Shown: positions 1-30,474 of the stretch, piece after piece | How the letters are laid out: each line of letters opens with the position of its first letter | Numbering within the stretch: the stretch's first letter is position 1 | Source of the DNA: a bacterium | GTDB lineage: Bacteria; Patescibacteriota; Minisyncoccia; Phycocordibacterales; Phycocordibacteraceae | Direction: 5' to 3' | DNA length: 30,474 nucleotides | Assembly: GCA_021812955.1 (NCBI GenBank) | Contig: JAKAMJ010000001.1 | Location: 1-30,474 of the forward strand | Notes under the pieces: model-generated | Told to the model about the DNA's origin: nothing | Database searches by the model: none | What the model saw: the letters and a program-made list of their open reading frames with translations, nothing else | Program-made: the position numbers and the translations under genes

Positions 1-608
1 CGCGCGTACACCATGCTAGCTTGCGGCGTCCCGGCGAAGCCAGGGATAGTGAACGATGTCGGCCCGACGTTGTACGAATCGCCCGGCTTATCGGCGTATG
101 CCGTCACCGAGACGTTGCCCGGCTTCGACGCAGTACCAGCAGGGACGGTTATCGGCGCATGGATACGGAACACGAGACCGGCGGTCGTGGCGAAGCGCGT
201 ATTCGCGACGAGCCTCTGCGCTTTCGGCTGGGCGTTGTAGACGGTTATCATGCCCGATGCGTTCGTCTCGACGGTTTTCGTGCCTCCGCTTTGCACGCTT
301 TGCGTCGCTATCTTTTGCGAAGTCAGGATCTCATACGGAAGGTCTCCGGAGCTTTTCGTGGCGGTGAACGACCCCTGGACCGCCGCGGAAACGGTCGTCG
401 GCGTCACCTCGACCTTTGCACTGGAAAAATAATACAACGCCCCGAAAGACGCGGCGATGACGAGCAAGACCGCGACGAGCGTCTTGAACGGGAACCGTGC
501 GCGCGGTGCAGAAATGCGCAAGGGCGCTTTCGCGTTCGTTTCGTTTGTAAGAGTTCCCGTCGCATCCTTCCGCCGGGAAGGCGGGATTATATCGTTGATA
601 GTACGCAT
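1..608 (-). CDS. Membrane-anchored exported beta-rich protein, 3' end outside the window; resembles Patescibacteria proteins often annotated baseplate J-like
   Basis: Not in the ORF track because there is no stop in the window. Manual translation from ATG 608: MRTINDIIPPSRRK...FKTLVAVLLVIAASFGALYYFSSAKVEVTP...ASGMITVYN...LVANTRF...GLVFRI. One TM helix, then beta-strand-rich sequence. Extended -10 lies 6 nt upstream. Confidence 0.8.
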   Translation of the reverse strand, partial: MRTINDIIPPSRRKDATGTLTNETNAKAPLRISAPRARFPFKTLVAVLLVIAASFGALYYFSSAKVEVTPTTVSAAVQGSFTATKSSGDLPYEILTSQKIATQSVQSGGTKTVETNASGMITVYNAQPKAQRLVANTRFATTAGLVFRIHAPITVPAGTASKPGNVSVTAYADKPGDSYNVGPTSFTIPGFAGTPQASMVYA

Positions 609-614
609 GAGCAC

Positions 615-623
615 AGTATAACA
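615..623 (-). promoter_or_regulatory. Extended -10 TGTTATACT, 6 nt before ATG 608 (leaderless-type)
   Basis: TGnTAnnnT match with a 6-nt spacer. Confidence 0.65.
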
Positions 624-658
624 CCCCTGGCCGCGCTACCGGAGCGCGGCTGTGCACA

Positions 659-1708
659 TTACTCGACGGGTCCTTTCGCCTGGTAATACAGCGCCATGTA
701 TAAGAGGTTCGTATCGAGCGGTTCGGCAGACAGATAACGGATCATCCCGAGCAGATGCTTCTGCATCACCGCGACCGTCTTTGGCGGGTTCTCGGAAAGC
801 CAGAGCGACTCAAGCTTCGCGGCTGCGAGCGCCTGCCGGATGCGCTCACTGTCTGATTTGCGCGCAAGCAGGAATATGGTGCGCGGAAGCGGATACTGCT
901 CGGCTATCACGGCGAGCTGGCCTTTGACTGTCGCCGCCCATCCGGCTTCGCCTACGGGAATCGTCGTCTGCGTCAAGGATACGAGGGTCCCGTTCCGCAC
1001 GAGCGCGGCCGCCGTGCGCGGGCGACCAGCAGCGTCGAGTATTACTGCGTCACGTTCGTGCGGGAAGACGTTGCGTATGGTCTGATACCGGAGCGAGCTG
1101 CCAGAGACGGGGGAGATGCGCCTCGTGTGGAAGATTCCGGCGAGCGCAGCGGTGATGTCTTGCGCGACGCGCCGCTCGATGATAGACGCCAGGACGGTGA
1201 CCGAAGCGCGATGCGCCTTCTTACCGTACGGTCTGCTCGTCTCGTAACCGTTCAGGGTCGTGCCAATGACGCTCTCGTCCGCTACTATCTTCCCGGGCAA
1301 TCCTTTTGAGATCTGCCCGAGCCGCTCCGCCACTAGGCCGTGCGTGAACTCGAACGTACTTCCGGAACGCTCGAACTCTTCGACTCGTACCGCCGTCTCT
1401 TGCCAGGGCGTCTCGATAGACACGATAACGCGCGCGACGCTGCCGCTCCCGGCAGCGCGCGCGAGCGCCGGCGCCCCTTCGCGGATCATGTCAGCGCCGA
1501 GAGCCTTGAGCGCTCGCAGCATCGCGCTCTCGAGCGTCTCGCCAGCATGCGCCTCGATCGGCGTGCGGCGCGCATATACGACCGTCGGCAGCTCCCCCGA
1601 TTCGTAACGCGCGTACGCGCCCGCAACGCTGTCGGCACCGATATCGACCAGCGCAACCGACTCCGCAGCAGAGCTTTTCTTTGTCAGGACATTCTCAAAG
1701 AAACCCAT
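659..1708 (-). CDS. Hypothetical protein, 349 aa, with FtsA/PilM-like (actin-fold) N-terminal motif
   Basis: Clean ORF. VALVDIGADSV resembles the phosphate-1 motif of actin-like proteins. Function is inferred only. Confidence 0.75.
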   Translation of the reverse strand: MGFFENVLTKKSSAAESVALVDIGADSVAGAYARYESGELPTVVYARRTPIEAHAGETLESAMLRALKALGADMIREGAPALARAAGSGSVARVIVSIETPWQETAVRVEEFERSGSTFEFTHGLVAERLGQISKGLPGKIVADESVIGTTLNGYETSRPYGKKAHRASVTVLASIIERRVAQDITAALAGIFHTRRISPVSGSSLRYQTIRNVFPHERDAVILDAAGRPRTAAALVRNGTLVSLTQTTIPVGEAGWAATVKGQLAVIAEQYPLPRTIFLLARKSDSERIRQALAAAKLESLWLSENPPKTVAVMQKHLLGMIRYLSAEPLDTNLLYMALYYQAKGPVE

Positions 1709-1712
1709 CCCT

Positions 1713-3623
1713 TTATTCTAACACCGCCTTGATGCGACGGATGCCAGCGGAAGATGCTTCTTCTTTTTTAATCTTGAAACGGCCGAGCTCGGAGGTGCTT
1801 GAGGCGTGCGGCCCGCCGCAGAATTCTATCGAGAATGCCTCGGTGAACTTCGGGTCGGACTCGGTCGCACTCGCGGGGCCGATCGAGTAGACAGTAACCT
1901 GCTCCGGATAATTCGCGCCGAACTCGTGCTCGGCATTCAGCTTCTCTGCCTCAGCTCTCGGCATGACAGTGCGAATGACGGGCAACGCCTCTGCTATCTT
2001 TTCATTTACGATTTTTTCTACCTCTGCTTTCTGTTCGTCAGTCATTTTTTGCCCGTAGTTGAAGTCGATGCGCAGGCGCTCGGCGGTAATGTTGGAACCG
2101 CGCTGGTGCACCTCCGGTCCCAAGACCTGCTGGAGCGCTTTCAAGAGCAGGTGGTGGGCGGTGTGGTAGCGAACCGTCTGCTCGCTCTGGTCGGCAAGAC
2201 CGCCGGCGAATTTCTGCGCCGCGCCCGCGCGAGACTTAACCTGGTGTTCGTCCATGAGCTTCTGGACCGCTTCGGTGTCGACCGAGAGACCGCGTTCGCG
2301 GGCCATTTCCTCGGTCATCTCAAGCGGGAAGCCGTAGGTAGTGTACAGATCGAACACCGCTTCCGCCTCAATGTATGGTTTCGTAAACCCGACATGCTTT
2401 TCGAACTCGCGGAGACCGTTGGCGAGCGTCTTCCTAAACTGCGCTTCTTCTTTCTCAAGTTCTTCGCGGATGATAGCTGAGGCCGCTTGCACGAACGGAT
2501 ACTGTCCGACGTATGCTGCGCCGAAGCTCTCCGCAACCTCGGCGAGCACGGCCTCCTTGATACCGAGCTTGTCGGCCTCGCGGATAGAGCGTCGAATAAG
2601 GCGGCGCAGAATGTAGCCCTGCTCGCTATTGCCGGGCTTTATCCCGCTCGCGAGCATGAATGTCGCCGCGCGCATGTGATCCAAGATAATCCTAAACGAC
2701 CGAGTTATAGGAATCTGATTCCTATATGTTTGGCTGGAGCGGGATTCGAGCACGGCGCGAGCGGCGTCGAAGATATCGGTGAGAAATACGTCAGGATTAT
2801 CGCGTGTAGCGGCGGTGAGGCGCTCGAGCCCGCCACCGAAGTCTACGTTGCGCTTGGGCAATTCTTTGAACGAACCGTCTTCCTGCTTGATGAACTGCAT
2901 GAAGACAGAATTGCCGATCTCGATGAAGCGGCCGCAATCGCAGTTGGGGTGGCACTCAGGGCCAAACGCTGGGTCGTGCGGCAGGCCGAAGTCATAGAAG
3001 ACTTCAGAATCCGGCCCGCCGATCTCGCCTGCGGGCATTTTGCTCGGCACCCCTGCCCTGCTCCACCAGTTTTTCTTCGCACCATAGGCGAAGATTCGCC
3101 CGCCCTGCATGCCGACTTCGTTCCCCCGCTCTTCAGTACCGAGCTCGACGAATTTTGCTTCGATTCCCTTTTCGTTAAAAATCTTCTTCCATATTTCAAC
3201 CGCTTCGGTGTCTGTCGTCATGCCGCTCTCAGCATCGCCGCCAAAGACCGTCACATAGAGCTTCTCCGGGTCGAGCCCGAGGCCTTCTTCTTTATTCGTC
3301 AGGAATTCAAAAATCCACGGGAGCTGTTCCTGCTTGAAATAGTCGCCGAGGCTCCAGTTGCCGAGCATTTCGAAAAATGTCGTGTGGCGATTGTCGCCGA
3401 CCTCTTCGATGTCTTCGGCGCGGAAGCTCATCTGCGAGTTGGCGAGGCGCGCGCCCTCCGGGTGCTCTGCACCCATGAGGTAGGGCACGAGCGGCTGCAT
3501 GCCGCTGCTCGTGAAGAGCGTGGTCGGATCATTTTCCGGAACGATAGGCGCACTCGGGATAATCGCGTGCCCGCGCTTCGCATAAAAATCGAGGAATCGC
3601 GTGCGTACGTCTGCTACCGTCAT
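1713..3623 (-). CDS. alaS: Alanine-tRNA ligase, short form (636 aa, no C-Ala domain)
   Basis: DPTTLFTSSGMQP, HTTFFEMLGNWS, VDFGGGLERL, GYILRRLIRR; editing motifs HTAHH and FCGGPH; ends GIRRIKAVLE. Confidence 0.97.
   Translation of the reverse strand: MTVADVRTRFLDFYAKRGHAIIPSAPIVPENDPTTLFTSSGMQPLVPYLMGAEHPEGARLANSQMSFRAEDIEEVGDNRHTTFFEMLGNWSLGDYFKQEQLPWIFEFLTNKEEGLGLDPEKLYVTVFGGDAESGMTTDTEAVEIWKKIFNEKGIEAKFVELGTEERGNEVGMQGGRIFAYGAKKNWWSRAGVPSKMPAGEIGGPDSEVFYDFGLPHDPAFGPECHPNCDCGRFIEIGNSVFMQFIKQEDGSFKELPKRNVDFGGGLERLTAATRDNPDVFLTDIFDAARAVLESRSSQTYRNQIPITRSFRIILDHMRAATFMLASGIKPGNSEQGYILRRLIRRSIREADKLGIKEAVLAEVAESFGAAYVGQYPFVQAASAIIREELEKEEAQFRKTLANGLREFEKHVGFTKPYIEAEAVFDLYTTYGFPLEMTEEMARERGLSVDTEAVQKLMDEHQVKSRAGAAQKFAGGLADQSEQTVRYHTAHHLLLKALQQVLGPEVHQRGSNITAERLRIDFNYGQKMTDEQKAEVEKIVNEKIAEALPVIRTVMPRAEAEKLNAEHEFGANYPEQVTVYSIGPASATESDPKFTEAFSIEFCGGPHASSTSELGRFKIKKEEASSAGIRRIKAVLE
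1715..1723 (-). promoter_or_regulatory. Extended -10 TGTTAGAAT overlapping the last codons of alaS, 6 nt before ATG 1708
   Basis: gtg tta gaa taa (V-L-E-stop of alaS) spells TGTTAGAAT; spacer aaaggg. Confidence 0.6.
2706..2726. repeat. 21-bp palindrome TATAGGAATCTGATTCCTATA inside alaS
   Basis: Perfect 10-bp arms; near-identical copy at 15040-15060. Confidence 0.95.
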
Positions 3624-3629
3624 GCTCAG

Positions 3630-3638
3630 AAGATACCA
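3630..3638 (-). promoter_or_regulatory. Extended -10 TGGTATCTT, 6 nt before the alaS ATG
   Basis: TGnTAnnnT with a 6-nt spacer. Confidence 0.6.
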
Positions 3639-3651
3639 CGCCGCTGGGTAT

Positions 3652-3682
3652 AAAAAAATGCCGAGGCTGTCGCCTCTCCGGC
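3652..3682 (-). terminator. Probable intrinsic terminator after the DUF2283 gene
   Basis: Bulged GC hairpin gccg-agg/cct-cggc followed on the minus strand by T7. Confidence 0.65.
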
Positions 3683-3683
3683 G

Positions 3684-3908
3684 CTAAGCCAATTCCGACA
3701 TCGGCACAGACACGCCGCCGATCGAGACGGTATTGAAATTGCGTGCACCGACCTTTTCTCGGGCGCCGAGAATCTCCAGATTAAGCAGACGCCCTCGTCG
3801 GTCGATATCGAGAATCACCTCGGGCGCCACCTCTACGGTCTTCGCGACCGCTCCAGGGCGAATCGAGACATTGAGTGCGTCAACTTCTTTGTCGTAGGTG
3901 ATTTTCAT
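3684..3908 (-). CDS. DUF2283-family small protein, putative antitoxin
   Basis: MKITYDKEVDALNVSI...EVILDID..G.LLNLEIL matches the family pattern; adjacent to a DUF4258-like gene. Confidence 0.85.
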   Translation of the reverse strand: MKITYDKEVDALNVSIRPGAVAKTVEVAPEVILDIDRRGRLLNLEILGAREKVGARNFNTVSIGGVSVPMSELA

Positions 3909-3914
3909 ACTTGC

Positions 3915-3923
3915 ACTATATCA
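3915..3923 (-). promoter_or_regulatory. Extended -10 TGATATAGT for the DUF2283 gene; its TGA is the stop codon of the upstream toxin-like gene
   Basis: TGA-TATAGT, 6 nt, ATG 3908. Confidence 0.6.
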
Positions 3924-4151
3924 TAATGGCGCTTTCTTTACCCAATGCGCCGTGACCACGATGATTTCATCCGATTTGCGAACCAGCACCACCTTCAGGT
4001 ATCGCGTGCCGAAACGACGATACCATTCTTCACGCGGATAATTCCCGGGGTTGCGTATGTCAGGAGATAACACGACCCTGCGGACTGATGCGATTGATAT
4101 GTTGCGCTGACTCAACTTGAGTAACGAATGGTCGCTGAAATGTATTTCCAC
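3921..4151 (-). CDS. DUF4258-family (RelE-like) putative toxin, GTG start
   Basis: IHFSDHSLLKLSQRNIS...LKVVLVR..DEIIVVTAHW is typical of DUF4258. Confidence 0.8.
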   Translation of the reverse strand: MEIHFSDHSLLKLSQRNISIASVRRVVLSPDIRNPGNYPREEWYRRFGTRYLKVVLVRKSDEIIVVTAHWVKKAPL

Positions 4152-4157
4152 ATGTTC

Positions 4158-4166
4158 AGTATAGCA
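4158..4166 (-). promoter_or_regulatory. Extended -10 TGCTATACT, 6 nt before GTG 4151
   Basis: TGnTAnnnT with a 6-nt spacer. Confidence 0.65.
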
Positions 4167-4170
4167 GCCG

Positions 4171-5934
4171 TTATTTGACCAGCCGTTCGAGGGCGGCGAG
4201 ATCGCGCTCGATGCCGGCTAGGCCTTCTTTGAAAAAGGCAGGCGAGCGCACGTCGAGCCCGCACGCAGAGAAGATGTCTTCGGGCGAGGCGCTGCCGCCG
4301 GCCGAAAGAAACGCGTCTACCCTCTCGACGAACGCCGGATCCTTCTTCACCCCCTCGTAGAGCGCGCGGGAGATGAGCTGGCCATAGGCGTAGGAGTAGA
4401 CGTAGAAGAAGCGGCGGATGTGACTCCAGTAGACGAAGAAGTAGCCATCGTCTTCGGTGAGCTCGACGGTCGGGCCTAGGTAGCTCGCCATGTGCGTGTT
4501 CATGAGTTTCGCTATTTCTTCTTTGGGTACGAGTCCTTTCGCTCGCACGGCGGTGTGGAGCTCTCGCTCGAAATTGAAAAGCGCAATTTGGCGGAAGATG
4601 GTTGCCACGTCGTCTTGGAGCCGATCGTGAAGCGCGATGCGACGCTCTTTCTCAGAGAGCGTCTTCGAGAGCGCGTCGAAGGCCACCTGCTCAAAGAAGG
4701 TGCTCGCGGTCTCTGCGACAGCGGTCGAGTAGTCCTGGTAGTGCAGCGGTTGCTGCTTGCTCCGCTCGGTGTGGATCGCGTGCCCCATCTCGTGCGCGAG
4801 CGTCATGAGCGAGTGAGCGTCGTCGACGTGATTGAGGAGTACCATCGTCGGCTGTCCCACCGAGCCGGAGCAAAACGCGCCACCGGTCTTCCCTTTCTTC
4901 GGGTAGACATCGGTCTGGCTGTTCTCGAGCAAGCGGTCGAATATCTCTGCATAGCGCGGATGGAGCCTCGCAAACGCTTCGCGCACGAGCTTGGCCGCGT
5001 CGTTGAAGGAAATTTTTTTCTTGAGCGTCCCTACCGGCGCGCCGCGGTCTGCGTAAGTGAGTTTCTTTTCGCCCATGAGCTCCGCCTTCGTCTTGAAAAA
5101 TCGTTTGGAGAGATCGAAGCGGCTCGACACGGCATCGACGAGCGCGAGGACGCTCGCGCGCTCGTTCTCGTAGCCGAGGATGGTCGAATCGAAGGGTTCG
5201 GCGAATCCGCGAAGTTCGTCGGTAATCTTCTTGCGCGCGATAATCGCATTCAGCTCGCTCTCGGCCATCGGCGCGATGCCGCGGAGCGTGCGCATGAGCG
5301 CCTGGTGAAGCGCGCGTCGCTTGGCCTTAGGCAAGTTGCGTAGCATCTCGACCGCCTCTGGTACCGGGATGCGCTTCTTGCCGAACGGCACTTCGCTCGT
5401 GTTGACGATGTTGTCGACCGCCTGCACCCAGCGCCCGTGGGAGACGTCGCCCAGGAGCGAAAATATCTTCTCTTCCGGCTCGGAGAGGTCGTGCTTGGCG
5501 TTCTCGAAAAGCTTCTTGAGAAGATAGTGATAGGGCGCGAGCTCGGGCGCCGCGAGGAACTTCTTCTGCATCGCGTCCGGGACCTTCCCGAGCTCGAGCG
5601 AGAAGAACATGAGCAGGTTGGCGCGCTTGGCGTATCGCTCGTCGAGCGCATTCGCGAGCGCCTCGGCCTGCTTGTCGGCAGCGTTGAGCTCTTTGCGATA
5701 AGCGGCGTAGAGCATCGGAGCTGGCGAGCTCTCAAGCTCTAGCGCTTCGCTCGCCTTAAGCGCATCGGCGAGCGCCTTCGGGTCCTTTAGCCAGGATTTG
5801 TCCTTGCGATATTTCGCGGCAAAGGCCTCGACAGCCTTTTCGCCTTTCGCCATATCCGCCTCGATCCGCGGGTCGGTGAGAGATGTATAAAAAAGCTTCT
5901 TCAAGTCCCACTCCGTCTTATATTTCTGCGCCAT
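4171..5934 (-). CDS. pepF: M3-family oligoendopeptidase F
   Basis: Zinc motif LAHEMGHAIH, downstream AETASTFFE, GKTGGAFC, WSHIRRFFYVYSYA; 587 aa. Confidence 0.92.
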   Translation of the reverse strand: MAQKYKTEWDLKKLFYTSLTDPRIEADMAKGEKAVEAFAAKYRKDKSWLKDPKALADALKASEALELESSPAPMLYAAYRKELNAADKQAEALANALDERYAKRANLLMFFSLELGKVPDAMQKKFLAAPELAPYHYLLKKLFENAKHDLSEPEEKIFSLLGDVSHGRWVQAVDNIVNTSEVPFGKKRIPVPEAVEMLRNLPKAKRRALHQALMRTLRGIAPMAESELNAIIARKKITDELRGFAEPFDSTILGYENERASVLALVDAVSSRFDLSKRFFKTKAELMGEKKLTYADRGAPVGTLKKKISFNDAAKLVREAFARLHPRYAEIFDRLLENSQTDVYPKKGKTGGAFCSGSVGQPTMVLLNHVDDAHSLMTLAHEMGHAIHTERSKQQPLHYQDYSTAVAETASTFFEQVAFDALSKTLSEKERRIALHDRLQDDVATIFRQIALFNFERELHTAVRAKGLVPKEEIAKLMNTHMASYLGPTVELTEDDGYFFVYWSHIRRFFYVYSYAYGQLISRALYEGVKKDPAFVERVDAFLSAGGSASPEDIFSACGLDVRSPAFFKEGLAGIERDLAALERLVK

Positions 5935-5943
5935 ATTGAGAGC

Positions 5944-5952
5944 AGTGTAGCA
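5944..5952 (-). promoter_or_regulatory. Extended -10 TGCTACACT, 9 nt before the pepF ATG
   Basis: TGnTAnnnT match. Confidence 0.55.
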
Positions 5953-5970
5953 GTAAGCGAAGAGAGATAC

Positions 5971-5994
5971 AAAAGTAGCCAGGTCTGACCTGGC
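5971..5994. terminator. Hairpin GCCAGGTC-T-GACCTGGC; probable terminator of the mnmA-ung unit, also REP-like
   Basis: 8-bp arms; minus-strand tail TACTTTT; GTAG immediately 5' of the stem on the plus strand. Confidence 0.55.
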
Positions 5995-6006
5995 CGCTTA
6001 CGAGAG

Positions 6007-6690
6007 CTAGCTCCAGTCAATAGGAGTATGCCCATGGGTGATGAGGTAGGAATTCGCCTTGGAGAAGTGCTTGCAGCCGAAGAAGCCCGCGTGCGCGGAG
6101 AGCGGCGAGGGGTGTGGCGCTTCGATGACGAGGTGTTTGGTGCGGTCGATGTGGGCGCCCTTCTGTTTTGCATAGTTGCCCCAGAGGATGAAAACGAGGT
6201 GCTCGCGCTCGTCTGCGAGCGCGCGGATGACGGCGTCGGTGAACTGCTCCCAGCCTTTCTTTTGGTGCGAGCCGGCTGCATGCGCACGAACGGTGAGGGT
6301 CGCGTTTAAGAGCAGCACCCCTTGCTCTGCCCACCGCGATAAATCGCCACTTCTTTCTGTATTGAAGTTCGACTTCAATACTGGCCCTAGATCGGTTGCG
6401 ATCTCTTTGAAGATGTTCTGGAGCGAAGGCGGTACTGGCGTCTGCTCGCCGACGGCGAAGGCGAGGCCGTTCGCTTGCCCGTCGCCGTGATACGGGTCCT
6501 GTCCGAGTATCACGACCTTTACCTTGTCGAACGGGCACAGGTCAAACGCACGGAAAATGTTCTTCGGCGCAGGGTACACTGCGCCGTTCTGATATTCTTC
6601 TTTTACAAATCGCGCGAGCTCGGCGAAGTATTCCTGCTCAAACTCGCCTTTCAGTTTCTCTTTCCACGACGACTCAATTTTTACTTCCAT
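6007..6690 (-). CDS. ung: Uracil-DNA glycosylase, family 1
   Basis: GQDPYH, GLAF, PPSLQNIFKE, GVLLLNATLTV, HPSPLS motifs. Confidence 0.97.
   Translation of the reverse strand: MEVKIESSWKEKLKGEFEQEYFAELARFVKEEYQNGAVYPAPKNIFRAFDLCPFDKVKVVILGQDPYHGDGQANGLAFAVGEQTPVPPSLQNIFKEIATDLGPVLKSNFNTERSGDLSRWAEQGVLLLNATLTVRAHAAGSHQKKGWEQFTDAVIRALADEREHLVFILWGNYAKQKGAHIDRTKHLVIEAPHPSPLSAHAGFFGCKHFSKANSYLITHGHTPIDWS
6359..6381. repeat. Palindrome GTATTGAAGT-TCG-ACTTCAATAC inside ung
   Basis: Perfect 10-bp arms; 18 nt are identical (inverted) to 16488-16505. Confidence 0.9.
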
Positions 6691-7474
6691 TGTTTTTGCC
6701 TGCGCGGTGCAGCGCGAGAAGGGTCTTGCCCGCCGCTTCGCGGTAGGTGCAGTAGTCGCAAGGGCCGCCGCCGAACGCCGTGCCGACGGGCGGGATCTCG
6801 TCGGAGAGGAGCGTCTCTTTCAGGCGGAGGAGCGTCGGCTCGACCCAATCGTCTTTGCCGGCGTACGGGATGAGCACCACGTCGAACTCGAGCTTCGCAT
6901 CGAAGGCCTCGGCGTCTGAATTGCCGTTGGCATACACGAAATACCCCGTCGGCGAGACGACGAAGCCGTTCTTGCGGAAGAGCCACTGATACACCTCCAT
7001 CTGCCGCTTGTACGAGTCGTACAGGTCGTCCTCGCTCGATGGCCCCACCTTCTTGCTCGTGGCCTTGTAGTCGACGATGATGAGCTCGCCCGCAGGGTTC
7101 ACCCACACGTCGTCGATGCCGCCGCGCAGCGTGATGTTCGTCGGCTCGTGGTGAAAACTTATACCGCGCTTGAGCGCGTCGCGCCATTCGTCGAGCTTCT
7201 CGTGCGCATATGGCACGGCGTCTATGCCGTATCTTTTCATAAGCTGGTGCGGCTCGCCTTTTGCGCGGAGCGCGTCGAACTCGCGCTTGAAGAGCTCGTC
7301 GACGGCATTGTTGAGCGTGAACGACGGCCCGCTCGGGCGCTTCACGCCGTAGCGCATGTCGAGATACGCGCAGCGCGGGCACTCGGAGAAGAGGTCTATC
7401 TTGGACCGGCTCACGCGATACGGCTCCGTCGAGGCCGGATCGAAGACGCCCCATTTCCCTTTCGCGAACGCCAT
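6674..7474 (-). CDS. PD-(D/E)XK nuclease, RecB/Cas4-like, with two CxxC pairs
   Basis: Likely start MAFAKGK, 1 nt after the upstream stop. SRSKIDLFSECPRC, GGIDD, IVDYKAT, QMEVY, CDYC. Overlaps the ung start. Confidence 0.85.
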   Translation of the reverse strand: MAFAKGKWGVFDPASTEPYRVSRSKIDLFSECPRCAYLDMRYGVKRPSGPSFTLNNAVDELFKREFDALRAKGEPHQLMKRYGIDAVPYAHEKLDEWRDALKRGISFHHEPTNITLRGGIDDVWVNPAGELIIVDYKATSKKVGPSSEDDLYDSYKRQMEVYQWLFRKNGFVVSPTGYFVYANGNSDAEAFDAKLEFDVVLIPYAGKDDWVEPTLLRLKETLLSDEIPPVGTAFGGGPCDYCTYREAAGKTLLALHRAGKNNGSKN

Positions 7475-7475
7475 G

Positions 7476-7946
7476 TCAGTCCGAAGTAGCGAACCGAGCG
7501 ACGATCGGCGCGCCGGTAGCGAAATCGACATAGACACTGTCCGTCGAGAGGTCGAAGGCCCCGTCGCCGTCGTCGCGATACAGCTCGACCGCATAGGTGA
7601 ACCCAGGCACGGTCGCGCGCAAGAGCGGGACCGTCACGCCGTTGCGCGGGCCGTTGACGCGCACAGCTCCGAGCACGTTCCCGAGCTCATCGCCGTTCAT
7701 CTCGCGCACGGTTACCCACGCGCCAGGCGGCGGGACGGCAACCGAATCGACGACCACTTCGGAACCGGCGCGTTGGTCCGCGACCGAGACGGCGTCGCTG
7801 TGCGGCGCTGGCGCTTGTGGCGAGTGCCGCTCGGTCTTCGCCCGGAACGGGAGCGGCGGATTGTCGCTGCCGAACCACCAAGCTCCGACCAGGAGCGCAC
7901 CGAGCATGAACCCTGCCACGAACGAATGTGTCGAGAAGTGCTTCAT
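7476..7946 (-). CDS. Hypothetical membrane-anchored exported protein, 156 aa
   Basis: N-terminal hydrophobic helix then a beta-rich domain; ATGA-type overlap with the upstream gene. Confidence 0.8.
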   Translation of the reverse strand: MKHFSTHSFVAGFMLGALLVGAWWFGSDNPPLPFRAKTERHSPQAPAPHSDAVSVADQRAGSEVVVDSVAVPPPGAWVTVREMNGDELGNVLGAVRVNGPRNGVTVPLLRATVPGFTYAVELYRDDGDGAFDLSTDSVYVDFATGAPIVARFATSD

Positions 7947-8815
7947 GGCAGCGTCGGGGCCGATGCGTGCGCGCCGTTCAGGGAAAGCAGCCCCTCGGCT
8001 TCGGCCAGTATCTCGCCGACGCGCGCGGGCGGGAGCTTCAGGACGTCGAGCCGGCGGCGTTCGCGGAACAATTCGTCGACCGCGATGCTCCCGCTGTCGA
8101 TGAGCAGGCGCTTCTCAGAGCGCGAGAGCCGCGTAAGCGTGGTGACCGGATACACTTTCGCACGGCTCATGCGTATGAAAAGAGAATCGTGCGCGGGATA
8201 CCCCCACCCGAGCAGGTCTACGCCCGAGCATTCGGCATACGCTACCGCCTCAGAGGTGAACTTCGTGTTGGTTATCAGTATGCCGCGATCAATCTCGCGC
8301 TCCGGCTTCGCCCTCGCGCGAGAGAATATGTCGTCGAAGCGGCTCTTCACGTAAAGAGCGACTTTCAGGTCGGTCTTGTAGTTCGGATCATTGTGGTACT
8401 TCAGCTCGGCCGCGAGCCGCACATCCTGCCCCGGGTGGGACGCGTACAGGTCCACCTCGTGAGGGACGCAGTGGCCTTGGATGATCTTGCGTGTCTCGAC
8501 CCGCCACCCCTCGGCACGATACAGATGCGATACGAAATCTTCGAACGGGTGGCCTGTCGGCCCGAGCTCGAGCAGCGCGCGCCGGAGCGCGTAGCGAGCG
8601 GCGACCGGCCTGGATTCTCGGCGCATGAGCGTAAATGCGCGCGTATGCACTTCTTTGGACGTCATGCCTGGGACGACTGCCTCCGTGACGACTTTCGTGA
8701 TGCGTTCGGCGGTATGCTCGCCGGCCCCGGCCCGCTTGAGCGAAGCTGTAAGGCGGGCGGGGTCGAACGGCTGTCTCGTCCCGTCTGCCTTTATGATGAT
8801 CGGCAGCGCTGTCAT
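7943..8815 (-). CDS. ATP-cone domain fused to an Mrr-like PD-(D/E)XK endonuclease domain
   Basis: Start MTALPIIIKADGTRQPFD (ATP-cone pattern), overlapping the upstream stop; GHPFEDFV, HEVDLYA, ELKYH, GILITNTKFTSEA. Confidence 0.85.
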   Translation of the reverse strand: MTALPIIIKADGTRQPFDPARLTASLKRAGAGEHTAERITKVVTEAVVPGMTSKEVHTRAFTLMRRESRPVAARYALRRALLELGPTGHPFEDFVSHLYRAEGWRVETRKIIQGHCVPHEVDLYASHPGQDVRLAAELKYHNDPNYKTDLKVALYVKSRFDDIFSRARAKPEREIDRGILITNTKFTSEAVAYAECSGVDLLGWGYPAHDSLFIRMSRAKVYPVTTLTRLSRSEKRLLIDSGSIAVDELFRERRRLDVLKLPPARVGEILAEAEGLLSLNGAHASAPTLP

Positions 8816-9228
8816 AAGCCGGTAGTGCTTGCCGTGCGGCCGTTTACCGTTACCGACGAAACGCGCACGCTTGCCGGCGCGGAGACCTTCACGGCAAACG
8901 CCGCGTGCGAGGGAACCTGCAAGCACACGCCTTCCGTGGTCGGAACGACGAGGGCGACGCGAATGGTTTCCGTGCTCGACGCGGTCCCGGCAGTGTCCGC
9001 GCTCGCGGAGACCGTCGCGCACGCGTCGGGAACGTCGAGAGTGCCCGAGATGGAGTGGACGCCTTTCCGATACGCATCACGGAGCGCGACGACCGGTGCC
9101 GGCTCGGCCGGTTTGGGCACTTCGGTGCGGACGACTTCGCGCGCGTGCGGCGTTATGAACAGGAATCCAGCGAGCACGACGCATGCGATGATGACGGATG
9201 CAGCCCGGAAACGCGTTCGCCTGGTCAT
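8812..9228 (-). CDS. Hypothetical membrane-anchored protein, 138 aa
   Basis: Basic N-terminus plus TM helix; two Cys; 4-nt overlaps with both neighbours. Confidence 0.75.
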   Translation of the reverse strand: MTRRTRFRAASVIIACVVLAGFLFITPHAREVVRTEVPKPAEPAPVVALRDAYRKGVHSISGTLDVPDACATVSASADTAGTASSTETIRVALVVPTTEGVCLQVPSHAAFAVKVSAPASVRVSSVTVNGRTASTTGL

Positions 9229-10160
9229 TCCCTAATGATACCACCCCCCACCATGCTATCGCCACGATAAAAGACGATGGACTGCCCAGGAGCGACGGCG
9301 TCTGAGACGGGCTCCTCCGGCACGAATCGGTCGCCGCTCACACGCCCGGGGACGCGCGCGCCGCGGTAACGGTACTGCGCAGACGTCGCCTGCGACGGGT
9401 CGGCAAACCAATTCGCGTTCTCGAAGCTGATACCCCGTACGTCATGCTCGCCCTGTTCCCGGGCGACCCGCACCTCTTTCTTTCCGACGTCTTTCCCCAC
9501 CACGTACCACGGCCCATCGGGCAGCGGCACCCGCTGCCCGATGGTGTACAGGACCGCAGGATTGTCCGTGCCCAGCTCCTGCCGCAAGAAATCATCCACC
9601 GACACGTTGCCGAGGAAGCACACGCCCTGGCTGTCCCGCTTATCGGCCACGGGCAAGCCGAACGCGCGCGCGAGCCGGCGCACCTCCCGTTTGTCCATGT
9701 GCCCCACCGGAAAGAGCGTGGCTTGCAACACCTCCTTCGGCACGGCCCACAGGAAATAGCGCTGGTCCTTCTCGCCGCTCTCGTAGTGCCCGGTCGCGAT
9801 CGCGTCCGCGCCGGCCGCTCTCGCGTAGCGGTAGAACGCGCCGAACTTCACGTCCTTGTTGCACATCACGTCCGGGTTCGGCGTGCGGCCGGCGCGATAC
9901 TCGGCGAGTAGATAATCGATGACTCCTTCCTTATATTCCGCGCTCGCGTCGAGCGTGCGAAACGGGATGCGCAGATGCGCCGCGACGCGCATCGCGTCGC
10001 GGCGATCGGCCGCCCAGGTGCACGGCATCCCGCTCGGGTACCAGCCCTTGATGAACACGCCAGTCACCCGCGCCCCCGCACGCTGCAAGAGCGCGGCAGA
10101 CACGGCAGAATCGACGCCGCCGGACAGCCCCACGAACACGCTCTTTCCTTTCAGCTCCAT
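9225..10160 (-). CDS. mnmA: tRNA 2-thiouridine(34) synthase, compact (311 aa)
   Basis: SGGVDS, TPNPDVMCN, ATGHY, KDQRYFL, DSQGVCF, PGQSIVFY. Confidence 0.95.
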   Translation of the reverse strand: MELKGKSVFVGLSGGVDSAVSAALLQRAGARVTGVFIKGWYPSGMPCTWAADRRDAMRVAAHLRIPFRTLDASAEYKEGVIDYLLAEYRAGRTPNPDVMCNKDVKFGAFYRYARAAGADAIATGHYESGEKDQRYFLWAVPKEVLQATLFPVGHMDKREVRRLARAFGLPVADKRDSQGVCFLGNVSVDDFLRQELGTDNPAVLYTIGQRVPLPDGPWYVVGKDVGKKEVRVAREQGEHDVRGISFENANWFADPSQATSAQYRYRGARVPGRVSGDRFVPEEPVSDAVAPGQSIVFYRGDSMVGGGIIRE

Positions 10161-10166
10161 CCCCCC

Positions 10167-10172
10167 AGCTTA
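10167..10172 (-). promoter_or_regulatory. -10 hexamer TAAGCT, 6 nt before the mnmA ATG
   Basis: TAnnnT, then GGGGGG, then ATG. Confidence 0.45.
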
Positions 10173-10223
10173 CACGATTTTCTTCCGGCGCGAGGCCGGT
10201 GAGAGGTCCAGGCTCTCTCGCGT

Positions 10224-10928
10224 CTACTGCAAATATCTCCGCAGGTTGGCCTGATGGCCGGCATACGTGGAAGCGTAGTGCATGAGGCCATCCCGGCCGG
10301 TGAGGTAATACAGGAACGGCGTGCTCGCCGGATGCACGGCCGCGTCGAGCGAATCGAGCCCGGGCTCGTTTATCGGCTCGGCCGGGAGCCCGGCGTGCGC
10401 GTACGTCTCCGGCGCGGCGTCTGCCTGGAGCCGCATGCCCTTTGCGATCCGATTCCATAAGATGCCGGATACCATACGGCGGTCGGCGGGAGCCTTCGCT
10501 TCGCCTTCTATTATCGACGCCATGATGACGACGTCGCGGAGCGAATGGCCGGATGCGCGTACGTCCGACAGCAGCGGCGCTACGCGAGTATCGAAATCCG
10601 CCCGCATCCGGCTGACGATCTCAGACGACGTGTCGCCAGCCTGGAAGAAATATGTATCCGGGAACAGGTACCCCTCCTGCCCTTTCGCCGCGGCCAGGAA
10701 ATCCTGCTCGGTCACCCACGGCAACGAGCGCGCCACGAGCGCAGCCATCTCCGGCAGCGTCGTGCCTTCGACGAACGTGACGCGCACCTGCGGCGGCGGA
10801 ACCGGCCGTACGATGATGCTCCGTATGAAATGACGTGATGGCGGATACGCGGCCGCCACCACTGCCATCACGACGACCGTTGCGCCTATCATCGCGATCC
10901 ATCGCGCATGCCTACGAAACGCGTTCAT
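10224..10928 (-). CDS. mltG: Endolytic transglycosylase MltG (YceG-like), short form
   Basis: N-terminal TM; EGYLFPDTY, ASIIEGE (catalytic Glu), LQAD, LPAEPINEPG, YLTGRDG. Confidence 0.9.
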   Translation of the reverse strand: MNAFRRHARWIAMIGATVVVMAVVAAAYPPSRHFIRSIIVRPVPPPQVRVTFVEGTTLPEMAALVARSLPWVTEQDFLAAAKGQEGYLFPDTYFFQAGDTSSEIVSRMRADFDTRVAPLLSDVRASGHSLRDVVIMASIIEGEAKAPADRRMVSGILWNRIAKGMRLQADAAPETYAHAGLPAEPINEPGLDSLDAAVHPASTPFLYYLTGRDGLMHYASTYAGHQANLRRYLQ

Positions 10929-10932
10929 GTCG

Positions 10933-12291
10933 TCAGACCGGCAGGTTCGCCGGCGCTTCGCCGGTCACGGATTGTATCCGTTCGAGGCTCGGAGCCGGGA
11001 CGGCGCTCGACGGGATATGGAAGATCGTGGCCAGCTCCTCCGTACTCATCACTATCGTGTCCTTGCTCGAGTCTGAAGGCTCATGGAAGAATTGGCGGCG
11101 GCGGAATGAGTTGACGAGCTGTCTGCGATGCGCGTCTTTCAGCTTTCCCACTCCGAATTCCCATGGGTAGTCTTCAAAACCGGTCATCCACCCTGCCGGC
11201 TTGAACCCGTTCCAGCCGTCATCGGCGGAGAATTGCTTGAAGAGGCCGGTCACGCCCGCGATGGTCGTCGAATCGAACGCTGCGGGCGTCGCCAGGTAGA
11301 CGGCGCGTATGCCGACATCGAACCCGAATTTCGACACGTTCCGCTCTATCGCCGCGATCTTTTCCATCTGGCCCTTCGTCGGATTAGGGAATCCGGGGAC
11401 CTCCTTGCCGGTCACTGGATCCTTGTAAGGCTCGCGCGTCGCCTTACGGATATTGTCGACAAGCTCTTTCGCTTCGTCCTTCCATGTGTACGGCTTCCCG
11501 GCAGGATTGAGCTTGTCGTATTTCTCGCCCTTGTGCGTACGGATGACGAATTGCAGCCAGAGCTGCTCTCCCTTCCTCATCGATCCCATGAACTCGACCA
11601 GGTTCGCGAGCGGATCGACTTGCTCTTCTTCTTTCTGCACCTTGTCAAGCCCGTATTCTACATACGTCTTTATCGGTAACGGGTCTTTCTCGGTATGCAC
11701 GAAATCGCATCCCCAGATCTCCCACTCTTCCGGCTTCGCCGTGATGATCCGCGTATAGTCTTCCGCCTCTACGACCTGCGCCCCGGGATACTGCGCATAT
11801 ATCTGCGCTTCGATGATCCGGCGGAACCCGATGCGCGTCCAGATGAAGAAGTGCACCCGCCCCTCTATGGATACGATCTCAAGCGACCACCACGGCCGCA
11901 CGGCTCCTTTGAAATATTTCTTATACCAGTTCGACTCGCCTGGGCCCAGGTGGATGCCGGAGAGGAACGCTTCCATAGCGAGCGGCGTCTTTACGACAGT
12001 GCGCGGCGGGCGTATCTCAAGCAGCACCGTCTTCTGATTCGCGATGAATTCGGAACGCTTAAGGATGACCCAGAGCGTCCACGCGCCGTCTACGAGCAGG
12101 AACGGCAGCCACGCCGGCGCAAGGAAGAACGCCATCGAAGACGCGAGGTACACGGCGCGCGGCATCACGATGAACGAGAACGCCAGGATCACGAGCCCGA
12201 GGATGAATATCGGGCGATGCTTCGGCCGCACGCCGGTCTGCTCTTTCGTCTTCTTCGTCTGTGCGCGCAACTGATCGAGGAATGGAAGCAT
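10933..12291 (-). CDS. Conserved hypothetical membrane protein, about 452 aa
   Basis: Long clean ORF with two N-terminal TM segments. The ORF-track TTG start at 12315 overlaps the promoter, so ATG 12291 is preferred. Confidence 0.8.
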   Translation of the reverse strand: MLPFLDQLRAQTKKTKEQTGVRPKHRPIFILGLVILAFSFIVMPRAVYLASSMAFFLAPAWLPFLLVDGAWTLWVILKRSEFIANQKTVLLEIRPPRTVVKTPLAMEAFLSGIHLGPGESNWYKKYFKGAVRPWWSLEIVSIEGRVHFFIWTRIGFRRIIEAQIYAQYPGAQVVEAEDYTRIITAKPEEWEIWGCDFVHTEKDPLPIKTYVEYGLDKVQKEEEQVDPLANLVEFMGSMRKGEQLWLQFVIRTHKGEKYDKLNPAGKPYTWKDEAKELVDNIRKATREPYKDPVTGKEVPGFPNPTKGQMEKIAAIERNVSKFGFDVGIRAVYLATPAAFDSTTIAGVTGLFKQFSADDGWNGFKPAGWMTGFEDYPWEFGVGKLKDAHRRQLVNSFRRRQFFHEPSDSSKDTIVMSTEELATIFHIPSSAVPAPSLERIQSVTGEAPANLPV

Positions 12292-12302
12292 ACGATGCTG
12301 GA

Positions 12303-12311
12303 AGTATAGCA
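12303..12311 (-). promoter_or_regulatory. Extended -10 TGCTATACT, 11 nt before ATG 12291
   Basis: TGnTAnnnT match directly after a terminator. Confidence 0.6.
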
Positions 12312-12352
12312 ACAAAAACAGCCGCGCCCGCTTCTGAGCGGGCGCGGCTGTT
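12311..12352 (-). terminator. Intrinsic terminator
   Basis: 15-bp perfect arms aacagccgcgcccgc/gcgggcgcggctgtt with a T-rich tail on the minus strand. Confidence 0.85.
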
Positions 12353-12363
12353 CATAGGGACCG

Positions 12364-13437
12364 TCACGCTGCCGAATACCGGCCGTCCTTGAGTCGTTTG
12401 AAATAACGGGAGTCGTTCAGGTTCACCAGGATGGTGTTGTCCTTCACGAAACGCGCCTTCTTCACGTGCTTGATTATCTCGTCTTTCTTCATCGGGCCGT
12501 TCTCATCGAGCGTCTTGCGTATGACGTCGCGCACGACGCCGGGCGAATAGCCCCACTCCGTAAGCGCGTACAGGCCGCGGCCCACTAGCACGAAACGCGG
12601 ATCCTTGATGAGCTCGTTATGCGTCGTGGCGACGTGCGCCCGTTTCGAGAAAAGCTCGCCGATCGTCTTCGCCACGGCGGAGAAGTGCATCGGCTCGCCA
12701 TGGCGCTTGATGGCGAGGTATGCGTAATCGCGAATGCCCTTCACGCGGATCGCCGGCGCCGAAGCGCGGCCCCACTGCTCAAGCGGGTTACTGCCGATAT
12801 TCTTGGAAAGGGACAGCCAGCGCTTCAGCACCTCTTCGTTCTTGTATGCGTCGTTCACGCCCTTGAGCTCGTCGAGGAACCGGTCGAGCAGCTCGGCTTC
12901 CGTCACTACATCATCGTCGGGGAGCGCGGAGTACAGGCGCGACAGCGCCTCGTGGACGTTCTTGGCGGTGGAAGCGTCCACATGCCACCGCGACAGGAAC
13001 TCGCTCGTCTCCCGCTCGCGGAAGAACGTCGCGTCGAGCATGAGCAGGAACCGGAACCGGTTGCGGCTCTTCTCGTCTTTGCCGAGCGCGGAAAGGAGCT
13101 CGGCCTCTGGCACGATGACTCCGAGCGACGCGACATATCGCGCGATCTCCTCGAACGCTTCCTTGGCTTCTTTGAACGCTTGGCTCGCGCGGATAGCGTC
13201 GAGCCCTGCAGCCTCTATCTGGCGGACGCGCTCGCGCGTGATGCTCGAGAGGTCGCCGATCGCTTCGAGCGTCTCGCGCTCCGGATTCGCTCCGAGCCCG
13301 AACCGGCGTACGAGCACCTCGCGCGGCCTCTCGGGGGCAGCGGCCAGCAGCCTCTTCACGAGCGTCGCACTATCAAAAGAAAACGCGGCGCGCGTAATGG
13401 CCTTTGTCGTGCTCCGCTTCTTTGCCGCTTTTGTCAT
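12364..13437 (-). CDS. Sigma70 region 4-like HTH protein with C-terminal winged-HTH (HARE-HTH / RNAP delta-like) domains
   Basis: RRFGL...ETLEAIG...ITRERVRQIE (sigma region 4); TTHNELIKDPRFVLVGRGLYAL. Confidence 0.8.
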   Translation of the reverse strand: MTKAAKKRSTTKAITRAAFSFDSATLVKRLLAAAPERPREVLVRRFGLGANPERETLEAIGDLSSITRERVRQIEAAGLDAIRASQAFKEAKEAFEEIARYVASLGVIVPEAELLSALGKDEKSRNRFRFLLMLDATFFRERETSEFLSRWHVDASTAKNVHEALSRLYSALPDDDVVTEAELLDRFLDELKGVNDAYKNEEVLKRWLSLSKNIGSNPLEQWGRASAPAIRVKGIRDYAYLAIKRHGEPMHFSAVAKTIGELFSKRAHVATTHNELIKDPRFVLVGRGLYALTEWGYSPGVVRDVIRKTLDENGPMKKDEIIKHVKKARFVKDNTILVNLNDSRYFKRLKDGRYSAA

Positions 13438-13485
13438 GTGTTCTAATTTATACCGGACACCATTAAATAAGTCAATCGCACCGGG

Positions 13486-15876
13486 TTACACCACGAGATT
13501 TATGATTTTCCCAGGCACGTAGACGACGCGCTTCGGCTCAGCGTCCCCGAGCGCCGTAGCTACCGTATCAATTTTTCGCGCGGCTGCAAGCGCGTCCGCT
13601 TCCGACGCATCCGCGGCGAGCACTGCTTCCCCGCGGCGTTTGCCGTTCACCTGCACGACGACCGCGGCCTCGCTCGCGGCGAGCAGCGCCGGCTCGTATG
13701 CCGGCCATGAGGCTTGGTGGATAGATCCGTCCTCGCCGAGGCGCTCCCAGAGCTCATCAGTCATATGCGGCGCGAACGGCGCAAGCACTTTCAAGAATGA
13801 ACGCCATTGCTCCTTCCCTATCTCCCCCTCCTTCTCCGCGGCGTTGACGAAGACCATCATCTGGCTCACGGCCGTGTTGAACTTGAACGCCTCGATATCC
13901 TCCCCGACCTTCTTAATGGTTTCGTGCAGGGCCTTGTCGAGCCGCGCGCGCGACTCATCAGCGACCTTTTCTTGCAGGCGCCACACGCGCTCGATGAAGC
14001 GCGCCGTGCCAGCGATCGAGCTCGTCGACCAGGCTGTCGCGTTCTCGAACGGACCCATGAACATCTCGTAGAGGCGGAAAGCGTCCGCGCCGTATTCCGC
14101 GACCACGTCGTCCGGATTGATGACGTTGCCGAAACGCTTGCTCATCTTGCGCCCGTCCTCTGCGAGGATGAGGCCTACCGAGGCGAGCCGGGCGAATGGC
14201 TCGAGCGTGCTCACGACGCTGATATCGTAGAGGAACTTGTGCCAGAAACGCGCGTATATCAGGTGGCGCGTCGCGTGCTCGGCGCCGCCGACATACATAT
14301 CGACCGGTGCCCAATATTTCTCTGCTTTGGTCGAGACGAGCGCGCCGTCATTTCCCGGGTCCATGAAGCGCAAGTAGTACCACGAAGATCCCGCCCACTG
14401 CGGCATGGTGTTCGTCTCGCGTTTGCCGGGGCCTTTGCACTTCGGGCAGGTGGTATTGACCCAGGAATCGATGGCGGCGAGTGGCGACTCGCCCGTGCCG
14501 GTCGGCTCGTACGATTCGACCTCCGGCAGCGTAACTGGCAAATCCTCGTATGGCACAGGTACCGTACCGCACTTCTCGCAATGAATAACCGGGATCGGCT
14601 CGCCCCAATAACGCTGGCGCGAGAACACCCAGTCGCGCAGCTTGTAGCGCACCGCCTTCTTGCCGCCCGCATACGCAACGATATCCCCCATCACCTCGCG
14701 ATTCCCCTTCCCGCTAAACTCGCTCGAGTCCACGAGCACTCCGTCGCCGGTAAACGGCAAATTACCACCTTCAATCACGCGCGATATCGACAACCCGAAT
14801 TTCTTAGCAAAAGCGTAGTCGCGCTCGTCGTGAGCCGGGACAGCCATCACAGCGCCGGTGCCATAGCTTCCAAGCACGTAGTCGGCGACGAATACCGGAA
14901 CCTCTTCTTTGGTTGCTGGGTTCACCGCCATCACTCCCTCGAGCTTGACGCCCGTCTTCTCCTTCCCTTCTGCACCACGCTCGATCTCGGTCTTGCCGGC
15001 GGCAGTCACGGCGTACGCGTGCACCTCCTTGAAATTTTTTATAGGAATCAGATTCCTATATGCCGATTGGAGCAACGGGTGCTCGGGCGCGAGGACCACG
15101 TAGGTTACGCCGAAGAGCGTATCGGGGCGGGTAGTGAACACGGCAATCTTTTCGTCAGTACCAGTGATAGCAAAATCGAGCTCGGCACCCTCGGAACGCC
15201 CGATCCAGTTGCGCTGCGCTTCTTTGATGTGCTCGGGCCAATTCAATGTATCAAGGTCGACGAGAAGCCGGTCGGCGTACTCGGTGATCTTCAAGACCCA
15301 CTGCGGGAGCCGTTTCTTCTCGACCGGAGTACCGCACCGCTCGCAAGCATTGCCGTCCAGGTCTTCATTAGCGAGACCGGTTTTGCAGGAAGGGCACCAG
15401 TTGATAGGTTCTTCAGACTCGAACGCAAGTCCCTGCTCGAGCAGCTTGAGGAATATCCACTGTGTCCAGTGGTAGTAGGCCGGGTCGGTCGTGTTTATCT
15501 CTCGCGACCAGTCATAGTCGAACCCGAGGCGCGCGAGCTGCGACTTGAAGGTCGCGATGTTCTTCTCGACGGCCGCGCGCGGGTGCGCCTTGTGCTTGAG
15601 CGCATAGTTCTCAGCCGGGAGGCCGAACGCGTCCCAGCCCATCGGGTGCAACACCTCGTGCCCCTGCATCCGCGCGTGACGGGAGAAGACGTCCGTCGCG
15701 ATGTATCCCTTCGGATGCCCGACATGGAGCCCTTCGCCCGAGGGGTACGGGAACATATCGAGGACGTACTTCTTCGGCTTGCCCTCAACCTCTTGCGAGC
15801 GATACGTCTCGTCGCGCATCCAACGCTCTTGCCATTTCTTTTCTACCTCCTTGTGCGGGAACGCTTCCTTCGCCAT
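13486..15876 (-). CDS. leuS: Leucine-tRNA ligase
   Basis: MFPYPSG..LHVGH (HIGH), GWDAFGLPAEN, FTTRPDT, SRQRYWG, KMSKR. Confidence 0.98.
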   Translation of the reverse strand: MAKEAFPHKEVEKKWQERWMRDETYRSQEVEGKPKKYVLDMFPYPSGEGLHVGHPKGYIATDVFSRHARMQGHEVLHPMGWDAFGLPAENYALKHKAHPRAAVEKNIATFKSQLARLGFDYDWSREINTTDPAYYHWTQWIFLKLLEQGLAFESEEPINWCPSCKTGLANEDLDGNACERCGTPVEKKRLPQWVLKITEYADRLLVDLDTLNWPEHIKEAQRNWIGRSEGAELDFAITGTDEKIAVFTTRPDTLFGVTYVVLAPEHPLLQSAYRNLIPIKNFKEVHAYAVTAAGKTEIERGAEGKEKTGVKLEGVMAVNPATKEEVPVFVADYVLGSYGTGAVMAVPAHDERDYAFAKKFGLSISRVIEGGNLPFTGDGVLVDSSEFSGKGNREVMGDIVAYAGGKKAVRYKLRDWVFSRQRYWGEPIPVIHCEKCGTVPVPYEDLPVTLPEVESYEPTGTGESPLAAIDSWVNTTCPKCKGPGKRETNTMPQWAGSSWYYLRFMDPGNDGALVSTKAEKYWAPVDMYVGGAEHATRHLIYARFWHKFLYDISVVSTLEPFARLASVGLILAEDGRKMSKRFGNVINPDDVVAEYGADAFRLYEMFMGPFENATAWSTSSIAGTARFIERVWRLQEKVADESRARLDKALHETIKKVGEDIEAFKFNTAVSQMMVFVNAAEKEGEIGKEQWRSFLKVLAPFAPHMTDELWERLGEDGSIHQASWPAYEPALLAASEAAVVVQVNGKRRGEAVLAADASEADALAAARKIDTVATALGDAEPKRVVYVPGKIINLVV
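15040..15060. repeat. 21-bp palindrome TATAGGAATCAGATTCCTATA inside leuS
   Basis: Perfect 10-bp arms; differs from 2706-2726 only at the central base. Confidence 0.95.
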
Positions 15877-15882
15877 ATCCCT

Positions 15883-16422
15883 CTAGTCGCGGAAGCGGCG
15901 GACGCCCACGTAGATGAGCGCGATAAGCGCGATGGCGGAGATGCCGAGGCGCAGCCATTCTCCCGCGTCGCCCCAATACTGCATCGCCCCGACGATGAGC
16001 GCGAGCACGCCGCCGTAAGAGAGGCCGGAGGAAACGATCGACGAACCGATCGGCACGACGCCAACGACGAGCGCGATGATGCCGAGCACGGTCATGAGGA
16101 TGAACGCGTAGAGATGCTGCTCTGAGAGCGCTTGCTCGTATTTGGGCTGGCATGTCGCTGCATAGTCGCAGTAGCCGGCGAGCGCCTTCGCAGGCGTCGT
16201 AGCGACCGGCTGCGGCGGGTACTCCGTCCAGACGCCGCCCTGCGCGTCGCACGCGGCGGCATCTTGCGCCTGGACGGCAGGCGTCGGGCAGTATGCCTGG
16301 TAATCCGGCGAAGGGAACGCGATCTGTTCGATCACGAAAAAGAAGACGTTTAAGATGACAACGATACCGATAAGGAGCGCCCAGCGGACGAACTTCGGGT
16401 GCTTTGGTGCGGTTGTTTCCAT
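15883..16422 (-). CDS. Hypothetical membrane protein, 179 aa, with about 4 TM helices and a Cys-containing external loop
   Basis: Hydrophobic segments, four Cys in the loop; promoter upstream. Confidence 0.8.
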   Translation of the reverse strand: METTAPKHPKFVRWALLIGIVVILNVFFFVIEQIAFPSPDYQAYCPTPAVQAQDAAACDAQGGVWTEYPPQPVATTPAKALAGYCDYAATCQPKYEQALSEQHLYAFILMTVLGIIALVVGVVPIGSSIVSSGLSYGGVLALIVGAMQYWGDAGEWLRLGISAIALIALIYVGVRRFRD

Positions 16423-16430
16423 ATCCTCGG

Positions 16431-16439
16431 ATTATACCA
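16431..16439 (-). promoter_or_regulatory. Extended -10 TGGTATAAT, 8 nt before ATG 16422
   Basis: Consensus TATAAT with the TG extension. Confidence 0.75.
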
Positions 16440-16487
16440 CAAAAGCAAAACCCCCGCGCAATACTGGGATGGGGTGCGCATGAGGCC

Positions 16488-16518
16488 GTATTGAAGTCGA
16501 ACTTCACTTCAACTACAG
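16488..16518. repeat. Intergenic variant of the ung hairpin, with an internal 5-nt duplication
   Basis: Minus strand CTGTAGTTGAAGTGAAGTTCGACTTCAATAC versus ung CTGTATTGAAGTTCGACTTCAATAC. Confidence 0.85.
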
Positions 16519-16523
16519 ATTAC

Positions 16524-16869
16524 TTAAGAACGGCAAGAGAAGAGCGCAAAGCGCATGAAGTAGGGTTCGAGGTCAGCGAGGCGGCTGCCGTAGGCCTCGC
16601 CGCCCAAGATTGCATCTGCGACAGTCTCGCGCGCCCGGTCGAGCTCGAAGCGACGCGCGCGCCAGCGCGCATCTTCACGCGTGAGGTCGAGGAGCTCGAG
16701 CGCGCGGCCGGCAGCACCCCAGAAGAGCTTTTCGTCCTTGCCCTGCCATTTGTGCGCACGCCCGACTTCGCTCCCGACATTGCCGAGCTGGTCGGCAAGC
16801 GAGAGAGTGAACCAACGTTCTCTGGAAATAGTCGAGACGCGAGTTTTCTTTGACTATCTTCGTCTCCAT
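16524..16869 (-). pseudogene. Frameshifted, or non-canonically started, conserved-looking small helical protein
   Basis: ATG 16869 gives METKIVKENSRLDYFQR. The adjacent frame, open 16853-16524 with no ATG/GTG/TTG near its 5' end, gives ERWFTLSLADQLGNVGSEVGRAHKWQGKDEKLFWGAAGRALELLDLTREDARW...PYFMRFALFSCRS*. Confidence 0.7.
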
Positions 16870-16894
16870 TGTGGGCGCATTGTATCACGCGAGG

Positions 16895-17992
16895 CTAGCC
16901 GTGGAGGAAGACCATCACGTCGCCGTCCTGGACGACGTACTCCTTGCCCTCGACGCGCACGAGCCCCTTCTCGCGCGCGGCGGCGTAGGAGCCGAGCTCG
17001 AGCAGCGTGTCCCAGCCTATGACTTCGGCACGGATGAACTTGGAAAGGAAATCGTTGTGGATGGCCGAGCCGGCGACCGGCGCCGTGCTGCCTTTCCGTA
17101 TCGTCCACGCGCGCGTCTCGTCTGCACCGGTCGTGAAGAACGAGATGAGCCCGAGCGTATCGTACGCGCCGCGGATAAGATCTGCCAGCCCGTCTTCCGG
17201 CACGCCGAACTCCTGGCGGAAACTGTCGCGGTCGTCGTCGGCGACGTCGTTCAGCTCGCGTTCCGTCGCCGCGTCCACGAACACATGCACGCCGCCGAGC
17301 GATTCGATAAGCTCATAGGCGCGCTGCGCCCGGCCGTCCGCGAGCTCGTCCAGATTGTGGCCGCCGCTCTTCTTGTTGAGCGCGTAGAGGATAGGCTTCA
17401 TCGTGAGCAGGTTCAGCCCCGAGACGAGCCTGCGCTCATCTTCGGTGAGCCCGGCGTTTATAGCGAGCTTACCTGCCATGAACGCCTGCTCGAGCTTGGC
17501 GAGCGCCGCGTCTTCTTCGGCCGCGCCTTTCACGCCGCGCTTCAGGTCGTTTGCCACGCGGTCGCGCCGCTTCCTGACCTGCTCGGCGTCGGCGAGCGCG
17601 AGCTCCAGGTTTATGACCTCGATGTCCTTGTAAGGCTCCACGTCGCCGTCGACATGATGCACGTCCGCACCGTCGAAGAACCGCACGACCTGGAGTATCG
17701 CGTCCGTCTCGCGGATGTTCGCGAGGAATTGGTTGCCGAGCCCCTCGCCCGTGGCCGCACCCTTCACAAGCCCGGCGATGTCGACGAACTCGACGGCCGC
17801 CGGCACGGTCTTCTCGCTCTTTGAGAACTGCGTGAGCGCCGCGAGCCTCGCGTCGGGCACGCCGACCACTCCCACCGACGGGTCGATGGTACAGAAGGGG
17901 TAATTCTCTGCCGGCACCGCCGCCTTCGTGAGCGCATTAAAAAGCGTGGACTTCCCCACGTTCGGCAAGCCTACAATTCCGATTTTCAACAT
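16895..17992 (-). CDS. ychF: Redox-regulated ATPase YchF (Obg family)
   Basis: GIVGLPNVGKSTLFNALT, NYPFCTIDP, DIAGLVKGA..GEGLGNQFL, TGS-domain end GKEYVVQDGDV. Confidence 0.98.
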   Translation of the reverse strand: MLKIGIVGLPNVGKSTLFNALTKAAVPAENYPFCTIDPSVGVVGVPDARLAALTQFSKSEKTVPAAVEFVDIAGLVKGAATGEGLGNQFLANIRETDAILQVVRFFDGADVHHVDGDVEPYKDIEVINLELALADAEQVRKRRDRVANDLKRGVKGAAEEDAALAKLEQAFMAGKLAINAGLTEDERRLVSGLNLLTMKPILYALNKKSGGHNLDELADGRAQRAYELIESLGGVHVFVDAATERELNDVADDDRDSFRQEFGVPEDGLADLIRGAYDTLGLISFFTTGADETRAWTIRKGSTAPVAGSAIHNDFLSKFIRAEVIGWDTLLELGSYAAAREKGLVRVEGKEYVVQDGDVMVFLHG

Positions 17993-18012
17993 AAATCAGA
18001 TAATTAACGTTA

Positions 18013-18021
18013 TGTGGATAA
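18013..18021 (-). promoter_or_regulatory. Single consensus DnaA box TTATCCACA upstream of ychF
   Basis: Exact 9-mer; only one copy seen. Confidence 0.5.
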
Positions 18022-18057
18022 GTTGTCTTTTACATAAAACCCTGCTATTCTGTCCAT

Positions 18058-18101
18058 GTAGGAGCAATCCTACTAATCACGCGGTCCCGCCAAAAGCGGG
18101 A
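18058..18101. other. Two adjacent hairpins straddling the NYN stop codon
   Basis: GTAGGA-GCAA-TCCTAC (18058-18073) and TCCCGC-CAAAA-GCGGGA (18085-18101). Confidence 0.6.
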
Positions 18102-18781
18102 TTTTCGCTTTCTATATATGTCTTTTTGCCTGTGTACAATTTTCCAAAATCAAGATATTTATCTTTAACCGCGTGCAGCTCAGCGGCAACCTTGTTTCGT
18201 ACTCCGCACACTGCGACATTCTTGCCTCTCACTTTCAATCGCTCAAGCGGACTCACCAAATCGGAATCTCCAGAAAAAAGAATCACCGCTGACAACTTAT
18301 CTGAGTCATCCAGCATATCCATCGCCATTTCGACATCGAAATTGCATTTTGGCTCTTCAATGATTACGCCCGACACTTCCAAGTGACTTATCAGCTCTTT
18401 TATTTTTTCTTTTGCCGACCCATCAAGTAGAGAGATAGTCCGCCTTTGAAAAAACATTCCTGTGTTTATGTCTTTTGTAATGAACTTCATAGACTTCGTC
18501 CGAAGAATCGCTCCTGTCTTCTTGATGCGATTATGAAATGCTTCGGAATTTTTCTTGTCCCGCTCATTCGACCCGTAATACACTTTTATCTCTTTTATGC
18601 TCGGGTAGCTGAATAGCTGCTTGATCAGATCTTCTATTCTGAATTTCCACCCAAGAGTATCTTGCCAGTGGAACATGTTAGTGAGGTCTAGGTACACGAA
18701 GATAGACGCCTCGTTCTCTATCCAATCAAGATAGTCCGGGCGCATAATCACTTTATTTAAGATGTTCTGCGGAATCTCCAT
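18077..18781 (-). CDS. NYN domain (LabA/DUF88, PIN-like) putative RNase, AT-rich
   Basis: Acidic motifs VYLDLTN, KCNFDVEMAMD, LFSGDSDL; codon usage AT-richer than the flanks. Confidence 0.9.
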   Translation of the reverse strand: MEIPQNILNKVIMRPDYLDWIENEASIFVYLDLTNMFHWQDTLGWKFRIEDLIKQLFSYPSIKEIKVYYGSNERDKKNSEAFHNRIKKTGAILRTKSMKFITKDINTGMFFQRRTISLLDGSAKEKIKELISHLEVSGVIIEEPKCNFDVEMAMDMLDDSDKLSAVILFSGDSDLVSPLERLKVRGKNVAVCGVRNKVAAELHAVKDKYLDFGKLYTGKKTYIESENPAFGGTA

Positions 18782-18787
18782 GTTCTC

Positions 18788-18793
18788 AATGTA
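18788..18793 (-). promoter_or_regulatory. -10 hexamer TACATT, 6 nt before the NYN ATG
   Basis: TAnnnT with a 6-nt spacer. Confidence 0.5.
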
Positions 18794-18809
18794 CTATGCC
18801 TGCTCGCCC

Positions 18810-18845
18810 AAAGAAAGAGCCGGCATCTCGCGACGCTCGGCTCTT
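18810..18845 (-). terminator. Probable intrinsic terminator after the 75-aa membrane gene
   Basis: aagagccg/cggctctt arms with a TTTCTTT tail on the minus strand. Confidence 0.55.
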
Positions 18846-18873
18846 GAGTGGTTGGACACCTAGTGCCCAACCG

Positions 18874-19101
18874 TTAGCGGTTATGATTGCCCATGGTGCA
18901 TACGGTCTTAACAACAAATCCAGCGAGGACGCAGACCAAGACAATCCCAAACGCGACCAACACACACTTCGCAAAGATTGTTACGACTTCGATCGTCCCG
19001 ACCGGATTTGTGTGCATGCCATACCACATGAGTAAAACCACGCAAATGACCACCAACACATGCGAAATAAGACGCCCGAGACAAATCTCTCTGATCTTCA
19101 T
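18874..19101 (-). CDS. Small two-TM, Cys-rich hypothetical protein, 75 aa
   Basis: GGAG SD 7 nt before ATG; two hydrophobic helices; downstream terminator. Confidence 0.65.
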   Translation of the reverse strand: MKIREICLGRLISHVLVVICVVLLMWYGMHTNPVGTIEVVTIFAKCVLVAFGIVLVCVLAGFVVKTVCTMGNHNR

Positions 19102-19183
19102 TGTTTTTCTCCATTTTTGTTGTGATTATCAACAATCCGGCGCGTGTGCCGAATCAACTATTCCGATAATGATGCTGCGCGAA

Positions 19184-19202
19184 AATTTGACAAAGTCAAA
19201 TT
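19184..19202. other. Perfect palindrome AATTTGAC-AAA-GTCAAATT (operator or weak terminator)
   Basis: 8-bp arms; abuts the stop of the 166-aa gene; contains TTGACA/TTGACT. Confidence 0.45.
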
Positions 19203-19701
19203 ATTTCGGACGGGCGAGGAAGTGGGCGTATTGGAGGACGCCGTAGAAGACGCCGGTCGCGACGACGAAGAACGCGATCGTCGCGCCGAACGCGAGCGGC
19301 GGCATCCACCCGAGTGTGAGATACGCGAGGAACCACCACGCAGTGAACGCGATAGCCGAGCCGAGCACGAACGTGATGCGCTTGCGCGACAGCTCAAGCG
19401 ATATGAAAAGGATGATGAGGGCGAACGCCACGAGCGCCCAGTAGTTCTCCGTTACCGCCGGTTGCGTGGCTGCCCCGGACAGATACGCCGCGACGACGAG
19501 CGCGAGCGACGAGACGAGCAGCAGAGACATGCCCCAGCGCAGCCCGTGCGCGATGATGTCGAGGTGCCTCCGTTCGGCGCGGTCTATATGCCCGTCGCGC
19601 ATAGCATGGACATAAGCTATCTGGCCCCAGACGGCCGTAACGACGCCGATTATCGCTCCGAGCGCTTGGCAGAACAGGGTGAATACGACGAACGTGCTCA
19701 T
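19201..19701 (-). CDS. Hypothetical integral membrane protein, 166 aa, about 5 TM helices
   Basis: Multiple hydrophobic helices; coupled to the upstream gene. Confidence 0.8.
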   Translation of the reverse strand: MSTFVVFTLFCQALGAIIGVVTAVWGQIAYVHAMRDGHIDRAERRHLDIIAHGLRWGMSLLLVSSLALVVAAYLSGAATQPAVTENYWALVAFALIILFISLELSRKRITFVLGSAIAFTAWWFLAYLTLGWMPPLAFGATIAFFVVATGVFYGVLQYAHFLARPK

Positions 19702-19705
19702 AGCA

Positions 19706-19936
19706 TCATCGCTGCATCAGCGTCGCGAGCTCGGTGCGATATTTCTTCATCACCTCCATCGCCGCTTTCATCTCGCTCTCACCGCCCTTCTTGCGGCGTT
19801 CTATCTCTTCGCCGATCTTCTTGAAGAGCTCAGGGTTCTTCTCGACGAGCGCGATCATCATCTCGCGCTGCGCCTCCGGCACATCCTTCAATTTGTACTT
19901 CGCGTATTGATTGAGAAGAAAGCTCTTTACCGACAT
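19706..19936 (-). CDS. Small helical hypothetical protein, 76 aa
   Basis: Clean amphipathic ORF; promoter upstream. Confidence 0.75.
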   Translation of the reverse strand: MSVKSFLLNQYAKYKLKDVPEAQREMMIALVEKNPELFKKIGEEIERRKKGGESEMKAAMEVMKKYRTELATLMQR

Positions 19937-19979
19937 GGTGGATACGTTAGGCTGGGAAAGTTTTGCGCCCTGTGCGCAC

Positions 19980-19988
19980 AGTATAGCA
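19980..19988 (-). promoter_or_regulatory. Extended -10 TGCTATACT for the 76-aa/166-aa pair
   Basis: TGnTAnnnT immediately after the surface-protein stop. Confidence 0.6.
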
Positions 19989-19990
19989 CC

Positions 19991-22715
19991 TCACTCCCCC
20001 ACCGCCGCCCTCGTCACCGGCCCGAAGAACCCGCCCGCAGGGTAGATATGATGCGCGAGCTGGTAGCGGACGAGGGCGCGATAGGTGGAGAAGCCGAATG
20101 TGGCGGTCTCGTTGTTGAGAGAGCCGGGGCCTGTGGCTGATACCGGGAAGCCGTGGGTGTTGAGGTACCGCTGGAGGGCGGTGACGTCTGGGCCGGTCTG
20201 GTGGAGCTCCAGGTTGCGGGTGAAGGTGAAGGAAGAAGCTGCTGGGGTGGTTGGTTGCTGTGGGGTTGTAGTGCCATGGAGGATGGCGGAGACGTTTGCC
20301 AGGACGGCTGGGTCGACGTTGAAGGACGTGAGGACGTTAAGGATGGAGGTGACCTGAGACGAGGTGAGGCCGGTCGATCGGGTGGCTTGTGTGGCGGTCT
20401 GGCCAGGTAGGGGGTTGGGGGTGCTCGGGAGGCCGAGGGCAGGGATGGAGATGGAGCCGTGCGGGGTTGGGGTGGTTGTGGTTGTCGGAGCGGGGGTGGA
20501 GGTGTCTACCGTTACCGACGCGCTGAGGCTGGTGGAGATGTTGCCGGCGGCGTCCTTGGCCCAGGCGTACAGGGTGTGGAGGCCGTCGGAGAGGAAGGTG
20601 TAGGTGGTGGGAGCGGTGGCGGACCAGCCACTGTCCCCTGCTGATGGCGGAGTGGCTGATTCGTTCACCAGGTATCCGGTGACGGCGGTGTTGTCGGTTG
20701 CAGTGAAGGAGGTGATGTGGATGGTGCGGGAGGAGCCGGTGCCGGGGAGGGTGAAGGCGGTGGTGGTGGGGGCGGTGGTGTCTACCGTTACCGATGCGCT
20801 GAGGCTGGTGGAGATGTTGCCGGCGGCGTCTTTGGCCCAGGCGTATAGCGTCTTGAGGCCGTCGGAGATGAAGGTGTATGTGGCTTGGGCGGTACCTGCC
20901 CAGCCTGCGTCCCCTGCTGTTGGAATGCTTGATGACTCGTTCACGAGATAGCCGGTGACGGCGGTGTTGTCGGTGGCGGTGAAGGCGGAGATTGGGACGG
21001 TGAGGGAGGAGGAGACGGAAGGGAGGGTGAAGGAAGTGACGGAGGGAGCAGCTGTGTCGGAGGAGGTTGTGGAGACACTCATGTCAAAGACGGCGACAAC
21101 GGGTCTTCTGTCATATTGGCTCGTATGTTGAAGAGAAAAGGAAAGGTACAACTTTCCATTTGCAGAATCATACGCTGGTGAAATATTACCTTGATAGTTA
21201 GATGGCAACCATGGGAGCGTTATCTGCCACATAGCATATGGATACAGGTCGTTCGGGAACAAATTTCCCAACTTAACCGCGGTGAGATTGTTTTCGCCCG
21301 GGTTGTTCCCAGAGGTACCCGCAGTCGCGGACGCATTGGACACATTGCTGCTGACATTATTCCCGGGTGAGTTATTTCCTGAACTGTCTCCGACGTCATA
21401 TGCCCACGCGCGGGCGGTATATGGATATTCGTGTTGGCCTTTACTGCCGACACCCGGGTCATAGCAACAGGTGTCTTGTTCTGTACCATTTTCTACCATG
21501 ACGGTTGAGCCGCACATGTTTCCATTTACACAGAGCGGACCCCATCCCTTGCTCAAGCTTCCTGTGCATTGTTGACTTAGATCTGAAGTCCCGAGACCAT
21601 AGCAATAGCCTCCGAAATTGGCAGGGTTCCCATTCCCTATCGGAGGTGCACAATCTGCCGTGGTCGTGGGAGAATCGCCAGACAGCGGGTTACACGAACC
21701 CGTCGAATGTATCCCGAAGAACAGGAGCGACGTTGAGTTGTTTATGAAGGTCGCGCCGGTAACGTTATCGGCGGTTCCATAATAAGCCGTTACTGGTTGC
21801 GTCGCGCTTCCCCATGTCCCCCACCCCGCCGGCGTATGGCCATTCGGGTAATACAGGAGCGCCGTGGCGACACCGCGGTTATCAGGCGGCGGTGCCGGAG
21901 CGTTCACCATGCCTAAACTGTTGGGATCGAACACGACGCAGGACGGGCCGTATGATGACGTGCTTATTATAGAATACCCTCCGCCGCCGCCGAAAGCGCT
22001 TCCGCCCAATTGAGCCTGAAGACCTGAGGGAATACTTCCGACGAATACGTTCGAATCCCGTTCTGTGATGTTCGTATCCATATTAGAGGATGTGTTCAGG
22101 CCATACATGCCGGAGAAGGTCGTCGTGGACGATAAATCCGTCCCGTGTGTTGAGAATGAGAGGAATTCGGTGGTATGTGGAGAAGTGCCATAGTGATCGC
22201 CTGAGGATTCGAGTAACGTTGAATTATTATCGAAAAGCATCAAACCTCCTCGGAAACCGAGATTTTTGGGCGTGAACGTCCCACCAGGCCCATTGTTGGA
22301 AAAGTTCCCATTCGTGATGTCATGATATGTCTGCAAGAAAGTCGCCGCAGGAATGCTGCTATAGCTCGACGTCGTCGTACTGGACAATACCGCAGGGATC
22401 CCGATTTCTCCCACCTGACTGCCTGTACAACCCGTATCAACTGTCCCGCCAGTTATGAAGAGTGACCTGTGAGGAGGATTGTATGCGATGAAACCGGTAC
22501 CGTAACTGCCTAAACACCCCGTCCCCGGACTCGGAACATAAAACGCACCTTGATATGTAAAATCGCTCTGTTGTATGAGCAAACCGGCGGAGGCGTGAGC
22601 GGCTGAGGAGAGGAGGGTTATGGAGAAGAGTGCGAGGGTGAAGAGCCCTTTGGTGAGTGGCTTTAAGAGCGGGTTAGTTACTCTCTCTCTCTCTTGATTT
22701 TTTGATGCTCAACAT
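19991..22715 (-). CDS. Large surface protein: signal peptide, Cys-rich unknown domain, two Ig-like repeats, Pro/Thr linker, peptidoglycan-binding domain; currently out of frame at an (AG)7 tract
   Basis: The frame is open 22708-19991 and contains a signal peptide (KPLTKGLFTLALFSITLLSSAAHA) upstream of the ORF-track TTG, but no start codon precedes it in frame. ATGs at 22719 and 22715 are in the other two frames. C-terminus FTRNL..GPDVTALQRYLN..GFFGPVTRAAV is PG_binding_1-like. Confidence 0.85.
20502..21053. repeat. Tandem 276-nt (92-aa) intragenic duplication encoding Ig-like domains
   Basis: gtgtctaccgttaccga recurs at 20502 and 20778; AFTATDNTAVTGYLVNES...TLYAWAKDAAGNISTSLSASVTVDT occurs twice. 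Confidence 0.95.
22681..22694. repeat. (CT)7 / (AG)7 simple sequence repeat between the start codons and the signal peptide
   Basis: ctctctctctctct read directly. Confidence 0.95.
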
Positions 22716-22740
22716 ACATAGCCTTGGGTTGTTGCTTGGT

Positions 22741-22749
22741 ATTTTAGCA
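22741..22749 (-). promoter_or_regulatory. Extended -10 TGCTAAAAT of the surface-protein gene
   Basis: TGnTAnnnT; AAGG 6 nt before ATG 22715. Confidence 0.6.
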
Positions 22750-22801
22750 TACTGGGAGTGGGGTGTGTGATGGGCGGGGGTGGTTTGTGGGTATTGGGGA
22801 G

Positions 22802-22834
22802 AACACCCGCGGCGCCGGAGGCGCCGCGGGTGTT
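22802..22834. terminator. Strong hairpin ending the atp operon
   Basis: 15-bp perfect arms aacacccgcggcgcc/ggcgccgcgggtgtt directly after the atpC stop. Confidence 0.8.
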
Positions 22835-23083
22835 TTACAAGAGGATAGTCGCTTGATTGCCCGAGACTTCGGCGATTCCGCCTTCGGCTATCGGAAATCG
22901 GTGAACCGCGCCGTCGGGAGAGGTGACGCGCGCCTCGCCCTCGCGCAATTCAGAGACGAAGGCTGCGTGCCCGCCGAGCACCTCGAACACACCTTCCGTG
23001 CCGGGGAGCGACACCGAACTGACCTCTCCGTCGAAGAGGTTGTCGGCGACGTGCGCTATCGTGAGATGAAAATATTTCGCCAT
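22835..23083 (-). CDS. atpC: ATP synthase epsilon subunit, N-terminal beta-domain only (82 aa)
   Basis: LPGTEGVFEVLGGHAAFVSEL..G, GGIAEV; last gene of the operon. Confidence 0.9.
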   Translation of the reverse strand: MAKYFHLTIAHVADNLFDGEVSSVSLPGTEGVFEVLGGHAAFVSELREGEARVTSPDGAVHRFPIAEGGIAEVSGNQATILL

Positions 23084-23087
23084 CGTG

Positions 23088-24539
<1,452 letters not shown>

Positions 24540-24591
24540 TTAGACAAACGGCTTCGGCCCTCCCCGCAAGGGGTATAAATGAAAGAGCGGT

Positions 24592-24978
24592 TCATGGCAG
24601 CAATGCTTTGAGCCGTTTTTTCATTTCTGCCATATCCTCGGCCTGTACCGTGCCCGTTTGATAAAAAAGCCGTTTCGCGTCAACAAGACGGACTTGGGAC
24701 AATATCGCCGTACTTTGTTCTCCGTTCAATTCAAACGAAAAATAGAACGGCGCGTTTTTCAACGTCCTCGTGAGAGGAATCGCCCAGAAGATTTCATTGT
24801 TGAATTTCCTGATAATTACGACCGGCCGAAGATGCTCAGAGCCACTTCCATCCTGTTCGAAACCGATATTCACACCGAGCGCCGCGAACCACACCTCACC
24901 TTCGCGGAAGAACGGACGTTCCTTCTCGGCATGTATGCCGGATTTTTCGCGATGCCAGATTTGGAAATCCTTCTTCAT
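24592..24978 (-). CDS. PemK/MazF-like toxin family protein, 128 aa, with no adjacent antitoxin gene
   Basis: Start MKKDFQIW, 5 nt after the atpG stop; GEVWFAALGVNIGFEQDG, LRPVVII, IPLT, ILSQVRLVDAKRL. Confidence 0.88.
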   Translation of the reverse strand: MKKDFQIWHREKSGIHAEKERPFFREGEVWFAALGVNIGFEQDGSGSEHLRPVVIIRKFNNEIFWAIPLTRTLKNAPFYFSFELNGEQSTAILSQVRLVDAKRLFYQTGTVQAEDMAEMKKRLKALLP

Positions 24979-24983
24979 GCGCG

Positions 24984-25898
24984 TTATGTGGCGAGCGCCT
25001 CCCGCCCGCTGATAATCTCTGACACTTCCCGCGTGATGGCCGCCTGGCGGATCTTGTTGAAAAGCCGCGTGAGGCCCTGCGCGACCTCCTTCGACTTGTC
25101 GCTCGCGTTCTTCATCGCGACCATGCGCGCCGAGTGCTCCGAGGCTTTCGCTTCGAGCAGCATGTGGTAGAGCGCGACGCTCGTGAGGCGCGGGATGAGC
25201 GCGCCGAGCACGTCGCCCGACTTCGGCTCCACTTCGTATGAAATCGGCGGCTCGAGCGACGGCTCGTGGCTCCACTTGCCCTTCGCCGGGATGATGCCCT
25301 CGACGATGTCCTTCAACGCGGGAATGGAGAGCGGCAGCAGGCGGCGCATCGTCGGCGCCTGCTCGAAAGTCGACTTGAAGTGACTGTAAAAAGTCACCAC
25401 TTTGTCGTAGTCGCCGCGAAGGAAGCCCTCCGAGAGCTCGCGCGTGAGCTCCTCCATAGTGGCAAGCGGCACGTCGTCTGCCTTGTTCTCGATCGCGCGC
25501 GCGATCTGGTAGCCGCGGCGAGCGAAGTATTCTTCGCCCTTCTTGCCGTAGGCGTAGACGACCACCTGCCCGGTCGAGAGCGCGCGCTTCTCCAAGTATT
25601 CTGCGGCTGCTTTTATCACGCCGCTGTTGAGTGCGCCGGCGAGGCCCTTGTCGCTCGTTATTACGACGAGTGCGACGCGCGAGACCGGCCGCTGCTCGGC
25701 GAGCGGATGCCGCTTCACTTCCTCTGTGCCGGCGATGCGAGTGAGGATCGAGAGCGCCGCGCGGGCGTACGGCCGCCCCGCGAGCGCCGCCTCCTGCGTC
25801 TTGCGCATCTTAACTGCACTCACCGCCTCCATAGCACGCGTCACCTTGTGCGTGCGGTTCGTCGCTCCTATTTTAGTTTTAATATCTTTTAACGCCAT
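24984..25898 (-). CDS. atpG: ATP synthase gamma subunit
   Basis: KVTRAMEAVSAVKMRK, SDKGLAGALN, SEHSARMVAMKNA, RQAAITREVSEI. Confidence 0.98.
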   Translation of the reverse strand: MALKDIKTKIGATNRTHKVTRAMEAVSAVKMRKTQEAALAGRPYARAALSILTRIAGTEEVKRHPLAEQRPVSRVALVVITSDKGLAGALNSGVIKAAAEYLEKRALSTGQVVVYAYGKKGEEYFARRGYQIARAIENKADDVPLATMEELTRELSEGFLRGDYDKVVTFYSHFKSTFEQAPTMRRLLPLSIPALKDIVEGIIPAKGKWSHEPSLEPPISYEVEPKSGDVLGALIPRLTSVALYHMLLEAKASEHSARMVAMKNASDKSKEVAQGLTRLFNKIRQAAITREVSEIISGREALAT

Positions 25899-25924
25899 GG
25901 TTAGAAACTATGACATCCGATGTC

Positions 25925-27487
25925 CTAGTTTTGGGTCGGCGTCGCGTGCCGCTCGACGAAGGCGTCGAGCTTCTCGCGGAGCGCGTTCTCGGATTCCTCA
26001 CGGATCTCTTTCGATTCCTTGATGGCCATGAGGATGCCACCCGCTTCTCGCGAGAGGTATTCCTCGAGCTTCTTCGCCATCGCACTCGTTTCTTCAGGCG
26101 CGAAGGAGTCGAGATAGCCGTTGGTCGCCGCGAATATGACCGCCGCCTCCATCTCGAACGGAAGCGGCACGCCATTCTTCTGCGTGAGCACATCGGTCAT
26201 GCGGCGACCCGCGTCGATCTGCCGCTTCGTGTCGGCGTCGAGGTCGCTCGAGAACTGCATGAACGCCTCCAGCTCGCGGAACTGCGCGAGCTGAAGCTTG
26301 ATCTTGCCCGAGACTTTCTTCATCGCCTTCGTCTGCGCCGAAGAGCCGACGCGCGAGACCGAGATGCCGACGTTGATAGCCGGACGCTGGCCATTGTTGA
26401 AGAGGCCGGCCTCGAGGTAGATCTGGCCGTCGGTAATCGAGATGACGTTCGTCGGGATGTAGGCCGAGACGTCGCCCTCCTGCGTCTCGATGATAGGAAG
26501 CGCAGTGAGCGAGCCTCCGCCCTTCTCTTTCGAGAGCTTGGCGGCGCGTTCGAGGAGGCGCGAGTGCAGGTAGAAGATGTCGCCCGGATACGCCTCGCGG
26601 CCTGGCGGGCGGCGCAGGAGCAAAGACATCTGGCGGTAGGCTACCGCTTGCTTTGAGAGGTCGTCATAGACGACGAGCGCGTCCTTCCCTTTCTCCATGA
26701 AATACTCGCCTATGGCCGCGCCGGCGAACGGAGCGAGGAACTGAAGCGCCGCGGGGGAGCTCGCCGGCGCGGTTACGACGATGGAGTACTCCATCGCTCC
26801 TCGCGCTTCGAGCTCGGCGACGATCTTCGCCGTCTTCGATTCCTTCTGACCGATGGCGACGTAGATGCAGATCGGCCGGGTTTCCTTCGGCTCGTGTTTC
26901 TGATTGAGGATCGTGTCGATGGCGACGGTCGTCTTGCCGGTGCCGCGATCGCCGATGATAAGCTCGCGCTGGCCGCGGCCGATCGGAATCATTGCATCCA
27001 CCGCTTTGATTCCGGTGTGGAGCGGCGTGTTGACCGGAGAACGGTCGATGATGCCGTAGGCCTCGCGCTCGATCGGGCGCACGTCCTTGGCGGCAATCGC
27101 ACCCTTGCCGTCTACCGGCTCGCCGAGCGCGTTCACTACACGCCCCACGAGGGCGTCCCCGACCGGGATCGAGAGCAGCCGCTCGGTCCGGCGCACGAGC
27201 ATTCCCTCGCTGACTTTCGAGCCGTCGCCGAGCACTACGGCGCGCACGCCGTCTTCTTCCAGGTTCAGGATGAGCCCGTAGATCGCGGACGAATCCATGA
27301 TCGCGTCTTCGAGCGGGCGATCGAACGCCCGGTCGAACAACACCATCTCGGACAACGCGGCTTGAGACAAGCCGTCGATCTCTGCGATGCCGTCGCCTGC
27401 CGCGCGCACGATGCCGGTCTCCTGCGCGGTCGCGTCGGGCGTCCAGGCCGCGATCTCTTTCTCTATCCTCTCGATGAGGCTTTGCAT
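25925..27487 (-). CDS. atpA: ATP synthase alpha subunit
   Basis: Start MQSLIER, 1 nt after the upstream stop; [24 protein letters not shown]. Confidence 0.98.
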
Positions 27488-27488
27488 G

Positions 27489-27734
27489 TCAGGTGATGAT
27501 TCTTTGATAAATGTCGAGCAGGGCGCGCTTGCCTGTCTGGTCGATGAGCAGGCCGCCCTCAAGCGAGCGCCAGCCGGAGATGAGCGAAGGGTTTTCCGCG
27601 GCTGTCTCGCGGCGCGGCGCGAGCTTCGCGGCGCGGGCCTCGCGCATCCGCAGCTCGCGAAGGATGCGCGGCAGGAGCTTCAGTCGACCCGTACGCTTCA
27701 GATGGGCGATGAATGTCTCGTACTCAGCTTGCAT
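27489..27734 (-). CDS. atpH: Minimal ATP synthase delta-like subunit, 81 aa
   Basis: Position between atpF and atpA; NPSLISGW...LLIDQT resembles the delta C-terminal motif. Confidence 0.6.
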
Positions 27735-28173
27735 GGCTTCGCATTATCTTCTCCGCGGCGAGCACCGCGAGCCGCGCGACCTCACGCTCGCTCTCCTTGC
27801 GCGCGCGCGCGAGCTCCTCGGCCGCACGAGCCTCCGCATCCTTCGCGATGCGCGCGGCGCGGGCCTCGGCGTCTTTCACAAGTTGCACTTGCGCCGCGGC
27901 GGCTGCCTCGCGCGCCGAGGCGACGATCTGCTCCGCCTCCGTGTCTGCTGCGCGCACGCGCGTTTCCGCCTCTGCGTCTGCGCGCGAGAACAGTTCCTCG
28001 ATTTGCTCGGCCTCGCGCACGCTCTTGGCGACCTGCTCCTGCCGCGCAGCGAGCATCGCCATCACCGGCTTGTAGAGGAAATACCACAACGCCGCGAGCA
28101 CGATGGCGAAATTCACCGCCTGCGCGATGAGAAGGGGCCATTCGACGCCGAACGCTCCGAAGAATTGGTCCAT
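27724..28173 (-). CDS. atpF: ATP synthase Fo b subunit
   Basis: AQAVNFAIVL..LWYFLYKPV..ML..RQ followed by a coiled coil. Confidence 0.93.
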   Translation of the reverse strand: MDQFFGAFGVEWPLLIAQAVNFAIVLAALWYFLYKPVMAMLAARQEQVAKSVREAEQIEELFSRADAEAETRVRAADTEAEQIVASAREAAAAAQVQLVKDAEARAARIAKDAEARAAEELARARKESEREVARLAVLAAEKIMRSHAS

Positions 28174-28186
28174 GCGCCCTTATCCG

Positions 28187-28414
28187 TTAGACGAACTTGA
28201 TGATGAACCCGACGACGACGGCGAGGATGCCGAGCGCTTCGGTGAACACGATCGCGAGGACCATGTTCGACGCGATCTTGCCGGACGCTTCCGGGTTGCG
28301 CCCGATCGCCTGCATAGCATTGCTTCCGATAAGGCCGATGCTGATGCTCGGACCGATTACCCCGAGGCTGGCGACGAGCGCCATCGCGAACAAGCGCGCT
28401 GAATCTAGTTGCAT
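28187..28414 (-). CDS. atpE: ATP synthase Fo c subunit
   Basis: IGRNPEA loop; ion-binding Glu in IVFTEAL. Confidence 0.96.
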   Translation of the reverse strand: MQLDSARLFAMALVASLGVIGPSISIGLIGSNAMQAIGRNPEASGKIASNMVLAIVFTEALGILAVVVGFIIKFV

Positions 28415-28482
28415 ACCGTATGTATTTAATTCTTTTTTCTAAAAGCCCCCGCGCCAGGCCAGAGCGTCACGGACACTCCGCA

Positions 28483-29247
28483 TCAGCCCGCCTGCCGCGG
28501 TTCGTGCTCTTCGTGCGCTTCCATGATGGACAGCTTGATGAAGAACAGCGTCAGCATCGAGAACACGAGCGCCTGCACGAGCCCGATGAACATCTCGAAG
28601 ATCATCAAGGGCGCGGGCAGGAGATACGGGATGAAGAACCCGACCACGAGGATCATGACCTCTCCCGCAAAGATGTTCCCGAAGAGACGGAACGAGAACG
28701 AGATAAGCCGGCCGAGGTTGCTCATGAGCTCGATGATACCCACGACGAACCCGGTCGGTGACTTCAGGTTAACATATTTCTTCGCGTACTTGAAAAAGCC
28801 AAGCGTCGTAACCCCGGCGACTTCGATGGTGATGAACGCGATCGCCGCGAGCGCGAGCGTGAAGTTGAGGTCGGTGGTCGGTGCGCGCAGGAGCGGCAGG
28901 AATCCCGACGCGCGGACAAGCCCGATCGAGCCGACGCCCGGGAAGAATTCCGTCTCGTTGATGAGTGCGATGAAGATGAACATGGTCGCCACGAGCGGGA
29001 AGAACCGGCGGGCGACCGTCTCGCTCTCGAGCACGTCCGCCATGTAGCCGATAGCGCCTTCGAACACCCACTCGACGCCAGCCTGGAGCCGGCCCGGCAC
29101 CGCCTTGAGCGAACGGCCGAAAAGATACGCACCGCCGATGAGAAACGCCATCAAGATCCAGCCCATGACGAGCGAATTGGTGACGGGGAAACCGAAGACG
29201 GAGCCGAGCTGCTCCGCCTTCAATACTACGGCTATCCCTTCATGCAT
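28483..29247 (-). CDS. atpB: ATP synthase Fo a subunit
   Basis: PTTDLNFTLALA, SFSFRLFGNIFAGE, LVQALVFSMLT. Confidence 0.97.
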   Translation of the reverse strand: MHEGIAVVLKAEQLGSVFGFPVTNSLVMGWILMAFLIGGAYLFGRSLKAVPGRLQAGVEWVFEGAIGYMADVLESETVARRFFPLVATMFIFIALINETEFFPGVGSIGLVRASGFLPLLRAPTTDLNFTLALAAIAFITIEVAGVTTLGFFKYAKKYVNLKSPTGFVVGIIELMSNLGRLISFSFRLFGNIFAGEVMILVVGFFIPYLLPAPLMIFEMFIGLVQALVFSMLTLFFIKLSIMEAHEEHEPRQAG

Positions 29248-29253
29248 GAAGGC

Positions 29254-29262
29254 AGTATAGCA
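29254..29262 (-). promoter_or_regulatory. Extended -10 TGCTATACT, 6 nt before the atpB ATG
   Basis: TGnTAnnnT with a 6-nt spacer. Confidence 0.7.
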
Positions 29263-29334
29263 AGGAAGCGGCCTGATATGCTATATATAAGTACGGCAGC
29301 CAGTCGGCAGCACTAACCATATTCACCTTAAACC

Positions 29335-29583
29335 ATGGCAACAAATCCAGCCCTTTCGAAACCGCTCACGCTTTCTCCCGAATTGGAAGCGGTCATCGGC
29401 GCGGGCCCGCTCCCGCGCACCGAGGTAGTCAAGAAGCTTTGGGAATACATCAAGAAGCACAACTTGCAGAACCCGTCCAACAAGCGCAACATCCTCGCGG
29501 ATGACAAGCTCCGTCCGATATTCGGCAAGGACGAAGTGACTATGTTCGAGATGACGAAGCTCGTCTCGGCGCACCTGAGCTAG
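29335..29583 (+). CDS. Stand-alone SWIB/MDM2-domain protein
   Basis: LSPELEAVIG..PRTEVVKKLWEYIKKHNLQNP.NKRNILADDKL..MFEMTKLV. Confidence 0.92.
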   Translation: MATNPALSKPLTLSPELEAVIGAGPLPRTEVVKKLWEYIKKHNLQNPSNKRNILADDKLRPIFGKDEVTMFEMTKLVSAHLS

Positions 29584-29600
29584 CCTCGCCAGTCAAAGAT

Positions 29601-29637
29601 GGGAAAGCCCGCTCGCCTTCGGCGCGCGGGCTTTTCC
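29601..29637. terminator. Bidirectional terminator between the convergent SWIB gene and mscL
   Basis: Long hairpin gggaaagcccgc...gcgggcttttcc. Confidence 0.8.
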
Positions 29638-29660
29638 GTTGCCCAGGGCTTCCACACGCC

Positions 29661-30062
29661 CTAGCCGACAGGCTGCGTGCAATACTTGCAGCGCTTGGCG
29701 TCAATGGGGATTTCAGAAAGGCACTCGAGACACTTCTTGGTGGTCGGGTCGGCGGGGTCTTCCTTGCGCGAATGAGCGATGAGAAGGTTCATCGGCTTCA
29801 CGACAAAGAAGAAGAGCGCGGTAGCCGCAAGAAGGAAGGAGATCACCGCATTCAGGAGATGGCCGATCATGAGCTTGCTCCCGTGCAGAGTGAAGACGAG
29901 ACTGCTGAAATCGGCGACACGCACGACAGCCGCGATGAGCGGCGTGAGGAGATCGGCGACGAGCGCCGAGACGAGCGCGCCGAACGCTGCGCCGATCACA
30001 ACGCCGACCGCCAGGTCCACGACGTTTCCACGAAGCAAGAACTGCTTGAACTCCTTGAGCAT
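29661..30062 (-). CDS. mscL: Large-conductance mechanosensitive channel with a C-terminal CxxC..CxxC extension
   Basis: Start MLKEFKQFLLRGNVVDLAVGVVIGAAF; LNAVISFLL; tail KCLECLSEIP..AKRCKYC. Confidence 0.95.
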   Translation of the reverse strand: MLKEFKQFLLRGNVVDLAVGVVIGAAFGALVSALVADLLTPLIAAVVRVADFSSLVFTLHGSKLMIGHLLNAVISFLLAATALFFFVVKPMNLLIAHSRKEDPADPTTKKCLECLSEIPIDAKRCKYCTQPVG

Positions 30063-30068
30063 CAACCC

Positions 30069-30077
30069 ATGGTAGCA
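30069..30077 (-). promoter_or_regulatory. Extended -10 TGCTACCAT, 6 nt before the mscL ATG
   Basis: TGnTAnnnT with a 6-nt spacer. Confidence 0.65.
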
Positions 30078-30098
30078 CGCTTTGCGCCAAACTGTCTG

Positions 30099-30171
30099 TG
30101 GACCATGGGAGACTCGAACTCCCCACCTCATCCATGCCATGGATGCGCTCTACCGGATGAGCTAATGGCCC
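30099..30171 (-). tRNA. tRNA-Ala (GGC), CCA not encoded
   Basis: Acceptor GGGCCAT/ATGGTCC with G3:U70; anticodon arm CATCC-ATGGCAT-GGATG; T-loop TTCGAGT. Confidence 0.95.
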
Positions 30172-30195
30172 CTCCCCCGCCCTGCTCGAGCGAAG

Positions 30196-30271
30196 TGGTG
30201 GACCATAGCGGAGTCGAACCGCTGACCTCGTCAATGCGAATGACGCGCTCTACCAGCTGAGCTAATGGCCC
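30196..30271 (-). tRNA. tRNA-Ala (CGC), CCA encoded
   Basis: Same acceptor with G3:U70; anticodon arm CGTCA-TTCGCAT-TGACG. Confidence 0.95.
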
Positions 30272-30280
30272 CTGCGGGCG

Positions 30281-30289
30281 ATTCTACCA
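30281..30289 (-). promoter_or_regulatory. Extended -10 TGGTAGAAT upstream of the tRNA-Ala pair
   Basis: TGnTAnnnT 9 nt before the tRNA 5' end. Confidence 0.6.
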
Positions 30290-30302
30290 CACCTCTACCC
30301 AG

Positions 30303-30373
30303 TCGGGCTACCGGGAATCGAACCCGGTCTACATCCACCCCATGGACGCGTACTACCGGTATACTATAGCCCG
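30303..30373 (-). tRNA. tRNA-Pro (GGG), CCA not encoded
   Basis: Acceptor CGGGCTA/TAGCCCG; anticodon arm CGTCC-ATGGGGT-GGATG. Confidence 0.93.
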
Positions 30374-30393
30374 ATTCTTAGAGATGTCCTTTG

Positions 30394-30464
30394 TCGGGCC
30401 GCCGAGAATTGAACTCGGTCTACACGAACCCGAATCGTGCGTACTACCGGCATACTCCGGCCCG
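30394..30464 (-). tRNA. tRNA-Pro (CGG), CCA not encoded
   Basis: Acceptor CGGGCCG/CGGCCCG; anticodon arm CACGA-TTCGGGT-TCGTG. Confidence 0.93.
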
Positions 30465-30474
30465 ACACAGAACA

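Follow-up and report, generated by a model that had tools for sequence, protein, structure and literature searches.

Two aminoacyl-tRNA synthetase genes, alaS and leuS, lie in the window (the whole 30,474-nt stretch of DNA that was analysed), which comes from the 548 kb, 87% coding genome (G000) of an ultra-small Parcubacteria (Kaiserbacteria-like) bacterium. Both genes carry, in frame, the same 21-nt palindrome, F1 (TATAGGAATC-N-GATTCCTATA, that is two 10-nt arms on either side of a single central nucleotide), which confirms what the sequence-only reading that preceded this work had claimed (Table 1). If the flanking T and TG are counted with F1, the 24-nt strings at 2705–2728 and 15039–15062 differ in the central base only, and no match to the alaS/leuS palindrome was obtained in 100 shuffles with up to three mismatches allowed. 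The description of the palindrome as AT-rich on a GC-rich background was also borne out, the GC content of the F1 arms being 30% as against 60% for the genome. In the AF2 model of AlaRS the F1 residues fall in the loop 297–303, the kind of position that had been expected from mapping onto AlphaFold models, and in the first turn of the helix 304–325. The leuS copy lies about 20 residues past the TTRPDT motif, within a length-variable segment. The window holds a second palindrome, F5, in a ung-like gene, and in the sister (closest) species, represented by genome G061, the same loop of this gene contains two copies of that species' own family, TGTAGAAGT-tcg-ACTTCTACA.

Table 1. Positions of the palindromes and of their host genes in the window
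Feature	Position	Strand	Remarks
alaS (alanyl-tRNA synthetase, 636 aa)	1713..3623	-	Hosts first F1 copy; 40 of the 41 genus genomes searched have an orthologue
Palindrome F1, perfect, 21 nt, probably REP-type	2706..2726	.	TATAGGAATCtGATTCCTATA; Y300-I306 (YRNQIPI) of AlaRS
ung-like gene	6010-6690	-	Hosts F5 copy
Palindrome F5, probably REP-type	6359..6381	.	GTATTGAAGT-tcg-ACTTCAATAC; VLKSNFNT in ung-like gene
leuS (leucyl-tRNA synthetase, 796 aa)	13486..15876	-	Hosts second F1 copy
Palindrome F1, probably REP-type	15040..15060	.	TATAGGAATCaGATTCCTATA; read as YRNLIPI in LeuRS
Degenerate F5 copy, 2 mismatches	16489..16509	.	Downstream of ychF-like gene

The two synthetase genes read F1 in the same frame, as had been pointed out, but this is not the special signal that it might seem. 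On the coding strand of F1 a TAG is always present in one of the alternative phases, and a TGA in the other if the central base is T, so that the common phase of in-gene copies is largely forced by the stop codons in the others; agreement in phase among the three in-gene F1 copies has a chance of about 1 in 4. The shared frame was therefore rejected as evidence of function.

When the genome was scanned for further copies, five perfect F1 copies were found in G000 where none is expected, so that F1 is more than an alaS–leuS pair, together with one copy of a variant (TATAGAAGTCAGACTTCTATA) that has two compensatory changes per arm. Across 222 genus genomes F1 was present in two, with five copies in G000 and three in G061, and in none of the other 220. 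A census of G000 gave about 10 families of 21-nt palindromes of the same arm10-N-arm10 design with about 76 copies, it being noted that a few of these were counted twice at overlapping contig ends (C28/C46 and C48/C58). The families other than F1 have 2–15 copies each, and one family in another genus member, G023, has 25. On the gene calls of a crude custom caller, 41 of the 76 copies lie inside predicted CDS, and intergenic DNA is about 3.4-fold enriched for copies (p = 3e-12). A logo of 82 distinct palindromes has a conserved apex, GT(C/T)-N-(G/A)AC, and outer arms that vary. Within the arm, positions −9 to −6 read ATAG in F1 and GTAG in the main G061 family, but these positions vary across the 82 families, and no separate 5′ GTAG tag was found before the palindrome. 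One related palindrome sits within an insertion in a 23S rRNA gene.

Exact F1 was also found on both sides of a gene in the sister species (G061, contig C3, 1334–2041), at 13–21 nt from each end. This gene encodes a 236-aa RAYT-like protein, and the search for an HUH/Y1 RAYT-like transposase flanked by the motif, which had been suggested as a check, is therefore positive in G061; in the G000 assembly (90% complete, 70 contigs) no RAYT-like gene flanked by exact F1 was found. The closest G000 paralogue (contig C69, 67% identical) is flanked by a related family, TATCGAAGTC-N-GACTTCGATA. Four RAYT-like genes of G000 are each bracketed by their own palindrome family, and at 47 of 76 related loci across Parcubacteria an identical palindrome is present on both flanks. 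Internal copies of the cognate palindrome occur in two of the eight RAYT-like genes examined, the focal-family gene being without one.

Several lines of evidence bear on the nature of the protein. The C3 protein scores 27.7 bits against the Pfam Y1_Tnp model (PF01797, cutoff 23), and a second score of 25.5 bits also passes. All 10 of 10 homologues match REP_Tyr_transpos and nothing else in NCBIfam (best E 3e-18), yet the cutoff of the curated RAYT model NF047646 (80 bits) was missed, the C3 protein reaching 28 bits and the proteins in general no more than about 60. As NF047646 is the sole match and is still below cutoff, the RAYT-like proteins appear to form a divergent branch. A phmmer search of PDB sequences with the RAYT-like protein found nothing, so that a fold search was needed for a structural match. 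The top PDB match to the AF2 model (pLDDT 93) was 4er8_A, the E. coli RAYT with its REP hairpin (TM 0.68 by target), followed by the TnpA proteins of ISDra2 and IS608. Neither the HUH motif (N83-H84-x-H86) nor Tyr144 varies among 54 sequences. Of 400 genomes sampled from the phylum Patescibacteria, 128 have the gene family.

Comparison of orthologous sites is informative as to how the palindromes came to be where they are. In G061 the same alaS codons carry a variant, TATAGAAGTC-N-GACTTCTATA, and what distinguishes the G000 copy from the G061 copy is exactly the two compensatory pairs by which two families differ, each of these families occurring elsewhere in both genomes. In other members of the genus the same alaS loop is occupied by other multi-copy palindrome families, including in G023 the family with 25 copies, which also flanks its own RAYT-like gene. 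The leuS orthologue of G061 lacks F1 and the net difference is about +3 codons. Net length relative to orthologues is thus 0 to +2 codons for alaS and about +3 for leuS, in both cases below 7, and since the change is not one of +7 codons replacement or overwriting fits better than the simple insertion of seven codons. In-gene sites are common to species in 12 of 28 cases as against 3 of 100 controls (p = 4e-7). On sequence comparison there are hints that in-gene palindromes are swapped in place. No target-site duplication or conserved target was seen beside copies of six families, no target-site duplication was seen in the flanks of eight copies and no presence/absence polymorphism was seen at the sites, so that the case for mobility is drawn from the distribution of the copies.

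From these results it is likely that F1 is the REP-type hairpin palindrome of a RAYT-like Y1/HUH single-stranded DNA transposase system, or REPtron. It is one of about 10 such REP/RAYT families in G000 and not a new kind of element; its form is unusually tiny and perfectly symmetric, and it is found inside essential genes. The original idea of a mobile or converted, stop-free hairpin of seven codons that colonises tolerant loops is accordingly supported, except that novelty of kind cannot be claimed for what is probably the REP of a REPtron. REPtrons, consisting of REP/REPIN sequences and a RAYT (TnpA-REP) such as E. coli YafM (PDB 4ER8), have been described in Proteobacteria (Di Nocera 2013, PMC3733652; Bertels 2017, PMC5581495; PMC8266576), and the group 3 REP/RAYT systems of Stenotrophomonas and Marinomonas have short perfect palindromes in which the loop bases matter (Corneloup 2021, PMC8266576). 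As in those systems each family has one Y1/HUH gene, present as a single copy, with the family's own short palindrome on both sides and further copies of that palindrome scattered through the genome; a single genome contains several such enzyme/palindrome pairs, REPIN-like doublets exist, and REPs within ORFs have already been reported there. The differences are that the 21-mer here is fully symmetric with a 1-nt centre, and hence gives the same hairpin from both strands, and seems to have no separate 5′ GTAG tag; that there are 3–25 copies per family, far fewer than in Proteobacteria (hundreds); that more than half of the copies are in genes, among them essential genes and an rRNA insertion, whereas REPs are mostly extragenic; that the protein, of about 235 aa, has an extra C-terminal helical part and falls below the RAYT family cutoff; and that the hosts are Patescibacteria with genomes of 0.5–0.7 Mb.

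By analogy with E. coli TnpA-REP and IS608 TnpA, the enzyme would bind the hairpin as it folds in single-stranded DNA, probably that of the lagging-strand template, and would recognise it by its conserved apex; it would then cut beside the hairpin and transfer the strand. Such transfer might place copies of the hairpin at new positions or write them over hairpins already present. With 87% of the genome coding, copies would be expected to last only where seven extra or changed codons are tolerated, as they may be in the inter-helix loop of AlaRS and the variable segment of LeuRS, and a unit of 21 nt with one phase free of stops could get through this coding filter. Established sites would then be long-lived, with their sequence exchanged for that of whichever family is currently being propagated. 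A possible, though doubtful, extension is that in-gene REP sites act as heritable ‘landing pads’ that are overwritten in place by the current family of the resident RAYT-like enzyme, in a copy-over or conversion-like process and not by insertion. Were this so, an HUH enzyme would be repeatedly rewriting about seven codons of AlaRS, LeuRS, DnaE, TopA and Ung with length unchanged, a way of moving DNA that has not been described for REP/RAYT systems.

A different view of the same genes is that an autonomous IS200/IS605-type element, in which the gene and its two hairpins move as a unit, has left the solo palindromes behind as footprints or solo ends. IS608 and ISDra2 do share the Y1/HUH fold and subterminal hairpins adjoining the gene, genomes of the genus hold as many as 12 RAYT-like genes each, and a solo F1 in G000 (C33:6496) lies exactly where G061 has a gene-plus-hairpins unit (C43:22144–22954). 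That unit, however, belongs to a different palindrome family, and paralogues within a genome are only 25–67% identical (five homologues from G000 and five from G061) and are therefore not recent copies. In IS200/IS605 whole units move, the hairpins are imperfect and asymmetric and the copies are near-identical, whereas here the genes are divergent single copies with different hairpins each and only the hairpins are dispersed. An insertion of 0.75 kb in alaS, leuS, dnaE or topA would be lethal, so that the in-frame copies are not remnants, and excision of IS200/IS605 elements is in any case precise and is not known to leave a 21-nt footprint. We regard this origin as unlikely.

Perfect dyad symmetry and a small number of perfectly conserved copies would equally suit a site that is bound by a dimeric protein with a regulatory or chromosome-organising role (as parS, matS and NBS are) and is retained even within genes, and this had been put forward as the alternative to a mobile element. 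The generalised motif is, however, confined to two of the 222 genus genomes, about 10 different families exist side by side in G000, each brackets its own Y1 transposase-like gene, the same alaS codons carry a different sequence in the sister species, and a related palindrome is found even in the 23S rRNA gene insertion. A binding site of this kind is thus very improbable and was rejected on grounds of species specificity, the many families and the link to RAYT-like genes. It is no more credible that each palindrome originated where it now stands, through template switching or because an RNA or DNA structure was selected for, with no copying between sites. The small net length changes relative to orthologues (0 to +3 codons) and the occurrence of sites common to different species would be in keeping with a local origin, but five identical 21-mers in unrelated contexts, with none expected, cannot arise independently, and the difference between the G000 and G061 alaS copies is precisely that of the compensatory pairs that distinguish two families present in both. 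The identity of the dispersed copies contradicts it. Finally, chimeric junctions can carry short perfect palindromes, but the chance that F1 is an assembly or library artefact (a linker or chimeric junction) is negligible, because independent Logan contigs from four runs of a mine-drainage metagenome (covering 2058–2946 and 14623–15558, or further) match both F1 sites with no differences and no gaps, the reading frames remain open, and the unrelated assembly G061, another MAG, has F1 as well as the variant at the orthologous alaS site.

The REPtron interpretation also sets F1 apart from other small repeats that it resembles. Rickettsia palindromic elements (RPE) are likewise in-frame palindromic repeats in still-functional genes of a reduced genome, and we know of no dedicated transposase for them; F1 differs in its 21-nt length, in having no CGTC end and in being linked to a RAYT-like gene, RPE being roughly 100–150 bp and CGTC-tagged (PMC3733652). 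It differs also from MITEs (70–300 bp, with terminal inverted repeats, a non-coding core and target-site duplication) in its 21 nt, in having no core and in that no duplication was seen. The SDR (small dispersed repeats) of cyanobacteria are of similarly small size (about 21 nt) and can potentially form hairpins, and have reportedly been suggested to move and to take the place of existing sequence; to our knowledge no associated Y1 transposase gene has been described for them, and both phylum and sequences differ from those here. Their length is given as 21–27 nt (Elhai et al. 2008, Genome Res 18:1484, as cited in PMC3116915).

No paper covering both RAYT and CPR, Patescibacteria or Parcubacteria came up in a literature search, and two RAYT/HUH surveys make no mention of these phyla. 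A divergent branch, probably of the REP/RAYT family, is present in about a third of sampled Patescibacteria, in genomes with little non-coding DNA. Most of what is known of REP/RAYT systems comes from Proteobacteria, and they are viewed as extragenic, whereas here a symmetric 21-mer equal to seven codons survives in essential genes. This offers a compact natural system for asking by what means a perfect hairpin is recognised by an HUH enzyme, what allows selfish or domesticated repeats to last in streamlined genomes, and whether repeats enter resident DNA as insertions or are written over it. For annotation, it would account for recurrent odd peptides in CPR housekeeping proteins (YRNQIPI, LKSNFNT, DKSDLS and RGGPTAT), and REP-type palindromes would also account for some of the contig breaks in these MAGs.

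The 21-nt palindrome that the sequence-only reading saw in both alaS and leuS was borne out (table): F1, the focal family (TATAGGAATC-N-GATTCCTATA), has 10-nt arms and a 1-nt centre, and 100 shuffled sequences gave zero matches to it even with three mismatches allowed. The sequence is real rather than an assembly artefact, since Logan contigs of four runs (one mine-drainage metagenome study) are identical and ungapped over at least positions 2058-2946 and 14623-15558. The window pair is also not alone, as G000, the genome to which the window belongs as contig C23 (548 kb, 70 contigs, 60% GC, completeness about 90%), carries five perfect copies (the window pair plus C17:1018, C33:6496 and C46:198) and one variant (TATAGAAGTCAGACTTCTATA, C21:160) with two changes per arm and symmetry still perfect. 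The common reading frame that had been remarked on is indeed shared but is uninformative, because TAG is always present in one of the two other phases and a T centre puts TGA in the remaining one, so that in-gene copies are almost forced into one phase. The expected loop placement was seen in the AlaRS model (pLDDT 81), where Y300-I306 lies between two long helices, in loop 297-303 and the initial turn of helix 304-325; the LeuRS copy lies about 20 residues past the TTRPDT motif in a segment whose length differs among orthologues. AlaRS is 595-658 aa across the genus, far below the usual bacterial length, and its model has low confidence at residues 25-42 and 464-479.

Perfect palindromes (arm at least 9, loop at most 4) number 242 in G000 versus 10-15 in shuffled genomes, and odd palindromes show a sharp excess at an arm of exactly 10 (23 versus 1). 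Part of the 242 are GC-rich, terminator-looking hairpins with 3-4-nt loops; the remainder are about ten AT-richer repeat families of one architecture, six of which are listed with sequences in the table. Counted with up to two mismatches, these families have 76 copies (41 in predicted CDS, 34 intergenic and one at a gene edge), which in a genome with a coding share of 87% is an intergenic enrichment (binomial p=3e-12), although the majority of copies are translated, and the intragenic copies are stop-free. Many are doublets: pairs of 21-mers, spaced 26-28 nt, which jointly form a 45-55-nt palindrome, much like REPINs. Translated doublets lengthen the DnaE-, TopA-, Def- and MiaA-like proteins of G000 by 13-16 residues, and none of them is present in the orthologues of G061, the closest (sister) species. 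Independent contigs of two runs end or start at window 6276-6341, right beside the ung palindrome, and repeats of this kind are probably one cause of the fragmented state of these MAGs; the G000 contig ends C28/C46 and C48/C58 share overlapping duplicate sequence.

Palindromes, host genes and F1 sites in the window, G000, G061 and other genus members
Feature	Location	Strand	Remarks
F1 palindrome, alaS	window 2706-2726		plus-strand centre T; YRNQIPI
F1 palindrome, leuS	window 15040-15060		plus-strand centre A; YRNLIPI
AlaRS ORF	window 1713-3623	minus	636 aa
LeuRS ORF	window 13486-15876	minus	796 aa
Second-family palindrome	window 6359-6381		ung-like gene; VLKSNFNT
Degenerate second-family copy	window 16489-16509
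Doublet	G000 C17:1871-1917		DnaE-like
Doublet	G000 C58:2986-3040		TopA-like
Doublet	G000 C28:1880-1932		Def-like
Doublet	G000 C40:2431-2478		MiaA-like
Doublet	G000 C48:2263-2305		TopA-like
Family	G000		TGGACAAGTC-N-GACTTGTCCA
Family	G000		CGTGGCGGTC-N-GACCGCCACG
Family	G000		TGGGAGAGTT-N-AACTCTCCCA
Family	G000		TATTGAAGT-NNN-ACTTCAATA
Family	G000		TTAGGACATC-N-GATGTCCTAA
Family	G000		GCTGGACACT-N-AGTGTCCAGC
Further families	G000		several
alaS-loop palindrome	other genus members		ACAAGGTT-a-AACCTTGT
alaS-loop palindrome	other genus members		TCCAAGGT-cga-ACCTTGGA
alaS-loop palindromes	other genus members		degenerate relatives
F1 site, alaS	G061		palindrome at same codons
F1 site upstream of dnaE	G061 C43:4013-4056		GAAGTC doublet
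F1 site, holB loop	G061		TTAAATGTT family
F1 site, intergenic, just past terminator hairpin	G000 C33:6458-6516; G061 C43:22100-22954		solo F1 in G000

The families are tied to RAYT-like genes, i.e. Y1/HUH transposase-like genes akin to REP-associated tyrosine transposases. The product of G000 C8:284-946 (region C8:235-973) has an NHxHL motif, and copies of the CGTGGCGGTC family lie directly before and after the gene, with two more in frame within it (aa 60 and 153). Homologues of this protein (tblastn) number ten, half of them in G000 and half in G061, whose genome is a reconstruction from loci; in 8/10 the gene has a palindrome family of its own on both sides, no more than a few tens of bases away. 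The RAYT-like gene on G061 C29 has one internal palindrome (aa 57), in the same loop as in the C8 gene. A gene of this kind flanked by F1 itself, which the sequence-only reading proposed to look for, is G061 C3:1334-2041 (236 aa), with the motif 13 and 21 nt from the gene ends and no internal palindrome copy. Its product passes Pfam Y1_Tnp (27.7 bits, cutoff 23), and its only NCBIfam match is REP_Tyr_transpos at 28 bits, far under the cutoff of 80. The AlphaFold model (pLDDT 93, alignment of 54 sequences) has as top PDB fold match 4er8_A, the E. coli REP-associated tyrosine transposase with bound REP hairpin (PDB 4ER8), with the transposases of ISDra2 and IS608 next. All 54 sequences share N83-H84-x-H86 and Tyr144, and 48 have Tyr127; from its place on a helix about 58 residues past the HUH motif, Tyr144 is likely to be the nucleophile. 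F1 (TATAGGAATC), F1v (TATAGAAGTC) and F9 (TATCGAAGTC) are one or two compensatory pairs apart, and C69, the G000 gene with 67% identity to the F1-bracketed G061 gene, is bracketed by F9. Because of this identity and the closeness of F9 to F1, C69 is probably the enzyme that acts on F1 in G000, if the cognate gene is not hidden in an assembly gap.

Relatives number 423 among species-representative genomes, and the best 80 of these all come from Parcubacteria-type MAGs (Kaiser-, Adler-, Nomura-, Taylor-, Wolfe-, Campbell-, Yanofsky-, Nealson- and Portnoybacteria, along with some mislabelled ones). The family occurs in 108/222 genus genomes, with up to 12 per genome, and in 128 of 400 sampled phylum genomes outside G000 (112/320 genera with G000 counted). 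Both flanks were available at 76 loci, and at 47 of them an identical palindrome lies on either side of the gene. Over 82 distinct palindromes the outer arm is variable and the apex conserved (G at -3, T at -2, C/T at -1, centre, mirror image).

Between species the palindromes turn over. Across the 222 genus genomes the generalised motif TATAGNNNTCNGANNNCTATA is confined to G000 and G061. At exactly the F1 codons of alaS G061 has F1v, TATAGAAGTC-N-GACTTCTATA, followed by the same ACTCGG; since the G000 form occurs three times elsewhere in G061 and the G061 form once in G000, the alleles differ by family swap, not point mutation. In G023, another member of the genus, the alaS-loop family is found 25 times across the genome and flanks the RAYT-like gene C5:73768-74397 on both sides. 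Relative to palindrome-free orthologues, alaS gains 0 to 2 codons net, leuS about 3, an IleRS-like gene 0 and other genes 4 to 6, while the dnaE doublet is a clean +16. At or close to 4/5 F1 sites of G000, G061 too carries a palindrome of one kind or another, the leuS site having none; at the C33 site it has a whole RAYT-like gene-plus-hairpins unit bracketed by another family, TGTGGATATC-N-GATATCCACA. Among mappable in-gene palindromes of G000, 12/28 are matched by a G061 palindrome no more than 45 nt from the orthologous position, versus 3/100 control positions in the same genes (Fisher p=4e-7). Such sharing may reflect inheritance of the site with overwriting of its sequence, or a few tolerant loops may have been struck repeatedly and the results filtered by selection.

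By analogy with E. coli TnpA-REP and IS200/IS605 TnpA, the established models for the mechanism (PMC8266576, PMC3333891, PDB 4ER8), the RAYT-like enzyme would recognize the folded single strand, cut beside the hairpin and join it elsewhere. In group 3 (short perfect) REPs the loop bases are key determinants (PMC8266576), a rule that the conserved apex of the 21-mers fits. The full symmetry of the 21-mer should make either strand a substrate, which is not expected of classical REPs. REPs within ORFs and REP-flanked RAYT genes (REPtrons) have been described (PMC3733652), as have short perfect REPs (PMC8266576), and the system is therefore a variant of the known REP/RAYT type. It differs in its fully symmetric 21-nt unit, palindromes without a separate GTAG tag, low copy number, location of most copies inside genes, a divergent and longer protein, and another host phylum; a literature search found no paper connecting RAYTs with CPR bacteria.

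Two further observations were made. In G000 C21:1-693 the 23S rRNA gene has in its 3' part a 358-nt insertion (about Rfam LSU model position 2620) containing the TATAGAAGTCAGACTTCTATA variant (160-180) and a second, 26-nt palindrome (285-310); 5S rRNA and a tRNA follow. Window 8700-9400 shows many linked single-base variants in four metagenome runs, confined to that stretch, pointing to strain variants or to recombination within the population.

Follow-up and report, generated by a model that had tools for sequence, protein, structure and literature searches.

REP-like hairpin repeats within and between genes of a Patescibacteria genome and their probable link to Y1/HUH transposase-like genes

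In a 30,474-nt stretch of Patescibacteria DNA (the window), three essential or repair genes, alaS, leuS and ung, carry short perfect palindromes in frame, and a decayed relative lies between genes. What are these sequences, and why do they occur within conserved proteins? All three host genes are intact open reading frames (Table 1). The 21-nt palindromes and the decayed copy had the sequences described in the initial annotation. They fall into two variants, A and B, which match at 13 of 21 positions, the count reported earlier. The three stem differences that had been called compensatory (pairs 4/18, 6/16 and 8/14) did change on both sides, with Watson-Crick pairing kept.

Table 1. Positions of the palindromes and their host genes in the window
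Feature	Position	Strand	Remarks
alaS, host gene	1713..3623	-	Intact ORF, 636 aa
Palindrome family A (TATAGGAATCWGATTCCTATA)	2706..2726		In frame in alaS, read YRNQIPI
REP-like palindrome, core GCCAGGTCTGACCTGGC	5976..5996		In 72-nt spacer upstream of ung stop codon
ung, host gene	6007..6690	-	Intact ORF, 227 aa
Palindrome family B, 23 nt	6359..6381		Core TATTGAAGTTCGACTTCAATA at 6360-6380; in frame in ung, read VLKSNFNT
leuS, host gene	13486..15876	-	Intact ORF, 796 aa
Palindrome family A (TATAGGAATCWGATTCCTATA)	15040..15060		In frame in leuS, read YRNLIPI
Decayed family B copy, intergenic	16488..16516		2 mismatches to the consensus of the initial annotation
Intergenic palindrome GTTGGACACCTAGTGCCCAAC, 1 mismatch	18851..18871		Resembles GGACACTNAGTGTCC family
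REP-like palindrome, CTAGGACATCSGATGTCCTAG family	25908..25928		End forms stop codon of gene 25925-27562(-)

Over its first 19 nt, the decayed intergenic copy matched the minus-strand reading of the ung copy exactly; after these come a 5-nt CTTCA duplication and a tail that has decayed. Folded as single-stranded DNA, the hairpins gave z-scores of -5 to -6.5, with weaker folding of the decayed copy (z = -2.2). Family A was present in 5 identical copies in the genome, and its copies in alaS and leuS have opposite orientations relative to transcription. The consensus proposed earlier matched the four described sites only, with 0 matches in 100 shuffles, and core-type sites across the genome numbered 70 compared with 2.2 in Markov-2 simulations, about 30-fold fewer; chance was thus ruled out. 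Four public mine-drainage metagenome runs also yielded contigs with all four copies, and the same architecture was seen in more than 20 independent genomes, which ruled out an assembly artifact. No indels or joints at the four copies had been assembled in these contigs. The presence/absence check proposed in the initial annotation was run on the same contigs, which hide rare variants, and revealed no polymorphism.

The initial annotation counted at least four copies in 30 kb. These copies were real but understate the number: the 548-kb mine-drainage genome contains about 83 palindromes with a 9-bp stem and a 3-nt loop, belonging to about 15 sequence families. The unit is 21-23 nt long, or about 7 codons, and the apex GTCNGAC is common to most of them. 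This apex, not the flank, was the conserved part of the palindrome alignment. No GTAG, GTGG or CGTC tag was present at the hairpin foot, and the alignment contained no conserved flank. Among 31 family representatives, 94% of cells were paired and 10 of 10 pairs changed on both sides, and the stem covariation score was 0.99 versus 0.23 for shuffled sequences, although the alignment input had been chosen as palindromes and the statistic is partly circular. The result agrees with the earlier proposal of one structured-element family in which pairing matters over primary sequence. Of about 290 paired cells, just 3 held a G-U or U-G combination.

More than half of the copies (44 of 83, 53%) were located inside about 30 bona fide housekeeping genes, and intergenic DNA was still about 2.6-fold enriched. 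The intergenic copies were over-represented in the spaces between convergent or tandem genes and seldom lay between divergent ones. The in-gene copies showed a strong frame bias; for families A and B, stop codons rule out the other frames. The in-gene perfect palindromes are AT-rich in a host genome of 60% GC. Inverted doublets resembling REPINs, with 5-7-nt spacers, occurred on contigs C3, C7, C12, C16, C17, C28, C40, C48 and C58, while all copies in the window were singlets. Among these, the palindrome next to ung (5976-5996) has a related copy on contig C3, and the intergenic palindrome at 18851-18871 resembles the GGACACTNAGTGTCC family, which brackets a transposase-like gene on contig C42. 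An Rfam search of the window returned three tRNAs only, and no family matching the palindromes.

Five ORFs in the genome scored above the gathering cut-off of Pfam Y1_Tnp, and no further transposase-like fragments were found beyond these loci. Four of the five genes are flanked on both sides, within 0-30 nt, by one palindrome family each. Of 30 homologous loci in over 20 other Patescibacteria genomes, 29 likewise have matched palindromes on both sides, while homologues outside this group (Fermentibacteria, Elusimicrobia and deltaproteobacterial MAGs) had no matched flanking palindromes within 600 nt. The HUH motif (NHxH) and the catalytic Tyr were invariant in 21 sequences. The proteins are about 220-250 aa long with a helical C-terminal extension. 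The AF2 model of one of them (pLDDT 91.6) had its best PDB fold match in 4ER8, the E. coli RAYT in complex with a REP hairpin, followed by the TnpA proteins of ISDra2 and IS608. The enzyme-family profile found no match among PDB sequences, so the RAYT/TnpA link came from the fold search alone, and scores against NCBIfam REP_Tyr_transpos were 22-66 bits, below the 80-bit equivalog cut-off. Each paralogue in this genome exists as a single copy, with no more than 54% identity to the others, and some relatives have up to 10 paralogues. The loci showed no synteny between species. The REP-gene-REP unit of contig C53 has been inserted at a ligA-gatC junction that is empty in 5 congeners. The flanking palindromes in this genome are in direct orientation, judged by the central base, and the left and right hairpins have the same sequence rather than distinct LE/RE structures.

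The two variants of the window differ in how they relate to these genes. Family B and the family bracketing the transposase-like gene on contig C69 differ in one compensated pair and the loop; by sequence, the ung palindrome thus appears to represent a close variant of that family. The TATAGGAATC family had no matching enzyme gene in the 90%-complete assembly, and a transposase-like gene with family A at its ends was found neither there nor in 30 relatives or the metagenome contigs. The family A palindrome itself was not found in the 30 relatives. A metagenome scan for this family yielded only two contigs of 41-42% GC, which were unrelated and had no similarity to this genome.

Taken together, these results make it highly probable that the palindromes represent REP-like hairpin repeats, a class of short DNA elements that are not autonomous and go together with the Y1/HUH RAYT-like genes. 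Each enzyme paralogue would be paired with its own hairpin family, the stem sequence setting specificity and co-varying with the enzyme, and the GTCNGAC apex being shared. By homology, hairpins extruded in single-stranded DNA would be the binding sites of the enzymes, which would cut at the hairpin foot and then paste or exchange the hairpin elsewhere. Solo copies, too, would be mobile. The survivors of purifying selection would be copies in a stop-free, polar frame within a tolerant protein surface loop, which would account for their presence in alaS, leuS and ung. The labels "coding-compatible micro-element" and "ssDNA signal", offered in the initial annotation, are an apt description of such elements. 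The suspected "undescribed system" is instead of a known kind, that of REPs and REP-associated Y1 transposases, and in-frame intragenic REPs have been published (PMC3733652). As a REP/RAYT system, however, it is atypical in having no GTAG tag, perfect palindromes, several orthogonal enzyme-hairpin pairs in one genome, and 53% of copies in frame within genes.

The in-gene copies were compared with the corresponding genes of relatives. The ung copy was absent from 11 aligned congeneric ung genes and is lineage-specific. Residues 104-113, which it encodes, lie in a loop and are the sole long stretch with pLDDT below 50 in the Ung model. In AlaRS, the palindrome replaces seven codons and leaves the length unchanged; relatives have a segment of equal length and other sequence (YGDDSAS or similar). 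This replacement of an equal-length segment, which adds no length, is a point against a simple insertion model. The LeuRS loop that carries the family A copy holds other palindromes in genomes G009, G001, G006 and G012, with three different palindrome families in this one loop across species. The LeuRS tree was compatible with either independent insertions or one old palindrome at the loop. Furthermore, in two species whose orthologous transposase-like genes share 66% identity, hairpins occupy four matching positions, of which two are in-frame sites within the gene, but the hairpin sequences differ completely. It might be suggested that hairpins are exchanged in place in this lineage, not merely inserted, an idea we consider rather improbable. 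If the enzymes do catalyze hairpin-for-hairpin replacement, the elements would give reduced genomes a directed means of varying loops in their essential proteins.

The palindromes might instead derive from IS200-like insertion sequences that are still autonomous, as their ends and miniature forms, and not from a domesticated RAYT inherited vertically. The hairpin-gene-hairpin units would then move, and the solo hairpins would be MITE-like by-products. This is possible, though on the whole unlikely. The C53 insertion, missing from 5 congeners, the non-syntenic loci, the up to 10 paralogues in some relatives, and the direct orientation of the flanking copies (by central base), as in IS200/IS605 ends, are all in its favor. 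However, the paralogues here are single-copy and strongly diverged, solo hairpins outnumber the genes by about 16 to 1, the top fold match is a RAYT, and the two flanking hairpins lack the LE/RE distinction.

That the palindromes act mainly as RNA structures (terminators, mRNA stabilizers or processing tags) and owe their retention to this function is very unlikely, even though intergenic copies concentrate downstream of genes, one copy supplies a stop codon, and classical REPs have secondary roles of this sort (PMC3733652, PMC8266576). The RNA processing tag considered in the initial annotation is unlikely because hardly any G-U pairs occur and copies can point with or against transcription, as in alaS versus leuS. 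Moreover, over half of the copies fall within coding sequence, Rfam gave no family match, and the palindromes pair with enzymes that would act on DNA hairpins. Perfect dyad symmetry and Watson-Crick-only covariation would fit recognition as duplex DNA equally well, as in operators bound by dimeric regulators. We find this reading scarcely credible, since about 15 families in a 0.55-Mb genome would require about 15 regulators, half of the sites are deep within coding sequences, sites occur at both ends of HUH enzyme genes, and divergent promoter regions are depleted.

If the palindromes are REP-like repeats, the pattern of AT-rich perfect palindromes in essential genes is explained by selfish or domesticated hairpin DNA, not by new signaling. 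REP/RAYT-type systems would then thrive in ultra-small Patescibacteria genomes with little intergenic space, with more than half of the copies within proteins; we found no paper describing such a system in this group. The finding bears on annotation (marker genes with short lineage-specific insertions in their loops, and also contig breaks), on alignment-based phylogeny of Patescibacteria, and on how HUH enzymes recognize untagged, perfectly symmetric hairpins.

Among known systems, REP/RAYT (the "REPtrons", with TnpA-REP; E. coli YafM, PDB 4ER8) shares the central trait, a Y1/HUH gene bracketed by its own 20-30-nt palindromes. The two are also alike in their many dispersed solo and doublet copies, in species-specific sequence families with several per genome, and in the enrichment of intergenic copies downstream of genes. 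Short perfect palindromes are known from the group 3 RAYT systems of Pseudomonas and Stenotrophomonas, and inverted REP pairs that form a longer hairpin (REPINs) have their counterpart on nine contigs here. Occasional in-frame REPs have been reported in genes for tRNA synthetases, replication and repair (PMC3733652, PMC8266576). In contrast to REP/RAYT systems, the palindromes here have the conserved GTCNGAC apex in place of GTAG or CGTC, 53% of them are intragenic rather than predominantly extragenic, the proteins of about 220-250 aa with their helical C-terminal extension fall below the NCBIfam RAYT cut-off, the enzyme loci are non-syntenic between species, and the host has an ultra-small Patescibacteria genome. 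IS200/IS605 elements resemble the present units in the Y1 transposase fold, in subterminal hairpins that are recognized, here presumably as well, as single-stranded DNA, and in the compactness of the hairpin-tnpA-hairpin unit, which can occur as an insertion. They differ in being multi-copy, whereas the units here are single-copy and divergent, and in having distinct left and right hairpins with guide sequences instead of the same perfect palindrome at both ends; in addition, solo 21-nt hairpins are the abundant form here. Rickettsia palindromic elements (RPEs) are likewise palindromic repeats, inserted so that essential genes of a reduced genome keep their frame, and are tolerated as an extra surface peptide. 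However, RPEs are about 100-150 bp long, compared with 21-23 nt here. No dedicated transposase is known for RPEs, whereas the elements described here are paired with Y1 enzymes.

Re-reading of the window bore out the sequences described in the initial annotation and the compensatory changes between its two variants, in which stem pairs 4/18, 6/16 and 8/14 were altered on both sides with pairing retained. The consensus drawn from them matched at these sites only (0 in 100 shuffles). Folded as single-stranded DNA, each element gave a stem of 9-10 bp closed by a 3-nt loop (z = -5 to -6.5). A REP-like palindrome was also seen at 25908-25928, between two ATP synthase genes, where it provides the stop codon of the gene at 25925-27562(-).

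Palindromes of families A and B and their host reading frames in the window
Feature	Sequence	Position	Strand	Remark
Family A 21-mer	TATAGGAATCWGATTCCTATA	2706-2726		in alaS, read YRNQIPI
Family A 21-mer	TATAGGAATCWGATTCCTATA	15040-15060		in leuS, read YRNLIPI
Family B	TATTGAAGTTCGACTTCAATA	6360-6380		palindromic over 23 nt; in ung, read VLKSNFNT
Family B, decayed copy		16488-16516		carries CTTCA duplication
alaS host ORF		1713-3623	(-)	intact
ung host ORF		6007-6690	(-)	intact
leuS host ORF		13486-15876	(-)	intact

A 9+3+9 palindrome scan of the whole genome (548 kb, 70 contigs with the window as C23, 60% GC, 90% complete) revealed a large non-terminator class of ~83 copies in ~15 sequence families, most of which share a central GTCNGAC or a near variant (GTTNAAC, ATCNGAT, ACTNAGT). 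The two variants are genuine families, but they are more numerous than the four copies first noticed, with 5 and about 12-17 copies in the genome. Sites of the core type numbered 70 (47 perfect), against 2.2 (0.25 perfect) in second-order Markov simulations. Many copies formed REPIN-like inverted doublets with 5-7-nt spacers. The density of intergenic copies was highest where two genes converge and lower between genes in tandem, with few copies between divergent ones, a distribution shared with published REP elements. Family A was found in no other species among the 31 genomes searched. Two metagenome contigs (L195, 1636-1656; L196, 1695-1715) also had the exact 21-mer, as part of a palindrome slightly longer than itself; they are of 41-42% GC and otherwise without similarity to this genome.

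Pfam Y1_Tnp, the IS200-like HUH transposase, had five matches in the genome, all above the gathering score. Four of these genes (contigs C69, C53, C8 and C42) carried one palindrome family each, at both ends and within 0-30 nt. The fifth (L037, C53 8458-9212) was flanked by inverted repeats of ~17-21 nt rather than by 21-nt palindromes. These repeats are AATGGGGACAGTCACGA and its complement, with a third copy elsewhere in the genome, and this gene is the closest of the five to a classical RAYT. In a search of 30 relatives, 16 of the 18 congeners had homologues, as did 6 of 12 other sampled genera of the order, with up to 10 per genome in some. The gene was bracketed by its own matched palindrome in 29 of the 30 loci examined, which include named Saccharibacteria, Paceibacterota and 'Patescibacteria group' MAGs; no matched bracket was seen beside the more remote homologues from other phyla. 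The HUH motif (NHxH) and one tyrosine were invariant in an alignment of 21 enzyme sequences. The PDB structure that best matched the AlphaFold model (pLDDT 91.6) was 4ER8, in which the E. coli REP-associated tyrosine transposase holds a REP hairpin; next came the ISDra2, IS608 and IS200 transposases.

To examine covariation, we built an alignment of 31 representatives, with one from each enzyme locus together with the two families of the window. Of all cells, 94% were paired, and all ten stem pairs were altered on both sides. The covariation score was 0.99, compared with 0.23 in shuffles and 0.12-0.21 with slid partners, a statistic that is partly circular because the members were chosen as palindromes. 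Free of this circularity are the observations that nearly all enzyme genes are bracketed, that a gene's brackets match each other, and that brackets vary between genes. G-U pairs were nearly absent from the alignment, which points to complementarity acting in DNA and not as RNA structure. The gene L039 (C8, 237-972) had four copies of its own palindrome: one precedes the gene, one follows it, and two are in frame inside it near codons 59 and 152. Its 66%-identical orthologue in a related genome (L061, G007, 1441-2178) had four hairpins at the same positions with completely different sequence, so all four changed in concert.

On contig C53 (L042, 12558-15157), a hairpin-gene-hairpin unit lies between ligA and gatC. 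The same junction was empty (22-101 nt) in five congeners (L190-L194). The unit sits ~8 codons ahead of the ancestral ligA stop codon; ligA now has a new tail, and a remnant of the old one (FLKK...stop) persists downstream. This demonstrates the insertion of one full unit. Enzyme loci showed no synteny between species. The window's copies were present in contigs of all four mine-drainage metagenome runs, and no alleles lacking them were seen there.

Gene calls made in this analysis (84% coding) placed 44 of the 83 copies inside 30 genes and 35 between genes, with 4 straddling gene ends. The hosts were core genes by Pfam. Together with ung and with alaS and leuS, they comprised five further tRNA synthetase genes (seven in all), genes of replication, repair and RNA turnover (dnaE, dnaG, topA, recG, a UvrD/AddA-like helicase-nuclease and RNase R), of tRNA or RNA modification (tgt, miaA, tsaD and a pseudouridine synthase) and of metabolism (enolase, zwf). 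The sole stop-free frame of family A is the frame in use. Family B has a TGA in one frame, and all six in-gene copies use the frame reading L-K-S-N/D-F-N. In the GTCNGAC families, the core was read as Ser-Asp/Asn in 15 of 19 copies. We infer that this frame bias reflects selection for loop-compatible peptides. In enolase (L172, C10 1922-1966), a complete family B palindrome had a partial family B arm on either side (peptide VLKS-VLKSNFNT-FNT), and looks like an insertion into, or duplication within, an earlier hairpin.

The ung copy was absent from all 11 congeners aligned. It codes for residues 104-113, which form the one long coil that the Ung model gives with low confidence. At the same loop, ung of G009, G006 and G001 (L004, L006, L011) had a different 8-residue insertion, e.g. 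DRAKSEEVLRPSG. Its DNA contained 4-bp stems only and no strong palindrome, so this could be what is left of an old insertion. The alaS palindrome fills a variable segment whose length is unchanged relative to relatives. The leuS loop held other palindromes elsewhere: a GGATTTACGAAGTCC type in G009 and G001, the sole copy of that sequence found in each genome, decayed in G006, and a different 29-nt palindrome in G012. A LeuRS tree of 14 congeners (L076-L089) split the genus into two clades joined by very long branches (1.3 and 1.6 changes per site, against ~0.3 inside clades); two types of the gene, or a difference in domains, may account for this.

The feature is real. The data demonstrate that hairpin families are matched with Y1/HUH genes, and they establish the enzyme fold, its catalytic motifs and the abundance of the palindromes. 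By analogy with TnpA-REP and IS200/IS605 biochemistry (PMC8266576), the enzyme would bind its own hairpin in single-stranded DNA, cut beside it and join it elsewhere. The variable stem would provide specificity and the shared apex a common contact.

The suggestion that this is an undescribed system gives way to a REP/RAYT-type element. Several REP/RAYT characters differ here: the GTAG or CGTC tag is absent, copies are not predominantly extragenic, and the proteins score below the NCBIfam cut-off. Vertical inheritance, a further character of the family, is uncertain. The literature searched yielded no paper tying REP, RAYT or IS200 to Patescibacteria. REPs inside synthetase and repair genes have already been published, as has a gene with different REPs at roughly one position in two species (PMC3733652), and the Patescibacteria system has the same working as the REP/RAYT 'REPtrons'.

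Follow-up and report, generated by a model that had tools for sequence, protein, structure and literature searches.

Located on the minus strand behind the atp operon, a gene for a putative surface protein is, with good confidence, predicted to be a simple-sequence-repeat contingency locus. It would act as a translational phase-variation switch, OFF in the allele carried by the window (the whole stretch of 30,474 nucleotides analysed here). The repeat unit, AG, has a length that is not a multiple of 3, and the perfect tract sits between two staggered start codons and the signal peptide. On the minus strand, the leader reads AAGG (22725-22722), CT, ATG1 (22719-17), T, ATG2 (22715-13), TTGAGCATCAAAAAATCA, (AG)7 (22694-22681) and TAACTAAC. 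Direct reading thus bore out in every detail the anatomy proposed in the first-pass annotation, which had listed AAGGCT, staggered ATGs, (AG)7, two early stops and a third frame devoid of a start. The features of the locus, in the 5′ to 3′ direction of the gene, are the following:

22803 to 22833, minus strand: 14-bp GC-rich hairpin with loop TCC, directly 3′ of the atpC stop codon (22835-37), seen in the sequence and as a self-complementary match at 22802-22834.
22741 to 22749, minus strand: TGCTAAAAT, -10-like element of the extended type (TGnTAnnnT), some 22 nt 5′ of ATG1 and identical in all four alleles.
22722 to 22725, minus strand: AAGG, a motif of Shine-Dalgarno type that precedes ATG1 by 2 nt and ATG2 by 6 nt.
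22717 to 22719, minus strand: ATG1, in the body frame at 6, 9 or 12 units; in the window allele it opens a 13-codon ORF.
22713 to 22715, minus strand: ATG2, staggered by +1, in the body frame at 8, 11 or 14 units; it also opens a 13-codon ORF in the window allele.
22709 to 22711, minus strand: TGA that closes the body frame upstream and leaves it without a start.
22681 to 22694, minus strand: (AG)7, candidate slippage tract, which in ON alleles translates into R-E repeats within the signal-peptide n-region.
22674 to 22680, minus strand: TAACTAA, two nested TAA (22680-78 and 22676-74) that end both off frames right after the tract; the body frame reads V-T-N.
22586 to 22663, minus strand: signal-peptide coding part, read by eye: KPLTKG-LFTLALFSITLLSS-AAHASA, containing AXA cleavage motifs.
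19991 to 22585, minus strand: mature protein, with an N-domain of about 520 aa, two Ig-like repeats, a Thr/Pro-rich linker, a C-terminal PG_binding_1 domain and a TGA stop (19991-93).

The number of repeats (n) sets the frame in which the body is read. ATG1 reads into the body at n = 0 mod 3 and ATG2 at n = 2 mod 3; at n = 1 mod 3 (7, 10, 13), neither start codon does. In the window allele, the ATG1 frame yields MYVEHQKIKRERE and stops at TAA 22680-78, and the ATG2 frame yields MLSIKKSRERESN and stops at TAA 22676-74. Between 22708 and the stop at 19991-93, the body frame has 905 open codons; it codes for KPLTKGLFTLALFSITLLSSAAHASA and then for the body, of about 860 residues behind the signal peptide. 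Once past TGA 22711-09, this frame contains no ATG, GTG or TTG before TTG 22582. On this reading, the window allele (n = 7) would be OFF and would give only two 13-residue peptides.

The hairpin at 22803-22833 likely marks the end of the atp operon transcript, which would make the surface gene a transcription unit of its own. It is not followed by a T-run and was not listed by a strict terminator scan. The -10-like element would yield a short leader containing AAGG; a strict sigma-70 scan found no full -35/-10 promoter upstream of the surface gene. The spacing of AAGG, 2 nt from ATG1 versus 6 nt from ATG2, would favour ATG2. The sister haplotype described below carries CGAGTCC at the position of this motif. 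Neither a known RNA family (Rfam scan) nor an unusual RNA fold was found in the leader, and no RNA sequencing run was found to contain the stretch.

With its signal peptide, Big_13 and PG_binding_1 domains, the product is a putative secreted, cell-wall-binding surface protein that may have a role in attachment. A Pfam search placed the best Big_13 stretch at 20501-20701 and PG_binding_1 at 20006-20197, and returned nothing else, Hop-family domains included. AlphaFold2 modelled the N-domain poorly (pLDDT 48), and Foldseek comparison of this model with the PDB gave weak matches only (E ≥ 0.016), all of them beta-propellers (glycosidases, sialidases and viral attachment proteins), which is at most a hint that the N-domain is beta-propeller-like. 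A look-up in the ESM Atlas gave nothing usable for the protein. In the public record, the gene, which spans about 900 residues, is annotated as a fragment of just 363.

The length of the tract greatly exceeds what base composition would lead one to expect. Under a first-order Markov model, 0.018 AG/CT-class runs of 7 units are expected in the 548-kb genome. Genome-wide, we counted 323 runs of 3 units, 22 of 4, one of 5, none of 6 and one of 7. The (AG)7 tract is the longest non-GC dinucleotide repeat of the assembly and its sole AG/CT run above 5 units.

Natural length variants of the locus were present in three ENA assemblies of a sister strain (ERZ27233562, -64 and -65), 98% identical and with the same atpD-atpC context. 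These consensus sequences, which bear consecutive ENA numbers and probably come from one study, contain 11 (L005), 11 (L006) and 10 (L007) units. L005 and L006 are open from ATG2 and encode intact proteins of 910 and 912 aa (P0002 and P0014) that begin with MLSIKKSRERERERVSNPLFK. L007 is OFF by frame, and the gene caller found 749 aa only. Over 3.28 kb (window positions 23472 to 20191), one AG unit is the sole difference between L005 and L007. Both ATG1 and ATG2 are conserved in the four alleles, and so is the h-region of the signal peptide, the n-region (22640-22662) having diverged. The product predicted earlier for the gain of a unit (MLSIKKSRERER...V.NP...) therefore occurs naturally, in the two sister-strain (AG)11 assemblies that are ON from ATG2. 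The accompanying idea that two of three lengths are ON found support by comparison only: ATG2 is in frame at this gene (n = 11) and either ATG is in frame at loci of other species, but no ATG1-ON allele of this gene occurs among the alleles found. A scan of JGI metagenome contigs with the leader and with the signal-peptide DNA gave no match. When the N-terminal 60 residues of the ON allele were searched in a protein collection (500-1590 aa), only the allele itself was recovered, and no other body with this cassette.

The first-pass annotation had also suggested looking for repeats at the 5′ ends of other surface genes, and the design indeed recurs in other species of the genus. Tracts of (AG)≥7 are present in 12 of its 161 genomes, and the shared elements are ATGTATG, a dinucleotide tract, stops in both off frames and a signal peptide. 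ATG1 is in frame at loci G129:C8 (n = 11) and G129:C9 (n = 7), and ATG2 at G129:C1 (n = 10, with a leader as in C8) and G020:C2 (n = 9). In each of these four loci, the tract is followed by a signal peptide and a protein of about 1000 aa, some with PG_binding_1. An (AG)n TAAATAG arrangement in G129:C1 and G129:C8 matches the nested stops of the window. A (CT)n version precedes other secreted proteins, three copies having ATGTATG and others a single ATG. Three (CT)n paralogues in G129 are all off frame, which sits slightly at odds with two of three lengths being ON. A search with the G129:C1 leader returned the mature protein behind many different leaders and no further evidence of dual starts.

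These observations bear on an alternative that we consider unlikely, namely that a chance indel in a repeat has left this strain with a young pseudogene, or with a fixed frameshift in a dispensable accessory gene, and that strains differ in having 7, 10 or 11 units through ordinary indel variation, adaptive and reversible switching playing no part. Seven is the only length seen for the window haplotype, in four runs and two MAGs (lengths counted from contigs, not raw reads). A search of 200 other genomes of the family did not recover the N-domain, which makes the surface gene accessory. Moreover, the 10- and 11-unit alleles lie on one flanking haplotype and the 7-unit allele on another, and the 10- and 11-unit lengths could reflect strain differences rather than switching. 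Yet the 10- and 11-unit alleles share their haplotype and differ by the unit alone, and the OFF allele of the window contains no second lesion in 905 codons, with N-domain DNA identical to that of the ON alleles. Furthermore, ATGTATG, tract and nested stops are conserved over several leader families and species and are ON in both frames, and composition predicts no such tract. Comparing the window allele with the ON alleles gave a dN/dS of 0.2-0.4 over the body, a value that carries no information: every substitution falls in the C-terminal part, for which a 96% identical paralogue exists.

It is very unlikely that the 7-unit allele is expressed through recoding, so that OFF would be leaky or not off at all, be it by read-through or reassignment of TGA 22711-09 from ATG 22750, by ribosomal frameshifting or by transcriptional slippage. 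ATG 22750-48 is in the body frame, only TGA 22711-09 separates it from the body, and repeat tracts can cause polymerase slippage. Against this, TGA is a normal stop that closes 148 of 357 long frames, ATG 22750 falls within the -10-like element and is therefore probably not transcribed, RNA folding of the leader revealed no frameshift-stimulating structure, and transcriptional slippage is documented mainly for long homopolymers. TGA reassignment was rejected: both the surface gene and the NYN gene terminate at TGA, and translation with table 11 gives full-length housekeeping ORFs.

The last explanation, an assembly or sequencing artefact concealing a true length that restores the frame, has a negligible chance of being correct: repeats can be assembled wrongly and the assembly graph is branched around the locus, with loose ends at 22585 and 22752, but the 14-nt repeat is well below read and k-mer length, 7 units are found in an independent second NCBI MAG identical over 7,092 nt and, with no differences, in unitigs spanning the whole tract in three of four runs (X1, X3 and X4), and the 10- and 11-unit lengths sit on contigs built with k = 141. 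Logan contigs of all four runs also have 7 units; no tract indel appears in any of them, and at contig level no sample shows more than one length. Seven units is a true length, not an assembly artefact. The outcome that had been put forward earlier as a sign of assembly error, a frame-restoring length in all data, is not the case, for the second MAG and the four run assemblies agree on 7.

The genome that carries the locus, 548 kb and 90% complete, derives from an uncultured mine-drainage bacterium. The best atpD relatives (85% identity) are Paceibacteria, Parcubacteria and Patescibacteria MAGs, so that the initial assignment to the CPR was right, the organism being a Paceibacteria-type Patescibacteria with a 0.55-Mb genome. 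Searches of this genome found no MutS_V or MutL domain. Nor was MutS_V found across a set of 41 genomes of the genus, made up of this one (90% complete) and 40 relatives with a completeness of at least 97%; control genomes scored. This fits with high repeat instability.

We propose that the switch would work as follows. The surface gene would be transcribed from its own promoter-like element behind the atp operon, and its leader would combine two start codons one base out of register (ATGTATG), (AG)n and two nested TAA that end both wrong frames. During replication, slipped-strand mispairing would add or remove AG units, and because the lineage seemingly lacks MutS/MutL mismatch repair, slips at the tract would not be corrected. 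Each 2-nt change would then place the signal peptide and the body in frame with ATG1, with ATG2 or with neither. From n = 7, one unit either way would bring back the secreted product, its Ig-like domains and peptidoglycan-binding anchor included. In this scheme, we infer slippage as the mechanism, its rate, its reversibility within a population, initiation from ATG1 in this gene, a function of the protein at the cell surface and a benefit under selection. As to frequent switching in the 7-unit strain, such a short tract may switch rarely.

The proposed switch is of a known kind. In Haemophilus influenzae, licA (lic1 locus) is controlled by a (CAAT)n translational switch in which two of the three frames offer a start codon (PMC2212159). 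As in licA, the tract of the window locus lies between start codons and body, with starts in two of three frames, so that two length classes would be ON and one OFF. Switching at licA occurs by slipped-strand mispairing and its product alters the cell surface, and the same is proposed here. The two proteins are non-homologous: the repeat unit of licA is a tetranucleotide and its product a choline kinase of the cytoplasm, whereas the window gene has an AG unit and a predicted secreted product. At licA, both the switching rate and the phenotype have been measured. Helicobacter pylori oipA (hopH) and related outer-membrane protein genes have 5′ CT dinucleotide repeats (PMC10564699). Like the window gene, oipA carries a CT/AG-class tract in the signal-peptide-coding region of a surface gene, with natural 'on' and 'off' states set by repeat number. 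Unlike it, oipA has a single start codon and encodes a Gram-negative outer-membrane beta-barrel of a host-associated pathogen. The window protein does not belong to the H. pylori Hop/OipA family, and the likeness is one of mechanism only. Neisseria opa genes, a multigene adhesin family with most copies OFF, have (CTCTT)n in the signal-peptide coding region behind a single ATG. There too the repeat lies inside the leader-peptide coding sequence, and several AG/CT-tract paralogues of G129 look similar; the pentamer unit, the single ATG and the unrelated protein family set opa apart. Within the CPR, slipped-strand mispairing has been discussed for a hypervariable PTD-repeat gene of Gracilibacterium, which encodes a probable surface protein (PMC6851277), the only literature we found that joins the two subjects. 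Its in-frame 9-nt repeats change the length and sequence of the protein, unlike a frame-shifting ON/OFF switch at the gene start. For Patescibacteria/CPR, a switch of this kind is apparently unreported; the first-pass annotation had thought it uncharacterised in these bacteria, and we found no paper describing one.

The Patescibacteria/CPR account for much of bacterial diversity. Most of them are presumed to live attached to another cell, their contact genes are largely unknown and they mostly cannot be grown. A slippage switch is a hallmark of genes whose products face fluctuating selection at the cell surface. Natural ON and OFF alleles would open a sequence-only route to candidate host-interaction or phage-receptor genes, whose state could be tracked in metagenomic time series. 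The locus is also relevant to annotation, given the fragment under which the gene is publicly recorded. The locus would also bring stochastic phase variation, best known from human mucosal pathogens, to a free-living mine-drainage community with genomes of about 0.5 Mb in which MutS/MutL were not found. On balance, we lean slightly towards a wider reading, in which ultrasmall Patescibacteria share a phylum-wide contingency-gene system: a conserved cassette (ATGTATG, AG/CT tract, nested stops and signal peptide) placed before different bodies would stochastically switch surface and cell-wall-active proteins, joined in many lineages by the reverse transcriptase of diversity-generating retroelements. 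If this is true, such tracts would mark the genes for host and phage contact in organisms that are not yet culturable.

The leader of the gene, read directly from the minus strand, follows the atp genes and is arranged as follows:

23088-24458, minus strand: atpD, upstream of the switch gene
22835-23083, minus strand: atpC, between atpD and the switch gene
22833-22803, minus strand: 14-bp GC hairpin after the atpC stop
22749-41, minus strand: TGCTAAAAT element, a plausible extended -10
Leader, minus strand: AAGG-CT-ATG(22719)-T-ATG(22715)-TTGAGCATCAAAAAATCA-(AG)7(22694-22681)-TAACTAAC

A strict promoter scan listed no promoter at the locus, the TGCTAAAAT element being absent from its output; the Rfam scan gave no family at threshold and the leader RNA fold was nothing unusual (z = +0.95). 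Translation from the first ATG (ATG1, 22719) yields MYVEHQKIKRERE, ended by TAA 22680-78, and translation from the second (ATG2, 22715) yields MLSIKKSRERESN, ended by TAA 22676-74. Upstream, TGA 22711-09 closes the third frame, whose first ATG, GTG or TTG is a TTG at 22582. Its 905 open codons run from 22708 to the stop at 19991-93 and encode a classical signal peptide (KPLTKG-LFTLALFSITLLSS-AAHASA) and, behind it, the body of the protein. With n AG units, the body is in frame with ATG1 when n = 0 mod 3, with ATG2 when n = 2 mod 3 and with neither when n = 1 mod 3. By this arithmetic of two staggered starts n = 7 is OFF, and n = 6 or 8 would be ON. The layout and frames described in the first-pass annotation (ATG T ATG, (AG)7, a third frame without a start) were thus confirmed, and the arithmetic agrees with its statement that one unit lost or gained would turn the gene ON. 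The AAGG lies 2 nt from ATG1 and 6 nt from ATG2, a spacing that would favour ATG2.

The tract is no chance product of base composition. Under a first-order Markov model, only 0.018 AG/CT-class runs of seven units would be expected in the 548-kb assembly (70 contigs, 90% complete; the window is contig C23), in which runs of 3, 4, 5, 6 and 7 units number 323, 22, 1, 0 and 1, the last being the switch tract. Seven units were found in Logan contigs from four runs, with a tract indel reported in none, and in a second NCBI MAG (GCA_021842765.1) with 7,092 nt identical to the window. The frameshift is real. Because of it, public annotation of both genomes calls only a 363-residue C-terminal fragment (P0013, window 19991-21082), leaving the 5′ two thirds of the gene unannotated. 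The runs containing the sequence are mine-drainage metagenomes, and the nearest relatives of the window atpD (85%) are Paceibacteria, Parcubacteria and Patescibacteria MAGs.

A protein search recovered a 910-residue protein, 98% identical and beginning MLSIKKSRERERERVSNPLFK (P0002). Its contig, from a sister-strain assembly (L005, ENA ERZ27233564), shares the atpD-atpC-hairpin-promoter-ATGTATG context of the window but carries (AG)11, so that ATG2 opens the whole gene. A second assembly (L006, ERZ27233565) also has 11 units, with a product of 912 aa, and a third (L007, ERZ27233562) has 10, with the ATG1 and ATG2 frames both closed and only 749 aa given by the gene caller. Between window positions 23472 and 20191, one AG unit is the sole difference between L005 and L007, which is what a single slippage event would look like. 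The length of the tract thus varies among assemblies (7, 10 and 11 units), and the predicted gain-side alleles opened by ATG2 exist (n = 11). The flanks of the window allele belong to a different haplotype, with five changes around AAGG and a diverged n-region; the sister-type leader was also present in Logan contigs from two of the four runs. Over the stretch from about 22580 to 20800 the OFF window allele matches the ON alleles base for base, and no other damage was found in it. The N-domain DNA (20800-22580) of the window strain is 100% identical to that of the sister strain, against differences of 2-5% in atpD, in the leader and in the C-terminal part. The contrast points to a recent sweep of the passenger domain or to its transfer, but a chimera made during assembly could give the same picture.

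Tracts of at least seven AG units occur in 12 of 161 genomes of the genus. In two relatives, G129 and G020, the layout is ATGTATG, spacer, (AG)n, TAAATAG (which stops both off frames), signal peptide and a protein of ~1000 aa; that on G129:C9 carries beta-helix, polysaccharide-deacetylase and PG_binding_1 domains. ATG1 is in frame on G129:C8 (n = 11) and G129:C9 (n = 7), and ATG2 on G129:C1 (n = 10, leader shared with C8; product annotated by NCBI) and G020:C2 (n = 9). Both staggered starts are therefore in use in nature, as expected if two of three lengths are ON, but no ATG1-ON allele was seen at the window gene itself. A search for simple repeats at the 5′ ends of other surface genes, proposed in the first-pass annotation, found AG and CT tracts before other secreted proteins. 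In the mirror design with (CT)n, ATGTATG is present in three G129 copies and a single ATG in G120, G219, G088 and G232. The three G129 paralogues (L076, L077 and L058, on C7, C10 and C4) carry (CT)7, (CT)13 and (CT)10, each followed by a signal peptide and a ~790-aa protein; all are off frame (n = 1 mod 3), and a Peptidase_S74 fibre-chaperone domain was found in a G129 (CT)n protein. Two G120 contigs (among L078-L082) have an end at a (CT)n-type tract, with 9 and 8 units, as if the assembly had been broken by a length mixture. Across a phylum sample, tracts of at least eight AG units were present in 41 of 301 genomes (40 of 251 genera).

The Logan assembly graph branches at window 22585-22835. 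One contig shares promoter, tract and signal peptide up to the cleavage site (22585 exactly) and continues into a different protein; another, of 1135 nt, shares 22695-22752 in another upstream context. Neither sequence was found in the window's MAG. In the community, the promoter-ATGTATG-(AG)n-signal-peptide cassette seems to stand before more than one gene.

Pfam identified two Ig-like Big_13 repeats and a C-terminal PG_binding_1 domain, and a Thr/Pro-rich linker is also present. Together with the signal peptide, these make a secreted, cell-wall-anchored product well supported, whereas the attachment role proposed earlier is a guess. The N-domain (~520 residues) matched no Pfam family, and its structure model was poor (pLDDT 48), with weak fold matches to beta-propellers only. 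A search of 200 other genomes of the family did not find this domain, so the gene is accessory; a 69% identical copy occurs elsewhere as a lipoprotein (P0003). The window genome holds a second copy of the Ig-like/linker/PG-binding part (G000:C63:12081-12719, L164), 96% identical to residues 698-909 and reaching the contig end. It indicates a paralogue sharing the C-terminal anchor, which probably explains the substitutions clustered at 20070-20600 between alleles.

The main alternative, a fixed frameshift or young pseudogene, is unlikely. Every sample of the window haplotype has n = 7, assembled contigs show no length mixture within a sample, and the gene is accessory; yet the body is intact, L005 and L007 lie one unit apart and the design is conserved among relatives. 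Expression of the seven-unit allele by recoding is more doubtful still: an ATG at 22750 is in the body frame but behind the TGA, which is a working stop in this genome, and lies inside the -10-like element. An assembly or sequencing artefact is excluded, for practical purposes, by the independent assemblies. Comparison of alleles and relatives supports reading the locus as a phase-variation switch.

A search of 41 genomes in the genus (the window genome and 40 relatives, the latter each at least 97% complete) found MutS_V in none, control genomes having scored, and no MutL (DNA_mis_repair) domain was found in the window genome. The lineage thus appears to be without MutS/MutL mismatch repair. 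In other bacteria, dinucleotide slips go uncorrected when mismatch repair is missing, and AG slips at the switch tract would here be left likewise. This fits the overall scarcity of dinucleotide repeats across the genome as well as their persistence at sites where variation is an advantage.

Tracts of 8-18 AG units were also observed within reverse-transcriptase genes (Pfam RVT_1) or right at their beginning, namely L065:4309-5388 (G108:C2), L064, L069, L068 and L074 and, in the phylum sample, L169, L171-L173, L176, L177 and L183-L185; nine of the 20 tracts drawn from the phylum sample belong to this type. They often lie directly 5′ of GIPIGNLTSQ.FANIYLNE.DQF, a motif typical of diversity-generating-retroelement (DGR) reverse transcriptases. 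The frame is intact in G108 (n = 15 and 16) and G118 (n = 13) and broken in G159 (n = 15) and G234 (n = 10), which suggests on/off switching of targeted hypermutation; a literature search joining DGR and phase variation returned no paper on switching of such genes. The window genome's own reverse transcriptase (RVT_1, L163:1357-2406) has no AG tract. At its very 5′ end, just 5′ of candidate GTG starts, lies G12, the longest homopolymer in the genome (G000:C66:5894-5905; L163:1395-1406), which may be another slippage-prone tract controlling a reverse transcriptase.

The two-of-three-frames logic is that of H. influenzae licA, where initiation codons in two frames precede (CAAT)n (PMC2212159), with AG here as the unit, and 5′ CT dinucleotide repeats set the on/off status of H. 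pylori oipA (PMC10564699). The likeness is mechanistic, since Pfam content rules out membership in either protein family. Full-text searches that combined phase variation with Patescibacteria or CPR brought up nothing relevant, in line with the earlier remark that no such switch was known to be characterised in CPR; the nearest paper concerns in-frame 9-nt repeats in a gene of a Gracilibacterium (PMC6851277), unlike the frame-changing 2-nt units here. The locus is a new example of an established type of switch, in a lineage for which the searched literature has no account of such switches, and the case stands out for its unusually direct natural ON and OFF alleles and its conserved dual-start design.

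What the first reader, a model, noticed from the sequence alone, without database searches (positions are those of the whole stretch)
24592..24983. Solo MazF/PemK-like gene inserted between atpG and atpD
Seen: a 128-aa AT-richer gene starts 5 nt after the atpG stop, with no promoter or antitoxin ORF of its own. It retains the Arg (LRPVV) and Thr (IPLT) positions used by MazF-family RNases. Established: atpG-atpD are normally adjacent, and MazF enzymes are mRNA interferases. Inference: either a selfish cassette sheltering in an essential operon, or a domesticated RNase coupling energy metabolism to dormancy or processing the atp mRNA. With DUF4258 and NYN it is the third RNase-like accessory gene slotted between housekeeping genes in this window.
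Basis: partly seen in the sequence, partly recalled or inferred. Interest (0 to 1): 0.65.

Follow-up and report, generated by a model that had tools for sequence, protein, structure and literature searches.

The report
MazF toxin with antisense-RNA partner
The "antitoxin-less" MazF-type RNA-cutting toxin gene wedged into the ATP synthase operon of this tiny uncultured bacterium has a partner after all, a conserved small RNA gene that faces its 3' end and is probably its antidote. The pair is a roaming accessory cassette in a gap where relatives carry many other small passenger genes.

Summary
A 128-aa PemK/MazF gene (24592-24978, minus strand) starts 5 nt after the atpG stop. It is AT-richer than its neighbours, is intact, and keeps the catalytic Arg and Thr/Ser positions.

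It is not solo. A candidate 78-nt RNA gene (24544-24621, plus strand) converges on it. It has a promoter, a UUCG hairpin, a GNRA hairpin, an A-rich linker and a terminator stem lying over the PemK stop codon.

All three PemK paralogs of this 548-kb genome have such an RNA. In 121 genomes of the same family, all 20 matches to the RNA's 5' motif lie beside a PemK gene (16) or a PemK remnant (4).

Homologs on Campylobacterota plasmids, including C. jejuni pVir, have the same layout. pVir is reported to carry the antisense-RNA antitoxin CjrA.

The atpG|atpD gap is a variable slot: 22 of 99 relatives carry unrelated small genes there. PemK reached it at least three separate times, and close homologs sit at other loci.

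My reading is a selfish toxin/RNA-antitoxin cassette, not an atp-specific RNase. No expression data exist, and this copy's RNA promoter is the weakest seen. This scan has already reported the same toxin-RNA pairing on other Patescibacteria DNA.

The parts
24984..25898 (-). atpG (ATP synthase gamma subunit, 304 aa). Its stop lies 5 nt before the PemK start.
   Evidence: Pfam ATP-synt, E 8e-83; ORF list.
24592..24978 (-). PemK/MazF-family endoribonuclease gene, 128 aa, of the N-terminally extended subfamily (subtype A).
   Evidence: Pfam PF02452, E 3e-11. AlphaFold2 model with pLDDT 91.6, showing an N-terminal helix (residues 5-17) and a MazF barrel. Foldseek top hits are S. aureus MazF and B. 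subtilis YdcE, TM 0.7-0.8. R51 is invariant and T70 is Thr or Ser. pN is 0.13-0.22 against a saturated pS.
24509..24537 (+). Candidate promoter of the antisense RNA: TTGCTA, 17-nt spacer, TAGCTT. The -10 element ends 6 nt before the conserved ACAAAC start.
   Evidence: It has the same position and spacing as the 9-11/12 promoters in 19 of 26 related loci. The scan tool flags those promoters in relatives but not here. This copy scores 7/12, the weakest.
24544..24621 (+). Candidate 78-nt convergent antisense small RNA. Parts: ACAAAC start; hairpin 1 GGC-UUCG-GCC (24550-59); hairpin 2 CCCC-GCAA-GGGG (24562-73); A-rich linker (24574-86); terminator stem 24587-94 / 24609-16 over the PemK stop codon; U-run 24616-21.
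   Evidence: About 100% nucleotide identity across loci whose proteins are only 55-74% identical. Hairpin 2 has 13 different stems, all paired, and GNRA loops in 24 of 26 loci. The terminator stem covaries. The 5' motif is PemK-linked in 20 of 20 matches. No Rfam match. Transcription is not shown.
24459..24508 (-). Non-conserved spacer between the cassette and the atpD start. It differs from the 13-19-nt junction found at empty sites.
   Evidence: Alignments A1 and comparison with empty sites.
23088..24458 (-). atpD (ATP synthase beta subunit, 456 aa), downstream of the cassette and its two-way terminator.
   Evidence: Pfam ATP-synt_ab, E 3e-75.

Best explanation
The insert is a two-gene accessory module. 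One gene is a promoter-less MazF-type RNase toxin, transcribed and translated as a rider on the host gene upstream (here atpG). The other is a convergent small RNA with its own sigma-70-type promoter, ending in a terminator hairpin that lies over the toxin's stop codon.

I propose that the RNA is the antitoxin, or at least the controller, of the toxin. It could act by pairing with the 3' end of the toxin transcript, as in type I systems with 3' overlap. It could also, or instead, be bound by the toxin protein, as in type III systems.

The module is selfish and mobile among Patescibacteria. It lodges in permissive intergenic gaps of housekeeping operons, and atpG|atpD is one such gap.

Shown here: the gene, its fold and its conserved catalytic positions; the RNA gene's conservation, covariation and strict linkage to PemK; and the variable occupancy of the slot.

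Inferred: that the RNA is transcribed, that the toxin is toxic, the RNA's antitoxin role, and the mechanism.
For: 1) All three PemK paralogs of this genome carry the RNA, and the GGCTTCGGCC hairpin-pair layout occurs only at those three sites.

2) 26 of 41 family loci match a strict motif, and most of the rest show variants by eye.

3) The loops are UNCG/GNRA tetraloops only when read antisense to PemK. One variant gives a U-G pair on the antisense strand but a C-A mismatch on the sense strand.

4) Hairpin 2 has 13 distinct stems, all fully paired. The terminator stem has 5 pairs with double compensatory changes.

5) Promoters score 9-11 of 12 in 19 of 26 loci, at a fixed distance from the RNA start.

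6) The 16-nt 5' motif gives 20 matches in 121 genomes, against 1 for the reversed-pattern control. Sixteen lie 40-120 nt beyond an intact PemK gene, and 4 lie beside truncated or deleted PemK genes.

7) At least 7 loci keep the RNA while the toxin has decayed. This is the asymmetry expected of an antitoxin.

8) No conserved protein antitoxin is present. The upstream neighbours are atpG, lepA, rnhB, an S41 peptidase and others.

9) Synonymous sites are saturated while the RNA's 5' part stays identical.

10) N-extended homologs on Nitratiruptor, H. suis and C. jejuni pVir plasmids have the same convergent promoter-plus-hairpins layout. pVir is reported to carry the antisense-RNA antitoxin CjrA (PMC10470494, PMC7826846).

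11) 22 of 99 relatives have more than 200 nt between atpG and atpD, filled with unrelated small genes. The tree needs at least 3 arrivals of PemK at this slot.
Against: There is no transcript evidence. The metatranscriptomes from the same study hold nothing from this organism.

The window's own RNA promoter scores only 7/12, the weakest of 26, and the scan tool does not flag it.

The RNA's 5' hairpins show no complementarity to the toxin's translation start (mean z 0.15), so a par/Fst-like two-site pairing is not supported.

The extreme conservation of hairpins that lie outside the likely overlap is not explained by plain antisense action.

The same promoter-plus-hairpins element serves as the 5' leader of an NYN gene in one genome, and faces a nucleotidyltransferase-like gene in another.

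Toxicity has not been tested.
Confidence: 0.65

Rival explanations
1. Domesticated RNase with an atp-specific job: it processes the atp mRNA, or couples ATP synthase expression to dormancy. Its position between atpG and atpD would then be functional.
For: The atpG-PemK-atpD order is kept in at least 4 lineages at about 70% protein identity. The gene is under purifying selection. The cassette places a two-way terminator in front of atpD.
Against: Homologs at 74% and 67% identity sit beside rnhB and lepA. The closest relatives by atpD (90-91% identity) have an empty site or a different PemK subtype. The slot holds many unrelated genes. The family is patchy (32 of 121 genomes) and multi-copy, with up to 7 copies.
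Confidence: 0.07
2. The RNA and PemK form a partnership other than toxin-antitoxin. For example, the RNA could be a guide, substrate or scaffold for a non-toxic RNase, or the pair could be an anti-phage sensor.
For: The hairpin sequence is very strongly conserved across PemK subtypes that share only 35-45% identity. One locus has an array of 4-5 hairpin pairs behind a single promoter. An N-terminal helix with invariant W8 and K12 is found only in this RNA-linked subfamily.
Against: PADLOC gives no hit. RNA-only remnants with a decayed PemK fit an antidote better than a cofactor. The catalytic residues of toxic MazFs are kept.
Confidence: 0.15
3. A truly solo toxin, neutralised by an unlinked protein antitoxin.
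For: Two AbrB/MazE-type ORFs exist elsewhere in the genome. One lies at a contig end, so its partner is unknown.
Against: One of the two is paired with a RelE/ParE-like gene. The genome has only three PemK genes, and each has its own RNA gene. No conserved small ORF accompanies the family.
Confidence: 0.05
4. This copy is a silenced or decaying relic. The weak RNA promoter is tolerated because the toxin is barely made or is inactive.
For: The promoter scores 7/12, the lowest of 26 loci. There is no Shine-Dalgarno sequence or promoter in front of PemK.
Against: The ORF is intact with all invariant residues. The RNA body is 100% consensus. The -35 TTG and the -10 TA...T positions are kept at the correct spacing.
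Confidence: 0.08

Closest known systems
cjrA/cjpT type I toxin-antitoxin system of Campylobacter jejuni 81-176 plasmid pVir (Shen et al. 2016, Mol Microbiol 101:909; cited in PMC10470494 and PMC7826846)
   Same: pVir encodes an N-extended PemK-family protein at 30634-31038. It is 32% identical to the window protein (E 8e-17), and the match includes the N-terminal helix. No protein antitoxin is annotated beside it. A convergent extended -10 promoter plus a hairpin run into its 3' end. CjrA is reported to be an antisense RNA antitoxin.
   Different: I could not read Shen 2016, so I have not verified that CjpT is this PemK-like ORF. The RNA sequences are unrelated to the UUCG/GNRA hairpin pair found in Patescibacteria. 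The pVir system is a plasmid stability locus, whereas this one is a chromosomal rider in housekeeping operons.
Type I systems with convergent, 3'-overlapping RNA antitoxins: B. subtilis txpA/RatA and bsrG/SR4, and the par (Fst/RNA II) locus of pAD1 with its shared two-way terminator (from my own knowledge of these systems)
   Same: The RNA gene is convergent, has its own promoter, and overlaps the toxin's 3' end. The terminator hairpin is shared: the RNA's A-rich linker is the U-tract of the sense-strand terminator.
   Different: The toxin is a 128-aa RNase, not a small membrane peptide. There is no second pairing site at the toxin's 5' end. The conserved hairpins lie outside the minimal overlap.
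Type II MazEF / PemIK (Kis-Kid), for example B. subtilis EndoA/YdcE (PDB 1NE8, 4MDX) and S. aureus MazF (4MZP)
   Same: The fold matches (Foldseek TM 0.7-0.8), the protein is in Pfam family PF02452, and the catalytic Arg and Thr/Ser positions are kept.
   Different: There is no upstream MazE/PemI-type protein gene. The protein has an extra N-terminal helix with invariant Trp and Lys. An RNA gene sits where the partner would be expected.
Type III ToxIN (from my own knowledge of this system)
   Same: The toxin is an RNase of the Kid/MazF-like fold class, and it is paired with a structured RNA. One locus (G378) has a tandem array of hairpin units.
   Different: ToxI is a repeat array upstream on the same strand and is processed by the toxin. 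Here the RNA is a single convergent unit with its own promoter and terminator.

Membership tests
PemK/MazF toxin family (PF02452) | Profile match above the curated threshold | tested here: met
   43.9 bits against a cut-off of 23.1, E 3e-11, covering residues 26-127. The genome-wide scan gives the same three genes.
PemK/MazF toxin family (PF02452) | MazF/Kid SH3-like barrel fold | tested here: met
   AlphaFold2 model with pLDDT 91.6. The top 50 Foldseek hits are all MazF, YdcE or MoxT.
PemK/MazF toxin family (PF02452) | Catalytic Arg and Thr/Ser positions (B. subtilis MazF R25/T48) | tested here: met
   R51 aligns to the RPV Arg and T70 to the ITA Thr. In the family, R is 61 of 61 and T/S is 61 of 61.
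PemK/MazF toxin family (PF02452) | Sequence-specific endoribonuclease activity and growth arrest | not testable with these tools
   Needs expression and cleavage assays.
Type II MazEF/PemIK module | Adjacent, co-transcribed protein antitoxin gene (MazE/AbrB, RHH, Phd type) | tested here: not met
   The upstream gene is atpG, 5 nt away, and there is no conserved small ORF at 19 related loci. The two AbrB-type ORFs of the genome lie elsewhere, one of them paired with a RelE/ParE-like gene.
Type I toxin-antitoxin (3'-overlap class) | Cis-encoded antisense RNA gene with its own promoter that overlaps the toxin transcript | tested here: met
   Met at sequence level only: promoter, conserved RNA body, and a terminator over the stop codon. 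Transcription is not shown.
Type I toxin-antitoxin (3'-overlap class) | Toxin is a small hydrophobic peptide | tested here: not met
   The toxin is a 128-aa soluble MazF-fold protein.
Type I toxin-antitoxin (3'-overlap class) | The RNA lowers toxin mRNA stability or translation | not testable with these tools
   Needs genetics. No pairing to the translation start was found.
Type III toxin-antitoxin (ToxIN-like) | Tandem RNA repeats upstream of the toxin on the same strand, processed and bound by the toxin | tested here: not met
   The RNA is a single convergent unit downstream. Only one locus (L045) has an array. Binding was not tested.
cjrA/cjpT of pVir | Toxin homologous to the pVir PemK-like ORF, with a convergent RNA gene at its 3' end | tested here: met
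   BLASTP E 8e-17, including the N-terminal helix. An extended -10 promoter plus a hairpin lie antisense to the 3' end in pVir, Nitratiruptor and H. suis plasmids.
cjrA/cjpT of pVir | The pVir PemK-like ORF is the published CjpT, and the facing RNA is CjrA | tested here: inconclusive
   Shen 2016 is not held in the library, and no held paper names cjpT together with Campylobacter.
Rfam RNA families | Match to any curated covariance model | tested here: not met
   No credible match for the window region or for 15 related loci.

The most novel reading that the evidence does not exclude
The small RNA is a protein-binding (type III-like) antidote, recognised through the subfamily-specific N-terminal helix. 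That would make this a distinct, RNA-controlled branch of the MazF family, spread from Patescibacteria to Campylobacterota plasmids. In this locus, its two-way terminator and the antisense duplex would also make atpD-atpC expression depend on the state of the module. A selfish cassette would thereby gain leverage over ATP synthase stoichiometry.
Probability: 0.2. Interest if true: 0.8.

Novelty: new variant of a known kind. Interest (0 to 1): 0.6.

Why it matters
MazF toxins are the textbook protein-protein (type II) toxin-antitoxin case. A large, conserved branch with more than 1100 clusters at 50% identity replaces the protein antidote with a small structured RNA. That would change how 'orphan' MazF genes are annotated, and it would add an uncurated RNA family.

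Patescibacteria have tiny genomes of about 0.55 Mb, yet this one keeps three such modules plus an orphan RNA. They therefore matter for the biology of organisms with little room for non-essential DNA.

The atpG|atpD survey also shows that conserved operons of streamlined genomes contain defined gaps that collect small accessory genes. This is useful for interpreting 'interrupted operons' in metagenome-assembled genomes.

Tried and rejected
- Rfam scans of the window region and 15 related loci gave nothing credible.
- PADLOC and NCBIfam added nothing beyond a weak MazF match.
- RNA evidence: no RNA run holds the stretch. Three metatranscriptomes from the same mine-drainage study showed only conserved ATPase fragments from other organisms.
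- A par-like second pairing site between the RNA's 5' part and the toxin's start region: no signal.
- Folding the whole spacer as one RNA on the sense strand: no better than shuffled sequences (z +1.25). The signal is in the two short hairpins and in the antisense orientation.
- A small protein in the spacer: the 50-aa plus-strand ORF at 24509-24661 is the RNA gene read as protein. Its start and end are not conserved in relatives.
- A duplicated atpG end as an insertion scar: absent in the window, G002 and G096, present only in G094.
- dN/dS proper could not be computed because synonymous sites are saturated.
- The MAFFT alignment of hairpin 2 across subtypes was not structurally coherent, so I used per-sequence folding instead.
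- Shen et al. 2016 could not be retrieved, and searches for cjpT found nothing.
- I did not compare the atpG|atpD gap with other atp junctions, so 'hot spot' is relative to the 77 of 99 empty sites only.

Full report
**Observation**

The gene is real. On the minus strand, an ATG at 24976-78 opens a 128-aa frame that ends at 24592. It lies 5 nt after the atpG stop and 133 nt before the atpD start. It matches Pfam PemK_toxin above the curated threshold.

GC falls to 0.47-0.50 across the gene, against 0.63-0.70 in the flanks. GC3 is 0.56, against 0.83-0.87 in atpG, atpD and atpA. A 1010-nt contig from a DNA run of the same mine-drainage study covers 24050-25059 without any difference, so the junction is not an assembly artefact.

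The genome is a 548-kb, 70-contig Patescibacteria bin. Source names on close homologs say Paceibacterota.

**The protein**

The AlphaFold2 model is confident (pLDDT 91.6). It shows an N-terminal helix (residues 5-17), a MazF-type barrel and a C-terminal helix. All of the best Foldseek matches are MazF, YdcE or MoxT structures, with TM 0.7-0.8.

In a 61-member alignment, R51 is invariant and position 70 is always Thr or Ser. These align with R25 and T48 of B. subtilis MazF. W8, K12, G35, N37, E41, G44 and R103 are also invariant or nearly so.

Among subtype-A orthologs, non-synonymous differences are 0.13-0.22 per site while synonymous sites are saturated at 0.75-0.90. The protein is therefore maintained by selection.

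The family is large: 1103 clusters at 50% identity with E below 1e-10. The hits that carry a source name are labelled Patescibacteria.

**Not solo**

Aligning the DNA downstream of six close homologs showed about 55 nt after the stop codon that is far better conserved than the coding sequence. Two of those loci are not in an atp operon.

A 24-nt core of this element recurs unchanged in 14 of 401 genomes of the order, from 13 genera. In those genomes it mostly lies 12-20 nt after PemK genes that are only 55-74% identical in protein.

Read on the strand opposite to PemK, the element has the following parts:
- a sigma-70-type promoter;
- a conserved ACAAAY start exactly 6 nt after the -10 element;
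- a GGC-UUCG-GCC hairpin;
- a second hairpin closed by a GNRA loop;
- an A-rich linker;
- a hairpin plus U-run that lies over the PemK stop codon and its last codons.

The evidence for an RNA on the antisense strand is:
- The loops are canonical UNCG and GNRA tetraloops only in that orientation. One variant gives a U-G pair on the antisense strand but a C-A mismatch on the sense strand.
- Hairpin 2 has 13 different stem sequences of 4-11 bp in 26 loci, all fully paired, with GNRA loops in 24 of 26.
- Hairpin 1 flips between GGC/GCC and GCC/GGC.
- The terminator stem has five pairs with changes on both sides.
- Promoters score 9-11 of 12 in 19 of 26 loci, and the scan tool finds them in relatives.

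Rfam has no matching family.

In the window, the RNA would run from 24544 to about 24621 on the plus strand.

**Linkage to PemK**

This genome has three PemK genes. The GGCTTCGGCC hairpin occurs seven times in the genome, and the three occurrences with the full layout are exactly the three PemK loci.

In 121 genomes of the same family, the 16-nt 5' motif gives 20 matches, against one for the reversed-pattern control. Sixteen of these lie 40-120 nt beyond an intact PemK gene on the opposite strand (coordinates). The other four lie beside a truncated or deleted PemK gene. One of those four is an orphan RNA next to efp in this same genome.

Together with L040, L042 and L053, at least seven loci keep the RNA after the toxin has decayed. 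Intact toxins with no recognisable RNA are rare: two uncertain cases among 41 loci. This is the asymmetry expected if the RNA protects against the protein.

No conserved protein antitoxin accompanies the family. The upstream neighbours are atpG, lepA, rnhB (divergent), an S41 peptidase, comEC (divergent) and others.

Two AbrB/MazE-type ORFs exist elsewhere in the genome. One is paired with a RelE/ParE-like gene, and the other is cut by a contig end.

**Mechanism**

The A-rich linker of the RNA is, on the other strand, the U-tract after the same hairpin. The terminator therefore works in both directions, as in the par locus of pAD1 (from my own knowledge of that system). If both transcripts stop there, they overlap only in the terminator hairpin.

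I found no complementarity between the RNA's 5' part and the toxin's start region (mean z 0.15).

Three observations are not explained by simple antisense pairing and leave room for direct protein binding:
- the near-invariance of hairpin 1 across subtypes that share only 35-45% protein identity;
- an array of four to five hairpin pairs behind one promoter at one locus;
- the N-terminal helix specific to this subfamily.

I therefore commit to 'RNA antitoxin' at about 0.65. The mode of action, type I-like or type III-like, stays open.

**Precedent**

tblastn against plasmid and phage records finds full-length homologs, including the N-terminal helix, in several places:
- a Nitratiruptor plasmid (40% identity);
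- a 5.8-kb H. suis plasmid;
- C. jejuni pVir;
- CJIE4 prophages.

In the three plasmids I inspected, an extended -10 promoter and one to three hairpins face the 3' end of the gene and stop next to its stop codon.

pVir is reported to carry a type I system with the antisense RNA antitoxin CjrA (PMC10470494, PMC7826846, both citing Shen et al. 2016). I could not read that paper. The identity of CjpT with the pVir PemK-like ORF is therefore likely but unverified.

**The location**

I computed the atpG-to-atpD gap for the 99 genomes that have both genes on one contig. In 77 the gap is at most about 140 nt, and usually 13-60 nt. In 22 it exceeds 200 nt.

I fetched 20 of these larger gaps. They hold same-strand small genes of many kinds:
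- PemK plus a SET-domain gene (G002);
- other PemK subtypes (G094, G096);
- a NUDIX hydrolase (G080);
- a 23S-rRNA-IVS-type four-helix protein (G069);
- a Gly-rich 60-75-aa protein in four genomes of a sister genus;
- a 64-aa membrane peptide;
- several proteins of unknown type.

The relatives closest by atpD (90-91% identity) have an empty site or subtype B. G030 has an empty site and keeps its 67% ortholog after lepA. The 74% homolog P0003 lies beside rnhB.

In a maximum-likelihood tree of 44 family members, the six atp-located genes need at least three origins on well-supported branches. The window's gene groups with three other atp-located genes and with the rnhB-located one.

The position is therefore a permissive slot that is reused, not a sign of an atp-specific function.

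A cost is plausible, because the cassette puts a terminator in front of atpD. I found no sense-strand promoter for atpD by the consensus scan.

**Caveats for this copy**

The window's RNA promoter (TTGCTA, 17-nt spacer, TAGCTT) is at the right place but scores 7/12, tied for the lowest of 26 loci. The scan tool flags neither this promoter nor the long-looped terminator. No expression data exist for this organism.

**Earlier notes of this scan**

I consulted these notes after reaching the reading above. They report the same MazF-plus-convergent-RNA pairing at many other Patescibacteria loci, another atpG|atpD case, and the pVir link. They agree with this report but are not independent evidence.

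**Verdict**

The feature is a member of a widespread toxin/small-RNA module of Patescibacteria. I found it described in no searched paper and in no Rfam family. Its only probable published relative is cjrA/cjpT. Here the module sits in a variable gap of the atp operon.

Noticed in passing
G000 contig C25:2301-2390 (locus L082, about 802-890): A fourth copy of the small RNA in this genome, with promoter, both hairpins and terminator, lies next to efp with no PemK gene. Only the last few toxin codons survive inside the terminator. G020 has the same orphan RNA at the same efp locus.
   Followed up: partly
Loci L012-L031 (atpG|atpD junctions of 20 relatives): The gap between atpG and atpD carries unrelated same-strand passengers: SET domain (G002), NUDIX (G080), 23S rRNA IVS protein (G069), a Gly-rich 60-75-aa protein starting MASPERKG (G010, G025, G015, G023), a 64-aa membrane peptide (G103, G106), and unknown proteins of 96-158 aa.
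   Followed up: partly
L013 (G094 junction), about 527-552 from the atpG end: Downstream of the subtype-B PemK and its RNA there is a second, 26-nt copy (88% identical) of the atpG 3' end, followed by the original atpG-atpD spacer. This cassette entered inside the end of atpG and duplicated it, which is a possible clue to the insertion mechanism.
   Followed up: partly
L046 (G147:C35, around 27795): The same promoter, UUCG hairpin and GNRA hairpin are used here as the 5' leader of a same-strand NYN-domain gene, not as an antisense RNA to PemK.
   Followed up: no
L041 (G487:C142, around 2778): The subtype-A RNA, with its promoter, faces the 3' end of a 224-aa nucleotidyltransferase-like ORF instead of a PemK gene.
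   Followed up: no
L045 1413-1700 (G378:C4): One promoter is followed by four to five UUCG/GNRA hairpin pairs and a terminator, convergent on a 128-aa PemK gene. This is a tandem-array version of the RNA.
   Followed up: partly
G000 contig C26:4-505: An AbrB/MazE-type antitoxin ORF (83 aa) overlaps the start of a 105-aa RelE/ParE-like ORF, forming an ordinary type II pair. A second AbrB-type ORF on C29 is cut by the contig end.
   Followed up: partly
Neighbouring ORFs at 19201-19701, 15883-16422 and 16520-16888 have no Pfam match. The DUF4258 gene was not located.
   Followed up: partly
Empty atpG|atpD sites (L074-L078): In relatives without an insert, a TATACC/TATACT-like hexamer lies within the 13-19-nt spacer just before the atpD ATG. 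The window's junction lacks it.
   Followed up: no
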